DNA from: a virus
Lineage: Duplodnaviria > Caudoviricetes
Reading direction: 5' to 3' (one strand)
Virus record (IMG/VR): IMGVR_UViG_3300029305_003084
Length of the DNA stretch: 64,000 nucleotides
Shown here: in pieces, positions 1 to 64,000 of the stretch
Numbering within the stretch: position 1 is the stretch's first letter
Layout of the letters: each line of letters opens with the position of its first letter
Made by a program: the position numbers and the translations under genes
The notes under the pieces: model-generated
The model's database searches: none
What the model was told of the DNA's origin: nothing
Seen by the model: only the letters and a program-made list of their open reading frames with translations

Positions 1-828
1 GACAGTTTCAATACCTAATTTCCTACGCCCTTCTCTAGTGTCAAGTAAGCCCATGATGTCATATAATGGTCTAGTTAATTCTCTATTTTCAATCTCAATT
101 AAGAATAGTCTACTTTCATCTTCAATATCATTGAAATTAATTTCATAAATTTCAGGATCACCTTTAGGATGTTTCATTAGTTTCTTTAATTCAGGTGTAA
201 TGTAAAATTCTTTCATAGATTTTTCATTCATTTCCATGATCTCACCAGTATTATTATCTATAACATGGAACATTGTGACGAAAGAATTTAATTCACCTTC
301 ATTTAATTCACTCATAGTAATGATATTATCTTTAAAGATTAACAGAGCGTAATTATCATCATCACTATCTAACATATTTAAAGTAATTTCATTTGCATTA
401 AGAGAAAAGAATTTACTGAATTTTTCACTAAATTCAATTTTCTCAGATGTTGTTGTCAGTAGATGTTTTGTTGAGAGGATTCTCTGTGATAAGGGTTCGG
501 TGATCACAGCTCCAGCAAAAGACCCAATACCAAGACCATAATTGGTATGGTAATTAATTGGACCATAACAACATTCACAAATACCTTTCTTTGATGCACA
601 TGTAATAGGCGATTTAACTAGAATCTTTTTACCAATAATATGAGTATCAGATTCAGTTAACACTTTATAATTTCTTTCATGTGGTAATTTATACATTCTA
701 CCAATCAATCTGTCCATATGCTTTTTAGTTTTAATTTCAAGACAAATTGGATGAACTGATCTACAGTGTTTTTTATTTTCTCTTAATCTAATATCAGAGA
801 CTAAGAGCATACATCTTCGGGCAAAGGC
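1..828 (-). CDS. rpoC: RNA polymerase beta'-like subunit (C-terminal half), exon 3; runs off window edge
   Basis: Manual translation from 828: AFARRCMLLVSDIRL...KSPITCASKKGICECCYG...GIGSFAGAVITEPLSQRILSTKH = beta' bridge-helix end, Zn site (RSPxTC...CxxCYG) and trigger-loop region. Absent from the ORF track because it has no stop in the window. Confidence 0.9.
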
Positions 829-2002
829 TGTTTATATTCACATAAGGTCGTTACTCTTATGCCGTTCTCTTATGAACTGCTACATATTTCTATGTAGACT
901 AGACTATATCTTCATTTTAGATTTTTCTAAAATGTTTCCCATTTCCACTCACTTGAGTGTACGTCTTTCGACTAGTCGTTGAACGTTCGTTTAAAAATAT
1001 TTAAAATTTATAATAATTTGAAATATCTGTTCGTCTTTCTCTATTTTTAATATTGCGAACATATCTACTACTACATCCAACAATATTTGCAATTTGACTA
1101 ATTGTTAAATTGTTCTCCTCTAATAATTTACATATCATATGAATTGAGTCGTTGGAAACTTTATTCATTAATCTTGGAAACTCAAAATTTTTTGAAATAT
1201 GTGTCCATGTATTACGATTATTTATATGATATATAGTATCTTCGGAAATATTTAATATCTCAGATATTTCTTTTATAGATTTATTATTAGATAACATTTC
1301 ACAACATTTTAATACTGTCTCGTCATTAATTTTAGCAAAATTACAATTTTCACCAATATTTGATCTATTATCACATAATCCACTATCAAAAGCATGTTTT
1401 ATATTTTCACTATGAGTACACCATTCTAAATTATAAACACAATTATTAGTCTTATCGCCATTACAATGATTTACTTCTAAATCATCATATGATAATCCTT
1501 TATCTAAATATTTTTTAGGAATAGGAATAAATGTCATTGCAACCAATCGATGAATTTTACATTTTTTAGTATTATCACCAAGTTTTAAATTAACATACAT
1601 ATATCCTTTTTTATATTTACTGATAGATAATGGTTTATTACTTAACATGCTATATATTTCACCGTTAGTAGAGATTATATAATCTGAATACTGTATTCCA
1701 TTTACATAAAGAGGACTTTTCATATAAATATCAATTAGTAACATATTAATATCACTTCCTTTCATTAATATAATATATAATTGAAATATATAAAATAACG
1801 ATTAGTATTGTGAATTGTTAAATATATTTTTAAACGCTTCGCTGCGGATTGTCCAATCTTATAATCTTTTTACTATACCTAAGGCATTACCCTTCGCCCT
1901 TATCTATATCACTATGATAAGTTAGTAATTATAAGCTCTAAGGAGTTTCCCGCAATTAGAGAAAATTCATTATGTCAATATGACATAATGGGCACACAAT
2001 TT
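829..2002 (-). mobile_element. Group I intron (IA2-like) with HNH homing endonuclease in P6a
   Basis: Minus strand has AATTGCGGGAAA (P), AATCCGCAGC (Q), GTTCAACGACTA (R), GAAGATATAGTCT (S), P2 hairpin CATTATGTCA/TGACATAATG, P7.1/P7.2 hairpins; removal restores ESG|AFARR. 3' boundary uncertain by 1 nt. Confidence 0.9.
1001..1765 (-). CDS. Intron-encoded HNH homing endonuclease (NUMOD4/HNH with C-terminal HTH-like repeats); true start probably 1744
   Basis: YIISTNGEIYS, KIHRLVAMTF, EVNHCNGDKTNNCVYNLEW; RBS GAAAGGAAG before the second Met; early-type promoter at about 1770-1785. Confidence 0.9.
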   Translation of the reverse strand: MKGSDINMLLIDIYMKSPLYVNGIQYSDYIISTNGEIYSMLSNKPLSISKYKKGYMYVNLKLGDNTKKCKIHRLVAMTFIPIPKKYLDKGLSYDDLEVNHCNGDKTNNCVYNLEWCTHSENIKHAFDSGLCDNRSNIGENCNFAKINDETVLKCCEMLSNNKSIKEISEILNISEDTIYHINNRNTWTHISKNFEFPRLMNKVSNDSIHMICKLLEENNLTISQIANIVGCSSRYVRNIKNRERRTDISNYYKF

Positions 2003-2011
2003 ACCAGATTC
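2003..2011 (-). CDS. rpoC: beta' subunit micro-exon 2 (GAA TCT GGT, E-S-G)
   Basis: 9 nt between ...GAAGATAAATG (omega-G at 2012) and the next intron; gives KMG-ESG-AFARR, aligning with the beta' TAxSGYLTRR motif. Confidence 0.8.
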
Positions 2012-2273
2012 CATTTATCTTCACATAAGGTCGTTACTCTTATGCCGTTCTCTTATGAACTGCTATATGTCACCATATAGATGAGACTATATCTTCATCT
2101 CTAATGAGATGCTCCCCATTTCCACTCACTTGAGTGTACGTCTTTCGACTAGTCGTTGAACCTTCCTTATATAATATAAGGCTTGGCTGCTGATTGTCTC
2201 AATTGAGAGTTCCCAGCAATTAAAGGAGTTTGCTATATACATCACTGTACATAGGAGCTAAGTTTAAACCTCG
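2012..2273 (-). mobile_element. Group I intron (IA2-like), ORF-less, 262 nt
   Basis: 5' splice site ATGGGT|, IGS GCTC, P2 CTATGTACA/TGTATATAG, AATTGCTGGGAA, AATCAGCAGC, GTTCAACGACTA, GAAGATATAGTCT, terminal G; AGGTTT in the P1 loop can pair with micro-exon GAATCT (P10). Confidence 0.9.
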
Positions 2274-3110
2274 ACCCATTTTGCTTTTGTTCATAATAAG
2301 GGACTTCCTGCCTCCTAAACTGTCGATGAAATATCCACTAATTGTATTTAAACCACCAACAACTAAATTAGAATTAATAGGAATAGGAATTGTTTCACCA
2401 GAAATATTAGGTTTAAGACCAATATTTCCGGAAAATTCGAACAGTTGCTTATCCTTTATACCTGCACCAACGTTTAGCATAGGCTTAAGATCATTTTCTT
2501 CATTTTTCAAAATCTCAATTTCTTCACGCATTAATTTATGAAGATATTCTTCAATTTCATTAGGTTGCCAACTAGGATCAACCTTCGTATGAAGAATTTC
2601 ATTGAATCTTTCATTATTATTAGCTACATTAATGAAAGATTCAATACTCATACTCATACCTAAAATAGGATTAAAATCTGTTGAAATTCTAGACAGATTA
2701 AAAATAAGGTCATGAATAATAATATTTAATTTCTTATTAGAAATCTTATTTCTAAAAGGAATAATAATTTTTTGGTCAATATATGCTTTAATATAACCCG
2801 CTGAAATTTTCTTTGGATCAATAATAAATGATTCATCAAGATGTTTAACTGAATCCAGTACAATAAGCGGTTCCCAAAAGATAATATTCGTTAAGAAATG
2901 TCTTAATTGTAATGTATGAATATATCCATCCTCTTTAAATCTAAAATGTACTGGACATTCTCTTAATTCTTTAACTTCAAATCCTTCTCTAAGTTGATTA
3001 AATATATGAATAATAAATTCTTTATATTTTTTCTCACTTTCCATCTCATTTTCCATTACATAACATGTATTGGTATATGAATCGATAATTTCTTTTACTT
3101 CTGGTCTCAT
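2274..3110 (-). CDS. rpoC: RNA polymerase beta'-like subunit (C-terminal half), exon 1
   Basis: PIPINSNLVVGGL...YFIDSLGGRKSL matches beta' PIxSNFREGL...YFISTHGARKGL; ORF track reads on into the intron. Confidence 0.88.
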
Positions 3111-3271
3111 TACTCATTATCCTCCTATAAAATTATTAGCTTATACTTACATACAAATATAATATATAATTGAAATTGATGTTTAATTATATTATGTTAC
3201 TAAGATGTTATTGAGAATATAAAATGTTAAAATTGTTGGAATAAGGGGAAATCCTTATTCCAACAATTAAT

Positions 3272-4657
3272 TTATTTAATTGTATCAGTTAATGTAATAC
3301 TAAATTTAATATTACCTTCACCAAATACATACACATTATATTCAAAACGATGTTTCTCGTTAACGCTAACAGGATAATTTCCTACATATGCTCTAGGAAT
3401 ATAAACAGATTCATCAGATTGTCTATCTTTTAAATCATCTAAACATACTAATCTGTATTTGTATGTCCAACCACCATCTTCTGAAAAAGCAATACAGATA
3501 ATACCATTATTTAAAATATTAGAATGTTTACTAGAATAATAAATATTAGGATATGTATTCATATGAGTTCTATTAAAGTCAATATTATATAACCCATAAT
3601 AATCTGTATTTGTATTAAATGAAGCGTTATAACCATTTAAAACATTCACTGATACAATTTCTTTAATGTCAAGATTATTATTTTTATGAGGACAGACCAT
3701 CCAAGACTGTTCATAACCATTTACAGTCATAGATAATACACCATTTTCATCAGTAAAATGATTGATAATGGGAACACAAATACAGAAATTATTATCAATA
3801 ATTTTAAAAGGATACATAGTTGCAGTAGATTCTCTATGTACATCAGCATCTCTATTAGGAATCATTACTTCAACATTAGGAAGTTCATCGACATAATATG
3901 TGATACCATTCATAGTAAAGCTTTCAACATTATCAATATTTTTAACAATAGGAGTATATACCATATTTCCAATCATTTCAGTTAAATCTGTTGCATTATA
4001 ATTATTAAAGAATTGAGTTTTAAAAATACCCATAATATGTTTCATATCTTCTCTAACATCTCGTTCATCAACAACATCCATACCAGGCCCATTAATTACT
4101 CTTTTATAAATAGAACCAGAATCATCAAAAATAGTAAGAACGTTGATCATTTGCATACTATCAATTGTTACCATATATGTAAAATCCATAGTTTCAACTG
4201 GCACAACAGGATATGCTTTATCGTTCCACACAAATGCAATTGGCTTTGTTTCAGAATAGAAACGAACTAAATTCTTATTAATAATTTCAAAATTTCTAAT
4301 TTCTAATATATTATGAATAACCATATCATAATTTCGAATGTCCACAATATCTACAGTTAATAGTTCGGAACTATATTTATCAGAAACGTCCAATGTAATA
4401 GATTCAATAATATTTCTTAAAGAAATATAGTCAGGAGAACCATAAGCTGAACGAGGAAGTGATCTTTCAAAAGTATTAATACTTCTAACAACACCACTTA
4501 CTTCCTTTAGATTATCACCATCTTGATAAATTAGACCATCAATAAAATCACCAATATGAATATCAGCAGAACGCTTTTCATAAGTAGTGGATAATGTTAA
4601 CCGAAACATAATCTTTGCTTTTGCTTTAATATCTAAAACCTGAGGTACACATTTCAT
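3272..4657 (-). CDS. Hypothetical protein (461 aa)
   Basis: Long ORF, RBS GAAAGGAG, terminator at about 3230-3270. Confidence 0.75.
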   Translation of the reverse strand: MKCVPQVLDIKAKAKIMFRLTLSTTYEKRSADIHIGDFIDGLIYQDGDNLKEVSGVVRSINTFERSLPRSAYGSPDYISLRNIIESITLDVSDKYSSELLTVDIVDIRNYDMVIHNILEIRNFEIINKNLVRFYSETKPIAFVWNDKAYPVVPVETMDFTYMVTIDSMQMINVLTIFDDSGSIYKRVINGPGMDVVDERDVREDMKHIMGIFKTQFFNNYNATDLTEMIGNMVYTPIVKNIDNVESFTMNGITYYVDELPNVEVMIPNRDADVHRESTATMYPFKIIDNNFCICVPIINHFTDENGVLSMTVNGYEQSWMVCPHKNNNLDIKEIVSVNVLNGYNASFNTNTDYYGLYNIDFNRTHMNTYPNIYYSSKHSNILNNGIICIAFSEDGGWTYKYRLVCLDDLKDRQSDESVYIPRAYVGNYPVSVNEKHRFEYNVYVFGEGNIKFSITLTDTIK

Positions 4658-4732
4658 AATATATACTCTCCTTTCATAGTTATATTCGTTATTTTATTGT
4701 GCTTAATTATTTTGATATAAATTCACCCTTTA

Positions 4733-4744
4733 AACACATATGTA
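4733..4744 (+). promoter_or_regulatory. Representative late-type promoter AACA-N6-TA/G (about 18 intergenic copies in window)
   Basis: Also at about 36939, 41622, 42208, 42674, 42787, 42936, 44000, 52389, 54332, 60513, 60993, 63526 (+) and about 3209, 9182, 17465, 30787, 33612, 40342, 52352 (-). Confidence 0.7.
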
Positions 4745-4754
4745 ATAGAATAAT

Positions 4755-5894
4755 GTGAGGAGGAATTTTAAAATGAGCAACAATGAAGGTTATTATGTAA
4801 TTGATATTGTTACTGAAGACTCACGTCAATCTATTTTAGATGAAATGAAAGCTCTTAGTAACTTTTCAGTAAAGAAACAAAAGATTGATGATATTGAATC
4901 AGGATCATTAGTTATTAGTGAAATTGCAACTACTAAAAAAGAAAAACCGAAAAAGAATAAAAAGAAAAAGAAATCATTATTAATTGGTGCATTTGATGAT
5001 GAAGACGAAATCAACGAAGAAGGAAAAACTCGTCAAGAAATTGATGAAGAATCATTATTAGATGTTGATTTAATTATGAGAGAACTTGAAGAAGAAGAAT
5101 TAGATGAATCTATTATTGGTGAACAAAAGAAAAATTATAAAAAGAATAAAAAAGATAATAATGATTTTAAAAAGGAATTTGCTGATGAATTAGCATTATT
5201 ATATAATTTATTAGATGAAACTTCTAAATTTGGTAAAGGATTAGAAAAAGATTTAAGTCAATTAAAAGGTAGTAAGGTTAGAGGTGTTTCTAAATACACC
5301 AATGATTTAACAGAACTAATTCTTACATCTAAACAAAATAAACTAAATATTCTAAAAGAAATCACTTCTGTAAAGAAAACAATTGCTGATCTGAAAATGA
5401 AAGCAGAAGCAAAAGATAAGCAGAAAGATAATGGTACAAATAGTCCTGAGTATCTAGCATCTGCATATCTACGTAATATTTTAAATCATGGTAGAACTGA
5501 CTTCATTTCTACAATTTCTAATAATGGTATTGATCCAGATAATCCTTCATTATTATCTTCTAATGACTATATTGATGAGGAAGATGATGATAAGTACACT
5601 AAGTTTATGATGGATAGACTTGATAGTGATGAGAATCCTTATCGAAGTTCTGAAGGATCTAAATATATTGAATATGAAAATGATGATGTTAAATTACATG
5701 TAAAAAAATGTATTGACACTGGTGAGTGGGAATTTGTTGCACTAACTAAAACTGGTAAACAACTATATGATTATCCTTTACCTAGTAAACGAGATGCTGG
5801 TAGAATGAAATTTAGTGATGATGGCAATTATGCAACTGATGCAAAAGGACGTATGTATAATGTAATTGAATATTTCCTTCCTGATGATGATTAA
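4755..5894 (+). CDS. Hypothetical charged/coiled-coil protein (start probably 4773)
   Basis: Long ORF, GAGGAGG RBS, AACA-N6-TA promoter at 4733. Confidence 0.8.
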   Translation: MRRNFKMSNNEGYYVIDIVTEDSRQSILDEMKALSNFSVKKQKIDDIESGSLVISEIATTKKEKPKKNKKKKKSLLIGAFDDEDEINEEGKTRQEIDEESLLDVDLIMRELEEEELDESIIGEQKKNYKKNKKDNNDFKKEFADELALLYNLLDETSKFGKGLEKDLSQLKGSKVRGVSKYTNDLTELILTSKQNKLNILKEITSVKKTIADLKMKAEAKDKQKDNGTNSPEYLASAYLRNILNHGRTDFISTISNNGIDPDNPSLLSSNDYIDEEDDDKYTKFMMDRLDSDENPYRSSEGSKYIEYENDDVKLHVKKCIDTGEWEFVALTKTGKQLYDYPLPSKRDAGRMKFSDDGNYATDAKGRMYNVIEYFLPDDD

Positions 5895-5897
5895 ATA

Positions 5898-5938
5898 TAA
5901 AAAAGACAGATAGAAAATTTTCTATCTGTCTTTTTTTA
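5898..5938. terminator. Bidirectional intrinsic terminator closing the 36-nt array transcript
   Basis: AAAAAGACAGATAGAAAA-TTTTCTATCTGTCTTTTTTT perfect inverted repeat with A/T tails. Confidence 0.85.
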
Positions 5939-5940
5939 TT

Positions 5941-6192
5941 TTTCCCGGATGATACTATGAGCGTCCTTGATTCATTTTGATACTGTGATACTCTATGTAA
6001 AGTTGATTCATTAGGAATCCCTGATACAATTTTTTAGATTGATTCATTGTTGCCACATGATACTATCTGAAGAACTGATTCATTCCTTATCCTAGATACT
6101 ATAACATGGGTTGATTCATTTTGACGTTCTGATACTATAATACGAGCTGATTCATTCCATATGTATGATACTATGTGAACACTTGATTATGT
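5941..6192 (-). ncRNA. TIGR-like guide RNA array: 7 units of 36 nt (AATGAATCA-N9-ATAGTATCA-N9)
   Basis: Two alternating 9-nt conserved repeats separated by 14 unique 9-nt spacers, exact 36-nt period (252 nt), no fully open reading frame; architecture as described for TIGR arrays. Confidence 0.8.
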
Positions 6193-6579
6193 AATATAGA
6201 ACGGTCTTAAAACTTCATCAAAGAATTTCTGAAAATCACCATAATAGCAACTCTCAAAATACATTTCTTCAACAAAGCTTTCATCCAGGCCATATTTCAT
6301 ACAACAAAGACTAATATTAGCCTTAGTATCAAAGCAGTAATCATCCTTGCTAACATGGTCCTGATAATAGGTGTTCATGGCATCCTGATTACCATCATCA
6401 AGACAACGGACGAAATGAGACTTATAGACAGTATCTACCTGATCAAGATTAGAAACCATCCAATAGCCAAGGAAAATTGTGCTTATTATAAACACTATTA
6501 CACCCAATACCATAAACTTACACATGGCATCAGAGCAATACATACAAGGATGCTGATTCTGAGACTTATTCTTTTTCAT
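6187..6579 (-). CDS. Hypothetical membrane-anchored protein (130 aa); stop codon overlaps first array repeat
   Basis: N-terminal Cys cluster plus TM helix FMVLGVIVFIISTIFLGYW; RBS GAAAGG. Confidence 0.75.
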   Translation of the reverse strand: MKKNKSQNQHPCMYCSDAMCKFMVLGVIVFIISTIFLGYWMVSNLDQVDTVYKSHFVRCLDDGNQDAMNTYYQDHVSKDDYCFDTKANISLCCMKYGLDESFVEEMYFESCYYGDFQKFFDEVLRPFYIT

Positions 6580-6584
6580 GATGT

Positions 6585-6717
6585 TACCTTTCTGGTTTGT
6601 GAAGTTTTCCTTCTTCTTATTAAATAATAATGATTGAGAAGGATCATAGAAAATATTCTAATTATTTCCTTCTTTATTATGATTATAATATATATTTGAA
6701 AGTGTTGACTTTACGAT
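6585..6717 (-). promoter_or_regulatory. Early promoter plus structured leader, duplicated at 30822-30955
   Basis: ATCGTAAAGTCAACACTTTCAAATATATTATAATCATAATAAAGAAGGAA...CCTTCTCAATCATTATT...AAGAAGAAGGAAAACTTCACAAACCAGAAAGG nearly identical in both copies. Confidence 0.75.
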
Positions 6718-6763
6718 TAAAAAAATACAGAGGATATTAATCCTCTGTATTTTTAATTATTGA

Positions 6764-7192
6764 TTATTCTTCAACAATAGTTCCAATACATTCTGCGGTT
6801 TCCCACTTTTCTCTTTTAGGAGTATTATAATTATCGAGAATGCCTTTCATTCTCTTATATTCACCCTTTACTCTCTTTCTCTTTTCCTGCTTAGGAGTAA
6901 CATATCTGGATCTTTCTGCATCCAGAATAATTCTACCAAATAAACTTCCAGAACCAGTATATTTCACCTGAAACATACCAACAGGAGACTTACCATACTC
7001 CCGAAGAATAAAGTCGGGAATAGCCTGATCCATACTCAGGAAGTCGTTGTGTACGGTATGTAATGCTTTCAATTCAGCATCACGATTATGTCGATAGAAA
7101 ATATCAACTTGATCAACATTTACTCCTTCGGACATCATCCAACAAAGCATGGTGTCAACTGCCTTCAGATTCATCTTTTTTGCTTCAGCCAT
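6764..7192 (-). CDS. Hypothetical protein (142 aa)
   Basis: ORF with AAAGGAG RBS, terminator 6721-6755. Confidence 0.75.
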   Translation of the reverse strand: MAEAKKMNLKAVDTMLCWMMSEGVNVDQVDIFYRHNRDAELKALHTVHNDFLSMDQAIPDFILREYGKSPVGMFQVKYTGSGSLFGRIILDAERSRYVTPKQEKRKRVKGEYKRMKGILDNYNTPKREKWETAECIGTIVEE

Positions 7193-7213
7193 GATAGTTT
7201 TCTCCTTTAAAAA

Positions 7214-7822
7214 TTAATTATTATGTAATTTAATTTTTGCTAAAGAAATTGCGATGTTATATTCTTTAGCAAAAATATTACTGCCATGATTATTGTTCAC
7301 AGCGGTTTCAAACTCATCAATAGTTCCATTGAAATATCCACAAACAACACCAATATTATCATTGATATTATAAAATGTAGTATAATCATTTCTAGAACCA
7401 ATAGGTCCAATTACTAAAATATCAGATATTTTAGTAATATTAGCATTTTCAGATACCCGAGCATTTCCAGATACCCAAACATATCCAGATACCTGAGCAT
7501 CCCCATATACCTGAGCATTTCCAGATACCCAAACATTTCCAGATACCCAAGCATCTCCATATACCTGAGCATTTCCAGATACCCAAGCATTTCCAGATAC
7601 CCGAGCATTTCCATATACCTGAGCATCCCCATATACCTGAGCATTTCCAGATACCCAACAATCTCCATCATGAGAAAGATTTTCTTCTTTCTCAATATAT
7701 CCACCAAAATCACCCTTCGTAACATTCCATCTGGGAATATCATGAAGAGCACGAATTTGATACAGAGTTTTATCGGAAATAGTGATGGTATTGTTAGTCA
7801 ATTCATATTTTTTGTTTATCAT
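7214..7822 (-). CDS. Hexapeptide-repeat (left-handed beta-helix-like) phage protein
   Basis: KKYELT...LYQIRAL...GDFGGYIEKEENLSHDGDCWV then (VSGNAQ/VYGDAQ)n 18-bp repeats; paralog at 38740. Confidence 0.85.
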   Translation of the reverse strand: MINKKYELTNNTITISDKTLYQIRALHDIPRWNVTKGDFGGYIEKEENLSHDGDCWVSGNAQVYGDAQVYGNARVSGNAWVSGNAQVYGDAWVSGNVWVSGNAQVYGDAQVSGYVWVSGNARVSENANITKISDILVIGPIGSRNDYTTFYNINDNIGVVCGYFNGTIDEFETAVNNNHGSNIFAKEYNIAISLAKIKLHNN

Positions 7823-7947
7823 GGTACTAATATATCCTTTCTTTATGTATTTATATTATAATATATATTTATAATCTTTAATTTTACGAAAAAATATAAA
7901 GATAGAGAATAGTAAATACTATTCTCTATCTTTATTATATATAAAAA

Positions 7948-9081
7948 TCACTGATATAAACTCATGCGATTAGAATAACAGAAATAAGTTGTTCCTAAGT
8001 GAGGAATTTGTACAGCTTTCCAAATACCACTACCCTGTCTAAAGTTTGCTTGGAAAACTACACTTTCAGGCATACAACGATAACCTTCTAATAATTTTTT
8101 AGCATTATTATAGGTTCTCTGATCAACTGTATATTTATTAAATAAATGTGGTGCGTACTGACCCTTCTGATAGGCAACACCCCTAACGGTATTAGGAAAT
8201 TCAGGAGATGCAACTCTGTTTAATACAACATTACCAAACATAAGTTGCTGTTCATCTGTAATCCAATATGAGCCAGCTTCACAATACATAATTCGTGCCA
8301 AAATTTCTAAATCCTCAGCAGTATAGGAGGAATATTTAGGTACTTCAGGTTCTTTAGGAGGATTATAATTCATGATCGTATAATCTGCAACATATTCTTT
8401 CATAGGGTTTTTAAACACTCTATCTAGAATAACACATAACTGTGCTCGAGTTACAAAGTCATCTCCTCTAAATGTTCTATCAGAGAATCCACCAATATAT
8501 CCTTCTTTAACAGCATATGCGATATATGGTTTCTGTTTATCACTAATTTTATCAGAGTCGGTGAAGAATAAATCAAATACCTCTGTATCGATACCAGTAG
8601 TATCAACACCTCTCATCTTTAATACAGTAGTGATAAGATCTGATCTTTTAACATTTTTATTTGGCATAAATAGCATATCACCAGTTTCAGTATTTCTCCA
8701 CTTACCTAAATATGGACGTACTGCTTCAACATAAGGAGACATCACACTAGATTCATTGACATCATCAAATGCACTTACTCCTAAATCAACAACTGATAAT
8801 TCTGCTATATTTGCAAGAATCTTTGCAAGTTCTACTCTAGTTACAATCTCGTCAGGTTTAAATTCTCCATCCTTATAACCATGAACAATATCACGGTTTG
8901 TTAAATCTGAGATTGTTTCATATGCCCAATGGCTTTCATCAACGTCACTGTATTGAATTTTAGTTTCAGTGACAATCTCATCTTGCACCTCTACGGCATA
9001 AGACTTTTCTGTCATAACTACTGGAATTGCAGCAATTATAACTGCGAGTGCAATCGCTAACTTAACAAATCTGACATTCAT
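7948..9081 (-). CDS. Secreted SLH-domain protein with C-terminal SleB/Hydrolase_2 cell-wall hydrolase
   Basis: Signal peptide; SLH motifs YSDVDESHWAY...GYKDGEFKPD...TRVE and GFSDRTFRGDDFVTRAQ; ILARIMYCEAG...VVLNRVASPEFPNTVRGVAYQKGQY. Confidence 0.88.
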   Translation of the reverse strand: MNVRFVKLAIALAVIIAAIPVVMTEKSYAVEVQDEIVTETKIQYSDVDESHWAYETISDLTNRDIVHGYKDGEFKPDEIVTRVELAKILANIAELSVVDLGVSAFDDVNESSVMSPYVEAVRPYLGKWRNTETGDMLFMPNKNVKRSDLITTVLKMRGVDTTGIDTEVFDLFFTDSDKISDKQKPYIAYAVKEGYIGGFSDRTFRGDDFVTRAQLCVILDRVFKNPMKEYVADYTIMNYNPPKEPEVPKYSSYTAEDLEILARIMYCEAGSYWITDEQQLMFGNVVLNRVASPEFPNTVRGVAYQKGQYAPHLFNKYTVDQRTYNNAKKLLEGYRCMPESVVFQANFRQGSGIWKAVQIPHLGTTYFCYSNRMSLYQ

Positions 9082-9112
9082 AATAAATCAAAAATCCTTT
9101 CTTTTTAAAATT

Positions 9113-9139
9113 TTATTTACATCGTCGTTTAACAACCAT
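9113..9139 (-). other. Candidate leader mini-ORF MVVKRRCK upstream of the SLH-hydrolase
   Basis: AACA-N6-TA promoter at about 9182, RBS AAAGGAAGTG, ATG GTT GTT AAA CGA CGA TGT AAA TAA. Confidence 0.4.
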
Positions 9140-9245
9140 AAGCATTCACTTCCTTTTAATAATAGAAATTTACATTAATGTTTAGTACGGATTAACTTTT
9201 CAAAAAATATATTCATATAGGGAATCAAATGATTCCCTATATGAA

Positions 9246-9458
9246 TTAAAATAATAAATTTTGTATAAAATCAATTACTACTCTAGCACCTTGGAAAGCT
9301 AATACAACCATAACACTACTCGCAATAACTAAATACATAAATAAGTCATCATCCATTTGAGTATCCTGTTGGTTTCTAAATAAATTAGCAATCTTATAAC
9401 CAAGTGTAAATACAATAATTGTTATAATGATAGATCGTATCAAATACTCACCTCCCAT
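9246..9458 (-). CDS. Small two-TM membrane protein
   Basis: Two hydrophobic stretches; abuts sbcC stop. Confidence 0.6.
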   Translation of the reverse strand: MGGEYLIRSIIITIIVFTLGYKIANLFRNQQDTQMDDDLFMYLVIASSVMVVLAFQGARVVIDFIQNLLF

Positions 9459-12100
9459 TATCTTATTTCGATAATGTTGGCATTCGTATAATGTACAGGA
9501 CTAGTACCTGTTAGGATAATATCAACATCGTAATTATCAAACATGTTATTATGTGTGATAAGGAAAACCTGTTCACTATCAATCATTTGCATTTGTTTTT
9601 CTAATATATTTAAAAACATTGCACGATTCTTTGTATCTAATGTAGCATCAATTTCATCTAATAAAAGAATATTATACTTTTTAATAGATTGAGTTATTAG
9701 TGCAAATGATAATGCTAATGATAAGAAACTACGTTCACCTTGCGATGCGTATACAACATCATTAATCCTAATATTATTTTTAATATATGGGATATTAAAT
9801 TCGGTTGATGTGATATCAAAATCATCAATTTCAAAACCACCATCAAATACAATTTCCAATAATTCATTCACATACATTTTTGTATTCTTTAAATATAGTT
9901 GAATGAATAATAATGGAATACCTTTCGTAGAAGATAGTGATTCTTTAATTAAAGCAATTTCTTCAAATTGAGTATTTAATTGATCATGTTCTTTTGATAG
10001 ATTATCAAACTCTTTCATAGTAAACATGAAATTCATAAGATTTTGATTTAATTTATCATATTCCCAATCAATTTCTTTTAACTGATTTACTAATTTTGTT
10101 TTTGATCCAATTAGATCAGATACCTTTGATAACTTAGTATGAATATTTTTAATCTCTACATTGATATCATCATACTCTTTTTCAAATGCTTGTTTATCAT
10201 ATAATAATTCTTCATACCGTTCTAGTTCGATAATCATATTAATGAATCGATTATGGTCATCATTTAAACCATCTATTGTATCTTTTAACTTATGAATTTC
10301 AGTTTCTGTCATATGAATATCATTATGTAATGAATTTTTCTCTTTCATAATAGCATCAATTGTCGACTGATTACTATTCATAAGTTTAATTTCAGCAGAT
10401 AATTCTTTTAATTTAGACTTATTATTAAGATAATCATCATATTCTTCCGAAAGAGAAATCATATCAGTAATGACTCGTTCATCAAACAGTGAAGGAAATC
10501 CACCCTGTATATTTTTTAAAACAATATCCACTTTAAAATATGGAAGATTGCCTTTTTCAATAAGATAATTATTAGATGATATTAAACTAAATATATGAGC
10601 AATGTTTGTATCAATATCCAACATATCATATATTTTATTTTTATCATTCTTTAAGGATTCTAAACTTTTTGATTCCGTATTATCATCTTTTGAAAATAAC
10701 ATATCATATAGAAATAGATACGGGCAGTCATTTGTCACACAATCACTAGGCTTAAATAATACAATACACTCATCATCATTTATTTTATTTTTAAATTGAG
10801 ATGTGATTTTCAAAATTTCTTGATCAATACGTTTAATTTCTTTATTTACATAAGATGTAATATTAACTCCATCCCTAATTAAAGAAATTGTTTTATCAAT
10901 CATTTTATTGTCGAATTCATAAATTTTATTTGCAATAAAATCCATCTCTTTTAGAATACCCAATAATACCATGAGATTATCTTTTGTATAAATTGGAGTA
11001 TTATTTTTAAATAATTTCTCCTGCTCATCTACTTTATCATGAATAATACGATACATTTCCATTACTTGATGATAATCAACAACAGATGTGTACATTTTTT
11101 CTTTATCTTCTACTGCCGATAATTTATTATATAGATCACTCAATTTTTCATTATAGAATGTCAGCATATTATTATTCATAGTAATATCAGCAGATAATCT
11201 AGTACATTCATTTTGTGCTGATTGTATTGTGTGTTCAAGAGTACCAAATATTGTAACACAATATTTATTAACTTCTTTTTCTTTTCGTTTAATTTCCTCC
11301 GAATAATAACTTTTACGTGATTCTAAATCTCTTAGTAAATTATTTATTTTATCAATACCTTCAGGAATAATTAAACCAATTTTTCCTTCAATTGAACCAA
11401 TATCTTGTTGGATAATTGATTTCTTTTCAGATAACATTTTTAACTTAGATTCAGTACTTTCGATATCCTGTTGTAATAAGTCAACATCAACTACATTTAG
11501 CTTTGTTAATTTATCACTAACAGTTCTTATCATACTTCGTAATACTCTGTTATCTTCAGAAATCTTTTTAAATAACTCATTATACACATTAATGTCAGAC
11601 AATAAATCTGATGTAAAATTTTTTCTTTCGGTCGCCTTCATATCAATTAAATTAGACACATTAGAACCTAATCTAAGTAATCTCAGAAAATCTAATTCTA
11701 ATGATAACTCTAATTGAATTGTTTCATTGAATGAACTAACATTACCGTTTGGATTTAATTCAACGCCATTTTTTTGAATAAAAGATTTAACAGTTGTACC
11801 AGTCTTTTTATTTTTATAATGGTGCTGAATTTTATATATAGTATCATTATATTGGATGTGAATTTCTTTAAATCCATCATGTCCGTCCATAATGATATTT
11901 GTATTAGCACGAACATCCATATTCCCCGAATATGCAAATGGATGTAACGTACTTAATATACTTGTCTTACCAGATCCATTAGGCCCAACAAATAAAATAA
12001 TTCTATTTTGTGATTGAGTAAAATCAATCGTTATCTCTCTTTTATTCATTGCTGTGTATATAGTTGCAAAATTTTTTAATTGCAAATATAATATTTTCAA
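9458..12100 (-). CDS. sbcC: SbcC/Rad50-like SMC ATPase
   Basis: Walker A GPNGSGKTS, long coiled coil, Cys hook-like CVTNDCP, signature SQGE, Walker B LLLDEID, LITH. Confidence 0.92.
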   Translation of the reverse strand: MKILYLQLKNFATIYTAMNKREITIDFTQSQNRIILFVGPNGSGKTSILSTLHPFAYSGNMDVRANTNIIMDGHDGFKEIHIQYNDTIYKIQHHYKNKKTGTTVKSFIQKNGVELNPNGNVSSFNETIQLELSLELDFLRLLRLGSNVSNLIDMKATERKNFTSDLLSDINVYNELFKKISEDNRVLRSMIRTVSDKLTKLNVVDVDLLQQDIESTESKLKMLSEKKSIIQQDIGSIEGKIGLIIPEGIDKINNLLRDLESRKSYYSEEIKRKEKEVNKYCVTIFGTLEHTIQSAQNECTRLSADITMNNNMLTFYNEKLSDLYNKLSAVEDKEKMYTSVVDYHQVMEMYRIIHDKVDEQEKLFKNNTPIYTKDNLMVLLGILKEMDFIANKIYEFDNKMIDKTISLIRDGVNITSYVNKEIKRIDQEILKITSQFKNKINDDECIVLFKPSDCVTNDCPYLFLYDMLFSKDDNTESKSLESLKNDKNKIYDMLDIDTNIAHIFSLISSNNYLIEKGNLPYFKVDIVLKNIQGGFPSLFDERVITDMISLSEEYDDYLNNKSKLKELSAEIKLMNSNQSTIDAIMKEKNSLHNDIHMTETEIHKLKDTIDGLNDDHNRFINMIIELERYEELLYDKQAFEKEYDDINVEIKNIHTKLSKVSDLIGSKTKLVNQLKEIDWEYDKLNQNLMNFMFTMKEFDNLSKEHDQLNTQFEEIALIKESLSSTKGIPLLFIQLYLKNTKMYVNELLEIVFDGGFEIDDFDITSTEFNIPYIKNNIRINDVVYASQGERSFLSLALSFALITQSIKKYNILLLDEIDATLDTKNRAMFLNILEKQMQMIDSEQVFLITHNNMFDNYDVDIILTGTSPVHYTNANIIEIR

Positions 12101-12118
12101 GGTTCTCCAACCCTTTCT

Positions 12119-12781
12119 TTAATGTAAATCATCGCTGTTTATAACAATAGGGCCAGGTAAAGGATTAATATTATCTAATCCTGCATCATACACCTTAACC
12201 TCAAATTTCAAACCTAAAATCTCACACCATCTTAAGAAATTAGGAACAGTCATTTTTGTAGGTTTCGTTAAAGCAGATTTCATGTTATTTAAACTATACT
12301 CATTACCAAATCTGCTTTTATAATTTTTTAAGTTAATATCTTTATCGATGATTGCTTTCTTAATGATATATTTTAAGAAGTCATCATCTTCAGTTATCAT
12401 AGGTTTATAACTACTGGAATTATTATTAATGATTTCAATATCATCTAAATCAATAAATGCAGTTTTAGCAGATTCAATTGATTCAAAGATACTATCAGTA
12501 CTTAATTCATTGATGTTATCTACACTGTATTTTTCTTTATATTTCTTTTTAGGTTCTTCAAATACATACTCACCATTGATTTTATAAATACCTGGTAAAG
12601 TAATATCATCTTTTGATTTTACTTTACCACGATATACATATACATAATCATCAATGATATATGCAACATTTTTCTTTAATGATTTATTTTCATAGAATAC
12701 ATCTACATTGTAATAATCATCATCAATAATAATTACAGGCTGTGTCCCAATAAATACATTACATTTCATGATAGTTGCCAC
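12119..12781 (-). CDS. Hypothetical protein (220 aa)
   Basis: ORF, early promoter at about 12803. Confidence 0.75.
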   Translation of the reverse strand: MATIMKCNVFIGTQPVIIIDDDYYNVDVFYENKSLKKNVAYIIDDYVYVYRGKVKSKDDITLPGIYKINGEYVFEEPKKKYKEKYSVDNINELSTDSIFESIESAKTAFIDLDDIEIINNNSSSYKPMITEDDDFLKYIIKKAIIDKDINLKNYKSRFGNEYSLNNMKSALTKPTKMTVPNFLRWCEILGLKFEVKVYDAGLDNINPLPGPIVINSDDLH

Positions 12782-12820
12782 CCTTCTATTATTGTCAATA
12801 ATATAATATATAATTCAAAT

Positions 12821-13549
12821 TCAGTTTGGTAATCCACTCATAATGTCTTCTGTTTCTTTAGAAAAATTAGCAGTTACTGTTTCAGGTTCTTTATTATCCC
12901 AAACAAATTTATTTCGTCTGTAACTATTAGTTATAGATTGATTATTATTTAAGATTTCATCTTTATAATACGACACATAATAATTTAATAATAATTGAGA
13001 ATATTGATATAAATCAATCTTCTCTAATGTATATAATACAGTTTCTAATTCTGTAAATGTTAACGGAATAACATTTGATGTTTTATTAATAAATAAATTA
13101 ACACCCTCATATGATGTTTCATTTTCATCATATATTATAGCAGGTATTCCGATAATAGCACTATTCGTTCCTAATTGTAATAGTTCTTTAGCTTCATCTG
13201 CAACATCTTGGTGAAGTATAAGTTCATCGCCTTTTACGACAAATAAATCTTTTTTATACATGTTTTTAACCAATCGTCTAAAGAACATAATAACTTGAAA
13301 TATTGAATGTTGATTTATGAGTAATGATTTGGTTTTATCGAATCCAAAATCATTATTTTTATCTACAACATCAATTGATATGAATGCTGCACAATTCACA
13401 TACACATATCTATCTTTACCATATTCGGTTTCATTATGAAACTGAAATGTAAATTTTCCATTGTCTGCTTTTAATTTAACATGTAATTTTAATGTCATTG
13501 TTTTAAATGTTAATAAAGTTCTAGTGATTTTAATAGGTGGATTCCCCAT
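12821..13549 (-). CDS. Hypothetical protein (242 aa)
   Basis: ORF with GAAAGGTGG RBS. Confidence 0.75.
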   Translation of the reverse strand: MGNPPIKITRTLLTFKTMTLKLHVKLKADNGKFTFQFHNETEYGKDRYVYVNCAAFISIDVVDKNNDFGFDKTKSLLINQHSIFQVIMFFRRLVKNMYKKDLFVVKGDELILHQDVADEAKELLQLGTNSAIIGIPAIIYDENETSYEGVNLFINKTSNVIPLTFTELETVLYTLEKIDLYQYSQLLLNYYVSYYKDEILNNNQSITNSYRRNKFVWDNKEPETVTANFSKETEDIMSGLPN

Positions 13550-13660
13550 TATAAATTACCACCTTTCGTAATATTATACATACGTTTTCGACTATATAAT
13601 TTTCTACTTTAAAAAAATATTTGGGTATATGGATCATAATAAATCCATATACCCAAATCA

Positions 13661-14283
13661 TTAATCGATTATTTTAATTTCATCAGTATCTAAATTAATT
13701 TCGATATAATATAATCCTTCTCGATATCTTTTGATCGTATCCATAGTAATACTATGTTTTGAATCATTAATATCTAAAAGATAATCATAATACTCTTTGG
13801 AATTATCCAATGGAGATGTAATATTTAAACATTCATCATCCATTAACAAATTGGTTTCAATGTCTTTATCAAAATTATATTTGAATTCTTCTGGTTCATG
13901 AGCATCATTAAAATATAATCCATGTGTTTTACAAAATGGTGTTGCTAATGATGATGTACCAGGATCTGAGGTTCCGCAGACATTAAGATCAATACGTCCA
14001 ATATAAGATGGATGAATAGATCTATATTTGGCACTGATATTATTGTCGTTCTTATTTCCTAAGCTATTCGGACCTTTAGATGTTAACTTTAACTTTAAGA
14101 AGAAATCCATGTCGTTAACCCGGTCATCGAAGCGCAACAAGCCGCTCGAGTGTAATTGAGATAAAATAATATCACCATTGAATTTAAATATCTCTTTTAC
14201 ATTTTTCATAGTGGCTTTATTACCCATTGCAATGATACGATTGACCCTCTCTGAAAAGATTTTAGTTAATAAAGACGCAATAT
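13661..14283 (-). CDS. rpoB: RNA polymerase beta-like subunit (N-terminal half), exon 2
   Basis: GPNSLG...YRSIHPSYIGRIDLNVCGTSDPG matches RpoB GPGGL...RDVHPTHYGRICPIETPEG; splicing yields LRCNE-Y-IASLL. Confidence 0.88.
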
Positions 14284-15703
14284 CATTTATGTTCACATAA
14301 GGTCGTTAATCTTATGCAGTTCTCTTATGAACTTCTCTATATTTCTATAGAGATCAGACTATATCTTAACTATTTAAAATAGCAATACCCGTTTCGAGCT
14401 CACTTAAGCCCTACTTCCTTTCGGAATAGTCGTTGAACCTTCACCTATTTATTAATTTTTTAATATTTATCAAAATTATACTTCATAGAAATATTCTTCC
14501 AAACTTTATGATTGCGTAATGAATAACACATAGTTTTAAAAGTAGATTGTTCATTTTTATTTATCAAATTATAATAATCATATAATTCCGATACTTTAAC
14601 ACCGTTACTCATAGATTTACAAATAAATTCTATATCTTCAGGCTTCCATTTAGTTGTTATATAATTACTAAAATCATACGTATTTGATAAGTGAGACCAT
14701 AGCTTTTTATTACGTATTTTAGCACACATGCCTCTAAATGCTAAGAAATCATTTTCAGAAACATTTAAATCTTTAGCTATATCACGAACATGTATTCCTT
14801 TGGACATCTGTTCACATATGTAAATTATTTGATCATCTGTCCATCTTGAAATATTGTGATGTCTTAAACTTTTTATAACATTGTCCTTTGCATTTAATAA
14901 TCGTAAATTAGATTTATGGTTATCTAATTTATTATTGTTAATATGATCAATGTGCATACCATCAATTAGTTTTCCAATATAAGTTTCATATACTAATTGA
15001 TGAACTAATCTATCTAAATAAACACCATCATCATTAGTTAAAGATAGTCTTAAATATCCAACTTTATTAAAACTTTTCTTTAAAAAAGCTTTCATTTTAG
15101 TACTATATATCATACCATCTTCACTAATATAATAATTTGTAAAATTTGGTATTGGTCTAAATACTTTATCTAGAATAGTAATATGGTCATCATGTTTAAT
15201 TATATATTTTTGATCAAATATATAATTTAATTGCCGATATCCCGTAAGGGTTTTCTTATATTTTACAGGTAAATCTATAATACCAACAAATATTGATAAT
15301 GTTAATTTAATTAAATCAACAACTACAAATTTTTGTAAATTATCAGAAAATAAATTTACAGTATTATTATCATAATCGATATCTATAAAATCTCCAGTAT
15401 TAAATTTTCCGATATTTTTTCTTACTTGTATAAACCCATTTGGATATATGATATAGTTAGTAAATCCTGGAATTATATTATATTTTACATTATTTTTTAA
15501 TTCCAATGAATCATTCCTCTCATATGGTATATCATATAATTAATAAATATTATAATAGGTGATTGGCTGCGGATTATCCAATTTCAATAATTTTTACTAT
15601 ACCTATGATAGTTACTCATAGCCACTTATATATTACTATATAAATTTAGTATATTGAACTCTAAGGATTTTCCCGCAATTAAAGTATTAAGAGCTAATTG
15701 CTA
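14284..15703 (-). mobile_element. Group I intron with HNH homing endonuclease
   Basis: 5' site GAGT| paired by IGS GCTC; GCAAT/ATTGC P10; AATTGCGGGAAA, AATCCGCAGC, GTTCAACGACTA, AAGATATAGTCT; ends ...TGAACATAAATG. Confidence 0.92.
14460..15506 (-). CDS. Intron-encoded HNH homing endonuclease
   Basis: Two NUMOD4-like segments (IPGFTNYII, IPNFTNYYISEDG), VHQLVYETY...HIDHINNNKLDNHKSNL, two C-terminal W...I..IC..MS.G repeats. Confidence 0.88.
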   Translation of the reverse strand: MELKNNVKYNIIPGFTNYIIYPNGFIQVRKNIGKFNTGDFIDIDYDNNTVNLFSDNLQKFVVVDLIKLTLSIFVGIIDLPVKYKKTLTGYRQLNYIFDQKYIIKHDDHITILDKVFRPIPNFTNYYISEDGMIYSTKMKAFLKKSFNKVGYLRLSLTNDDGVYLDRLVHQLVYETYIGKLIDGMHIDHINNNKLDNHKSNLRLLNAKDNVIKSLRHHNISRWTDDQIIYICEQMSKGIHVRDIAKDLNVSENDFLAFRGMCAKIRNKKLWSHLSNTYDFSNYITTKWKPEDIEFICKSMSNGVKVSELYDYYNLINKNEQSTFKTMCYSLRNHKVWKNISMKYNFDKY

Positions 15704-16769
15704 ACTCATTGCATCGTAATCGTTTATTACCTAAATCTAAATTATCTTTTCTTCTTAATGGCTCAAAATTTTGTACTAACCATCTAATAATAGAATATAT
15801 GCTCTTAGTATGAATTGGGTGTAATTTTAAAATTCTTTTTGTCGTATCATCAATAATACGATTAAAGAATGTCATTGTTTTTTGACCTTTATCATACTGT
15901 GAATTCTTATTAGATGTACCGATAGCACCAATTGTTTCAATCCAATAATGTTTATTAAATAAATCATCAATACTAACTCGGTTAGACATGATTTTTAAAA
16001 TCATAAACGTTACAGATTTAACATATGTGTACTTCATAAAGAATTCTCTATTTACTTCAATAAATAATTTAGAATGAATTTGGAAGTAAATATACTTCTT
16101 ATTATCAATTACTTCTGAAGTAAAATTCATAATTTTATCCATGGAGAAATACTGTAATGCCCAAACAATTCCTCCATTTGCTAGATAAAATAACATAATA
16201 TCCATATCTTTTCTAAAGATATTAATGGTATATGTTGGTGCCATAAATGCTTCACCAGATGTAGAAACTGATGTATATTTCTGCATTTTAATAATAACTG
16301 GCATCATACTTTTAAGAATTAAACTACTTTTTGTAGTATAAGTGGAGTTATCGACAATTTGCCATAACAGAAAATATTTATTTCCTTTTACTGTATAATA
16401 TCCATCGTCATCTGGAATTGGGATTAGAATTTTCTTAGTGATAGTTTCTTCCTCATCACCACATTTTAAATCAAATGTTAATCTCAATTCAGCATTTCGA
16501 TTATCATACATATACATGTATTTTGTTGATTTCGATTCTTTTTTTCCTCTTGCACGTTGGTCAATATATTCTGATGTATTAATGTCAGCTTCATTGGTAA
16601 TTAGTTCATATCCTTTGAATTTGATATATTCTAATACCTCTAATGATTTACAACAATCGATAATATAATCAACTAATTGACCATCTTCTATTCGATTAAT
16701 TAAATCAAAATTTATTTGATCTTCATTTGGGTTATTATATGCTTGTAAGAATTTTCTCATGTTGTACAT
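15704..16769 (-). CDS. rpoB: RNA polymerase beta-like subunit (N-terminal half), exon 1
   Basis: ILIPIPDDDGYYTVKGNKY matches RpoB IPLMTDNGTFVING; DNLDLGNKRLRCNE matches DIDHLGNRRIR. Confidence 0.88.
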
Positions 16770-16885
16770 AACCCTCCATATTTAAATAAATTAATTTAAA
16801 AAAATACAACCTGAGACTATATTAATCTCAGGTTGTATTTTAAATTGCAACAAAATCTCAATCAGATACGTATTAACCGATGAAA

Positions 16886-17044
16886 TTAATCATCTTGGTC
16901 ATCTTCTAATTCGATATCTAGTGCAACACATGTAGAAATTTCTAATTGTTCTTCAAGAACTTTAAATAGATCTCTCTTAAGTGCTTTAATGTCACTATCA
17001 TCGAGTTTTGCAGATAATTGTATAGTATACCATTTCTTAGACAT
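16886..17044 (-). CDS. Small hypothetical protein (52 aa, MSKKWYTIQL...)
   Basis: Manual translation; starts right after 17046 gene stop; terminator 16800-16843. Confidence 0.55.
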   Translation of the reverse strand: MSKKWYTIQLSAKLDDSDIKALKRDLFKVLEEQLEISTCVALDIELEDDQDD

Positions 17045-17045
17045 A

Positions 17046-17429
17046 TTAGTCTTCATCTTCAGTTAGTTCATCAGACTTAATAATAGTCTTCAGAATAGTA
17101 CCGGGCTGAAGGAAGGGAGTGAAATTACCACCCTTTTCACTATCGTCAGGAGACTCACGATAAGTGATACCCATTTCAATTAAGTTCATTAGATTAACAA
17201 CTCTGTCAGAGTCCTTGTCTCTATTCTGTTCAAGGAACTTTGCAGCAGAGTAAATGAACTCATATACAATAGTGGGGATTGCCTTTGCTAGGCTAATCTT
17301 AATAGAATGCTCTTTTTCTAGAATTGCCTGACAGTCATTTGCAATTCTTTCGAGGTCTGCCTTTTCCTGTGCAGTACCATTGAACTCAATTAACTTTGCA
17401 TTTTCTGATGCCATTTTAATTACCTCCAT
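17046..17429 (-). CDS. Hypothetical acidic protein, probably highly expressed
   Basis: GGAGG RBS, both promoter types upstream, biased codon usage. Confidence 0.75.
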   Translation of the reverse strand: MEVIKMASENAKLIEFNGTAQEKADLERIANDCQAILEKEHSIKISLAKAIPTIVYEFIYSAAKFLEQNRDKDSDRVVNLMNLIEMGITYRESPDDSEKGGNFTPFLQPGTILKTIIKSDELTEDED

Positions 17430-17561
17430 TAATGTTTAAATATAAGTGGAACTTACTTTTATGTTAACAGAGAAATAACTTTTTATTTTTCCCTGTCACA
17501 TACTACTATAATATATACTTGAAATTTCTTTTAATTTTTTCTATAGATAATTGTATATTGA

Positions 17562-17741
17562 TCACCATATTGTCATAAATATGAATATCATAATTATTAA
17601 TGTTGATACTGTTAAAGTTGCAATAGTACCTGCTTCTGAATCTGACATACTTCTACCATTTAATTTAAATAAAAATCTAATCATACTTATAATGTATATT
17701 AATGATATTATCACTTCACTAATAAGTATACCATATCGCAT
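17562..17741 (-). CDS. Small membrane protein (59 aa)
   Basis: Manual translation MRYGILISEVIISLIYII...; RBS AAGAGG. Confidence 0.5.
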   Translation of the reverse strand: MRYGILISEVIISLIYIISMIRFLFKLNGRSMSDSEAGTIATLTVSTLIIMIFIFMTIW

Positions 17742-17766
17742 TATTGTATACCTCTTTTTATAGTTA

Positions 17767-17991
17767 TCATATAGTATTGATAATTGTTAATACCAAAAGC
17801 ATTAAAACTGCGTTAATGTTCAGTTTACGTAAACCGATTGATTTTGGATCATTACCATTATCACCGATTATACCATTATAAAATATTATGAAAATATATA
17901 AAATATCAAATAGTACTACATATAAACAATATCCACCAACCCATAAGTTAAATATACATATACATAATTCAAATATTACTTCATTTATCAT
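17767..17991 (-). CDS. Small membrane protein (74 aa)
   Basis: Hydrophobic ORF, AAAGG RBS. Confidence 0.55.
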   Translation of the reverse strand: MINEVIFELCICIFNLWVGGYCLYVVLFDILYIFIIFYNGIIGDNGNDPKSIGLRKLNINAVLMLLVLTIINTI

Positions 17992-18020
17992 AATATGAAC
18001 CTTTTTTCATAATATCATAA

Positions 18021-18182
18021 TTAAATAAGAAATGCTGATAACAATATTAGTATTGAAATAAGGATAATTCTAAGTACTGTAATTAGCTGTAGCGATTCAC
18101 AAAAATTGGTAGTATTTATTGTATATAAAAGATATACAAATGCAAATATAAATAAGCATAATCCAATTAATTCAAATATCAT
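18021..18182 (-). CDS. Small membrane protein (about 53 aa, MIFELIGLCLF...)
   Basis: Manual translation; RBS GGGGGAG. Confidence 0.5.
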   Translation of the reverse strand: MIFELIGLCLFIFAFVYLLYTINTTNFCESLQLITVLRIILISILILLSAFLI

Positions 18183-18197
18183 GATATAACTCCCCCT

Positions 18198-18314
18198 TTA
18201 TAATATCATAATTAAATAAGAAATGATGTCAAAAATATCATATAATGATATTCCGACATATAAAGATCCAAATACAACCCCATAAAAAGTAAATATTAAT
18301 TCAAGTATTATCAT
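18198..18314 (-). CDS. Small membrane protein (38 aa, MIILELIFTFYG...)
   Basis: Manual translation; RBS GAAGG. Confidence 0.45.
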   Translation of the reverse strand: MIILELIFTFYGVVFGSLYVGISLYDIFDIISYLIMIL

Positions 18315-18328
18315 AATAACCTTCGTTT

Positions 18329-20413
18329 TTATTTATACTTAAAATATTTATATGCTTCTTCTAATGTGAGAATCATCTTATTATCTTTCTTTGCTTTATC
18401 AATCTTATCTGTTGATTTATTCTTATTCTCACAAATAACAATATCGATATCTTTTGTATATGATTTACACACTTCAATTTCAATAGATTTTAAATATTTT
18501 TCAAAATCTTTATCTCTTACCTGTGTGAATAATACTTTCATTTTATATACAGTACCGTCATGTTTAACATTTAATTCTTTCATTAAGAATCGTATTAACT
18601 TAACATTTGAAAGAATGCCAACTACAACTTTATTCGCAGTTGTTTCTTTGATTCCTTCAATTTCAATTAATTTATGTCCTTTATTTTTCTCACATAATGT
18701 AATTAATTCATCAATCGTATAATTATTTAAAATCTTTTTAAACATTCTCTGACCAATATCAGGAATACCTAAAGATCCTAACAAAACATAATCAAACACA
18801 TCTTTTCGTTTATTAATTCCTTTGATGATGTTATTATATTTTTTAGTACCGAATCCATCTAAGTTTACAATTCTAGTTTTATAATAATCTAGATGATATA
18901 AATCTTCGATAGACTTCAGGATTCCTTGTTTAAATAATTCACTAATAATGCCGATTGAAATATTTTCAATATTCATTTTAGTGACATAATTGACTAATTT
19001 ACCAACTACTCTACTAGGACATTCGGGATTGACACATCTTAAAATTGGCTCATTCCATAATTTCTCTCCACAATATTCACAATGAGTTGGTGTAATAATA
19101 GGTTCACCATCACCCTTTATACATGTATCATCTACATATAAATATGGTACGATATTGTATCGAATCAATACTTCATCACCTTTATTCAGATGTAAAGATT
19201 CGCATCGATCGATAGATCCCAATGACACATTATTAATTGTGTTACCTTCCATTTTAATTGGTTCAATTTTTGCTACTGGTGTAATACCACCTAATACACC
19301 AATAGAGAATTCAACATCAATCAATTTGGCTTTCTTAGAATCAGGCACTAATTTATATGCAACTTCATATTTATTAATTGCATCATCTCGACCTAATTCT
19401 TTTCTTAAATTTGTATCATCTAATACTAATACCACACCATCAATTGGACAATCCATCATAGTTCGCATATATTCTTTCATATCAATAATGGATTGCTTTA
19501 TATTATCATAATCTTTTAAATTAACTGATATAACAGGATAATCAATAAATGGTTTCCCTGGAATAACAATTTCTTTTGTATCATAATTTTGGATTCTTAA
19601 TGGAATAATCGATACATATTTTAATACGTTTGTATTAATACCATCCGTATTTACAATAGAACTAATTGCACTTCTTGGAGATTTGAAATCACCATATTTT
19701 TTACAGAACTTTTCAAAATTGTTATATGTCATAATAACTTCAGTCTTTATACCAAAATTAGAATCCCAGTTAGGATATGTGGGGAATTTAATTGCACCAA
19801 AAATGTGATTCAATACAACTGCCTCATTTATTTTTGTATCTCCTCTACTGAGTGCATTAATCACATTACCATTTTTATCTACTTCAAAAATTACGGAAAC
19901 TCCATCGAATTTAGGATACATTTTTGCATTCAATTCAGATTCCAATAATTCTCTACCTAATTTATTTTCTAACCCATTAACCCATTCTTCTAAACTTTTT
20001 CTTTTATCATTTCCTTTTTCTTTTCTACTAAGAAAATGAATTTTATCTAAAGTTCCTCTTAAATCAGGATAATTATGGTTTGCAATTTTTACATCATGCT
20101 TAATGACTGGTGCACCAACAATATCTTTATTTAATGTATACATAATATACATTTCATATAAGATATCATAATCTTCATCAGTCACAGGAGATTCTACACC
20201 AGAATTATTATAAAGATTTTGTAATATCTTGATGATCGTTCCCATAATTACGATATCTTCTTCCATAATAGGGCCTTCATGATGCTTATACATATTAATG
20301 ATGTTATTAATCTTAATCGTACCTAATGTAGTAGATAATTCTTCAAATTTATTTATTTGTAAACTCATTTCATAGATAGCTGTTAAAGTTGCTATCAATT
20401 TAGTTTTATCCAT
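18329..20413 (-). CDS. ligA: NAD-dependent DNA ligase
   Basis: SPVTDEDYD, KFDG, SRGD, IDGVV, AYK, GGITPVA, Zn finger CEYCG...CVNPEC, HhH, BRCT-like tail. Confidence 0.95.
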   Translation of the reverse strand: MDKTKLIATLTAIYEMSLQINKFEELSTTLGTIKINNIINMYKHHEGPIMEEDIVIMGTIIKILQNLYNNSGVESPVTDEDYDILYEMYIMYTLNKDIVGAPVIKHDVKIANHNYPDLRGTLDKIHFLSRKEKGNDKRKSLEEWVNGLENKLGRELLESELNAKMYPKFDGVSVIFEVDKNGNVINALSRGDTKINEAVVLNHIFGAIKFPTYPNWDSNFGIKTEVIMTYNNFEKFCKKYGDFKSPRSAISSIVNTDGINTNVLKYVSIIPLRIQNYDTKEIVIPGKPFIDYPVISVNLKDYDNIKQSIIDMKEYMRTMMDCPIDGVVLVLDDTNLRKELGRDDAINKYEVAYKLVPDSKKAKLIDVEFSIGVLGGITPVAKIEPIKMEGNTINNVSLGSIDRCESLHLNKGDEVLIRYNIVPYLYVDDTCIKGDGEPIITPTHCEYCGEKLWNEPILRCVNPECPSRVVGKLVNYVTKMNIENISIGIISELFKQGILKSIEDLYHLDYYKTRIVNLDGFGTKKYNNIIKGINKRKDVFDYVLLGSLGIPDIGQRMFKKILNNYTIDELITLCEKNKGHKLIEIEGIKETTANKVVVGILSNVKLIRFLMKELNVKHDGTVYKMKVLFTQVRDKDFEKYLKSIEIEVCKSYTKDIDIVICENKNKSTDKIDKAKKDNKMILTLEEAYKYFKYK

Positions 20414-20513
20414 AAAAAATCATTCCTTTCTTTTTATACTATTATAATATATAATTCAAATAATTTTTATATTTTTAGAAAAAAAATAAAGGGGAAATAA
20501 ATCCCCTCTATTT

Positions 20514-21230
20514 TTACTTAACGGTAAAACAAGGTAAACTACCCAAAGCTTCAGCCCAAATAGATCTAAGTTGAGGCTTCTGTTCAGGTTCCTTCTTTTC
20601 TTCAACCTTAGGTTCTTTTAATTTATGAGCAATCTCATACTCATAAATTCTCCGAGATACCTCTTTCAAAAATTCATCAGTACCCCAACCAGTTTTGTCA
20701 AATGCTACCTTATTTTCTTTCTTGAAATCGCCAATAGTTAATTCCCGAATAATCTTAGTATATTCGAGTCTATCAGTACCATAATCTGCTTCAGGATTGA
20801 ATTCATTGTTGGAAGATTTATTATTGGTTATATCAGTAACAATAACCCCACTAGCTTCTTCAATTTCCTCATTACCGATAATTATTGTTACAGGCTCCGT
20901 TTCAACAACCTTTTGTTCACTAACCATGAAGATTTCATCGGTTACATTTTCCATTTCGTCAACAGGATCTTTATCCTGTTTAGCATTAGCAATATTGCTA
21001 ATGGTTTTAATCAACAGAATCTCTTTCAAAATATCATCTCTAGATACACCATTAATGATACCATTAATGATATGATTTTCATTCTCGATTTCAAACTTTT
21101 TCATATGTTGCCGATTTTCTGTGTATTCAGCATCATTCAGAACATCATCGACAGTTGTTGCGTCAATTCTTTCAATAATAGATAAAATTTTATCATAGGT
21201 ACTCTTTTTGATAGTTTTATTGCTTGCCAT
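20514..21230 (-). CDS. Hypothetical acidic protein (238 aa)
   Basis: ORF, AAAGGAG RBS. Confidence 0.7.
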   Translation of the reverse strand: MASNKTIKKSTYDKILSIIERIDATTVDDVLNDAEYTENRQHMKKFEIENENHIINGIINGVSRDDILKEILLIKTISNIANAKQDKDPVDEMENVTDEIFMVSEQKVVETEPVTIIIGNEEIEEASGVIVTDITNNKSSNNEFNPEADYGTDRLEYTKIIRELTIGDFKKENKVAFDKTGWGTDEFLKEVSRRIYEYEIAHKLKEPKVEEKKEPEQKPQLRSIWAEALGSLPCFTVK

Positions 21231-21233
21231 TTT

Positions 21234-21725
21234 TTATTTCTCCTTTCGTTCTCCCTTATTATAGATTAAAGTTCCATCTTCATTATAAAATCGACTATAT
21301 ACAGTATCCTTAGTAATGATTTTATGGAACATAATCTGACCATTATCATGATATTTAAATTCTTCCCGAATACCACTAGAATGCTCAACAGCACCAGGTC
21401 TACTACCTATGAATCTAGACCAATTACCATTACTGTCAAATCTAACAGCTAAAGTATCAGCAGGTCCATAAATATTGACAAACCATAAAGGATCATCAAT
21501 AATATCAACATCCTTATCAGGGAATCTCATAGATTTAATGATATCTAATTCCCTATTATACTCAGTAAGCCTACCAGTGGTTTTGTCAAACACAGTGACA
21601 TATACGTCATTATAATTCAACTTATAACGACTAATGTCTCTACCAAACTTTCCCATAGATTTATCTGTTTTCATAATTATCCTCCATTTTGATCTACCCA
21701 ACTTCTCGATTAAATATATATCCAC
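21234..21725 (-). CDS. Hypothetical protein (start probably about 21674)
   Basis: ORF; GGAGG RBS before MKTDK. Confidence 0.65.
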   Translation of the reverse strand: MDIYLIEKLGRSKWRIIMKTDKSMGKFGRDISRYKLNYNDVYVTVFDKTTGRLTEYNRELDIIKSMRFPDKDVDIIDDPLWFVNIYGPADTLAVRFDSNGNWSRFIGSRPGAVEHSSGIREEFKYHDNGQIMFHKIITKDTVYSRFYNEDGTLIYNKGERKEK

Positions 21726-22002
21726 ATATTTGTGGATTATTGTCTAAAAACTCTCCAGGATCATCATATTCCTGAAGTTTTGACAGTAGATTAACGATCA
21801 TCTCACGACTTCTATGATTATTATTGTTGAAATAATACAGAATTTCTTCTTTAATATCATTTACCAGATACTCATTGTCAGCAATAACTTCATCATCGGA
21901 ACATACAAAATCATTATTAGGCACAATAATATATGCAGGTTTCTTAGATGAATTCATCATAGATACAATCATAAAAACAACCATTAATACTACTATCAAC
22001 AT
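21694..22002 (-). CDS. Hypothetical membrane-anchored protein
   Basis: N-terminal hydrophobic helix; early promoter at about 22036-22068. Confidence 0.65.
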   Translation of the reverse strand: MLIVVLMVVFMIVSMMNSSKKPAYIIVPNNDFVCSDDEVIADNEYLVNDIKEEILYYFNNNNHRSREMIVNLLSKLQEYDDPGEFLDNNPQICGYIFNREVG

Positions 22003-22124
22003 ATTTTCATCCCCTTTATTTATTCATATTACTATTATAATATATACTTATAATATCTGACTTTACGATATTTATAATAAGAAGGTAATAGAACCCATTT
22101 CTATTACCTTCTTATGTGTATTAA

Positions 22125-23219
22125 TTATTCCTGAATATCAATTACAAGATAATCTTGCTCATCTTTTGCTTTTTCAAATTCTTTTTGAATCATATCATTA
22201 TACTCATCGACTGTAGATATGAAACAAACCTTATCTTCATATTTCTGTTTTACTTTTTCCATGAGTTTATAATCATTATACTCATCATCTGTACAAATCA
22301 TAAGTCCATCTTTAGTATCATAACTATTTAGATATCCTGTTTTGATATCAATATTATAATCATTACCAAAGAATTCAATTCTATAACCCATAGCTTTTAA
22401 ATATGCTTGTAGAATTTCAACATTACGGTTTGTTACTTTATCATCATCAGAGAAAGATTTTAACTTTTTCATATTACTAAGAAGATCTTTACCAAGATTT
22501 CTTCTACCAGCGATACTGGATCTATAGTGCATATGCAGTTGAGCAATCATTTCAGGAGGAACACCAATCGTTGCATTCGTATTTTCCTGATCTCCGATAC
22601 GTATGGGTGTGCTAGAATATAGGTCTTGATGAATCTTATTTCTAATAGACTTTTCAGGAACACCTTTTCTAGAAATAGCACCAGTAGATCTTGCTGAGAA
22701 ACCTTTCTTAGAAGATTGCTTCAGTTTAATCATGTATAAATCACCAATAATAACTGGCTTCATGATTTTAATCTTTCTGCCCCATTTATTAATATATGCA
22801 TCGACTGGTTTAATCCAATCATAGTCTTCATATATCTTACGAATAATATCAAAAATATATTCACCTTCCCAAAATACATGCTGATGAATATAAATACCAT
22901 CATCAATAACGCTTTGGAAGAATTCTCTCTTATCTTTTAATTTTAAATCACTATAATACTCTTTTAGTTTTTTACATTGATCTGGATTAAATCTCTTAAT
23001 AATATCAAATAGTAACTTCTCTTTTTCTTTAAGAGTAGTCATTGTTTTAATTTTTTCAACCACTCTAGAACAAATGAAATTGATTGATATTTCGAATATC
23101 TGTGCACTATTTAATCTGTTGACAACACCTAGGGCATTGAGGATACATTCTACTCGTTCACCTGAATCTGTATATGGCATTTCTTCATCAGGAATAATCT
23201 TACTGACAACACCTTTATT
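22125..23219 (-). CDS. rpoB: RNA polymerase beta-like subunit (C-terminal half), exon 2
   Basis: NKGVVSKIIPDEEMPYTDSGERVECILNALGVVNRLNSAQIFE; GDLYMIKLKQ...SARS; IRIGDQE. Confidence 0.92.
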   Translation of the reverse strand, partial: NKGVVSKIIPDEEMPYTDSGERVECILNALGVVNRLNSAQIFEISINFICSRVVEKIKTMTTLKEKEKLLFDIIKRFNPDQCKKLKEYYSDLKLKDKREFFQSVIDDGIYIHQHVFWEGEYIFDIIRKIYEDYDWIKPVDAYINKWGRKIKIMKPVIIGDLYMIKLKQSSKKGFSARSTGAISRKGVPEKSIRNKIHQDLYSSTPIRIGDQENTNATIGVPPEMIAQLHMHYRSSIAGRRNLGKDLLSNMKKLKSFSDDDKVTNRNVEILQAYLKAMGYRIEFFGNDYNIDIKTGYLNSYDTKDGLMICTDDEYNDYKLMEKVKQKYEDKVCFISTVDEYNDMIQKEFEKAKDEQDYLVIDIQE

Positions 23220-24124
23220 CGTTTATGTTCACATAAGATCGTTACTCTTATGCCGTTCTCTTATGAACTGCTTTATGTTTCCATAAAGACCAGACTATAT
23301 CTTCATCTCCCTATATTGATATAGGGAGATGCTCCCCGTTTCCACTCACTTGAGTGTACTCTACTCATAATGATATATCTATTACATACATATCATCATT
23401 ATTTTCGATAGTCGTTGAACCTTCCTCATCTTTCCAAGTTTTACCTCGTTTAATATCATGAATTAAATTTGCTAATCTTATGTTATCTTTACATTGATTA
23501 TAACCCAATTCATTCATAATTTCTAATCTACTATATCCTTTAGTTAATAGATTTTTAATTAGTGAAACTAACTCTGGAGAATATTTATTAGCATAGTGAT
23601 TTGTGCCTTTTTTAGCACTACGCATACCATCTTTAAAAGCATGACGTGAATTTTCACTAGAAGTTACCCATTCTAAATTTTCATAATAGTTATATTGTCT
23701 ATTAGAATCTTTATGATTTGGATAAACCCTTTCAGTTAATTCATCGTATCCTGGACAAAATTCCCAAGCAACTAATCTATGTACTTTAAAATTAGTCGGC
23801 CTTTTATTATTGCGAGATAATACTACACGTTGATATCCTTTAGTATCTGTATATGCAGTTAAATATCTATTACTGATTTTACTAAATACCTTACCATAAT
23901 TACTAATCATATATGAATCTTCTTTAACTCCAGAATATGTTATTGCTCTAAATTCTTCTTCATCTTTTGGAATTATTATATAAATAATTATCATCCTTTC
24001 ATTATAAATAATTATTAATATAAATGAGGCTTGGCTGCTGATTGTCTTCGGCATTACCCGGTCAAAGTTCCCAGCAATTAAAGGAGTTTTCTATATACAT
24101 CACTGTATATAGGAGCTATTATTA
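23220..24124 (-). mobile_element. Group I intron with HNH homing endonuclease, inserted in the GRxG|NKG motif
   Basis: ATGGGT|taataatagctc...; P/Q/R/S elements; ends TGAACATAAACG|AATAAAGGT; splicing gives GQKISGRMG-NKGVVS. Confidence 0.93.
23365..24054 (-). CDS. Intron-encoded HNH homing endonuclease (true start probably about 23994)
   Basis: YMISNYGKVFS, KVHRLVAWEF, PNHKDSNRQYNYYENLEW; RBS GAAAGG before MIIIY. Confidence 0.88.
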   Translation of the reverse strand: MPKTISSQASFILIIIYNERMIIIYIIIPKDEEEFRAITYSGVKEDSYMISNYGKVFSKISNRYLTAYTDTKGYQRVVLSRNNKRPTNFKVHRLVAWEFCPGYDELTERVYPNHKDSNRQYNYYENLEWVTSSENSRHAFKDGMRSAKKGTNHYANKYSPELVSLIKNLLTKGYSRLEIMNELGYNQCKDNIRLANLIHDIKRGKTWKDEEGSTTIENNDDMYVIDISL

Positions 24125-25279
24125 ACCCATACGCCCTGAAATCTTCTGGCCTATTGTTAGAGGTGAGTCTCTTTCCACAAGAAATTCAATGACGATATGA
24201 CTAAACATAGATGTTTCTTCTCTCCATTTAACATCATCATCAAGAATTTCTCTACTTCTTTTAAAATAATACGAAATATCATTAGAATAAGAAGATCCAG
24301 AATCTAAAATCTTTTTACATCTATCATAAACTTTTTTATGATATTTCTTTTGTAAAATTAAATATTTTCTTAACTGTTGATTAAAAATATTGTCTTCAAT
24401 TTCTTCTAAAGGTTTATTGCAATAAATATTAATATCTACAACTTTACCACTATTATAGAATAATACGTCGTTACTAAAATTAATTTTTCTAAGATTAGAT
24501 TTTTTTAAGTCATATAATATTTGGTTATTATGGATTCGTCTTTTTGCACAAATAATTTTATTTACAATATCTTCACCAATATCGGGAAATGATTTATAGT
24601 TATCGTTATCACCATAAATATTTGCAAGTATATCGTTGTCGTTAAGACTAATCTTAATAGTCTCAACTTCCTTCGACACCATACGTTTAGCAAATGATTC
24701 AGATACTTTAATTGCATCTTCAATAGTATCATTATCAATAGCATACATGACTTTGACATTGGTACCATACATATAGTTTAAATCATCGTCATATGATGTT
24801 GTCGAGTATAGTAATTCACCTTTTTCAATAGTATCTCCGATCTCTTTTTCATCAATACCAGTAGTTTTATAAGCAAAACCATACTTTTCTGTGAGATCTT
24901 CAACACATCGTTTTTCAATAATACTATAGTGATCATTTTTCTTATCATACATAAATAATAAATATAAATGATCATCATTAATTCCATCTTCAAATTTAGG
25001 AATTTTATCAATAACTTCTAATTCTCTCTCTGCTTTATAATATCCTGTAGAATATTTACCTACAAGATTTTCATAATTTGTAAATACTTTAGGTGGATCT
25101 GGATTAACAAGGTTAACGAACTGCCTGAGGTGTGATGTAAACATAATGCTTCTGGACGAAGAAATATATCCAGCATTCGTCAATAATGTCATACCGAATA
25201 AATCATCTTTTCCATGAAATTCTTTTTCTTTTTCTTCTAATGCTTCTTTCAAATTAAGTGTTGACACGATATTACCCAC
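24125..25279 (-). CDS. rpoB: RNA polymerase beta-like subunit (C-terminal half), exon 1
   Basis: SSRSIMFTSHLRQ (RALMGANMQRQ), GTNVKVMY...TIEDAIKVSE (GYNFEDAI), GQKISGRMG. Confidence 0.92.
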
Positions 25280-25295
25280 CTTTCAAAATATAATA

Positions 25296-25622
25296 TTAGT
25301 CATTATGATTAAACATGTATACTACACTCTTTCCTTTTGATTTAGCATAATTTATTTCTGACTGAGTACTATGACCAATATAATCATTTTTATTAATTAC
25401 ATAAATCATGTCAGACATATCTATTTTACACATATGCATATCATCTAACATATTTTTCACGTCTTTAGTTATTATAGTATTATAATAACCTTCAGCATGA
25501 CCAAATAATCCCAAACTTATAACAATATAGCCGTTTAATGTTAACTCTCTTTGTGCTTGTATAAATTCTTCTTTGAATTTTGAACTTCCACACAATGTCA
25601 CTACTTTATATTTACTATTCAT
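25296..25622 (-). CDS. Small Rossmann-like protein (DUF4406/nucleoside deoxyribosyltransferase-like)
   Basis: VVTLCGSSKFKEEF...KIDMSDMIYVIN...YIGHSTQSEINYA. Confidence 0.7.
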   Translation of the reverse strand: MNSKYKVVTLCGSSKFKEEFIQAQRELTLNGYIVISLGLFGHAEGYYNTIITKDVKNMLDDMHMCKIDMSDMIYVINKNDYIGHSTQSEINYAKSKGKSVVYMFNHND

Positions 25623-25724
25623 ATATACATTTTCACCTTTCTTTAATATAAAGATTTAATTAATATCTATATAGAAGATAATTATTATCTTCTATATAGA
25701 TATAATATATACTTTAAAATCTTT

Positions 25725-25976
25725 TTATTTTAATGACATCAACATTAACTCTCTAATATCTTCTAAAGATCGTTTGATCTTTAATTTTGTAGAAGGTAGC
25801 CAAATGTGTATCATAATTTGAGGATCATCAGAAACTTCATCCATAAGTTCAAATTTAAATTTAATATTTAACATATTAAAGATAATATCTTCATATATCT
25901 CTAATCTGCTATTTTGTTTCTCTATTTCTCGTCGTAACATATAATTTTCTTGAGTTAAAAATTCTTGTGTTTCCAA
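25725..25976 (-). CDS. Hypothetical protein
   Basis: ORF with RBS. Confidence 0.6.
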   Translation of the reverse strand: METQEFLTQENYMLRREIEKQNSRLEIYEDIIFNMLNIKFKFELMDEVSDDPQIMIHIWLPSTKLKIKRSLEDIRELMLMSLK

Positions 25977-25999
25977 TTAATCCTCTTCTCCTTTAATAA

Positions 26000-26266
26000 T
26001 TACTCTGATTCATCTAGAGTAATAAAATCTATTTCAATATTAGCACTCTTATAACTATCAACAAACTCATTATACTGGTTTTCAGTTATTTCGACTGCTA
26101 CTATACTGTTAATGTCTTTATAACTTTTTAATGTATTACAATTCTTTTTAATATATACCTCTAATTCAATCTTATTTTTATATTCAATTTTATTGGGAAG
26201 AATCCAGAATAATAGATCAGTTTTATTCTTTTTTCTCTTTAATAAAATCTGATAATAAGATTTCAT
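26000..26266 (-). CDS. Hypothetical protein
   Basis: ORF with RBS. Confidence 0.6.
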   Translation of the reverse strand: MKSYYQILLKRKKNKTDLLFWILPNKIEYKNKIELEVYIKKNCNTLKSYKDINSIVAVEITENQYNEFVDSYKSANIEIDFITLDESE

Positions 26267-26287
26267 ACCACTCTCTCCCTATATATT

Positions 26288-27448
26288 TTATTCGAATTGT
26301 GCGTTTGTTAACATATCTTCTAAATATGATTGAGTTGCTTCTTTTAATACATCTCTAATTGCTTCATCATTATTAAAAGCATCTCTAAATTTACGACTAT
26401 CAAATTTCACATCTTTATTATTCTTAAAATATTTATATGGATTGCGTCCATCAAGTAAACCATTATCATCAGCAAATTGATATAATGTGAGAATAGGATC
26501 AAAACCATACACTTGATTATAAATTAAATTAACACTTTGACCTGCTTTATTGGATCTAGATTTTAACATATTTACTTTAACCATAAATCCGTCAAATCCA
26601 TCATCATCCATTTTAAACTTTGTACTAGAAATAAATTCAAATACATTATGTGCTAAATACAAGGGTGCATTACCACCAGGCATAGATTTATCTCCACCCA
26701 AATACATAATCTGAGATTGTGTTTTAGAGAATGGATTAATTTCAATCTTGGCGTTAACATGATTAATTACAAATACTGTAATATTATACGTCTTAATTAC
26801 AGGCATAAGTTTTGTATAAAATTGCTTAATTACCTGAGCCATACGTGCTTGAGATGTTTGACCTTTCATTTCAAGGTCATCATTCTTACTAGCTAACATA
26901 GGTAATGAGTCAATTACAATAACTGTGGGTAAATATGTTTTAATCGGACGATTAAATTCATCATAAATACCGGTTTCATACATCATGGAAGCTTTATTTG
27001 CTTCTTTATCATTTGCAATAGCAATAATCGTATCAAAGATATCTTCAATATAATTCTTTTCTTGTTTTAGAATAATTTTAGATTGAAGTTGTTCTTGACT
27101 TGCTTTTGTAATTGATTTAATACGTGTATAATTTAAACTTTGTTCAATATCGAAGATCATAACAAATGCATCTTCATTAAAATTCTTCACAATATTATAT
27201 GCACTCTGAATAACAAATGTTGTTTTTGCTACACCAGATTTACCAATCACGGTATTGAATGTACCACCACCAATACCGACAGAACTATAATTATCTACAA
27301 TATTTTCTTTGTCATCCATGACCTTGACTACATATCCATTTCTATAGTCAAGAGGAAGAAATCCCGTAGGATACATAACGGAAACTTGTGCGGGTTTAAA
27401 TAAACCTTTCTTATCTTTTTCTCTTAATCGTTCTAGCAAAGATGCCAT
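26288..27448 (-). CDS. recA: RecA/UvsX-like recombinase
   Basis: PTGFLPLD, Walker A GKSGVAKTT, FDIEQSL, VIVIDSL, FVINHV, PGGNA. Confidence 0.88.
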   Translation of the reverse strand: MASLLERLREKDKKGLFKPAQVSVMYPTGFLPLDYRNGYVVKVMDDKENIVDNYSSVGIGGGTFNTVIGKSGVAKTTFVIQSAYNIVKNFNEDAFVMIFDIEQSLNYTRIKSITKASQEQLQSKIILKQEKNYIEDIFDTIIAIANDKEANKASMMYETGIYDEFNRPIKTYLPTVIVIDSLPMLASKNDDLEMKGQTSQARMAQVIKQFYTKLMPVIKTYNITVFVINHVNAKIEINPFSKTQSQIMYLGGDKSMPGGNAPLYLAHNVFEFISSTKFKMDDDGFDGFMVKVNMLKSRSNKAGQSVNLIYNQVYGFDPILTLYQFADDNGLLDGRNPYKYFKNNKDVKFDSRKFRDAFNNDEAIRDVLKEATQSYLEDMLTNAQFE

Positions 27449-27618
27449 ATTAAATTCCTCCGTTATTAGTTTATTATAACATTGTATTTCAATATATAAT
27501 ATTTTACAAAATAAAAATTAGCTAGAAAGCTGGGTCAAGGACCAACTTTCTAGCTATATCATGAATATATATGTTAAACAGCAACTATATGGCTGCTGTG
27601 GACCAACACATACATTAG

Positions 27619-28458
27619 TTATCGAATAAAGACTAACTTACCGTTATTTAATAATACGTTCATAGTTTTGAACTTGTTATTGATAATAGTGAAGCTAGAT
27701 TCTTCCTTATCAACATTATCGTCATTATTGAATAGAGTTGCTGCTCTATAACCATTCTTAAAGTACTCAGCAACCTTATCTTCAAGGTCACTCATAGACT
27801 CAAAAATACATACCTCATGCTTATCTGCATACTGATAAGTATCATAGAATGCGTTTTGATCCATACCCATAACAAATACTAAATGAGTTACACGGTTAGG
27901 ACGGAAACGCTTAATAGAATATGTAGGCTTCATAATAACATCTTCTACAATTTCAGTAGAAGTAGTTAGAGTATAACCATTTTCACTCTTAGTGAAAGTA
28001 TATGTAGTATCATTAACTAGAGTATAATCATGTAGAGTAAATTCAAAAGAACAACCATCACCAAAATCTCGTAAAGAAACAGCAAAGGTCAGTTCACCCT
28101 TAGCAATTAGATAGCTTAGAACTGCTGCCTTAGTATTAGTGATATTCTTTAAAATCTTACCTCTTAGATTTACAGTAACTAATAGAACGTCAGTATTGTT
28201 TCGATCAGTCTTAGAAATAAAGGGCTTTAGATCTTTTCTCTGGAAATTTACATTAGTGTCACCAGTATACAGAACCTTAGGTTCAGTCATCTGGGTAAAT
28301 TCTTTCAATTCAGGCATAGATAATTCATTAGAATATAGAATGTCTAGGAACTTTACGCTAGTGTCCTTTAGTACTCTGGAACATACTAGCTTAGACATTC
28401 TGTCAGTAATCTTGGCGTGACGCCATTCAGTCTTGCTTTCGTTGTAAATTACTAGCAT
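27619..28458 (-). CDS. Hypothetical protein (279 aa)
   Basis: ORF with GAGG RBS. Confidence 0.75.
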   Translation of the reverse strand: MLVIYNESKTEWRHAKITDRMSKLVCSRVLKDTSVKFLDILYSNELSMPELKEFTQMTEPKVLYTGDTNVNFQRKDLKPFISKTDRNNTDVLLVTVNLRGKILKNITNTKAAVLSYLIAKGELTFAVSLRDFGDGCSFEFTLHDYTLVNDTTYTFTKSENGYTLTTSTEIVEDVIMKPTYSIKRFRPNRVTHLVFVMGMDQNAFYDTYQYADKHEVCIFESMSDLEDKVAEYFKNGYRAATLFNNDDNVDKEESSFTIINNKFKTMNVLLNNGKLVFIR

Positions 28459-28618
28459 ATTAACACCTCATACAATTATTAATTTATCGTATTATACATT
28501 TATATTACGAATTATATATTTGTATATGAATTAATAAAATATTATTTATAAAAAAATAATAATACGGGTATAGAAAAATCTATACCCGTATTATAAATGT
28601 AAATACTTTTAAAAATGT

Positions 28619-29509
28619 TTACAGGAACTTAACTAAAGATTCCTTACCCTTCTTTTCAAACTTATTAATTGCCTTAGCTAGGCGAGGATACTGTTCTTCA
28701 GTAATCATAGTCTTATTGATTCTACGAGCAGCATCACGATTCTTACTTGCATCACCACGACGACGCACACAATAATACTCTAGAAGTTCAATAATATGAT
28801 CTTTATCTTCATTATTGATATATTCAAGAGCAAATGCAGACATTAAATTCCAGACCTTAATCTGATCTTCATTGAAATTCTTCATATATTCTTTCTTTTC
28901 AAGAAGAATATTAATTGCGATAAGATCAAGTAGCTTCTTACCAAACAGAGCTTTGAACAGCTTAGTCACCTGTTCGGTATTTTCTAGCCCAATATTTCTA
29001 TTCTGAGCCATAATGTACAGTTTTCTCAGCATCTTCTGAGAATAGATACCAACAAACTTTTCACTACTGATATATTCAACATCGGGAGTGATTAGAAGCA
29101 GTTCCTTGATAATATTCTCATCGACATCAACCTTCTTCTTAATCTTCTTAACACGAGACTTCAGAAGTTCATTAATAATATCAGAATAATTACTCATCAT
29201 ATCTTCATTGAAATCTTCAGATGCATGGTTCTTCTCAATAAACCCTGCAATGATTACAACAAAACCGATGTTAAGACCATTATGGTCATCATTCTTTTTA
29301 CCTGCCTTAATAATCTTATTAAGAGCTTTAGGGAACTTTTCACTAAACATACGATTGTGCAGTTCCTTCATAATATTCTGATTCTTTACCTTAAATCCTT
29401 CATTGACACAGAAGTTAATCATTTCTTCCTGATGATCATCGATAATTGCTGCAAGCTCAGAAGTCTTCATCTTCTTCATCTTAGATGTTTCTTTAATAAA
29501 ATTCTTCAT
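28619..29509 (-). CDS. Hypothetical alpha-helical protein (296 aa) downstream of tubulin
   Basis: ORF, GGAGG RBS, biased codon usage. Confidence 0.78.
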   Translation of the reverse strand: MKNFIKETSKMKKMKTSELAAIIDDHQEEMINFCVNEGFKVKNQNIMKELHNRMFSEKFPKALNKIIKAGKKNDDHNGLNIGFVVIIAGFIEKNHASEDFNEDMMSNYSDIINELLKSRVKKIKKKVDVDENIIKELLLITPDVEYISSEKFVGIYSQKMLRKLYIMAQNRNIGLENTEQVTKLFKALFGKKLLDLIAINILLEKKEYMKNFNEDQIKVWNLMSAFALEYINNEDKDHIIELLEYYCVRRRGDASKNRDAARRINKTMITEEQYPRLAKAINKFEKKGKESLVKFL

Positions 29510-29564
29510 TATAATTTTCCTCCAAAATAAATTATTAATTTATATATAATGACTTCTCCTGTGT

Positions 29565-30686
29565 TTAGTCATCATATCTACTAAATAAATCATCTAGATC
29601 TAAATCAGATGTACTATTTTCTGACATTCTTAGATCTTTAATTTTATCTGTTGTAATATTCCCTAAGATAGAACTTTCTTTTACTTTTGAAAGTTCACTT
29701 ACAGATTCTTCAATTCTTTGAACAATCTTCTTTAATCTATCATCAGGTACAGATAGACCTGATACAATTAACATGATACGTTGAGCCTCATCGTTTCCAG
29801 CAATATAGGTATGCTGATAACCCTCAACAGGTTCTCCAATAAATTCTTTAATTTTTAGCATGTTATCATTAAACATACCATTCATTTTTTCATTGAGATT
29901 AGTAATAACACCCATTCGTTTTACAATCTTGTCTCTATCGAGTTCAACATTTGTAGATACATTCTTAATCACGTTTAGAAGTGTATCTTCGATTGTACTA
30001 TCATCAAAATCCTTTTCTTTAATATCAGATAGAATATATAATGCTAATCTACCAGGTGTTTCAAAGAATCTTAACATATCTTTTTCATCGATAGAATTAT
30101 ATGGGGTGGGATATAGATAATCTCCTCGTAGTACACTAATAGCATCAACAATTTCTTCATTAATAGATTTCATCATTTCTGGTGAAGATAAACTAGCTCT
30201 TTTATTATTGTCATATGCCATATATACTACATTAGGCAAGAACTTATTTACTTCATTTAAATAATCTAAAGAATTTTGTTGTGCTGCTACAGATTCAGCA
30301 ATGGGAGGATAAACTTCAATCAAAATAAATTTTTTACTCTGAAATTTTCTACTCAGAATATCTACCATAACAGGAGCCATACCAGAACCAGTACCGCCAC
30401 CTGTACTTGAGATGACAAATACTACATCATTTGATTCAATATGATCAATAAATTTTTCCTGTTCTAATAATCTCTTGATATGAAGTTTAATAAAATTGCG
30501 TGCTTCTTCTCTGTTCTTACCGGCACCAGTTTGGTCACCAACCACTATCTTAGTTACATTTTTAATATTAACTAGATCATTCGCTGAAGAATTAATAGCT
30601 ACACCTTTGATATTATATTTTTGCATAGCTAAATCCGCAATTTGTCCACCACAGTTACCAATTCCGATTGTGCAAACATTAATCAT
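29565..30686 (-). CDS. Tubulin/FtsZ-family GTPase (PhuZ/TubZ-like)
   Basis: IGIGNCGGQ, GAGKNREEA, GGGTGSG signature, SIDEKDM T7-like loop, acidic C-tail. Confidence 0.92.
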   Translation of the reverse strand: MINVCTIGIGNCGGQIADLAMQKYNIKGVAINSSANDLVNIKNVTKIVVGDQTGAGKNREEARNFIKLHIKRLLEQEKFIDHIESNDVVFVISSTGGGTGSGMAPVMVDILSRKFQSKKFILIEVYPPIAESVAAQQNSLDYLNEVNKFLPNVVYMAYDNNKRASLSSPEMMKSINEEIVDAISVLRGDYLYPTPYNSIDEKDMLRFFETPGRLALYILSDIKEKDFDDSTIEDTLLNVIKNVSTNVELDRDKIVKRMGVITNLNEKMNGMFNDNMLKIKEFIGEPVEGYQHTYIAGNDEAQRIMLIVSGLSVPDDRLKKIVQRIEESVSELSKVKESSILGNITTDKIKDLRMSENSTSDLDLDDLFSRYDD

Positions 30687-30821
30687 GATATCATTTTCCT
30701 TTCATAATATTTAAGAACATTTATTCTTTTCGTTCTTACGTATATAATATATAATTAAAAACTCTTTTGAATTTTTATATAGTTGTTAGATGTATAATAA
30801 TTTTCTATGTTCCCCGTTAAA

Positions 30822-30955
30822 ATCGTAAAGTCAACACTTTCAAATATATATTATAATCATAATAAAGAAGGAATATTAGAATATTTTCTATGTTCCTTCT
30901 CAATCATTATTAACATTTAATAAGAAGAAGGAAAACTTCACAAACCAGAAAGGAA
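30822..30955 (+). promoter_or_regulatory. Early promoter plus leader, copy of 6585-6717
   Basis: Near-identical to the reverse complement of 6585-6717. Confidence 0.75.
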
Positions 30956-30960
30956 AAAGT

Positions 30961-32169
30961 ATGTTAGACGTTAATCCCTTCAAAGTTGGCAACGTGTATT
31001 TTTGTAAGATATATGGCAAGACCAACGTCATGACCTATAACAAAAGTCGTCCGGTTCTTATAGTCAGTACAGTGGCTTTAAGTGATGGTGCAGTTATGGT
31101 TGCTCCTATTACATCTAGAAAAGATAAGAATGGTATTAAGTGCAAGTTAAAGGATGATTGCGTTTCGACAATCGCAGTTGAAAGAATGATGCCAGTGAAT
31201 ATTAATAACTTAACTCGATTCATTGGTAACATTAGTGATAATATCATGACTGAAGTTAGACACGCAATAAACATCATGTTTAATGGTGGTTCCAAAGAAG
31301 ATATGAATAAGTACTTCCCTTTCAGAACGAAGTATAATGTTCATGTAACAGAAGGCCCTAAGAACATCTTTATCGATAGTAGTGAACCTATGAATATTAC
31401 TTCTGATGATGACCACATTAATGATGAAGTGTTCGATACTGAGCATATTTTTATGGTTACGGAACAACGTATTATTGACAATGACCCCGTAATTGTCACT
31501 ATTGGTGATTCTGATAATGTCCCTGATTCTGAAACCCTCCTTGAACCTGAATCCACATCCGATCCCGTAGCTATCTTTGACGACCCCAATCCTGAAACCA
31601 GCCCCGAACCCACAGATATCTCTGAGCATGAAATCCTTCCAAACCCTGAGGTCATGATTAATCTGGAAAAGATTAATCATAAACCTTTGATTAAGACTCA
31701 GACTTATACAACAATCATGGATATTATCAATGAGGGTAATATCATGAGTTGTGAAGATGTTATTAAAAGTTTCAAATTTAAACAGCTTAGTTCTCGTATG
31801 AATCAGTATGAGAAACATTACCGTGATATTATTATCACCGGTACTATTAGAGGATTACCGATATCTGATATATATAAGCTGATCGAAACTGGAACTATTA
31901 GTTCTGATTTCTTCAACATCGATAAGCCGTTCACTGTTAAAAAATCTAAGGTATTTACTGTAGATGAAAACATGAATGAACTTATTGAGGAAGGTCATAG
32001 GACTAAGCCTAATAAAAGAGGATATGTGAAAATTTCTACATTATCAGATGATGATCGTCTGTGGATTATTAATGCTGACGTACATGATATTGCAAACAAA
32101 TTTAATGTTGCGATATCCACAGCATACAGTTACAAAGCAAAAGTACGCAATTTACTTGGTGTGCAGTAA
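30961..32169 (+). CDS. PemK/MazF-like domain protein with long C-terminal extension
   Basis: GNVYF...KSRPVLIVS...VMVAPITS...STIAVERMMPV...L.RFIGNISD.IM.EV..AI. Confidence 0.75.
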   Translation: MLDVNPFKVGNVYFCKIYGKTNVMTYNKSRPVLIVSTVALSDGAVMVAPITSRKDKNGIKCKLKDDCVSTIAVERMMPVNINNLTRFIGNISDNIMTEVRHAINIMFNGGSKEDMNKYFPFRTKYNVHVTEGPKNIFIDSSEPMNITSDDDHINDEVFDTEHIFMVTEQRIIDNDPVIVTIGDSDNVPDSETLLEPESTSDPVAIFDDPNPETSPEPTDISEHEILPNPEVMINLEKINHKPLIKTQTYTTIMDIINEGNIMSCEDVIKSFKFKQLSSRMNQYEKHYRDIIITGTIRGLPISDIYKLIETGTISSDFFNIDKPFTVKKSKVFTVDENMNELIEEGHRTKPNKRGYVKISTLSDDDRLWIINADVHDIANKFNVAISTAYSYKAKVRNLLGVQ

Positions 32170-32312
32170 TTAAAAATAAGGGTAAATCTAATTAGATTTA
32201 CCCTTATTTTTTTCTATAATCCAATCGTTTTATCAAAAATTTCAAATATATATTATAGTAATAATAGTAAAGAAATAATTTACTATAATTTATGAAAGGA
32301 GTTTAATTAAAC

Positions 32313-33062
32313 ATGTTAGACCTAAATCCCTATAAGAAAGGATCAGTATTTTTCGCAAAAATTCCAAAGTCTAATGATGACTGGCCTCTTATGCAAAAAA
32401 ATCGTCCTGTAGTAGTTTTAAATGAAATCAATACATCGTATGGAAAAGTATTTGTTGCACCAATTACTACAAGACCAAACAAAAATGGCGTACCAGTCAA
32501 ATTAGAAGAAAAAGTCGATTCTACAATTTTAATTGATTATGCATTTCCCATTTTTGTAAAACATCTACATACATATTTAGGATCATTATCCGATTCAAAA
32601 ATGAGAGAAGTATGTTATGCTTTTGACATTTTCATGGGTAATATAGATGCATCTGAAGAAGATATTAAAAAATATTTTCCTAACCAATCAATTTATAATG
32701 TAGATATCGGACTAACAAAAGAATATAATATTCCCGTATCGTCTATTCAATCTCCAACCACACATACCCCATTACCTACAATACATACAATATCTGACCC
32801 CATTATTTTATCACCAAATGAAATAACAGAACTTCATGAAATTATTGAAAATGTCCCCGTTAACCTAGCACCAGAACCTATTGATAAACCTAAGCAAAAT
32901 CGAAAAGGTAGAGTTAAGTTTCCTAGTTTTAATACAATGTCTAGAGAAGAATTGTCCTGGTTTGCTAATTCTACTCCAGAAGCAATTGTTGCAGAATATG
33001 GTTGTTGTAAAGGAACTGCTGTCAAAAAGAAGAAACAAGCAACTGAAAAACTCAAGAGGTAA
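32313..33062 (+). CDS. PemK/MazF-like domain protein, tandem paralog
   Basis: KGSVFF...QKNRPVVVL...VFVAPITT...LGSLSDSKMREV; shares MLDxNP start and KKYFP..YNV with upstream gene. Confidence 0.75.
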   Translation: MLDLNPYKKGSVFFAKIPKSNDDWPLMQKNRPVVVLNEINTSYGKVFVAPITTRPNKNGVPVKLEEKVDSTILIDYAFPIFVKHLHTYLGSLSDSKMREVCYAFDIFMGNIDASEEDIKKYFPNQSIYNVDIGLTKEYNIPVSSIQSPTTHTPLPTIHTISDPIILSPNEITELHEIIENVPVNLAPEPIDKPKQNRKGRVKFPSFNTMSREELSWFANSTPEAIVAEYGCCKGTAVKKKKQATEKLKR

Positions 33063-33068
33063 AACTTT

Positions 33069-33374
33069 ATGAATAATATTATTGATTTTAAAACAAATAT
33101 ACCAAAACCAAATAAATCAAATATGAATATACCAGCATTCACATTTCTTGGTGATGGTACAATTCAAGTAAAAATGCATTTTGCATATGTTTCTAAATCA
33201 TCAATTAAGGAATTTTGCAATAATAATAGATTTCTATTAATATGTGCATGTGAAAGATTATTTAATATACGTCGTTTAAATATGAGTGATTATGAAAATT
33301 TTAATGTATTTTTAGATCATGATGACGATGTCGTATATGAGTTTAGACGCAAGAAAAATAATATGAAGGGGTAA
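33069..33374 (+). CDS. Hypothetical protein
   Basis: ORF after GAGG. Confidence 0.6.
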   Translation: MNNIIDFKTNIPKPNKSNMNIPAFTFLGDGTIQVKMHFAYVSKSSIKEFCNNNRFLLICACERLFNIRRLNMSDYENFNVFLDHDDDVVYEFRRKKNNMKG

Positions 33375-33395
33375 GTATTAACTTACCCCTTCATA

Positions 33396-33593
33396 TTATA
33401 AATTTTTATTCTGTTCAATAGATTGACGAATCATTTCATCAATATCCATATCAACACCCATCTCATTATTACGTTTCTTTACTTTCTTTTCAGTAGGATC
33501 TTCAATGTTTAAAGAGCCAAAGTTACCAACTTCAGTAACAACTGATAAATCACCATAATTCATAGTTTCAGACATACGAAAACATCCTTTCAT
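33396..33593 (-). CDS. Small hypothetical protein (start probably MSETM)
   Basis: Late promoter at about 33612, RBS AAAGGA. Confidence 0.55.
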   Translation of the reverse strand: MKGCFRMSETMNYGDLSVVTEVGNFGSLNIEDPTEKKVKKRNNEMGVDMDIDEMIRQSIEQNKNL

Positions 33594-33665
33594 ATTAAAT
33601 TATATAGATGTTATTCGTATAATAATAAACCGCTAAATTTAAAATTACGTAAATAGGAGGAGATT

Positions 33666-34160
33666 ATGTATAATACAGTAAGTGCAATTTTATTTAGCAA
33701 AGGAAGTTGGTTTAAAGAACTTAATAAAAATTATGATACAATTCATTATAAAAATATCATTACTGGTGATGAAGAATGGTATAGATTTGATAATAATGGG
33801 TATGAATGTTATTGTAAATTTAGTTTAGGCGTTGAAATTTGGATGATTAATGATAATATCGGAAATGCGTTATATATGAAATGTAAACAGAATAATGATG
33901 ACACGTATGAAGAACATTGGTGGGAATATGATCATAAAATTGCAGCATTAACGAATCAATTTACATCATATAAAGATAGTTACGGTTATTGGGCTAAATG
34001 TAAATATGATGAGCATGGTAGAATTATATATTACGAAAATTCTTTATTCCATAAAGAATGGACGAAATATGATGATATAGAACAACTAGTATACGTTACA
34101 GATAATGATGGAGATTACAGAGTATATACATTTGATGACTTAAATATTAAAAAAGTATAA
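33666..34160 (+). CDS. Hypothetical protein with YD/W-x-x-YD repeats
   Basis: EHWWEYDH, AKCKYDEHGRIIY, EWTKYDD. Confidence 0.7.
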   Translation: MYNTVSAILFSKGSWFKELNKNYDTIHYKNIITGDEEWYRFDNNGYECYCKFSLGVEIWMINDNIGNALYMKCKQNNDDTYEEHWWEYDHKIAALTNQFTSYKDSYGYWAKCKYDEHGRIIYYENSLFHKEWTKYDDIEQLVYVTDNDGDYRVYTFDDLNIKKV

Positions 34161-34188
34161 ATAATATAATTATAAAGGAGCATTAATT

Positions 34189-34500
34189 ATGAACATCAAC
34201 GATTTTGCTAGAACTACTGTAAACATGGATAATTATTTTAGTCCTCCTGAAATTATTGAAAATGCATTAGATAATAAGCACATTTGGATTAAATTTAATA
34301 TTATTCCGAATATTAGTAGATTTCATATCATTAAGCTTGTAACTGAGAACAGCGGTCCTCTGTTATTAGGAATGAATTATGCATTATGTCAAAGATTTAA
34401 TTTAGAATATATGCAGGATTGGCCTATCATGAATTTCCATGTCACCGATACTGAATTTGGTGATAAGGATGTCACTTTTAAGTTAATTCAAACTAACTAA
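34189..34500 (+). CDS. Hypothetical protein; putative target of the 42.7-kb antisense RNA
   Basis: RBS AAAGGAG; ORF 103 aa. Confidence 0.7.
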   Translation: MNINDFARTTVNMDNYFSPPEIIENALDNKHIWIKFNIIPNISRFHIIKLVTENSGPLLLGMNYALCQRFNLEYMQDWPIMNFHVTDTEFGDKDVTFKLIQTN

Positions 34501-34554
34501 AATAACTAATAAAGGGTATGTTTCATACATACCCTTTATTTTTTTAATAAATAT

Positions 34555-34572
34555 TTCAATTATATATTATAT
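34555..34572 (+). promoter_or_regulatory. Representative early-type promoter (A/T)TATATATTAT (about 15 copies)
   Basis: Also at about 30843, 32243, 38682, 43283, 46768 (+) and about 1775, 3165, 6690, 7860, 12805, 17510, 20445, 22040, 25705, 30745 (-). Confidence 0.7.
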
Positions 34573-34598
34573 TAGTGAGTCCACAATAAAATAATTAA

Positions 34599-35270
34599 AT
34601 GTGGGGTGTTAAAAAAATGAGTAATAAAAGTACACATACACGATATTATAATAAAAAAGGTATTGAAGTACCTTCTGCGACTACTGTATTAAAATTATTA
34701 AATAAACCAGCATTGGTTTATTGGGCAAATTATTTAGGATTTAGAAATCTTGATGTAGATGAAGTAGTTAATGAGTCTGCAAGATTAGGGACATTAATTC
34801 ATTGGTTAATTAATGCGTATTTAGAAAAATCATTAATTATCTATGTTCCGGATGGAGAATTTCCAACAAAATTAGTTTCATCATATTTCAATTCATTTAA
34901 AGTATGGTATAACACAAATGATGTAGAACCAATATTATTAGAAAAATCATTCAGTTCAGATTTAGTTGGTGGTACATTAGATTTCTACGGAAAAATTAAT
35001 GGTAAATTAACTTTACTAGATTTTAAAACATCAAAAAAGATTAGACTTAGTATGTTTTTCCAACTTGCAATTTATTGTATCTTATTAGAAGAGAATGGAT
35101 ATGAAGTAGAACAGGTTGGAATATTACTAGTCAATAATAGAAACCGAGATGAAAAATATTTAACACGAGAAGAGTTAAACCCTTATATAGATTTTGTAAA
35201 AGAATTAATCAATCTATTTCATTCTTATAAGTCAATTAACAATAAAGATAAATGGAATGAAACCATTTAA
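34599..35270 (+). CDS. PD-(D/E)XK exonuclease (start probably 34617)
   Basis: VPSATTVL, GTLIH, E...GGTLD...LLDFKTS...QLAIY. Confidence 0.85.
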   Translation: MWGVKKMSNKSTHTRYYNKKGIEVPSATTVLKLLNKPALVYWANYLGFRNLDVDEVVNESARLGTLIHWLINAYLEKSLIIYVPDGEFPTKLVSSYFNSFKVWYNTNDVEPILLEKSFSSDLVGGTLDFYGKINGKLTLLDFKTSKKIRLSMFFQLAIYCILLEENGYEVEQVGILLVNNRNRDEKYLTREELNPYIDFVKELINLFHSYKSINNKDKWNETI

Positions 35271-35276
35271 AATAAT

Positions 35277-36461
35277 ATGAAAGCGGTGACATATATGTGT
35301 GAAAAAACATATATTGGAGCGGTTATATCAGATATCCATGCTGGAGCTATGGATGCAGTAACTTTATTAGAAGAATTGGATAAAGGATTTTTAAAATATT
35401 TAAAATCTTTAAAAATCCTTGATTATGTGGTTATTACAGGAGATTTATTTGATAATAAATTATCATTGAACTCTGATCACACTAAATATATATTTATATG
35501 TCTTAAAAAATTAGCAGATATCTGTATTAAAAAGAATGCAAAATTAAGAATTATAAAAGGTACAACTTTTCACGATAATCGTCAATTGGATATATTGAAA
35601 TTTTTATCTACATCTAATTTAGATATTAAAATTTATGACACGGTAGATACTGAGGAATTATTTCCAAATTTCAATGTGTTATATATTCCAGAAGAGTATA
35701 TGTCTAATAAGGACGAATATTATAAAGAATATTTTAATCAAACATATGACATGGTATTTGGACATGGGTTATTTAATGAAGTTGCATTTGTTGCTAAGTC
35801 ACAAATGTCTGAAGTAACTCATAATAAAGCACCAATATTTAAAAGTGAAGAAATATTAAATATTTGCAAAGGGCCGGTATTCTTTGGTCATATTCATAAG
35901 GCTCAACAAATTAAAGATAGAATATATTATGTAGGGTCATATAGCCGATGGATATTCGGAGAGGAAGAGCCAAAAGGATTTATGATTGTTGCATATACAC
36001 CAGAAACTTCTAAATTTGAAGTAGAATTTATTGAAAATCAATTAGCACCATTATACAATACTATGCTAATTGATTATAATTCATCATTTTATAAGAATGA
36101 TGAAAACCAACAAATTAATTATATTATCTCGATGGTTCAAAATTTAAATGTTGAACGTCTTCGAATAATATTCAATATACCAGAAGATTATCCAAATCCA
36201 ACATTATTGACAAATTTAATTAATGACGTATTTAGTAAATATAAATATATTAAAGTCGTTATAAATAATAATAGTAGAGAAAAACAAAAGAAAAAAGAAA
36301 TGGAAGATAAAATCAAAATGTTATTAACAACTTATGATTTTATCTTCGATAAAGGAGTTTCAACAGAAGAAAAATTATCTAGATTTATCAAATTAAAATA
36401 TAATAAAGATATTTCTATTCCACGAATGAGAAATTATTTATATCAGAAAATTAATTTTTAA
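35277..36461 (+). CDS. sbcD: SbcD/Mre11-like metallophosphoesterase nuclease
   Basis: ISDIH, TGDLFD, GTTFHD, GHG, FGHIH, YVGSY. Confidence 0.88.
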   Translation: MKAVTYMCEKTYIGAVISDIHAGAMDAVTLLEELDKGFLKYLKSLKILDYVVITGDLFDNKLSLNSDHTKYIFICLKKLADICIKKNAKLRIIKGTTFHDNRQLDILKFLSTSNLDIKIYDTVDTEELFPNFNVLYIPEEYMSNKDEYYKEYFNQTYDMVFGHGLFNEVAFVAKSQMSEVTHNKAPIFKSEEILNICKGPVFFGHIHKAQQIKDRIYYVGSYSRWIFGEEEPKGFMIVAYTPETSKFEVEFIENQLAPLYNTMLIDYNSSFYKNDENQQINYIISMVQNLNVERLRIIFNIPEDYPNPTLLTNLINDVFSKYKYIKVVINNNSREKQKKKEMEDKIKMLLTTYDFIFDKGVSTEEKLSRFIKLKYNKDISIPRMRNYLYQKINF

Positions 36462-36472
36462 GGAGTATAGTT

Positions 36473-36922
36473 ATGGATATTAGAGATATTCGCTTAGTTC
36501 CGTACTATTTTAAAAGAGATTATTATAGTAAGTTTACAATTGAAGAAATACGGGATATGATTAATGATCAGATCCCGTATTATAAGTCATTATCAAAACT
36601 TACTGACTTGCATAATGTTGTAAAATTTAGTTTAATGTACTTATTCGATAAAAAGTATCCTTCTCGGCATATTAATGAAAATGAATGGATCGTTAATAAA
36701 ACTAGTCAAATTTCTGTAACAAAAGAAGAAGATGATGATAATATCACATTCACTCTAAATAATAAAAGAACTGGGAAATTTGATTCAGTATTTAATATTA
36801 TTATGGTATATATCAAACAAGGTAAATATATTATACCATTTTCATCTGTAGTATTAGAAGAAGATTTTGTATTTAATAAAGATACAAATAATACATTTAT
36901 TATGAAATTAAAGAAAGAATAA
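36473..36922 (+). CDS. Hypothetical protein
   Basis: ORF with AAGGAG RBS. Confidence 0.7.
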   Translation: MDIRDIRLVPYYFKRDYYSKFTIEEIRDMINDQIPYYKSLSKLTDLHNVVKFSLMYLFDKKYPSRHINENEWIVNKTSQISVTKEEDDDNITFTLNNKRTGKFDSVFNIIMVYIKQGKYIIPFSSVVLEEDFVFNKDTNNTFIMKLKKE

Positions 36923-36973
36923 TAAGTTAACCCCTTAAAAACATTATTTTGATATAAGGGAGAGTGAGTTATT

Positions 36974-38617
36974 TTGTTATTTAAAACAAATAAAACAAAC
37001 CAACAAGATCCAAATAAATTAAAACTTCAATTCAAATTTGACATTACTATGTTAAATATGATGATTGGATATATTTTTAAAAAATCTGTTCAAATAACCA
37101 GAAAATCACTTACAAATATGCGACGGTTATTTGATATTTTAGATGTTTCAATATATGAAAATAATGAACAGGCATATGCTAGAGTAAATTTTATTATCAA
37201 TGCACTAAATGCTAAACTAGTTGAAGGCTTTGAAAATGATGAGATGATTATTAATTATTGTCGTACAGATATATCGAATGAGTATAATGATGAAATTATA
37301 GAAAATCTTCCATTATACATGAAAATAAATTATGATGAAATTCGTCATATAAATAAAAGTGTAGAAGATAGATTACAGTATTATTATTTATTGATATATA
37401 AAGATCCGATATATGATACTGTTGAAAGGTTAGATTCTGGTGAGTATAAATCATTTTATGAAATTAATAATAAACTATTCAATATTTGTACAGATTTTAT
37501 CAATCACACAAGAAAAGTAAAAAGTTTAGACTCTGGTGATGAATTTTCATTATCTAATGAAAACTTTGAAAGTAACGTGATGGATATTGTTACAAAATTA
37601 AAAAATCCATCAAGACAGATACGAACAGGAATTCAAAAATTAAATGAGATACTATCTCCAGCATTTATGAGTGGTCGATTATATACGTTTATGGGCTTAC
37701 CTGGTGGTTGGAAATCTGGTATGTTACTTAAAGTATTACGAGACACTAAAAAATATAATACTGGTATTCAGGTTAAAAAACCAGGAAAACGACCTTGTGC
37801 ATTAATGATAACAATGGAAAATGACATCGCCGAAACGGTTGAACGTTTATTCAATATGGCAATATCTGATGAAAATATCAGAGATAAAACACCTAAACAA
37901 GTTATTGATCTTATTAAAAAAAGTGGTGAATTATCATTAACAGATGATAATGATATTGATATTGTAATTAGATATTACCCTAATAGAAGTATTGATACAT
38001 CAGATATTTATACAATAATCGATGATTTAGCAGATGATGGTAAAGAAGTTATTATACTTGTATTAGACTATTTGAAGCGTATTAAGCCTGCAGAATATTC
38101 TAAAGAAGAAAAAACTGAGTTAAAAAATATTACTAATGAATTAAAAACAATTGCGTTAGAATATGATATTCCAGTCGTTACTGCACACCAGTTGAATAGA
38201 GCGGGAGCTAATACTATTGATGCTGCTATGATGTCCAATAAAGAAGATTTAGCAAGATTCTTAGGTAGATCCAACGTAGGAAGTGCCTGGGAGATCGTAG
38301 AGAATTGTGACTGGGTATGTATTATCAATGTTGAAAAGAAAAGATCAACTGGACAATACTATTTAACATTTAAAAGAGTTAAAATTAGATATAAGAATGT
38401 ATCTGATCTAGGTTATTTTAATCATCCTTTTGAGATGAATAATAGAATGAGACTTATTGATGATATTTATATGGAGAAATCATTATCTGAAGATAGTCTT
38501 GCATCTGATTTTGATGGTGTTGATTTATTGAATAAAAAAGGTAAACGTAACGCAACTGAACGAGAAGAAATAGAAGATAGTAGTCTATTTGATTTTAGTT
38601 CTAGTTTAACAAAGTAA
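36974..38617 (+). CDS. dnaB: DnaB-like replicative helicase
   Basis: IRTGIQKLN, GLPGGWKS, ITMEN, VLDYL, ELKTIA..YDIPVVTAHQLNR. Confidence 0.88.
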   Translation: MLFKTNKTNQQDPNKLKLQFKFDITMLNMMIGYIFKKSVQITRKSLTNMRRLFDILDVSIYENNEQAYARVNFIINALNAKLVEGFENDEMIINYCRTDISNEYNDEIIENLPLYMKINYDEIRHINKSVEDRLQYYYLLIYKDPIYDTVERLDSGEYKSFYEINNKLFNICTDFINHTRKVKSLDSGDEFSLSNENFESNVMDIVTKLKNPSRQIRTGIQKLNEILSPAFMSGRLYTFMGLPGGWKSGMLLKVLRDTKKYNTGIQVKKPGKRPCALMITMENDIAETVERLFNMAISDENIRDKTPKQVIDLIKKSGELSLTDDNDIDIVIRYYPNRSIDTSDIYTIIDDLADDGKEVIILVLDYLKRIKPAEYSKEEKTELKNITNELKTIALEYDIPVVTAHQLNRAGANTIDAAMMSNKEDLARFLGRSNVGSAWEIVENCDWVCIINVEKKRSTGQYYLTFKRVKIRYKNVSDLGYFNHPFEMNNRMRLIDDIYMEKSLSEDSLASDFDGVDLLNKKGKRNATEREEIEDSSLFDFSSSLTK

Positions 38618-38739
38618 TAATGATATGGGGATAATTAATTTTATCTCCATATCATTTTTTTTCGTAAAATTAAAAATTATAATTATATATTATAATCTAA
38701 ATAAAGAAGGAAAACTTCATAAACCAGAAAGGAAATATT

Positions 38740-39435
38740 ATGAAAAAATATGAACTGACTAACGAGACTATGGAATTCCCTGATAACATCATTTTTTATC
38801 GTATTCGTGCACTGAGAGATTTCGGTGATGTTAAGAAGGGTGATCTTGGTGGATATATTGAGAAAGAAGATAATCTTTCTCATGATGGAGATTGTTGGGT
38901 ATATGGAAATGCTACGGTAATTGGAGATGCTAGAGTATATGAAAATGCTCGAATATTTGGAAATGCTGATATACATGGAAATGCTCGAGTATATGGAAAT
39001 GCTCAGGTACACGGATATACCGATGTATTTGGAAATGCTCGAGTATATGGAAATGCCGAAGTATATGGAGATGCTGATGTATATGGAGATGCTGATGTAT
39101 ATGGAGATGCTTTAGTATGTGGATGTGCTGATGTATCTGGAAATGCTCGAGTATGTGGAAATGCTCAGGTATTTGATGATATTTTAGTATCTGGAAATGA
39201 TCGTATATTTAAAACTAATCAGGATATTCAAAGAGAACAAAACTCTTTTCGCGACAAAATACAGGGGGTAAATAAAAAGGCTAATGAGTTAGAAAAACTC
39301 AAAAAAGACCAAGATAAACTTAAAGAGTTATTAGAATCTTCTCTGGTATATATGCGTACAAAAGAAGTTGATGCTGAGTATGTAAAACTACGAGATAAAC
39401 TCGATCGATGTTTCCAGATCTTAGCTGAAGAATAA
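38740..39435 (+). CDS. Hexapeptide-repeat protein with C-terminal coiled coil
   Basis: Paralog of 7214-7822; (VYGNAR/VYGDAD)n. Confidence 0.82.
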   Translation: MKKYELTNETMEFPDNIIFYRIRALRDFGDVKKGDLGGYIEKEDNLSHDGDCWVYGNATVIGDARVYENARIFGNADIHGNARVYGNAQVHGYTDVFGNARVYGNAEVYGDADVYGDADVYGDALVCGCADVSGNARVCGNAQVFDDILVSGNDRIFKTNQDIQREQNSFRDKIQGVNKKANELEKLKKDQDKLKELLESSLVYMRTKEVDAEYVKLRDKLDRCFQILAEE

Positions 39436-39475
39436 AAATAAAGGGAATGGTAAATTTACCATTCCCTTTATTTTT

Positions 39476-39904
39476 TTATCTTCCAATCAATACTTCATTA
39501 TCATTAATATCATCAGCAGATCGAACCAATATATCATTAATTACTTCAAAAATTGTTGGTCTAAATGCTCTAAATGTTTTGGCATCAAACTGAGTTACAC
39601 TGGTCCAATGATTTACTTTTAATAACAATGACCATAGCTCTGCTGTACCATATGTTTCATAACAAAACAATTTAGGTTGGAATCGATATCTAGCGTGTTC
39701 CATATCACTCAATGTTAAATTATAACAATGGCGTAAAATTATATCGTAATATTTATTAGCCAATGATGTATAATTAATAATTAATGTATTATCATTAGAT
39801 TCTACTAGAGATTTTAAATACATTTTATCATGAGAAAAGTCTAGTTGTTTATTATAAGTATATAATGATCCAATAGTAGGATAGTTATTAATATCACTAT
39901 TCAA
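39476..39904 (-). CDS. LysM-like/baseplate-wedge-like protein
   Basis: YRFQPKLFCYETYGTAELWSLLLKVN motif typical of gp53/LysM-like proteins. Confidence 0.55.
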   Translation of the reverse strand: MNSDINNYPTIGSLYTYNKQLDFSHDKMYLKSLVESNDNTLIINYTSLANKYYDIILRHCYNLTLSDMEHARYRFQPKLFCYETYGTAELWSLLLKVNHWTSVTQFDAKTFRAFRPTIFEVINDILVRSADDINDNEVLIGR

Positions 39905-39926
39905 AGAGTATCACCACTTTCTTTTT

Positions 39927-40319
39927 TCATTCATAATCAACGATTGTTAATGTTTTATAATCACCATTCGTACATGAACATCTCAATTTAGTTCCACTAC
40001 GAATAATAGTTGGATAAGTATCTGATGGACGTGCATATATCGTAGCGATATCTTCTAAACTACACTGAGGTGATCGTTTTATTGTAATATAATCATATGT
40101 ATATATAGATGATGACACAGATGGTTTACAATCAGGTGCATTAACTAATATATTTTTATTAAAACTTTCTCGTCCTTTTTTTGATACATTGGGCATGATT
40201 CTAGGAATCTTTACCATAAATGTGGTATTATAATATTTTTGATTTCCAACAAGATAACAATACTCAGTATTTTGTAATTCCAATTCCGATACATTTGCAA
40301 TATTAGACATATAAATCAA
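39927..40319 (-). CDS. Hypothetical late protein
   Basis: Late promoter at about 40342, RBS GAAAGG. Confidence 0.65.
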   Translation of the reverse strand: MIYMSNIANVSELELQNTEYCYLVGNQKYYNTTFMVKIPRIMPNVSKKGRESFNKNILVNAPDCKPSVSSSIYTYDYITIKRSPQCSLEDIATIYARPSDTYPTIIRSGTKLRCSCTNGDYKTLTIVDYE

Positions 40320-40418
40320 CCTTTCTAGTATTACTGTAATGTTTTCTTATAGAAAATATATGAAATATGATACAATATATAACATTATTATTAATACTGA
40401 ATTTTAAATAAATAATAG

Positions 40419-41600
40419 TTGGTGATATTAATGAATTTAGAATTAACCAATCAACAAAAAGAAGCTTTAAATAAAGCAAAAAACTGGTGGAAAACCAAAT
40501 ATAAACAAACATTTGAAATTAGTGGAATTGCTGGATCAGGTAAGACTACTATTGTATATAGTTTAATCGAATCAATCGGATTAAAACATGATGAAGTTTT
40601 ATTTATGGCATTTGTAGGTAAAGCTACATTGGCATTAGCTCGAAAGGGTAATTATGCACAAACTATTCATAGTACAATATATGATTTTTCAAAAAAAGTT
40701 AATAAATCAATAAGTAAAATTGATTTAGAAAATGAAAAAATTAAATATGATATTGTATTCACTAAAAAAGATCGTTTACCTAAAAATATAAAATTATTAG
40801 TCGTTGATGAAGCTGGTATGGTATCTGAAAGTATTGCTAGAGATATTCTCTCATATGATATTCCGGTAATTGCATTAGGTGATAATAATCAGCTTGATCC
40901 AGTTTTTGGTGAACGATATTTTCTTAAAAATCCTGATATCACATTAACAGAACCTATGAGACAGGCATTAGATTCTCCTATTATATATTTAGCTCAGCAG
41001 GCATTGAAGGGAAAATATATTAAACGCGGAAATTACAATAATGAGTGTTTTGTTATTGACAAAAGTATGATTACTGATAATATGTTAATAAAATCAGATA
41101 TTGTATTATGTGGTACAAATAAAATGCGACATAAATTAAATAAGCAAATTAGAGAAGATATATTAAAAATAGATAATGATTTACCTGTTATTGGAGATAA
41201 ATTAATATGTAGAAAAAATAATTGGAGACAGTCTATTGATAATAATATATTTTTAATTAATGGAATGGTAGGATACGTCGATGATATTTATCTAGAATCT
41301 TATAAAAATGGTTCTATCAATATAGATTTTAGACCAGATTTTTTAGATGATGAATATTTTGATAATATACGTATTGACCTTAACCATATTAAAAATAGTT
41401 CTGGTCCAACATCATATAATCGGTTTAATAAAAGTAATGTATTTGAATATGGTTATGCAATAACGGTACATTTATCTCAAGGTTCTGAATGGGATAAAGT
41501 ATTTTTATATGATGATTGTTATGGTAGTAATGATTATAGACGAAAATTATTATATACAGCAATTACTAGATCAAAAAAGAATTTAATAATTGCAATGTAA
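40419..41600 (+). CDS. RecD/Dda-like SF1B helicase
   Basis: SGIAGSGKTT, TIHS, VVDEAGM, LGDNNQL, MRQ, YAITVHLSQGSEW, LYTAITR. Confidence 0.92.
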   Translation: MVILMNLELTNQQKEALNKAKNWWKTKYKQTFEISGIAGSGKTTIVYSLIESIGLKHDEVLFMAFVGKATLALARKGNYAQTIHSTIYDFSKKVNKSISKIDLENEKIKYDIVFTKKDRLPKNIKLLVVDEAGMVSESIARDILSYDIPVIALGDNNQLDPVFGERYFLKNPDITLTEPMRQALDSPIIYLAQQALKGKYIKRGNYNNECFVIDKSMITDNMLIKSDIVLCGTNKMRHKLNKQIREDILKIDNDLPVIGDKLICRKNNWRQSIDNNIFLINGMVGYVDDIYLESYKNGSINIDFRPDFLDDEYFDNIRIDLNHIKNSSGPTSYNRFNKSNVFEYGYAITVHLSQGSEWDKVFLYDDCYGSNDYRRKLLYTAITRSKKNLIIAM

Positions 41601-41692
41601 TAAATATTATATAAAATATATAACAAAATTATAAATGAGTATCGGAGAGGACTGATACTTAAAATTTATATTTATTTAGGAGGAATTAGATT

Positions 41693-41980
41693 ATGCTAAA
41701 TCTAACTTACTACATCCCCGAAATTTGGGACATTGGTACTGAAAATGGTGTAGATATTGGTGTTGCTCGTGACATGTTTATCTGCAACCTAAACTTTGGT
41801 AAGGAAATCTATGGTGGTGCAAATCTAGACTATGCTAAGCTAGGTGCAGAGTGGCGTGCAATGCCCTATATGGAGCAGCATCGTGAGAGAGTTGAGTATA
41901 ACGCATTTACTCAGAAGAAGAATTACAACACCATGGTTAAGCTATATGCTGCCGGCAATCGTGCTGCAATGCGTAAGTAA
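41693..41980 (+). CDS. Small highly expressed late protein
   Basis: Late promoter 41622, AGGAGG RBS, biased codons. Confidence 0.75.
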   Translation: MLNLTYYIPEIWDIGTENGVDIGVARDMFICNLNFGKEIYGGANLDYAKLGAEWRAMPYMEQHRERVEYNAFTQKKNYNTMVKLYAAGNRAAMRK

Positions 41981-42054
41981 TTTTTTTTAATATTCATGAG
42001 GAATCTATGTATATCATAGATTCCTCTTTTATTTTTATTTAAAGGAATGATAAT

Positions 42055-42204
42055 ATGTTAAAAACTGCTAGTAAATTTCTACAACCTATTAGTGATCGAA
42101 ACACTAGAATTGCAACATACACACAAAAAGAAAAAATTGAGTATATTAAAGAAAAATATAATTTAACACATGGTAAAGGAAAGAGAAAACGTAAATATAA
42201 ATGA
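42055..42204 (+). CDS. Small basic protein (49 aa)
   Basis: Manual translation MLKTASKFLQ...HGKGKRKRKYK; RBS AAAGGA. Confidence 0.55.
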   Translation: MLKTASKFLQPISDRNTRIATYTQKEKIEYIKEKYNLTHGKGKRKRKYK

Positions 42205-42234
42205 AAAAACAATTCATTAATAGTTTATAAAGAA

Positions 42235-42651
42235 ATGAGGTATATTTATATGGATTTTAATATCTTTGAGTATATTGAAGAATCTGTAGAATTCTTTGAT
42301 GATTTTGAGTTAGCTGATGAATCTGCATTTATGGAGTGGATGGAACTACCATCTAATAAAAAAGTAAAGACAGCAAAAAGATTATTATCAGAAGCTAAAC
42401 GTGAATCCAATAAAAAGAAAGCGGAGCAGGCAATTAAACTATTAAAAGAAGTTAGAAAAGAGGCAGAATTAATTGACGACGATGGTGTGCTTGCAACATT
42501 AGTTCGTTTATTTATTGAACCTTGGCCTATGCTTGTCGGTGAATGGATAAGTGCAGGTAAACTTACTTTCCGTGAACTAAGTAGATCTCAGGCATTAAAA
42601 TATATCGATAATACCATTAAAAGTGCAGAAAGATTTAAAAATAAATTATAA
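42235..42651 (+). CDS. Hypothetical, possible virion head protein with acidic propeptide
   Basis: Late promoter 42208; N-terminal EYIEES/ADES/FMEW acidic stretch. Confidence 0.65.
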   Translation: MRYIYMDFNIFEYIEESVEFFDDFELADESAFMEWMELPSNKKVKTAKRLLSEAKRESNKKKAEQAIKLLKEVRKEAELIDDDGVLATLVRLFIEPWPMLVGEWISAGKLTFRELSRSQALKYIDNTIKSAERFKNKL

Positions 42652-42685
42652 TTAAATTATTTTTAATTTATATAACATATTATTA

Positions 42686-42783
42686 ATCGACGATATGGTT
42701 TCGGTCATAACATGTTCATAAGAAATGCTCCTTTATTTTCCCTATTAGTAATATATCTTATATTACTAATAGGGAATAATTTT
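42686..42783 (+). ncRNA. Candidate trans-acting antisense sRNA 1
   Basis: AACA-N6-TA at 42674, terminator 42738-42783, 42712-42736 complementary (23/25) to 34172-34196. Confidence 0.55.
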
Positions 42784-42798
42784 ATAAACATTATAGTA

Positions 42799-42915
42799 AG
42801 TGGTGTTGGAACAATTTGTAGTGTGAATGGTACTGACGTACAAACATAATGTGTGGTCTATCTCCTTTTAATATGTTGGTATTGGTGAATTATTTTCACC
42901 AATACCAATAATTAT
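42799..42915 (+). ncRNA. Candidate sRNA 2 with anti-SD
   Basis: AACA-N6-TA at 42787, ACAT...TCTCCTTTT, hairpin 42876-42909, no + strand ORF with RBS. Confidence 0.4.
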
Positions 42916-42966
42916 TGCATTTTTATTATTCATATAACATTTAATTAAAAATACGATATAGAAAGG

Positions 42967-43260
42967 GTGATAATAATTATGACCGGAGATGAATTTAAAG
43001 CTATTGTAAATAAGTATGGTGAAGAGAATATCATTGGTATCGGTTATGATAACTCTGCAGGTCATACATTCCCTTATGTTGGAATGTTCACATTAGCCAA
43101 TAACTATATTGAAGATATTCAGTGTCTAAAATTCATTGAATATGATATGTATGGTAATCCTTTTCATACTATCAAACATGTAGAAAATATCCAGTCCATT
43201 ATTGTTAAAGATGATAACGTTGATCGACTGAAATATGATTATGATCATATTCGCGGTTAA
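42967..43260 (+). CDS. Hypothetical late protein (start probably MTGDE)
   Basis: Late promoter 42936, RBS GAAAGGGTG. Confidence 0.7.
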   Translation: MIIIMTGDEFKAIVNKYGEENIIGIGYDNSAGHTFPYVGMFTLANNYIEDIQCLKFIEYDMYGNPFHTIKHVENIQSIIVKDDNVDRLKYDYDHIRG

Positions 43261-43350
43261 TTAAAAAAATCAAAAGATATTTCAATTATATATTATAGTA
43301 GTATCAACAGAGAAGTAAACAACTTTAATGTTGATATATTAAATTTAATT

Positions 43351-43851
43351 TTGGAGGTATTAATAATAATGGGTAAGAAGAAGAACAATGATTTTACTCC
43401 TATGAGCGATCTGATGGAGGAAAAGAAGAAGCTTGAGAAGAAGATGGGTAAGATTTCTATTCCTTGTTCTCATACCAATGATAATGGTAAAGTCAAGTTT
43501 GATTTTCTTGGCAAGGGCAATCTAGTTCGTTGTAAGAAGTGTGGTTGTACTTTCGATTTTGGTACAATCGATCCTGATGATCTGCATAAGGCAGTTCTAA
43601 CTGTTCATAATGCAATTAACCAGGTCAAGTCCATGACTGATGATCCTAATAGAGAAGCTGGTGTAATTAATACGCTAGGTAATCTGGATTATAACATGAA
43701 GGAAATGGAAGAACTTTATCGTAAGACTGTCTTTAATTATCACAAGGGTGGTAAGAAGAAGAAGAACCGTAAGAACAATGATTTTGGTCAGTATGGTTAT
43801 AACAATATCGATTTCATTGGTAATAAGCCTAAGAAGAATAAGTATTATTAA
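43351..43851 (+). CDS. Hypothetical Zn-finger-like basic protein
   Basis: CSH...CKKC, early promoter at about 43283, GGAGG RBS. Confidence 0.75.
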   Translation: MEVLIIMGKKKNNDFTPMSDLMEEKKKLEKKMGKISIPCSHTNDNGKVKFDFLGKGNLVRCKKCGCTFDFGTIDPDDLHKAVLTVHNAINQVKSMTDDPNREAGVINTLGNLDYNMKEMEELYRKTVFNYHKGGKKKKNRKNNDFGQYGYNNIDFIGNKPKKNKYY

Positions 43852-44043
43852 TCGATAATAAAGTTTTAATTTTCTTCGAAGAACATTAAATGTAAATATA
43901 GAGAAGTATACTTTCGAGTATACTTCTCTATATATTTTTTTAAAATCATTTTAAAAATTTAGTAGAGTTACTACTCTAGTAAATATTTATTATACCCTTA
44001 ACAATATATTAGAGTTTAATAAATGTATTGGAGGCGAATCTGA

Positions 44044-46422
44044 TTGAGCGAGATTAATAAATATATCGATGATAAAATTGAACACATCGAATCAGATTTA
44101 GATAAAATTGCAACTAAGAGTGGCATGTATATTGGTGCTCTTGGAAATCAGGGTGCTTTACACTTATGTAAAGAATTAATTAATAATGGTATTGATGAAT
44201 GTATTAATACACAGAGTCCTGCAAATACTATTGAAATATTCTTAGATGAAGGTGAGAACACTATTACTGTTAGTGACAATGGTCGTGGTATTCCAGAAGA
44301 ATCTCTAGAGATTGTATGTACAACATTACAGTCTGGTAGTAAATTTACTAGAACTGGATATGGTGGTACAAGTGCTGGTGAAAACGGCGTTGGTATGACT
44401 GCATGTAATGCACTATCATCTATTTTTGAAATTAACTCTTATCGATATGGTAATAAACATAAAATTCGATTTGAGGAACATACAAAAACAGAGTTTAAAA
44501 CCACAAAAATTAAATCATCTGATAGACATGGTACTACAGTGATTATGAAACCAAACCCAAAATATTTAGGTTCAAATTGTGATATCATTGCAGATGATCT
44601 AATGGAATGGTTAGATAAAATATCTTATTTAATCCCTTCTGATATTATTATTAAGTTAGCTATTAAAAAGAAGGGTAAAGAATCTCTAGTTAATAAGAAA
44701 TATTCTAATAAATATGGTCTTTATGATTTAGTTAAAAAGACTTGTAATAAATCATTACTTGATCCTGTTCATTTTAAACGTGATATGAAAATGAAAGAAC
44801 AAGTTGGTGATGAAGTAATAGATAGATTTATGGGTATTGAAGTTGCTTTGACTTATGATTCAACTGCATCTGAATTTGATGGTATCTCATTCTGTAATTT
44901 CATTCATACTGTAGATAATGGTGTACATCTAGATGCTTGTAAAACGGCAACTTTACAATATTTAACAAAACAGACTAAAGATGCATTAAGTGAAAGAGAA
45001 TCTAAGAAAATTGATATTACTTTCGCAGATGCTTCTCAGGGATTGTATTTAGCAATTTATCTGTGTACTGATTTTCAGCCCAATTTCAATTCACAGGCTA
45101 AAGCAAAATTAACATCTAATGAGTTCTTTAAACCCATCAGAGATCTTACTTATAGAGCTCTTAATGATTATTTTAAAGATAATCAAAAAGATCTTAAAAA
45201 GATTATTGATAAAATTAAAACAAATGCTAAAGCAAGAATTGAATCTACTAAGGTTAGAAATTCTGTTATTCGTGGAGAAACCAATAACTTTGCAGAATTT
45301 CTAATGGAAAATTTCATTCCTGCAAATGATAGAAGTAAAAATGGATATCGAGAACTTATCATTTTAGAAGGACGAAGTGCACGAGGTACTGCAGTTAGTG
45401 GTAGATTTGATAGAAATACACAGGCTATTTTTAGCATTAGAGGTGTTCCTCTAAATTCTTTTAATACTAGTCTCGATAAAGTCTTGCTGAATGATGAGTT
45501 TAAATCGTTAACACAAATTTTAGGATGTAATATTGGTAGTAGATTTGATATTAGTAAATTAAAGTATGACAAAATTATACTGCTTGCTGACGCAGATTCT
45601 GATGGCTATAATATTACTTCTTTATTATGTGCATTCTTTTTAACTCACTTACCTGAAATTATTAAAGATGGTAGATTATATAAATCAGTATCTCCTCTTT
45701 ATAGAATTAAGAGTAAATATAAAGAATTTATTCTTAATAAGAAAGAGTATATTCAGATTTATGAAAAACATATTAGAGAAAATCTGATTATTGAAGATCC
45801 GGATTCTAATAAAGTATATAATAAAGAAGAAATGCAAGAATTACTAATGATAACTAAAGGTTATTTAGATGAATTATTACGATTAAGTAATCATTTAGTT
45901 ATTGACTATACAATTCTAGAATATTTATTAATTCATAGGCATGAAAAGAATTTCTATAAGAATTTCAAAAAGAAATTCCCTGAATTAGAAATTGATGATG
46001 ATAATGTATTAACAGGTATTTATGAAGGTAAATATCAAATTTTGATTATGGATAAATTATTTGAAAAGAGAATTATGTCTTTAGAAAAATTTATCATAAA
46101 TCAAAAAGAAACTACAATGTACTTTAAAGTAAGAGATAGAAATGGTACTGAATATGGTACATTGACACTTGGACAATTCTTAGTTGTTTGTCAAAAATAT
46201 CAACCTATCATTAAGACTCGTTATAAGGGTGTTGGCGAGTTAAATGCGAATGATTTAAGAGATAATACTCTTGATCCTAGAAATCGTATGTTGATTAGAC
46301 TAACAATTGATGATATTGAAAAAGAGTTGGAACAGTTTAATATTTTGCATGGTGATAATGCAGATGCAAGAAAATTACTAATGCAAAATTATAAGATTGA
46401 CAGAGAAGAATTAGATAACTAA
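44044..46422 (+). CDS. gyrB: Type II topoisomerase subunit B (GyrB/ParE-like)
   Basis: ELINNGIDE, DNGRGIP, GENGVG, EGRSA, DADSDG, RYKGVGE. Confidence 0.93.
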   Translation: MSEINKYIDDKIEHIESDLDKIATKSGMYIGALGNQGALHLCKELINNGIDECINTQSPANTIEIFLDEGENTITVSDNGRGIPEESLEIVCTTLQSGSKFTRTGYGGTSAGENGVGMTACNALSSIFEINSYRYGNKHKIRFEEHTKTEFKTTKIKSSDRHGTTVIMKPNPKYLGSNCDIIADDLMEWLDKISYLIPSDIIIKLAIKKKGKESLVNKKYSNKYGLYDLVKKTCNKSLLDPVHFKRDMKMKEQVGDEVIDRFMGIEVALTYDSTASEFDGISFCNFIHTVDNGVHLDACKTATLQYLTKQTKDALSERESKKIDITFADASQGLYLAIYLCTDFQPNFNSQAKAKLTSNEFFKPIRDLTYRALNDYFKDNQKDLKKIIDKIKTNAKARIESTKVRNSVIRGETNNFAEFLMENFIPANDRSKNGYRELIILEGRSARGTAVSGRFDRNTQAIFSIRGVPLNSFNTSLDKVLLNDEFKSLTQILGCNIGSRFDISKLKYDKIILLADADSDGYNITSLLCAFFLTHLPEIIKDGRLYKSVSPLYRIKSKYKEFILNKKEYIQIYEKHIRENLIIEDPDSNKVYNKEEMQELLMITKGYLDELLRLSNHLVIDYTILEYLLIHRHEKNFYKNFKKKFPELEIDDDNVLTGIYEGKYQILIMDKLFEKRIMSLEKFIINQKETTMYFKVRDRNGTEYGTLTLGQFLVVCQKYQPIIKTRYKGVGELNANDLRDNTLDPRNRMLIRLTIDDIEKELEQFNILHGDNADARKLLMQNYKIDREELDN

Positions 46423-46434
46423 AGGAGATTTATT

Positions 46435-46749
46435 ATGGTTAATATTGATCTTAGTGTACGTGCAAAGAATCAGATTACCGCTCAGAAAGATGCCTTGGTG
46501 AATTATTTCACCGAGGCAACTGGGGAAGAAGTATTTGGTTCCGCTTATACTATTTTAGTATATCAAAGAGTATATGATTTATTAATGAATGATGAAGAAT
46601 TTCAGACAGATGAAATTATGAATCAAATTATTAAAGATGATCCTCCCATGGTTGGTTATTTAACTAACTATTGTATTGAAAACAATGTATTGAATCTCGA
46701 TAATATTCGAGACATGTGTTTAACTTGTATTAAAAATATGAATATCTAA
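46435..46749 (+). CDS. Hypothetical protein
   Basis: ORF with AAAGGAG RBS. Confidence 0.7.
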   Translation: MVNIDLSVRAKNQITAQKDALVNYFTEATGEEVFGSAYTILVYQRVYDLLMNDEEFQTDEIMNQIIKDDPPMVGYLTNYCIENNVLNLDNIRDMCLTCIKNMNI

Positions 46750-46812
46750 TTAAATGTAATTATAATTTCAATTATATATTATAATAGTATATTTAAAGGG
46801 AGGGTATTTATA

Positions 46813-47772
46813 ATGGAGAAACCCGAAATTATTAAAGACACTAAATTATTTACAGATAGTGATTTAGATGGTAAAAGTTGTGCAGTTTTAGCTAAACTAT
46901 ACCATGGTAAATATGTTGATATCACATATTCTAATCCTGTTGGAATTAACGACGTTTTAACAGAATTTATTAATAATAAAGAATATGAACTATACAAAAC
47001 AATATATATCACTGATTTAAATATTAAACCTGACATTGCAAGTTTAATTTCTACAGTACATAGTCCAGATCATCAATTCATTTTTATTGACCATCATGAA
47101 ACTAGTATGTTTATGAACGGTTTATATGATTGGGCTACTGTAGCAGTAGAACAATTTGGATATAAGACCTGTGCAACTAGACTATTCTATATGTATCTAG
47201 CATCTAAAGATGGTACTTTTACTAACGATAGTGGACAGGTTGCATATTATGTTGGATTGGTCCGTCTTTGGGACACATGGGATTGGAAAAATGCTGATCC
47301 TGAAATTGCTAAAATGGTAAAAGATTTAAATCTATTATGCAATACTTATAATACAAATAGATTTGTATCTACAACTTATATTAAACTAAAAGATAATCGT
47401 CCTTTATTTTCTCATGCAGAAAATGAAATCATTTCTCTTCTTACAAATAATGCAACTAGGTATTGTTTAAAGAAAATGAAAAGTGTTAAAAAGATTCGAT
47501 ATAATGATTTAGTATTAGGTGTTGTATTTGCAGAGAACAATATCAGTGAATTAGGTAATATGATTTGTACCGAGAATCCTGATATTGATATTGCATTTAT
47601 GATCTGTCCTGATATTAATATTGTATCTATGAGAACAATAAAAGACGATGTTAATCTTGCTGAATTTGCTAAAAAATTCGGTGGTGGAGGTCATGTCAAA
47701 TCTGCAGGATTTCCATACAGTAGGTTTTCAAATAGAAAATTAATTGATTCTATTCTATATGATAAAGATTGA
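46813..47772 (+). CDS. DHH/DHHA1 phosphoesterase
   Basis: DSDLDG, ITDL, FIDHH, D.WDW, SMRT, FGGGGHVKSAG. Confidence 0.9.
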   Translation: MEKPEIIKDTKLFTDSDLDGKSCAVLAKLYHGKYVDITYSNPVGINDVLTEFINNKEYELYKTIYITDLNIKPDIASLISTVHSPDHQFIFIDHHETSMFMNGLYDWATVAVEQFGYKTCATRLFYMYLASKDGTFTNDSGQVAYYVGLVRLWDTWDWKNADPEIAKMVKDLNLLCNTYNTNRFVSTTYIKLKDNRPLFSHAENEIISLLTNNATRYCLKKMKSVKKIRYNDLVLGVVFAENNISELGNMICTENPDIDIAFMICPDINIVSMRTIKDDVNLAEFAKKFGGGGHVKSAGFPYSRFSNRKLIDSILYDKD

Positions 47773-50165
47773 GGAAGGTGTTTATAATGGCAGTTGATAA
47801 AAAGAATGTCGATTATAACAAAGGTATAGAAGAACGAAATATATCAGAAGCATGTACTGAATATATGCAAATATTTGGTTCGAATAATAATTTAATGCGA
47901 CATCTTCCTGGAGTGCTTGATGGATGTAAAATAGGTGAACGTAGAATCCTATACACAATGTGGAAATTAGGATTAAATTACAATAAACCATTCCTTAAAG
48001 TTGCATCTATTGTAGGTAATACATTAAGCTATCATCCACATGGAGAAGCAGCAGTTGCAGATACATTAGTTCGAATGGGACAGCATTGGAATAATACACA
48101 ATGTATGGTTGAAGGTTCAGGTAACTTTGGTAGTATCAGTGGATCTAGTGCAGCATCTGGACGATATATTGAAGCTCGATTAAGTTATTATGCATATAAA
48201 TGTTTCTTTGAAGATTTTTCTGAAGATATCATCGATACTAAAATGAATTATCTTGGAACAGAGATAGAACCAGAATATTTACCTGCAAAATATCCGAATG
48301 CACTAATTAATAATGTCTTTAGTATTGGATATGGTGTTAGTTCTAGTATTTGTACTTATAATTTAAAAGAAGTGCTAGAAGCAACAATTGAGTTAATTCA
48401 AGATCCAGATATTGAAAATATTGTACTATATCCTGATAGTGCAACTGGTGCTCATATTATTGATGAAGGTCAATTTGAATCTATTTCTAAAACAGGTAAA
48501 GGTAGATTCAAAATGAGAGGTGTTATTGATATTGATGATGAAAATAATATTCTTCATATTAGATCAACACCTTTGATGGTATATTGGGAAAAGATTAAAA
48601 AATCAGTATTTGATATTCTTACTGACGGTAAGAATAGTCTAATGAAAGATTTTAAAGATGAATCCGATATTGGGCATATGCATTATAAAGTATTTCTTAA
48701 AAAAGAAGTAGATCCATACAGTGTAGTAAATACCATTTATTCAAAAACTCAAATGGAGAAATCATTTCCCGTTAATTTCAAACTAATTGAAGATTATGAG
48801 GATAATGATTATAATATTAAATCGTTATTACAAGTTTGGATTGATTTTAGACGAGATACAAAAAGACGATATTATAATCATAAATTATTAAAGTCTAGAG
48901 AACGTCAGCATATTCTAAGTATTCTACTATTTATTTTAAATAAAGATAATGCTGAAAACACAATTAAAATTATTAAAAAGTCTGAAAATAATAAAGAAAT
49001 TGTCAGTAAACTAATGAAGACTTATGGTATTAGTTCTTTACAGGCTACAACAATTGCAAATATGAGAATGTCTGCTTTCTCTAAAGAAGCATATCGTAAA
49101 TATCAGACTGAAAAAGAAGAAATTGATAAAGAAGTAGAAAAATTAGAAAAGATTGTACGTTCTTCTAAGAAAATTGATAAAATTATTATTGATGAGTTAA
49201 AAGAAGGTATTAAATTATTTGGTGAAGAAAGACGTAGTAAAATTATCACAATTGACAATGAGGTAAAAATTCGTAATACGAATCATACCATTGTATTTAC
49301 GAATAATGGATATGTAAAGAAATTACCGGAAGACGTTTCTAATATTGGGTATTTAGAACAAGGCGACTATCCAATTGAAGTAATTCATGCAAATAATACT
49401 TCAGAATTATTAATATTCGATGCATCTGGTAAGATTAGTAAATTACCTGTTCATAAACTACAAGGTGTAGCATTAACGAATATTGGTAATAAATTAAGTG
49501 AATTTATTACTACAAGTGGTAAAATCGTTGGTGTTAGATTAAAACCGACAGAAGAGTTTATTGATAATCTAAAGGAACCATTATATTATTTAATGGTTAC
49601 TAAGAATGGTATTATTAAAAAGACCGCAGCATCAGCATATGTGAATATTAAGAATGAACTTCTTGGTATTATTCTAAATGATGGTGATGAACTATTATGT
49701 GTAAAGCCATTACTCGGTGATAAGGATATTATTACATTCAGTGAAAAAGGATTTGGTGTAAGATATCATTCCACTGAAGTAAGAGAAACTAGTCGACTTA
49801 GTAAAGGTGTTATTGCTGGAACATTTTCTGAAAATGATAGAATTGTTGGACTAGATATTCTAAATAAAAATGATAAATATATCATGGTTATTACGAATAA
49901 AGGTAATATGAAGAAGTGTTCATTAGATACATTTAAAACAATGAATCGTATGGATAAACCTCTTCGTATTGTTAGTATTGATAATAATGATTCTATCTTT
50001 AAAATTAGAACGATTCGTGGTAATGAAAAATTCAAAGTATATACAAAAGAAAATATTGTTGAATTTAAAGCAGAAGATGTTATTGAATTACCTAGAATGT
50101 CTAAATGTAAGAAAATGATTCCTGTGAATCGTGGTAACATGTTAGTTGAACTAGTAGAAGATTAA
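47769..50165 (+). CDS. gyrA: Type II topoisomerase subunit A (GyrA/ParC-like; start probably 47787)
   Basis: DGCKIGERRILY, YHPHGE, GNFGS, AASGRYIEARL catalytic Tyr, beta-pinwheel CTD. Confidence 0.93.
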   Translation: MRKVFIMAVDKKNVDYNKGIEERNISEACTEYMQIFGSNNNLMRHLPGVLDGCKIGERRILYTMWKLGLNYNKPFLKVASIVGNTLSYHPHGEAAVADTLVRMGQHWNNTQCMVEGSGNFGSISGSSAASGRYIEARLSYYAYKCFFEDFSEDIIDTKMNYLGTEIEPEYLPAKYPNALINNVFSIGYGVSSSICTYNLKEVLEATIELIQDPDIENIVLYPDSATGAHIIDEGQFESISKTGKGRFKMRGVIDIDDENNILHIRSTPLMVYWEKIKKSVFDILTDGKNSLMKDFKDESDIGHMHYKVFLKKEVDPYSVVNTIYSKTQMEKSFPVNFKLIEDYEDNDYNIKSLLQVWIDFRRDTKRRYYNHKLLKSRERQHILSILLFILNKDNAENTIKIIKKSENNKEIVSKLMKTYGISSLQATTIANMRMSAFSKEAYRKYQTEKEEIDKEVEKLEKIVRSSKKIDKIIIDELKEGIKLFGEERRSKIITIDNEVKIRNTNHTIVFTNNGYVKKLPEDVSNIGYLEQGDYPIEVIHANNTSELLIFDASGKISKLPVHKLQGVALTNIGNKLSEFITTSGKIVGVRLKPTEEFIDNLKEPLYYLMVTKNGIIKKTAASAYVNIKNELLGIILNDGDELLCVKPLLGDKDIITFSEKGFGVRYHSTEVRETSRLSKGVIAGTFSENDRIVGLDILNKNDKYIMVITNKGNMKKCSLDTFKTMNRMDKPLRIVSIDNNDSIFKIRTIRGNEKFKVYTKENIVEFKAEDVIELPRMSKCKKMIPVNRGNMLVELVED

Positions 50166-50167
50166 AA

Positions 50168-50213
50168 ATATAAAAGAAGTATAGTAGAAAATTCTACTAT
50201 ACTTCTTTTTTTA
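50168..50213. terminator. Bidirectional terminator between convergent genes (representative; similar at 6721, 7893, 13618, 16800, 22075, 28557, 32171, 34508, 39436, 43895, 60436)
   Basis: AAAAGAAGTATAGTAGAA-AA-TTCTACTATACTTCTTTTT. Confidence 0.8.
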
Positions 50214-50214
50214 T

Positions 50215-51471
50215 TTACATTTCATGGTTATATACAATTTCAAAGATTTCTCGAATGTCTGCTTTACCTTTAAATACTTTCATCATAATATAGTTATAAA
50301 TAAGAGTAAATAATTTACCTTGTTTTAGATTTTCTTCTCCGTTAAGAATTACATTATCGACATAATCTTCCATTTCGTTTAAATTATCCATCAATTCTTT
50401 TTTTATTTTAGGATCAAGATTAGGGTCTTTTAAATCTCGTTTTAACTTATTGATCTGAGATTGCATTCTGATTGCAGAATCTGGATGAGGATCAATAGGA
50501 ATAATACTAATCATATTTGCAGCTTTAACAAAATCAATACCAATGTTTAAAACAGGAATCTTTTCACCTACATTATTTACAATGAGATGTTTATTTTGTT
50601 GTAACTTATGATGAGCAATTATCGTTTCTTTACCGTATCCATATGCTGTTGCAAAACTATCTGAAAATTTTTCGTCAGAATATCCAAACAATGATCCTGG
50701 TTGTATAGCACGGAATAATCCAATCATACTAAATTGTCGATGAGAATAAATTTTAAATACTCGCTGCAACCCAACAAAATTTGAAATACCTCGAATTATA
50801 CCATTTATCGATTTTGCCAAAGTAACATTACTTTCAATTAATTTTTGAACCATTTTATCTATTTCATTAAATAGTCGTCCAAGTTTTAACCCATCAAAGA
50901 ATAGAATCTGTTGTGCCATAGTAGTAACTGTTGCAGGGATATTTGTTTTTGTACAATATTCATCACCGCGTTTATATAACGTCATCTGTAATGGTATCTT
51001 AGATAATAGTGCAAAAAGAGATGCATTATAACAATGGCCAACTTCATGTAAAATAATGGCCATGAGTTCTCCAGAACTAAGTTCAAGTTCAGTTATTAAT
51101 TTAGTATCAACCCACACATTACATACTAAATCATCATCAATACGTTCTTTACCATTTCGTTTATCTTTAAAATATGATAAATATGATGGTAATGTACATG
51201 CATTTGGTCCTAGATTACCAGATCCAAAAAGTGCCGAAAATGTATAGAATGTAATATGCATTTCGCCCATACCAAAAGCTTTTTCAAATAAACTTTCAAT
51301 TTGAGATAACTCTTTACTGTTATTAATATTAATATCACCAGTACCGTTTTTAATATTATAACATTTCTGAATGATATTATCTAATAGTTTTTCAATTTTA
51401 GTAAACTCAGGCTTCTTACCATAATATGCTTCGGTAAGAATATCTATATTTTTTGGAGAAAAAATAGCCAT
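50215..51471 (-). CDS. Zinc metalloprotease-like (HEXXH) protein, probably virion-associated
   Basis: ELMAIILHEVGH, E.F.D.FA..YGYG, DPHPDSAIR (M48-like). Confidence 0.7.
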   Translation of the reverse strand: MAIFSPKNIDILTEAYYGKKPEFTKIEKLLDNIIQKCYNIKNGTGDININNSKELSQIESLFEKAFGMGEMHITFYTFSALFGSGNLGPNACTLPSYLSYFKDKRNGKERIDDDLVCNVWVDTKLITELELSSGELMAIILHEVGHCYNASLFALLSKIPLQMTLYKRGDEYCTKTNIPATVTTMAQQILFFDGLKLGRLFNEIDKMVQKLIESNVTLAKSINGIIRGISNFVGLQRVFKIYSHRQFSMIGLFRAIQPGSLFGYSDEKFSDSFATAYGYGKETIIAHHKLQQNKHLIVNNVGEKIPVLNIGIDFVKAANMISIIPIDPHPDSAIRMQSQINKLKRDLKDPNLDPKIKKELMDNLNEMEDYVDNVILNGEENLKQGKLFTLIYNYIMMKVFKGKADIREIFEIVYNHEM

Positions 51472-51477
51472 ATTAAA

Positions 51478-52308
51478 TCAGTCCTTTATATAGAATTTAA
51501 TTTTGTTAAATACCTTATAATCTAAATTGTCATATAAACTATTTAAGTCATTACACGGCATACGATAATCAAAATTTTTAAAAGCATCATCTGTTAATAA
51601 ATTCTCTTCTAATTCATTATTATTAAAATCAAAAAGTTTTTTGGTATCCATACAATATATCCAGTCATCTTGATGTAATAATGCAAAATATTTATTAACT
51701 AAATCATCTACAATATTCAATAATTCATTAACTTCTTTTGCATTATTAATATTGTCAACACTAATATTCTCACTACTAAAATTATTGGATATGTTATCTA
51801 GATTTTTTATAGCAATCATTCTTTTTGATGATATTTGTTCACCAATATCAACCATTTTAATTGCAATATTTTTATAATTTTTGTCATTTGCAGACTGAAA
51901 TATTTTTCTATATTTTTTTGATAATTCGCCTATTTCTTTTACATGTTTTTTATACTCATTAACATATTTTCCTAAATCTTTAGGATATTCAACTTTAGCA
52001 ATTTTATTTCTATTAGTTTCTATTATATCATATAGTGAATATTCTGACAATTCACCATTTTTATGTTTATTCTTCATTTTATATTTAATATCTGATAATT
52101 TCAAATATCCTAATATACCTGGTATACCAATAGTTAAAATTGGAATAGCTAATACTATTCCACCAACAGTAAGTGCTACAGTTTCAGCTTTTGATAATTT
52201 TTCTTTATTTTTTATTTTTTTTATAATACCTTCTTCAATATAATCAAAATCATTAAAATACTCTATGGATTCTAAAATTTCTTCAAATTGAATCTTTTCA
52301 TTAATCAT
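51478..52308 (-). CDS. Hypothetical late protein with acidic propeptide-like N-terminus
   Basis: Late promoter at about 52352; EILES..DYIEEG; one hydrophobic helix. Confidence 0.7.
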   Translation of the reverse strand: MINEKIQFEEILESIEYFNDFDYIEEGIIKKIKNKEKLSKAETVALTVGGIVLAIPILTIGIPGILGYLKLSDIKYKMKNKHKNGELSEYSLYDIIETNRNKIAKVEYPKDLGKYVNEYKKHVKEIGELSKKYRKIFQSANDKNYKNIAIKMVDIGEQISSKRMIAIKNLDNISNNFSSENISVDNINNAKEVNELLNIVDDLVNKYFALLHQDDWIYCMDTKKLFDFNNNELEENLLTDDAFKNFDYRMPCNDLNSLYDNLDYKVFNKIKFYIKD

Positions 52309-52409
52309 AAATTAAATCACCTCAATTTTATATATTTCATTAAAAAATTGTTTTTTTTTTCATCTTATATCTCACGAATTACCAGAATAACAATCTAATA
52401 ATACGATTA

Positions 52410-53588
52410 TTGTCAGAAAGTGAGGAATATAAGATGGCAAATAACCTAATTACAACAGAATTATACCCTGTTGTAGCAAAAGCATTTTCTGATTCAAAAA
52501 ATATTAGAGAATACAATCTTATTATTAGTAAATACATTGATAAACATTCTGAATTACTAGCCGCAATTGGTCCTATGGATATCATTCTATTTACCGATGA
52601 TGATAAGAATGTAATTTTTAATATGATTGGTATTAAACCAGAAGAAGTAAAAGCAATCAAAGATAAGTCTACTGATAGAAAAACAAAAGATAATTTGATT
52701 GAAGCACCATTTAGTACATTAATGGCAACTATCATTCGATACTTCGATATGAAGAAAGATGATAAATTACTAAATCTTAGTATCTTTTATTTAACTATGT
52801 CAATGTATCCTTTTATCTATAGAAGATCATTTAAATATAAACCAACTGAGACAATTATGAATTATACTATTAATAACTTGTCCGAAAAATATAAGATAAA
52901 ACAAGCAGGAAATCTAATGAATGCTTTAATTGAAACTTCTAGAGGTGCATATGATCTTCATAGAAAAAACATCATTGATGGTATTGATAGAGGATATACT
53001 GACTTTATTTATGCATTAAAGACCAGAACTAGTAGTCTTATGAAAAATATTGCAAAAGAATTCTATGAAAATTATAAAACTGGTAAATACCTTAATACTG
53101 AAGTAGAGTATAATGAGGAAGATAAGTTTAGAGAAGCGGATTCTTCTAGTTACTTAATTATTAGAACTGCTGATAATATTACATTAAAATTAATTATCGA
53201 TGGTCCTCCAATGAAACTAGTTACAATGTCTGCTCAACAAAATAAAGTATCTATTAATGAACTAAGAAACTATGTTACTACAATGATTAATAATGAACAC
53301 AAAGATGAAATTCATGCTGTCGTTGAAGCTATTTTAACACTATTTTTATTTAATGATAAAAATGATATTAGTGAAATTAATAGTAATAAGTTTCTATTAT
53401 ATTGCTTAGATATTTATAAACGGGCAAATACAACTGATGAACAGATTATAAAAATTAAAAAGATATTAGATAGTTGGCTAGAAGGTCTCGGAACATACAA
53501 AAAGACGCAACGTGTAGCAACTATCAATAACTTCAGAAAAGCTTTATTTACTTTTTTTGTATTATCGATTATGTATTATAATACTTAA
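52410..53588 (+). CDS. Hypothetical protein upstream of RNAP beta fragment (start probably 52434)
   Basis: Late promoter 52389, long ORF. Confidence 0.78.
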   Translation: MSESEEYKMANNLITTELYPVVAKAFSDSKNIREYNLIISKYIDKHSELLAAIGPMDIILFTDDDKNVIFNMIGIKPEEVKAIKDKSTDRKTKDNLIEAPFSTLMATIIRYFDMKKDDKLLNLSIFYLTMSMYPFIYRRSFKYKPTETIMNYTINNLSEKYKIKQAGNLMNALIETSRGAYDLHRKNIIDGIDRGYTDFIYALKTRTSSLMKNIAKEFYENYKTGKYLNTEVEYNEEDKFREADSSSYLIIRTADNITLKLIIDGPPMKLVTMSAQQNKVSINELRNYVTTMINNEHKDEIHAVVEAILTLFLFNDKNDISEINSNKFLLYCLDIYKRANTTDEQIIKIKKILDSWLEGLGTYKKTQRVATINNFRKALFTFFVLSIMYYNT

Positions 53589-53600
53589 TGGGGTGATATT

Positions 53601-54320
53601 ATGGCAATCACTAAAGAAAAACGTAAGAAAATGGAAACTCTCATTTATGATACATTTTCTACATTAGATCCTTCTGGTGTTAATACTGAAAAGTATCAAA
53701 ATATGTTTAAAAAAATGAGCGATGCTCAATTTGATACTTTCTTTAAAAACTATTTCAAAAATGATACATATATGGTATTAGATATTGTAGAATATGAAAG
53801 AGAATTAAAGTTAGAAAATATTGAAAAAGCAGCAAAATTATTAGATGTACCTTTATTTGAAAAACTAGTTATGCCTAATATGAATCATGATAAAGATAAT
53901 CCTGTTGTAACTAAATATGAAGTGCCTGTTGGATATTTACATATTAAGAGACTGCAGCAATTATTAAGTAAAAAGAACAGTACATCTACTGATATTAGTG
54001 CTCGTTCTGCAATTACTGGTCAGGTTATTAATGCGGATAAAAATGCAAGAAACTCTGACCAAGAAAACATTGCAATGATTACTACTGGTGTAGATGCTCC
54101 TATTAAAGAACTATTAGGTGGACGTGCAGATAATATGGCTGCAAAAACTGCAATGTATTCAGAAATTGCTAAAAAAGGTTATGTATCATTGAGTGAGTTA
54201 CCAAATGATCCTTCATCAAAAATTACACTAAATAGTTTAGATGTATATTTTCTTGGTATGGGGCTTAAAACAGACTTATTAACAAATACTCTAGAATTAC
54301 CTAAGACATTAGAAGGGTAA
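53601..54320 (+). CDS. Second RNAP beta C-terminal fragment (probably virion RNAP)
   Basis: VPVGYLHIKRLQQLLSKKN...RSAITGQV...ARNSDQE resembles RpoB VTVGYMYMLKL.H....K...YSLVTQQP...QRFGEME. Confidence 0.75.
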   Translation: MAITKEKRKKMETLIYDTFSTLDPSGVNTEKYQNMFKKMSDAQFDTFFKNYFKNDTYMVLDIVEYERELKLENIEKAAKLLDVPLFEKLVMPNMNHDKDNPVVTKYEVPVGYLHIKRLQQLLSKKNSTSTDISARSAITGQVINADKNARNSDQENIAMITTGVDAPIKELLGGRADNMAAKTAMYSEIAKKGYVSLSELPNDPSSKITLNSLDVYFLGMGLKTDLLTNTLELPKTLEG

Positions 54321-54358
54321 TTAGATATTAAAAACAATAGTATAAAAGAAATTCTATT

Positions 54359-55318
54359 ATGAAAGGAGTGGGGCACTTGAAATCATTAGAGTCTACTTTC
54401 ATATATCGGAATTTAAATAAATCTAATACAATTACTAATAATATTATGAAACTAATGAAAAATGGTCAAGTATTATCTAGTAATAATTTAGATGAATCAT
54501 TGATGATTATCAATAAAAATTTTAAATTCCCGTTTAAATATAAAGTGATGGAAGCATTTGATAATGGTACTATTCGAATCATGTTTGATGATGTTGCCAA
54601 ATTACCAACATGCTTACCTTTCTTTTTAACAAAGTCAAATAGTGGTGACATTGTTGCTGTAGTCGTAGCTAGTATTTATGGATCTATGGATAAAGAAACT
54701 GGTTTCGTAAAAATTGATCCTAAAAAATTATACTGTGCTATGGAAGCTGCCTATATTGCACGACTATGTTATATTAATAGTAGACAATTAGCAAATAAAT
54801 CAGCTATTATTACTACTGGTAGTAACATTTACTCATTAATGTTTGCCAGAGTTCTAAATAAAAAGTTTGCATTAAATATTGATAAAAATAAGTTTCATAA
54901 AGTCGTTATGTTAGCAAGTAAATTCTTTATGATTAACATGTTAGAAATGCCGGACAATGAATTGACATTTAACTATGCAATTAAAAATTGTCCTAATGGT
55001 AATCTATACACATTACAAGATGTAAATGAGTTATTTCCCACAGAATGTTTTAAAGATTTAGAAACATTCCTTACAAATTTAACATCACCTAAATTAGGGT
55101 TAAATTTAAAGGGTTTAACCATTCAAAACTATTTAGAATCTTACATCGGTATGTATGAATCTAGTGCATTGTTAGCATTAGAATCATTCCCATACTTTAT
55201 GTATAACGTATTATCTGTAACAAATGGCGGGTATATTAATAATCAGTATATTATGGAAGACATTGTCGGAAATAATGGTGCTAAATTATATAACGCTATT
55301 TTAACTTTAGATAAGTAA
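54359..55318 (+). CDS. Hypothetical late protein
   Basis: Late promoter 54332; long ORF. Confidence 0.78.
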   Translation: MKGVGHLKSLESTFIYRNLNKSNTITNNIMKLMKNGQVLSSNNLDESLMIINKNFKFPFKYKVMEAFDNGTIRIMFDDVAKLPTCLPFFLTKSNSGDIVAVVVASIYGSMDKETGFVKIDPKKLYCAMEAAYIARLCYINSRQLANKSAIITTGSNIYSLMFARVLNKKFALNIDKNKFHKVVMLASKFFMINMLEMPDNELTFNYAIKNCPNGNLYTLQDVNELFPTECFKDLETFLTNLTSPKLGLNLKGLTIQNYLESYIGMYESSALLALESFPYFMYNVLSVTNGGYINNQYIMEDIVGNNGAKLYNAILTLDK

Positions 55319-55332
55319 GGGGTGAAAGAAAT

Positions 55333-55719
55333 ATGGCAACCACAGTTTCTGCAATCAATTGGGTTAAAGATTCTAATGGTAATTATATTGCCACTTTACC
55401 CATTAATACAATTGATGAAGTGTATTATGATATCGATAAAGGTATCAAGTTAAAGGATGTATTACATCAGGTGGTTCAATATATTCAAGTAACTTCTACT
55501 GCTGAAATGTATAAATTAACTAAAGATGATGTTGTATTAGGTACTATTATTAAAGTAACTGATACTGGTATTAGTTATCGAGTAATTAATCTTGACAAAT
55601 TAAATGTTGAGGCTGGTTATGAAATAGCAAATGGTCCTAACATTGTCTTACCTGATGATGGTAAAGATGAATCTCCTGTTGAAATAATTAGTTATAAACA
55701 ATCAGATATTAATACATAA
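55333..55719 (+). CDS. Small tail-associated protein, paralog of 60541
   Basis: LPINTIDEVYYDID shared. Confidence 0.7.
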   Translation: MATTVSAINWVKDSNGNYIATLPINTIDEVYYDIDKGIKLKDVLHQVVQYIQVTSTAEMYKLTKDDVVLGTIIKVTDTGISYRVINLDKLNVEAGYEIANGPNIVLPDDGKDESPVEIISYKQSDINT

Positions 55720-55748
55720 AATATATTTAATAGAGAGGATGATTTTCC

Positions 55749-57608
55749 ATGGCTTCTACTAAGAAAATAAACGATTTTCAAATCGTAAAAATGCCCCAGG
55801 CTGTTCATAATAGTTTAGGCAATCAGGGTGCAGATAAACTACATGTTATTACTAAGAACGATCAGGATACTAATCTAGAAGTTTATAGTACTCAAAGAAC
55901 TCAAGAACTAATTGAGGATGCTAAAAATAGTTTTAGTATCGATGCTACTGGTAGTAGTGCAGGTTTAATGTCTGCAGCAGATAAAGCTAAGTTAGATAAG
56001 ATCGAAGCTGAGGCTAATAAGTACGTTCTACCCAATGCAGGTACTACACTTGGCGGTGTTAAGAGTGGTGGTGATGTCACTATCACTGATGGTGTAATCA
56101 CTGTTAATGATGATAGTCATAACCATATTATCTCCAATGTTGATGGTTTACAGGATGCTCTAAATCTAAAGGCTCCTTTAGCATCTCCTGCATTAACTGG
56201 TAAACCTACTGCACCTACTGCTGCAGAAGGTAATAATAGTACTCAGATCGCAACTACTGCATTCGTTCAGGGTGAAATTAGTGATCGTGTAAGTGGTCCT
56301 ACTAGTTCTGTTGATGCACATATTGCAGTATTTAGTGGCACTACTGGTAAAGTAGTTAAGGATTCTGGTTTTACTATTGGTAAAAGCGTTCCTGCTGACG
56401 CTAAGTTTACCGATACTACTTATGACGATGCAACTACTTCTAAGTCCGGTTTAATGTCTGCTAATGATAAGGCTAAGTTAAATACTGTTGCAGAAAATGC
56501 AAATAACTATAGTCACCCTGCACCTTATACTGCAGCAGCATCTGGTTTATATAAAGTGACTGTAAATACAGAAGGTCACGTTACTGCTACTACTAAGGTA
56601 GTTAAAGCAGATATTACTGGCTTAGGTATTCCTGCTCAAGATACTACTTATGAAAATGCAACTGTTAATGGTGCAGGTTTAATGTCTGCAGCAGATAAAG
56701 ATAAGTTAGATAAAATTGATGCTGGTGCTAATAAGTACGTTCTACCCAATGCAGGTACTACACTTGGCGGTGTTAAGAGTGGTGGTGATGTCACTATCAC
56801 TGATGGTGTAATCACTGTTAATGATGATAGTCATAACCATGTTATTAATAATGTCGATGGACTACAGGATGCTCTAAATCTAAAGGCTCCTTTAGCATCT
56901 CCTGCATTAACTGGTACTCCTACCGCACCTACTGCAGCAGCAAGTACTAATAATACTCAGATCGCAACTACTGCATTCGTTCAGACTGCAATCAATAGTG
57001 TTTTAGGTGCAAGTGCTGCAATGACCTTTAAGGGTTCTATCGGCAGTAATGCTGATATTACCTCTTTACCTGCAACACATGATATTGGTGATACTTATGT
57101 TGTTAAGACTGCAGGTAGCTATGCTGGTCAGAAATGTGAAGTTGGTGATATGATCATCTGCAACACATCTGGTACAACTGCAAACAATGCTCACTGGAGT
57201 GTTATCCAGACCAATATTGATGGTGCAGTTACTGGTCCTGCTAATTCTGTTGCTGACCATGTTGCAGTATTTGATGGTACTACTGGTAAGGTAGTTAAGG
57301 ATTCTGGTTTTACTATTGCATCTAGCGTTCCTGCTAATGCTAAGTTTACCGATACTGTCTACACACACCCTTCTCATACTGCAGCAGCATCCGGTTTATA
57401 TAAAGTAACTGTAAATGAATTAGGTCACGTTACTGCTACATCTAAAGTAGTTAAAGCAGATATTACTGGTTTAGGTATTCCTGCTCAGGACACTACTTAT
57501 AACAATGCAACTACAACTGCTGCAGGTCTAATGTCTGCTTCTGATAAAGCTAAGTTAGATGCTGTTGGTACAACTATCACAACTTATACTTCCGCAGATA
57601 TTTCTTAA
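55749..57608 (+). CDS. Tail fibre protein with internal repeats
   Basis: Repeats AGLMSAADKAKLD, KAPLASPALTGxPTAPTA, DDSHNH, SGLYKVTVNxxGHVT. Confidence 0.85.
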   Translation: MASTKKINDFQIVKMPQAVHNSLGNQGADKLHVITKNDQDTNLEVYSTQRTQELIEDAKNSFSIDATGSSAGLMSAADKAKLDKIEAEANKYVLPNAGTTLGGVKSGGDVTITDGVITVNDDSHNHIISNVDGLQDALNLKAPLASPALTGKPTAPTAAEGNNSTQIATTAFVQGEISDRVSGPTSSVDAHIAVFSGTTGKVVKDSGFTIGKSVPADAKFTDTTYDDATTSKSGLMSANDKAKLNTVAENANNYSHPAPYTAAASGLYKVTVNTEGHVTATTKVVKADITGLGIPAQDTTYENATVNGAGLMSAADKDKLDKIDAGANKYVLPNAGTTLGGVKSGGDVTITDGVITVNDDSHNHVINNVDGLQDALNLKAPLASPALTGTPTAPTAAASTNNTQIATTAFVQTAINSVLGASAAMTFKGSIGSNADITSLPATHDIGDTYVVKTAGSYAGQKCEVGDMIICNTSGTTANNAHWSVIQTNIDGAVTGPANSVADHVAVFDGTTGKVVKDSGFTIASSVPANAKFTDTVYTHPSHTAAASGLYKVTVNELGHVTATSKVVKADITGLGIPAQDTTYNNATTTAAGLMSASDKAKLDAVGTTITTYTSADIS

Positions 57609-57671
57609 TAGTATAATTTGAATTTAAAGTGCACATAATTGTAAATCATATTTTAAAGAAAGGAAGTGTGA

Positions 57672-60431
57672 TTGACAATGCCTACTTCTAAGCAACTTAA
57701 TGATTTAAAAATCATTAAAATGCCTCAAGACGTATTTAATGTTATGGGCAATGTTAATTCAGATGGGTTACATATCGTCACTAAAGATGATAATGAAACT
57801 AATCTAGAAATATATAGTAGACAGCGAACTGATGAACTTATTTCTAATGCTGTTGTTGTCCCTGATTTATCATGGGTAAGAAGTACACTACCATCAAATC
57901 TACAATGGGAAGATGTAGCATATAATGGTAGTGACCGAATGGTTGCTGTTGCAGAAAGTGGTGAAACTGCATATAGCTTTGATGGTAAAACTTGGACAAA
58001 TGGCGGAACGATCAATTCGCTAAGTTTAGAGAGAGTTGTATATGGTAATGGTGTATTTGTTGCAATGGGATCTGGTGGTATCAATGGTCATGTTGCATAT
58101 AGTACAAATGGTGGCCTTAGTTGGACTATTGTAAATGATTCATTAAGTAATGCTCGCACATCTGCAATTATTTTTGCATTTAATAAGTTTATTGTTCTAG
58201 CTAACAATAATCTTGGTATGTTTAGTTCTGATGGTAGAACTTGGACAACCATGAATTTACCTCTATCACCTAATAATGGTTGGGCTGGTGTTGCATTTAA
58301 TAATGGTAGATTGGTCGCTGTTACTGCTGGTGAAGATAATACCATAGTTAGTACAAATGGTACTAACTGGACGTTAAATACAATTAATGTAGTTGCATCA
58401 GACACCACTAATCAATGGGTTTCTATTGCTGCTGGTAGTGGCTGCTTTATTATCGTTGCTGAAGATAATGCAGCAAATCAATATTTATATAGTACAGATG
58501 GTTTAGTGTGGAGCTTAAAGAATTTCCCGTATTCTGGTCAATGGGCTTCTGTATGTTACGGCGATACCATGTTCATTGCTGTGCGTAGAAGTAGCAGTAA
58601 TGTTGTATATAGTAAGGATGGTCTAACTTGGTATACTATGACATTAGCTGAATCTGCATATTGGGGCATGGTAACATTCTGTAAAGATAAATTCATATTA
58701 CTATCTGATGGTAATCGTGATGGTTATTATTATTTAACTATTAATCCTGGTGTGTCTACTACTAATGCTTCTGATGCAACTATTGCTTTGGCGGCAGTAA
58801 TGACTCAGAACATCACACCCACATTAACATCTGATAATACCGCCCCATTAGTTGTTGCAACAGCAGATGGTCTAAAAACAACAGACATCGTTCCTGAAAA
58901 AATTGCAACTATTGAAAGTGTTGAAACTGTAGTTGATACCGTAGTTAGTGAAAAAATTGATGAGGTTAAAAGTAAATCTTTAAATATTGTATTAGAAGCT
59001 AGTAAGTGGGATGGTAATACGTATACAATTACCGACGAATCCATTACTGCTAATTGTGATGGTATGTTAAACCTAGCAAATAATGTAACTACCGAACAGT
59101 ATGAAGCTGCTGCAAATGCATCTATGAGAATTTCTTCTCAGACTAATGGTAGTCTTGTTATTACTGCTGATGGTACTGTACCTACAATTGATATTCCTGT
59201 TAATTTACTAATTTTATGTGTATCTGGTAGTATTGGTGGTGGGAGTAACGTTTCTTTAGATTCTCCCGCATTCACAGGTATTCCTACTGCACCTACTGCA
59301 GAAGTTGGTACAAATACTGATCAGATTGCAACTACTGCATTTGTTCAGGCTGCAATTAATAGTGCAGATACTACTACAGTTGAATTAGTATTATATGCTA
59401 ATGCTTGGGTTGGTGATTCTGCACCTTATACTCAAACTATTAATCATAAGTTAATTACACCTGATTGTGATGGTATGGTCACTTTCTCTTCTGATATTAC
59501 TGATGAAGAATTAGCTATTGGTCGTTCCGCACAGATCAGATTAACCGACCAAGGTAATGGTACTGCTACCATTACCGCATCTGGTGAACTACCCACCGTT
59601 GATTTACCCATTTCACTAATGCTGTTTGGTATTTCTGGTAACGGTGGTAGTGGTGGCGGAGCATCTCTAGAGTCTCCTGAATTTACAGGTACTCCTACTG
59701 CACCTACTGCTCCTGCCGGTACAAGTACAACTCAAATTGCAACTACTGAATTCGTTCAGAATGCAATTAATGATGCTGAAACCATTACATTAGATTTAGT
59801 ATTATCTGCTAATTCTTGGAATGGTACTGAGGCACCTTATACCCAGACTATTAATAATGAACTAATTACTTCGGATTGTGATGGTATGATTAGTTTCTCC
59901 ACAACAATCACCGATGAAGAATTAGAGGTTGCTTCCGCTGGTAAGATTAGATTGACTGAGCAGGGTGACGGATTCATCACCGTTACTGCTTCTGGTGATC
60001 TACCTACAATTGACCTACCTATAACATTAATGTTATTTGGTGTATCTGGTAGTGGTGGTGCATCTTTAGAATCTCCTGCATTTACTGGAACACCTACTGC
60101 ACCTACTGCATCAAAAGGTACAAACACAGACCAGATTGCAACTACTGCATTCGTTCAGAATGCTGTAAGTGAATGTAAGAGCACTGTATTGAATTTCACA
60201 TTATCTGCTAGTGCATGGTCTAATAATTCTCAAACTATTAGTAATGAAAATATTACTGCTAGTGGTAACGGATTTATTGTATATACCACAGGTATAAGTA
60301 GTGAAGCTATCGCTGCAGCAAGTGATTCACAAATCACATTAAGTGCACAGGTTGATGGTTCTATTACAATTTCAACTAATGGAACTACACCTACAGTCGA
60401 TATTCCCATTACTTTAATTATTTTACCTTAA
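57672..60431 (+). CDS. Tail fibre/receptor-binding protein with BNR-like beta-propeller
   Basis: YSxDGxTW repeats, SPAFTGxPTAPTA x3, four repeated C-terminal beta domains. Confidence 0.82.
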   Translation: MTMPTSKQLNDLKIIKMPQDVFNVMGNVNSDGLHIVTKDDNETNLEIYSRQRTDELISNAVVVPDLSWVRSTLPSNLQWEDVAYNGSDRMVAVAESGETAYSFDGKTWTNGGTINSLSLERVVYGNGVFVAMGSGGINGHVAYSTNGGLSWTIVNDSLSNARTSAIIFAFNKFIVLANNNLGMFSSDGRTWTTMNLPLSPNNGWAGVAFNNGRLVAVTAGEDNTIVSTNGTNWTLNTINVVASDTTNQWVSIAAGSGCFIIVAEDNAANQYLYSTDGLVWSLKNFPYSGQWASVCYGDTMFIAVRRSSSNVVYSKDGLTWYTMTLAESAYWGMVTFCKDKFILLSDGNRDGYYYLTINPGVSTTNASDATIALAAVMTQNITPTLTSDNTAPLVVATADGLKTTDIVPEKIATIESVETVVDTVVSEKIDEVKSKSLNIVLEASKWDGNTYTITDESITANCDGMLNLANNVTTEQYEAAANASMRISSQTNGSLVITADGTVPTIDIPVNLLILCVSGSIGGGSNVSLDSPAFTGIPTAPTAEVGTNTDQIATTAFVQAAINSADTTTVELVLYANAWVGDSAPYTQTINHKLITPDCDGMVTFSSDITDEELAIGRSAQIRLTDQGNGTATITASGELPTVDLPISLMLFGISGNGGSGGGASLESPEFTGTPTAPTAPAGTSTTQIATTEFVQNAINDAETITLDLVLSANSWNGTEAPYTQTINNELITSDCDGMISFSTTITDEELEVASAGKIRLTEQGDGFITVTASGDLPTIDLPITLMLFGVSGSGGASLESPAFTGTPTAPTASKGTNTDQIATTAFVQNAVSECKSTVLNFTLSASAWSNNSQTISNENITASGNGFIVYTTGISSEAIAAASDSQITLSAQVDGSITISTNGTTPTVDIPITLIILP

Positions 60432-60540
60432 TATATAATGGATATATAGTTACTTAAACTATATATCCATTTTTTTAATTTATTCAAATATCTATCATTG
60501 GATATTTATTGAAACATTTTTATAAAGTTAATTATATTCA

Positions 60541-60924
60541 TTGCGAAGGGGTGAGATAAATATGGCCGTCACTAGATATTCTGGTATAATTCATCAAAAA
60601 AATGAACGTGGTGAATATGATGAATTACTACCAATGAATACAATAGACGAAGTTTATTATGATATTGATAATGCTGTTAAATTAAGAGAAATTCTTAATC
60701 AGCTAATTGACTATAGACAGGTAGATTCTATCGATAATATGTATGGATTAACTGCTAATGATGTTAATGTAGGCAGTATCATTAAGGTCGCAAATGGTTA
60801 TACATATAAAGTTGTAGATATCACAAACCTTTCAAATGCAGATGGTTATGAAAAAGTAACTGAGCTTGGTGCTGCAGGTACATCTATTACATTAACCACA
60901 TATAATAATACTGATCTAAATTAA
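60541..60924 (+). CDS. Small tail-associated protein (start probably 60561)
   Basis: Paralog of 55333; late promoter 60513. Confidence 0.7.
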   Translation: MRRGEINMAVTRYSGIIHQKNERGEYDELLPMNTIDEVYYDIDNAVKLREILNQLIDYRQVDSIDNMYGLTANDVNVGSIIKVANGYTYKVVDITNLSNADGYEKVTELGAAGTSITLTTYNNTDLN

Positions 60925-61005
60925 TTTTATATTACGAAGAATATAATATTTTCATTATATTCTTCGTAATATTATATCAATTATTACAATAAAACAATTT
61001 AGTAA

Positions 61006-62154
61006 ATGAATATAATTGACAAATCCTTAATAGAAAGGAGTGTATTGATTATGGAACTTACTGCAACCATTCCCTTAAAAAATATTAAAAAGATTCAGAT
61101 TTATCAAAATAAATCTAGATTGTATATGAAATATATTAAGGAAAAGACTGGAGCAGATTATATTATTAATGGCACAATTTATAATCCTTCAAGATTTACA
61201 TCATATGGAAATACTAAATCTGATGGTGTAGTTCTTCATAATCCAGGATATACCGAATGGGGTTATATGTGGAATACTGGCGAAGATATTAAATTTGGGG
61301 TATTACCAAACTCAACATATCGAAACTATATCGGTTGTGTTGGAATGAAGAAAGGTGATAAGCTGTATTATAACTCAGATATGGGTGGAAAAAGACAGAG
61401 AAGTTGTATTGGTATTAAAGGCAATAACCTAATGCTATATTGTTGTAATGGGGTTCATTCTAAAACACCTGAAACATTACAAAAGTATGTATATAACAAT
61501 GGTTGGTCTAGTGCAATTATGTTAGATGGTGGTGGATCAACTCAATGTATTTTTGATAATAATGTATTAAACTCTACAGAAAATAATGGCAATGGACGAA
61601 TTGTACAGAACTACATTCTAATTTTCTTAGAAGGAAATAATGTAGATACGCACCCAAACACAACAGACAATAAGATCACTGTCACACCTATGTCAAAAAC
61701 TGGTACTGTAAACTGCTCAGTATTAAATGTAAGAAATGGTCCCGGTACATCAAATTATAGTGTAATAGGTACTCTTTCTAAAAATACTAAAGTTGAAATT
61801 ACAGGATACTATGCTCCAACTAAATGGTATCAGATTAAATATAATGGAATAAATGGATATGTCTATTCCTCATATATTGATATACCGGTTGTTGAAACTG
61901 ATAATAAAATTAAATTAACATCAGAATGCCCATATACTGAACCTAAATATGCCATTTATAAAGGTACTGGTGAAGGCGTCAAATGGGTCCAATGGCATAT
62001 GAATGTTATTGTAAATGCAGGATTAGTTATTGATGGTTCATATGGGCCTGCAACGAAAGCTGCAGTAAAAACTTTCCAGCAGAAATATGGGCTTGAAGTT
62101 GATGGTAGTTGTGGTCCTGCAACAAGAGCTAAAATTAAATCATTGGTATATTAA
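61006..62154 (+). CDS. Phosphodiester glycosidase (NAGPA-like) + SH3b + PG-binding domain protein
   Basis: YIING, RQRSCIG, AIMLDGGGSTQ; LNVRNGPGTSNY; DGSYGPATKAAVKTFQQKYGLEVDG. Confidence 0.8.
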   Translation: MNIIDKSLIERSVLIMELTATIPLKNIKKIQIYQNKSRLYMKYIKEKTGADYIINGTIYNPSRFTSYGNTKSDGVVLHNPGYTEWGYMWNTGEDIKFGVLPNSTYRNYIGCVGMKKGDKLYYNSDMGGKRQRSCIGIKGNNLMLYCCNGVHSKTPETLQKYVYNNGWSSAIMLDGGGSTQCIFDNNVLNSTENNGNGRIVQNYILIFLEGNNVDTHPNTTDNKITVTPMSKTGTVNCSVLNVRNGPGTSNYSVIGTLSKNTKVEITGYYAPTKWYQIKYNGINGYVYSSYIDIPVVETDNKIKLTSECPYTEPKYAIYKGTGEGVKWVQWHMNVIVNAGLVIDGSYGPATKAAVKTFQQKYGLEVDGSCGPATRAKIKSLVY

Positions 62155-62169
62155 AAAATCCTTTAAGGA

Positions 62170-63477
62170 GTGAAATATGATATGGCGAAATTAATTTGTT
62201 TAGATCCTGGTCATGGTTATGCTACATTAGGTAAACGATCACCTGATAGTAAGTATTATGAATATGAACATAACTGGGATATGTGTCTTAAATTAAAAGC
62301 TGCATTTGAACGTTGCGGATTTAAGACTATTATGACAAGATCAGATCCTTATACTGACACGACTTTAGCTAAGCGATGCAATATTGCAAATAATGCAAAT
62401 GCTGATTTATTTATCAGTATGCATAGCAATGCTGCTGGTAATGGTGGTTGGTATAACGCTAGAGGTTGGTCTGCGTTCGTATATTCTAAAACAGGAACTT
62501 CTTATAAAATTGCAAGTACGATTAATAATGTAGCATTTCCTGCAATTAAGAATACATTTGGACTAAAAACTAGAGGTGTACTTGTTGGTAACTTTGCGGT
62601 CATTAGAGATACTGATATGCCCGCAATTTTAATTGAAAGTGCATTTCATGACAATAAAGAAGATGTAAATCTTCTAGCTTCTCAGACCTTTAGACGTGCA
62701 CATTGCGAGTATATCGTTAAAGGTGTATGTAAGTATTATGGTGTCACTTATGTAGAAAGTAAAGTTTCAATTCCTAGTGTATTAACTACTGGTACTGTAA
62801 CTACTGGTAAATTAAATGTCCGTATTAAACCTAATGCATCTGGTAAGATTATCGGTGGTTTAAATAAAGGATGTACTATTTATATTACCAAATCAGTTGA
62901 TGGTTGGTATCAGATTCTATATGGTGAAAATATTGGATATGTTTCAGGTGATTATGTATCTGCTAATAAAATTATCTCTTCTGAACCTGAAATTAAAAAA
63001 GATGAACCTACTGTAGAAAATGTAACAACATCTACAGAGGTACCAACTAATAATATTACAATCATCAATAAAATTGGTACAGTAAAATCAGGTATTAATT
63101 TAAATGTACGTGATAAAGATTCTGTTAATACTGGAAAAGTATTAGGTATCCTTAGTGGTGGTACTAAAGTATTGATTACTGGAAAAACATCAAATAATTG
63201 GTATCAGATTAAATATAAAGGAAATATTGGGTATGTTTCCGGAAGCTATATCGAAAATATCATTAATTCTAATGTAACATTAATTGATGATATTGGTACT
63301 GTTACACCTAATAGTGGACTAAATGTACGCAATGCTCCTTATACTAGTGGTATAAAATTAGGTACACTAACTAAAAACAGTAAAGTTACAATTATGGGTA
63401 AGACATCCAATAATTGGTATTTAATAGATTTTAATAATAATCTCGGATACGTATCAGGACAATATATTAAACTATAA
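62170..63477 (+). CDS. Endolysin: N-acetylmuramoyl-L-alanine amidase (Amidase_3) + 3 SH3b
   Basis: LDPGHG, E, FISMHSNA, PAILIESAF; three LNVR...WY SH3b repeats. Confidence 0.92.
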   Translation: MKYDMAKLICLDPGHGYATLGKRSPDSKYYEYEHNWDMCLKLKAAFERCGFKTIMTRSDPYTDTTLAKRCNIANNANADLFISMHSNAAGNGGWYNARGWSAFVYSKTGTSYKIASTINNVAFPAIKNTFGLKTRGVLVGNFAVIRDTDMPAILIESAFHDNKEDVNLLASQTFRRAHCEYIVKGVCKYYGVTYVESKVSIPSVLTTGTVTTGKLNVRIKPNASGKIIGGLNKGCTIYITKSVDGWYQILYGENIGYVSGDYVSANKIISSEPEIKKDEPTVENVTTSTEVPTNNITIINKIGTVKSGINLNVRDKDSVNTGKVLGILSGGTKVLITGKTSNNWYQIKYKGNIGYVSGSYIENIINSNVTLIDDIGTVTPNSGLNVRNAPYTSGIKLGTLTKNSKVTIMGKTSNNWYLIDFNNNLGYVSGQYIKL

Positions 63478-63579
63478 TTATATAGAGTATAGTCGGTTCA
63501 AAACTTCCGTCTATACTCTTATTTAAACAATCATTTAATCATATGATTATTGATATTATTTAGAAAGGGGTGAATTTGG

Positions 63580-64000
63580 ATGGATATTGTAGAATACCTT
63601 GAAATATTAGCAGGTAATAGTAATCCAATTACCTGGATATTAGGTGCGGTTGTATTATCATCAATCTTTGTTGAAGTTATTCCTATAAAAATTAATCCCC
63701 TGTCAAAAATTTTAACATTTATTGGAAACTGCTTATTCAGTGATGTTAATTCTAGACTAGACAAAATTGAAAAGCAGATGGATGAAAATGAAATTGATCA
63801 TATTCGATGGGAAATTTTTAATTTCGCAAATTCGTGTCGACATGGAAGAAATCCAGGAAAAGATGAATATGAACATGTGATATCACAAAATGAAAAATAC
63901 AAAGTATTAGTTGAAAAACATAAAATTACAAATGGTGTATATACTGAAGAATTCAATTTTATATTAGATTTATATCATAAATATCAATATAGTAAATTAG
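63580..64000 (+). CDS. Holin-like/lysis-cassette membrane protein, runs off window
   Basis: Manual translation MDIVEY...VLSSIFVEVIPIKINPLSKILTFIG...IRWEIFNFANSCR, a family common next to Firmicute phage lysins; late promoter 63526. Confidence 0.65.
   Translation, partial: MDIVEYLEILAGNSNPITWILGAVVLSSIFVEVIPIKINPLSKILTFIGNCLFSDVNSRLDKIEKQMDENEIDHIRWEIFNFANSCRHGRNPGKDEYEHVISQNEKYKVLVEKHKITNGVYTEEFNFILDLYHKYQYSKL

Follow-up and report, generated by a model that had tools for sequence, protein, structure and literature searches.

A seven-unit dual-repeat TIGR array about 150 kb from the tasA gene of an AR9-like phage

The stretch of DNA analysed here (the window, 64,000 nucleotides) forms the first 64 kb of viral record G000, which is 247,146 nt long and rated 100% complete, and carries on its minus strand a dual-repeat TIGR array of seven units. 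We consider it probable that this array is functional and works in trans: an early transcript would yield seven tigRNAs, and a dimer of the TasA protein encoded at a distant site would use them to block non-self DNA without cutting it. TIGR-Tas was published as a system type in 2025 (Faure et al. 2025, PMC12045711), and by itself the array is no new mechanism; it would work like the published dual-repeat TIGR-TasA systems. The array and its flanks comprise the following features.

Window 5937-6188, minus strand: dual-repeat TIGR array of seven units; predicted 36-nt tigRNAs AAUCA-N9-loop-N9-AAUG, the final one ending in AAUA.
Window 6184-6188, minus strand: first edge repeat, AATCA, 5'-truncated, overlapping the TAA stop of a 130-aa ORF.
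Window 5937-5940, minus strand: last edge repeat, AAT(A), 3'-truncated.
Window 5899-5936, no strand assigned: bidirectional intrinsic terminator with a 17-bp stem, closing the array transcript and the converging gene.
Window 4755-5894, plus strand: conserved 379-aa gene converging on the array; a synteny marker whose orthologue flanks the array of the related phage G004.
Window 6187-6579, minus strand: 130-aa ORF with an N-terminal hydrophobic segment, of no family and not a Tas protein, upstream of the array and predicted to be co-transcribed with it.
Window 6571-6710, minus strand: promoter/leader cassette of ~130 bp, with 8 long copies elsewhere in the genome at 85-97% identity.
Window 6685-6697, minus strand: AR9-type early (virion RNA polymerase) promoter core, AAATATATATTAT; consensus from PMC5312081.
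Window 6721-6754, no strand assigned: hairpin terminator of the preceding operon, located upstream of the promoter.

Direct reading of the minus strand confirmed the seven units and their 36-nt period base for base. [quoted passage not shown] An earlier reading made from the letters alone (the sequence-only reading) had listed 14 spacers and three loop variants, all of which match at a period of exactly 36, and had described truncated ends and a terminator, as found here (AATCA start, AAT(A) end, then the 17-bp hairpin). The array that it placed at 5941-6192 is real, with the start corrected to 6188. Chance is excluded by the extra exact repeat copies (log10 P ~ -39), and the array is not an assembly artefact because nine other assemblies contain an identical copy of the whole array and a tenth agrees with it throughout the stretch that it covers.

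A dual-repeat TIGR array is defined by two distinct alternating repeats of 8-12 nt and unique spacers of ~9 nt. The window array has two 9-nt repeats and 9-nt spacers, and this anatomy, with a Nop-domain TasA elsewhere in the genome, supports the proposed identity as a TIGR-type guide array. A CRISPR array, with one 25-36-nt repeat and spacers of like length, was ruled out. Spacers are more GC-rich than the genome, and the sequence-only reading had found most of them more GC-rich than the flanking DNA (54/126 = 0.43 versus 0.29, p = 8e-4). Within units, spacers A and B show no similarity, complementarity or GC correlation. Rfam gave weak hairpin matches only, and an exact-pattern search of GTDB genomes found no such array.

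In published TIGR repeats, 4 nt separate a 2-nt box D from a 3-nt box C; positions 2 and 7 pair with each other, and the edge repeat has one pair more. The edge gap of the window array, TGAA, has complementary ends, and those of the loop gap, AGTA, are not complementary; by this published rule, as well as by the array ends, edge and loop had been assigned correctly. Across six phages, the edge AA-UGAA-UCA has A-U at positions 2-7 in 183 of 195 repeats and U-A (169) or U-G (17) at positions 3-6, together 186/195, and the loop has A-A at positions 3-6 in 182/210, so the extra edge pair is absent from it. The loop AU-AGUA-UCA deviates from the published pair at positions 2-7, where U-U occurs in 148 of 210 repeats from the six phages without covariation; in the window array this position is U-U in 6 units and G-U in 1. 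Box C (UCA) and the first base of box D are common to edge and loop, and position 2 of box D differs. In the wider repeat family, loop positions 2 and 7 covary, being G-C in 93, A-U in 49 and U-A in 34 of 457 units, which are not independent; Watson-Crick pairs number 177/457 against a mean of 128.6 and a maximum of 156 in within-locus shuffles, a comparison to which the same non-independence applies. Among the wider arrays with the same edge, it is the loop that alternates, between AG...CCA, AA...UCA and AU...ACA. The array ends fit a cut between AAUG and AAUCA.

In six or more other loci, viral or metagenomic, a TasA gene has the same edge repeat beside it; these repeats therefore mark a broad TasA group and not this phage in particular. 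The published SpTIGR array itself carries an AA...UCA variant. The divergent repeats that the sequence-only reading stressed are thus present, and less unusual than it implied. Long arrays with the same edge repeat were also observed in a virus group (L112, L114, L118, L119, L124-L126, L130-L133, L004, L010 and L025); its members have many orthologous units in common, with 0-3 substitutions, and this group is suited to a study of spacer turnover.

The promoter core AAATATATATTAT at window 6697-6685, about 110 nt upstream of the 130-aa ORF, is an exact match to the AR9 early-promoter core, which is consistent with the early expression suggested before. The genome contains this core motif 60 times. 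Of its 47 intergenic occurrences, 44 are co-oriented with the next gene, and the motif lies upstream of all five arrays of the genome and of tasA. We infer on this basis that the arrays and tasA would be co-expressed early. Terminator-like sites number 4 against 0.4 expected. Copies of the promoter/leader cassette at G000 33.1, 104.6, 231.6, 232.3, 232.9, 237.5, 238.2 and 238.9 kb form a family of modular early genes.

The sequence-only reading had advised looking through the rest of the genome for further arrays and for a Nop-fold gene, and both are present: a single tasA and four sister arrays with the same two repeats.

G000:208,593-210,026: tasA, encoding a 477-aa TasA, directly upstream of a 17-unit array.
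G000 208.4-207.7 kb: tas-adjacent sister array of 17 units, directly downstream of tasA.
G000 85.4-87.0 kb (85,402-87,015): sister array of ~44 units.
G000 153.2-153.5 kb: sister array of ~8 units.
G000 226.2-226.7 kb: sister array of ~13 units.

The gene was located by a PF02371 profile search, the PF01798 (Nop) profile having no match in the genome, and a profile search of this record, rated complete, found no second tas copy. TasA matches TaTasR (9MTY) with a phmmer E of 2e-15 and SpTasH with 1.5e-10, and its top 11 Foldseek matches are all Tas structures, with IS110 recombinases at ranks 12-22. In the model, a short, helical N-terminal segment (~35 residues) is followed by a coiled coil and a Nop domain, with no RuvC or HNH, and a family search gave no nuclease family match. 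An IS110 transposase was ruled out, there being no N-terminal DEDD RuvC domain. In SpTasH, Y289 and the catalytic H296 make up the processing dyad; H296 aligns with TasA H286, which is invariant in 23 relatives, and Y289 aligns with Phe279, a position occupied by Tyr in several relatives; the C-terminal processing loop is present. A 61-aa ORF immediately upstream of tasA (L034:8096-8281, minus strand; G000 ~210.1-210.3 kb) is paralogous to the N terminus of TasA but truncated (32% over 65 aa, E 4e-6); it may be a duplication remnant or a dimerisation regulator.

In the sequence of events that we propose, the virion RNA polymerase would make an early transcript of ~780 nt containing the leader, the 130-aa ORF and the array. 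A TasA dimer from the distant gene would bind the box C (UCA) and box D motifs, and the precursor would be cut inside each edge repeat, between AAUG and AAUCA, to give seven 36-nt tigRNAs. Each tigRNA would direct TasA to an 18-bp site consisting of spacer A and the reverse complement of spacer B, where binding would block transcription or replication; cutting is not expected because TasA has no nuclease domain. The targets would be non-self DNA slightly more GC-rich than the phage, such as host genes or competing mobile elements. Repression of transcription by TasA proteins has been reported in E. coli for stem-loop TasA of another clade (bioRxiv 10.64898/2026.09.09.750476).

Among the closest published systems are the dual-repeat TIGR-TasA systems, for example FpTIGR of Flavonifractor plautii (PMC12045711), which likewise have alternating edge and loop repeats, 9-nt spacers, a 36-nt period, truncated terminal edges, a terminator, 5-15 units and a solo, nuclease-free, phage-borne Nop-domain protein. 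In contrast, the window array lies ~150 kb from tasA and is one of five, its boxes are AA/AU...UCA rather than UG...CCA, with box D position 2 unlike between edge and loop, and the phage TasA is extended by 180 aa at its C terminus. SpTIGR-TasH of Salicola phage CGphi29 (PDB 9W03, 9W04, 21KL; PMC13421893) is the best structural match to the TasA Nop domain and shares the aligned histidine (H296/H286), and its AG...CCA repeats have natural AA...UCA variants; SpTasH differs in its HNH nuclease, with which it cuts DNA, in an array directly downstream of its gene and in Y289, which is Phe in the phage TasA. TaTIGR-TasR (PDB 9MTY) is the best sequence match, and its edge repeat has two base pairs, as in the phage. 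Its dyad position is Trp where the phage TasA has Phe, both aromatic and neither Tyr, and TaTasR has a RuvC nuclease, which the phage TasA lacks. The MbTasA and dead TasR repressors (bioRxiv 10.64898/2026.09.09.750476) exemplify the nuclease-free mode of RNA-guided DNA binding in which the phage TasA is likely to act, although they are stem-loop systems without the processing loop and the phage system is dual-repeat. The IS110/IS621 bridge recombinases have a related Nop/Tnp domain (the PF02371 match), but the phage TasA has no DEDD RuvC, is present in a single copy and has a guide array instead of a bridge RNA.

With tasA at G000 208.6-210.0 kb and the array at 57.8-58.1 kb, a distance of ~150 kb, or ~95 kb should the genome be circularly permuted, the window array lacks the adjacency of a canonical TIGR-Tas locus and was therefore classed as remote within a TIGR-TasA system. 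At the level of the genome, a protein with a coiled coil and a Nop domain and no N-terminal nuclease is linked to arrays of the same repeats, as in TIGR-TasA systems. The five arrays together hold about 90 units, and no unit of the window array is common to any other. The window array and the tas-adjacent array are the least decayed, all seven units of the former being of exact length; the other three have irregular unit lengths, block duplications and genome-like GC. Sister arrays terminate in AATG. The 44-unit array has internal block duplications with diverged unit copies (those at 86045 and 86718 differ at 2/18 spacer bases), and therefore arrays can also grow by duplication.

The distance from tasA, the decay of three sister arrays and the lack of any target found would also suit a silent relic or reservoir, left after rearrangement or the loss of a tas copy and no longer loaded. 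We think this unlikely, given that the seven units are all of exact length with perfect edges and their own promoter and terminator, that no unit is common to other arrays, and that G004 keeps an array at the same site with different spacers, the only one found there.

This last observation comes from five related phage records, read over their full length and compared with G000. Four have one tas match each and the fifth is a fragment with no match; each relative has one to three arrays. The tasA site beside thyX is common to G000, G001 and G004. In G004, which has 57% core-protein identity to G000, no array adjoins tasA. A single array, of ~33 units, was found in that record, 111 kb from tasA. 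On one side it is flanked by a weak homologue of the 130-aa ORF and on the other by the orthologue of the window gene at 4755-5894, which places it at the site of the window array, with which it has zero spacers in common. A tasA with no array beside it and the only array at the syntenic remote site support action in trans; G004 is 85% complete, so its record may lack further arrays or another tas. A sister relationship of G000 and G004 is not resolved by the tree (support 49), and shared ancestry and independent insertion at the site both fit. In G001 and G005 this site is without an array, and gene junctions that hold other arrays lack them in relatives. A two-unit mini-array between DNA polymerase and SbcC-like genes (G003:266,989-267,060) is a possible seed or remnant.

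The simplest reading of the relatives is that arrays arise at new sites where a promoter is present, are used in trans and have their spacers renewed in place. The more general proposition, that arrays in this clade are uncoupled from tas, seeded at new early-promoter sites and renewed in place, with one TasA serving up to ~90 guides, seems to us about evenly poised. The PMC12045711 survey sought arrays within 5 kb of tas genes and the TIGRFinder preprint sought them 'surrounding tas loci' in 10-kb contexts; a remote array would therefore be missed, and the G004 tasA would be scored as arrayless. The published count is 6,685 arrays for 20,096 tas loci, searched near tas only. If arrays are uncoupled, remote arrays would be expected for many published 'arrayless' tas loci, and orthologous ones, such as those of the window and G004, would offer a handle on spacer acquisition. 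One TasA with ~90 guides in five early-type arrays of a complete genome makes the guide set per phage several-fold larger, which would give target searches the statistical power that they have been missing once the host is identified. Our search for papers on TIGR with jumbo phages or orphan arrays found nothing relevant, remote arrays being absent from the literature searched, and those supplements of PMC12045711 that are in text form contain neither the repeats nor the contigs of the phage.

The RNA polymerase subunit of G000 is nearest to those of AR9, PBS1, phiR1-37 and Staphylococcus jumbo phages (25-27% identity). The AR9-like genome of 247 kb agrees with the jumbo phage of a Firmicute named by the sequence-only reading as regards the phage; the Firmicute host is weakly supported, the clue being an SLH-domain cell-wall hydrolase that hints weakly at Clostridia, with matches of 24-48% identity only. 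A cell-wall hydrolase with SLH and Hydrolase_2 domains is encoded at window 7948-9081 on the minus strand, and the syntenic version in G001 is shorter and without SLH.

From the 8-nt 3' overhang and C-5 rule, the target strand should read as spacer A followed by the reverse complement of spacer B (A+rcB). The paired-site search of this kind that the sequence-only reading had proposed gave no target above chance in the phage itself, five relatives, IMG/VR or 401 Oscillospirales genomes. In G000 and the five relatives (gap 0 only), the best A+rcB matches equalled three control geometries, and no unit of the window array had a match with <=2 mismatches in these six genomes. The IMG/VR search covered six of the seven units (1, 2, 3, 4, 6 and 7): exact A+rcB 18-mers of units 2, 4 and 7 gave none, and units 1, 3 and 6 gave 1, 3 and 20 matches at gaps of 0-2 nt. 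These were rejected as targets, since they fall in unrelated genes of unrelated viruses and their number scales with AT content, as at chance level; a unit 6 match in the DNA polymerase gene of phiR1-37 was likewise rejected, the homologous site in six relatives having 6-10 mismatches. All seven targets had no 18/18 match in the 401 Oscillospirales genomes, only chance matches of 15-16 nt, and the host may lie outside this group. Natural targets are known for very few TIGR arrays.

The guides might instead act through imperfect matches, either as regulators of genes of the phage itself or to keep out close relatives; with a non-cutting TasA, self-targeting would be tolerated, and Tas proteins accept edge mismatches (PMC12045711). 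We hold this to be very unlikely, since matches in the phage and its relatives do not exceed the control geometries (gap 0 only) and spacer GC is 0.43 against 0.29 in the genome. Because there is no such excess, the targets of the seven guides are probably neither self nor kin.

Residues 300-477 of TasA (P0001) form a C-terminal extension of 180 aa that is specific to its lineage and contains two similar small beta-beta-alpha-beta-beta modules; it is common to only one relative, and searches with it gave no informative homologue or fold match. A 53-aa ORF downstream of tasA (L034:6443-6604, minus strand) weakly resembles these modules. The only unit common to G000 and G001 (G000:85,442 and G001:50,467) is 15/18 identical between the two and, in A+rcB geometry, reads GGAGG with AT 8 nt later, resembling a ribosome-binding site; it is one case and may be chance. 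The two-module extension, flanked by the truncated paralogue and the module-like ORF, and this common unit could be taken to mean that the TasA ribonucleoprotein acts on RNA or brings in a further factor, for instance by way of the extension, instead of just blocking transcription on DNA. We see hardly any likelihood in this, since most relatives with the same arrays have no extension, TaTasR is inactive on RNA (PMC12045711), and the unit is a single case of imperfect identity.

The sequence-only reading had stated that no frame of the array is fully open, and the six frames do contain 2, 6, 9, 14, 5 and 5 stops, those of the NES/IVS frame being the ORF stop and one internal TAA. That the array is a degenerate protein repeat (NES-xxx-IVS-xxx), for instance a read-through of the 130-aa ORF, with which this frame of a single internal stop is in phase, can practically be dismissed despite the 116-aa ORF that gene callers predict in the tas-adjacent array, as stops are numerous in all frames of the sister arrays, whose units of 34-40 nt also break the frame, the repeats are conserved at the nucleotide level with RNA-type covariation, and they are linked to TasA in other viruses.

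Elsewhere in the window, two genes at 7214-7822 (minus strand) and 38740-39435 (plus strand) contain 18-nt/54-nt tandem repeats that encode a hexapeptide beta-solenoid, the L141 allele being shorter. A 13-nt tandem unit, CGTTACTCTTATGC, is found three times near HNH-type ORFs (window 849-874, 2032-2057 and 23240-23265), and these sites are probably group I intron ends.

Follow-up and report, generated by a model that had tools for sequence, protein, structure and literature searches.

The 64,000 nucleotides analysed here, referred to as the window, correspond to bases 1-64000, in reverse complement, of one contig of 247,146 bp (28.8% G+C) that represents an uncultured jumbo phage of the gut with a genome of 247 kb. 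The genome carries two RNA polymerase beta-like genes and seven tRNA genes. The phage is most closely related to AR9, PBS1, and Staphylococcus phage S6; its topoisomerase, encoded at 44044-46422, is 29-31% identical to the enzymes of Bacillus phages AR9 and PBS1 and of jumbo phages resembling Staphylococcus phage S6. Near-identical DNA was found in animal faecal and bovine gut metagenomes. Upstream of ORF 42979, two short promoter-terminator units follow one another on the + strand, the first of which is predicted to encode a small RNA, designated sRNA1:

42661-42685, + strand: sRNA1 promoter, A/T-rich in its upstream part, with AACA (42674-42677) and TA (42684-42685) separated by 6 nt
42685-42785, + strand: sRNA1, a predicted non-coding transcript of about 100 nt, with no ORF that has a ribosome-binding site
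42709-42720, + strand: a second AACA-N6-TA match, inside the sRNA1 unit
42712-42736, + strand: sRNA1 seed, a 25-nt segment complementary (23/25) to the ORF 34189 start region
42738-42786, + strand: sRNA1 intrinsic terminator, an 18-bp hairpin (42738-42776) with a U-rich tail
42787-42918, + strand: sister unit 2, in which an AACA-N6-TA promoter is followed by a 75-nt body that terminates in TCTCCTTTTAATATG and by a 16-bp hairpin with a tail
42936-42981, + strand: a third promoter with the 5′ leader of ORF 42979, aligning locally with the sRNA1 promoter

In AR9, late promoters have the form AACA-(6N)-T(A/G), with the last base serving as the start site, and early promoters the form AAATATATATTAT-(6N)-G (PMC5312081). 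Bases 42674-42685 fit the late consensus as a motif match, so that A42685 is the predicted first transcribed base. The AACA-N6-TA promoter proposed at 42674 by an earlier, sequence-only reading of this DNA is thus present as a motif, and its 16-nt core, ATAACATATTATTAAT, is identical to the core located 9 nt upstream of tRNA-Ser(gct). Genome-wide, AACA-N6-TW was observed 57 times at 20-70 nt upstream of gene starts, compared to about 16 occurrences expected from its genome-wide frequency; on these counts, the AACA-N6-TA motif is a real promoter motif in the present phage. An extended form with a T-rich upstream part has five copies in the genome: besides those of the sRNA1 unit and ORF 42979, two precede tRNA-Ser genes and one precedes an ORF-free region of 0.8 kb.

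The early promoter consensus in this phage, TTTCAA(A/T)TATATATTATA, is close to the AAATATATATTAT of AR9 and has about 34 copies genome-wide, pointing towards genes. Occurrences of TATAATATATAATTGAAA on the minus strand at 43297 and 34571 were considered as antisense early promoters and rejected by a tally of orientations: TATAATATATAATTGAAA is the reverse complement of the true early promoter, and both sites are therefore + strand promoters:

43281-43297 and 34555-34571, + strand: early promoters, serving ORF 43351 and ORF 34599, respectively

Contigs from four bovine-gut metatranscriptome assemblies of one study (X11-X14) cover 41613-41973 and 43256-43771, corresponding to ORF 41693 (95 aa) and ORF 43351 (166 aa), the latter of which has both an early and a late promoter. 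They derive from a slightly diverged strain, in which one gene differs by 12 substitutions and 5 nt are missing at 43338. Over ORF 43351, three of the four contigs begin at 43315-43317, and the start predicted from the AACA at 43306 is 43317, a weak hint that the AR9-type start-site rule applies here. From 42685 to 42915, these contigs contain short scraps only, which run into unrelated sequence; an RNA of 100 nt is easily lost from such assemblies.

In the centroid fold of the predicted sRNA1 transcript, the 5′ 53 nt are open, and the seed, which occupies RNA positions 28-52, is unpaired and stops one base short of the terminator hairpin (z = -3.9). The strong terminal hairpin described from the sequence alone was borne out, with 18 pairs and a 3-nt loop at 42738-42776 followed by TAATTTTATA; the tail 3′ of this hairpin reads UAAUUUUAU. 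The promoter match at 42709-42720 would give a shorter RNA containing only the anti-Shine-Dalgarno half of the seed and may be fortuitous. In a local alignment of 42658-42710 with 42918-42973, the sRNA1 promoter together with the first 25 transcribed bases proves to be a diverged copy of the ORF 42979 promoter and leader, and this copy no longer has the Shine-Dalgarno sequence. A search of 41500-44000 against all Rfam families, with E up to 10, returned no family for sRNA1 and no C4 match. The earlier statement that the unit has no + strand ORF needs qualification: a hydrophobic frame of 45 codons exists at 42712-42849, but it lacks a Shine-Dalgarno sequence and passes through the terminator and the next promoter, and it is therefore treated as spurious. 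On the minus strand, the seed reads as AAAGGAG, 8 nt, and ATG AAC ATG TTA TGA, encoding the 4-codon mini-ORF MNML. No early or late promoter motif was found on the minus strand of 42600-44000, so that this mirror-image start site has no predicted mRNA.

The sRNA1 seed, 42712-42736, is the reverse complement of 34172-34196 at 23 of 25 positions, with 8.5 kb between the sites. The partner site covers the start of a small gene:

34172-34196, + strand: target site, comprising AAAGGAG, an 8-nt spacer, and ATG AAC AT of ORF 34189 (Shine-Dalgarno to codon 3)
34189-34500, + strand: target gene ORF 34189, 103 aa, the last gene before the terminator at 34508-34540

The positions, sequences, and degree of complementarity given by the sequence-only reading were confirmed, and the match proved to be unique in the genome and higher than every control. 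A 25-mer search allowing up to three mismatches returned only 34172-34196 (+) and 42712-42736 (-, two mismatches), with no matches in 100 shuffles, and the best further copies in the rest of the 247-kb genome carry six mismatches. The 268 start regions, reversed to control for composition, matched 27 kb of intergenic DNA at no more than 21/25, and the closest of the 35,778 pairs formed by real start regions reached 22/25 in register. Read on the minus strand, the seed shares 23 bases with ORF 34189 and 19/25 with the next-best gene. A census of 25-mers with up to two mismatches recovered only two inverted pairs between start regions and intergenic DNA, the sRNA1 pair among them. On these sequence comparisons, a chance origin of the 23/25 match is unlikely.

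The predicted duplex consists of 10 bp, a 2x2 internal loop, and 13 bp, with an energy of -29.1 kcal/mol; the two mismatches are adjacent and central, and, as A-G and A-A oppositions, are not wobble pairs. In the genome-wide target ranking that had been suggested as a check, ORF 34189 came first of 268 start regions as a partner of sRNA1. The target region is predicted to be unstructured (-3.8 kcal/mol, z = +1.1). The gene after the 34508-34540 terminator has its own early promoter, and no promoter driving ORF 34189 was identified. For the ORF 34189 protein, no Pfam or PHROG family was found, an atlas search returned nothing usable, and structure models were poor (single-sequence AlphaFold pLDDT 39). 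Its only database cluster is one of 100% identity, present on 15 contigs of near-identical strains, and its start region is invariant in seven contigs of other samples, including a strain that is about 2% diverged and comes from the same sample as L002.

Relatives of the locus were gathered through homologues of the downstream 93-aa protein, and the percent identities attached to them below are protein-level values for that neighbour. A DNA search with the locus against a phage collection and IMG/VR gave no match and no close relative. The protein upstream of the sRNA1 unit has a sole relative, which is 99% identical and lies on a contig (L001) with 99.9% identical DNA. In L002 (97%), 42663-42970 is entirely identical and the upstream gene is heavily diverged up to 42662. 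The sRNA1 unit is missing or replaced in L003-L005 (83%), in which unit 2 is kept, and L009 (75%) has a homologue of unit 2 followed by a different unit with TTCTCCTT before its hairpin. In the 55-57% relatives, the intergenic region is about 150 nt in L006 and absent in L007, with no sRNA1 unit. Thus, the promoter-terminator units occupying this slot vary, and selection acts on at least one of them: the promoter, anti-Shine-Dalgarno segment, and hairpin of unit 2 are conserved in L003, L004, and L009, and two pairs of the hairpin are changed on both sides across relatives, indicating that such units are maintained with compensatory changes. The sRNA1 unit and ORF 34189 co-occur in two strains, and both seed and target are invariant in the available contigs. 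Seeds of unit B of L009 and unit 1′ of L003 gave only chance-level matches to start regions of the present phage, as did unit A of L009 to codons 2-6 of ORF 34189 (13/14).

A third unit of the same build was located elsewhere in the genome:

L022:121-214, - strand: third unit, with a AACAATATTATAGG promoter, a 50-nt body containing CATATTCCGAAACCTCCAT (CAT-N10-CTCC), a 16-bp hairpin, and a T-run

Units 2 and 3 both have a CTCCTT motif 5′ of the hairpin. The present genome contains no long complement of unit 2 and no gene start complementary to the third unit.

A second element combining a start-site complement with a terminator was found behind a tRNA gene:

L020:247-353 (G000:C1 about 162046-162152), - strand: tRNA-Met trailer, with its pairing segment at L020:291-315(-)

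The pairing segment begins 36 nt past tRNA-Met, ends 8 nt before a 15-bp terminator hairpin, and forms 24 Watson-Crick pairs and one G-U pair with L021:487-511(-), the start of an 84-aa gene belonging to a small YD-like paralogue family. The duplex of the matched stretches alone has an energy of -31.3 kcal/mol; in a ranking with a 41-nt seed, the 84-aa gene reached -34.1 kcal/mol versus -25.3 kcal/mol for the next gene, a gap of 9 kcal/mol. The borders of this pairing, -18 to +7, are nearly the same as those of the sRNA1 pair, -17 to +8. A minus-strand frame opening at the trailer site would extend across the tRNA in antisense. After the 84-aa gene, the best partner of the trailer is the start region of a 477-aa IS110/Nop-like (Tas-like) gene (18/19; L023; weak Pfam Transposase_20). 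A search for relatives anchored on the 3′ side of tRNA-Met returned unrelated phages only.

The best reading of these data, for which the sequence gives roughly even chances, is that the sRNA1 unit encodes a trans-acting antisense sRNA that silences ORF 34189. In this mechanism, the phage's own non-virion RNA polymerase would transcribe 42685-42785 from the AACA-N6-TA promoter and stop at the intrinsic terminator; by analogy with AR9, expression would be late. The single-stranded 25 nt just 5′ of the terminator would then base-pair with ORF 34189 from its Shine-Dalgarno sequence through the start codon into the first codons, occluding 30S binding and turning its translation off, and the last gene of a transcription unit would be silenced independently of its upstream neighbour. 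Transcription and timing of sRNA1, its pairing in the cell, and repression of ORF 34189 are what we infer from features seen directly in the DNA: the type of promoter, the terminator, a seed and a target that are both predicted to be open, the unique complementarity, the recurrence of the build in a second element, and an opposite strand predicted to be untranscribed. The sRNA anatomy proposed by the sequence-only reading (promoter, ORF-free unit, terminator, and exposed anti-start segment) is strengthened by the tRNA-type promoter core, the second independent element, and the conserved sister unit; that reading is partly supported overall, with its functional part putative. Counting against the sRNA are the youth and lineage specificity of the unit, the non-wobble mismatches, the same-sense likeness of two real gene starts described below, and the two sister units that have no long targets.

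The strongest competitor, although somewhat improbable, is that the locus is a relic or by-product, in which a short stretch of a gene start, copied in inverted orientation, or else the stump left by a lost minus-strand gene, lies between a duplicated promoter and a terminator, so that the segment is possibly transcribed and its complementarity has no regulatory role. The perfect register of the minus-strand start region is as expected for such a stump, the unit is young, and its promoter and leader duplicate those of the neighbouring gene, suggesting that the locus is prone to rearrangement. In addition, two real genes have start regions that are alike in the same sense at 23 of 24 bases, indicating that near-identical start regions can arise without antisense function. 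However, the similarity between seed and target breaks off sharply at -17 and +8, with unrelated flanks and no residual likeness, and the minus strand has no promoter motif; a decayed minus-strand start, which had been named as a condition that would overturn the sRNA, is weakened by both observations even though an in-register start is indeed present there. Moreover, the tRNA-Met trailer is an independent element with nearly the same borders, placed directly upstream of a + strand terminator in a stable-RNA transcription unit, and two stumps with equal borders and placement would be hard to obtain by neutral decay.

Less probable again is a real small RNA, or a promoter-terminator insulator, with another role, such as a general anti-Shine-Dalgarno activity, a protein-binding RNA, or insulation between late genes, to which the ORF 34189 match would be incidental. 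Units 2 and 3, with the same build and the same CTCCTT element but no specific long target, point in this direction, as does the fact that unit 2 conserves only its promoter, short anti-Shine-Dalgarno segment, and hairpin among relatives. This explanation, though, leaves unaccounted for a 25-nt gene-specific complementarity that extends into the coding region and was found twice. Chance likeness of two A/T-rich sequences that both contain a Shine-Dalgarno-like motif is very improbable: a few 23/25 matches are expected, as an estimate from composition, in a 247-kb genome at 29% G+C, and the whole window was open to the first search, but the shuffles, the reversed and real start-region controls, and the next-best gene all fell short of 23/25, and placement in an orphan promoter-terminator unit would be an additional independent coincidence. 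Equally remote is a small protein gene. Both frames exist, and the one on the minus strand has a strong Shine-Dalgarno sequence, but it spans only 4 codons (18 with TGA read-through) and has no promoter motif. The + frame lacks a ribosome-binding site and extends over the terminator into the next promoter, and neither region is kept in the 83% relatives. A type I toxin-antitoxin system was also considered and rejected, as the hydrophobic 45-codon frame has no ribosome-binding site and spans the terminator, and ORF 34189 encodes 103 aa with no family.

Phage RNAs that act on translation start sites are known. The c4 antisense RNA of P1/P7 (Rfam RF01695) is a short phage RNA that prevents translation by pairing with a ribosome-binding region in an mRNA of the same phage; it comes from a temperate phage, is processed from the operon it controls, and adopts a conserved fold of its own. 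The proposed action of sRNA1 is the same antisense occlusion of a ribosome-binding site, but sRNA1, which belongs to a jumbo phage, has a promoter and a terminator of its own, is encoded 8.5 kb away from its proposed target, and has no Rfam match. In origin, the tRNA-Met trailer would resemble Escherichia coli 3′ETS-leuZ and the stable RNAs of the T4 tRNA cluster, in that it follows a tRNA and ends at the operon terminator. 3′ETS-leuZ sponges sRNAs rather than blocking an mRNA start site, and we know of no targets for the T4 tRNA-cluster RNAs. DicF, which acts on ftsZ, and other prophage trans-acting sRNAs are likewise encoded away from their targets, pair with the translation start, and block translation (PMC12197685); these RNAs have host-gene targets, are Hfq-linked in enterobacteria, and use short imperfect seeds, whereas a phage-gene target and a 25-nt complementarity are proposed for sRNA1. 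Thus, sRNA1 is set apart from c4 and DicF by its AR9-type promoter, its jumbo-phage origin, and its proposed single distant phage-gene target.

Late transcription in AR9 includes the tRNA gene, and antisense RNAs arise from some of its late promoters; these late units share with sRNA1 the promoter consensus AACA-(6N)-T(A/G) (PMC5312081). The antisense RNAs reported for AR9 are cis-antisense to genes, however, and the cited part of that study makes no mention of a trans-encoded, start-site-directed RNA (PMC5312081). Synthetic antisense oligomers directed against jumbo-phage mRNAs also rely on antisense pairing but are man-made and added externally (PMC12571901). Few small regulatory RNAs of virulent phages have been described, and their functions are mostly unknown (PMC8244752). 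If the reading of sRNA1 as an antisense RNA is true, a jumbo phage would use transcripts of its own polymerase to silence some of its genes at the post-transcriptional level, adding a layer of gene timing, and the locus would show the birth of such RNAs by short inverted copying of a target site. A wider and more tentative proposal, which we hold to be doubtful at present, is that AR9-like jumbo phages keep a small, fast-turning-over set of RNAs made by the phage polymerase, consisting of cassettes and a tRNA trailer, each a reverse copy of about 25 nt of a target start placed 5′ of a terminator, for gene-by-gene translational shut-off of their own accessory genes. Given that the second-best partner of the trailer is the start of a Tas-like gene, RNA-guided systems could also come under such control.

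Several further observations were made in the window and its relatives. The same-sense likeness of two gene starts mentioned above is between 42033-42057 and the start of an unrelated 359-aa gene (TTAAAGGAATGATA[A/T]TATGTTAAA), and could reflect a shared translational operator or a copied start-region module. In L001, the 198-aa JGI gene call at 989-1585 requires TGA to be read as Trp and fuses ORF 42055 with ORF 42235. A changed genetic code (TGA=W) was rejected because relatives call the two ORFs separately and long genes are intact under table 11; the fusion looks like a gene-caller artefact rather than recoding. At 43864-43948, a below-threshold Rfam match to ctRNA_pND324 (34 bits compared to a cut-off of 45) falls on the bidirectional terminator hairpin at 43896-43933 and is probably a mere hairpin resemblance. 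In the regions 30961-33062 and 29565-30686, two tandem PemK/MazF-like proteins, each with an early promoter, are encoded next to a tubulin-like (PhuZ-type) gene, the tubulin-like annotation being taken from Pfam marks on an identical contig. The 83% relatives carry an IS605 OrfB/TnpB-like (Cas12f1-like) gene between the helicase and an 83-aa ORF (L003:2295-3527 and L004:178-1410), which is absent from the present genome.

Two other regions may also give rise to RNAs. In L019 (G000:C1:204650-205900), an extended tRNA-type promoter, TTTATTATTTATATAACATAG, near position 107 is followed on its 3′ side by sequence of higher G+C content that extends for about 0.8 kb and contains no ORF reaching 60 aa; this ORF-free region, for which a search against Rfam with E up to 0.01 returned no family, may encode a large non-coding RNA. 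About 84.5 kb before the start of the window, two orphan AACATTATTTTAA(G/T) promoters converge at a distance of about 100 nt, flanked on one side by a terminator:

window coordinates -84561 and -84460, + and - strand, respectively: facing orphan promoters

These promoters may form an overlapping antisense RNA pair.
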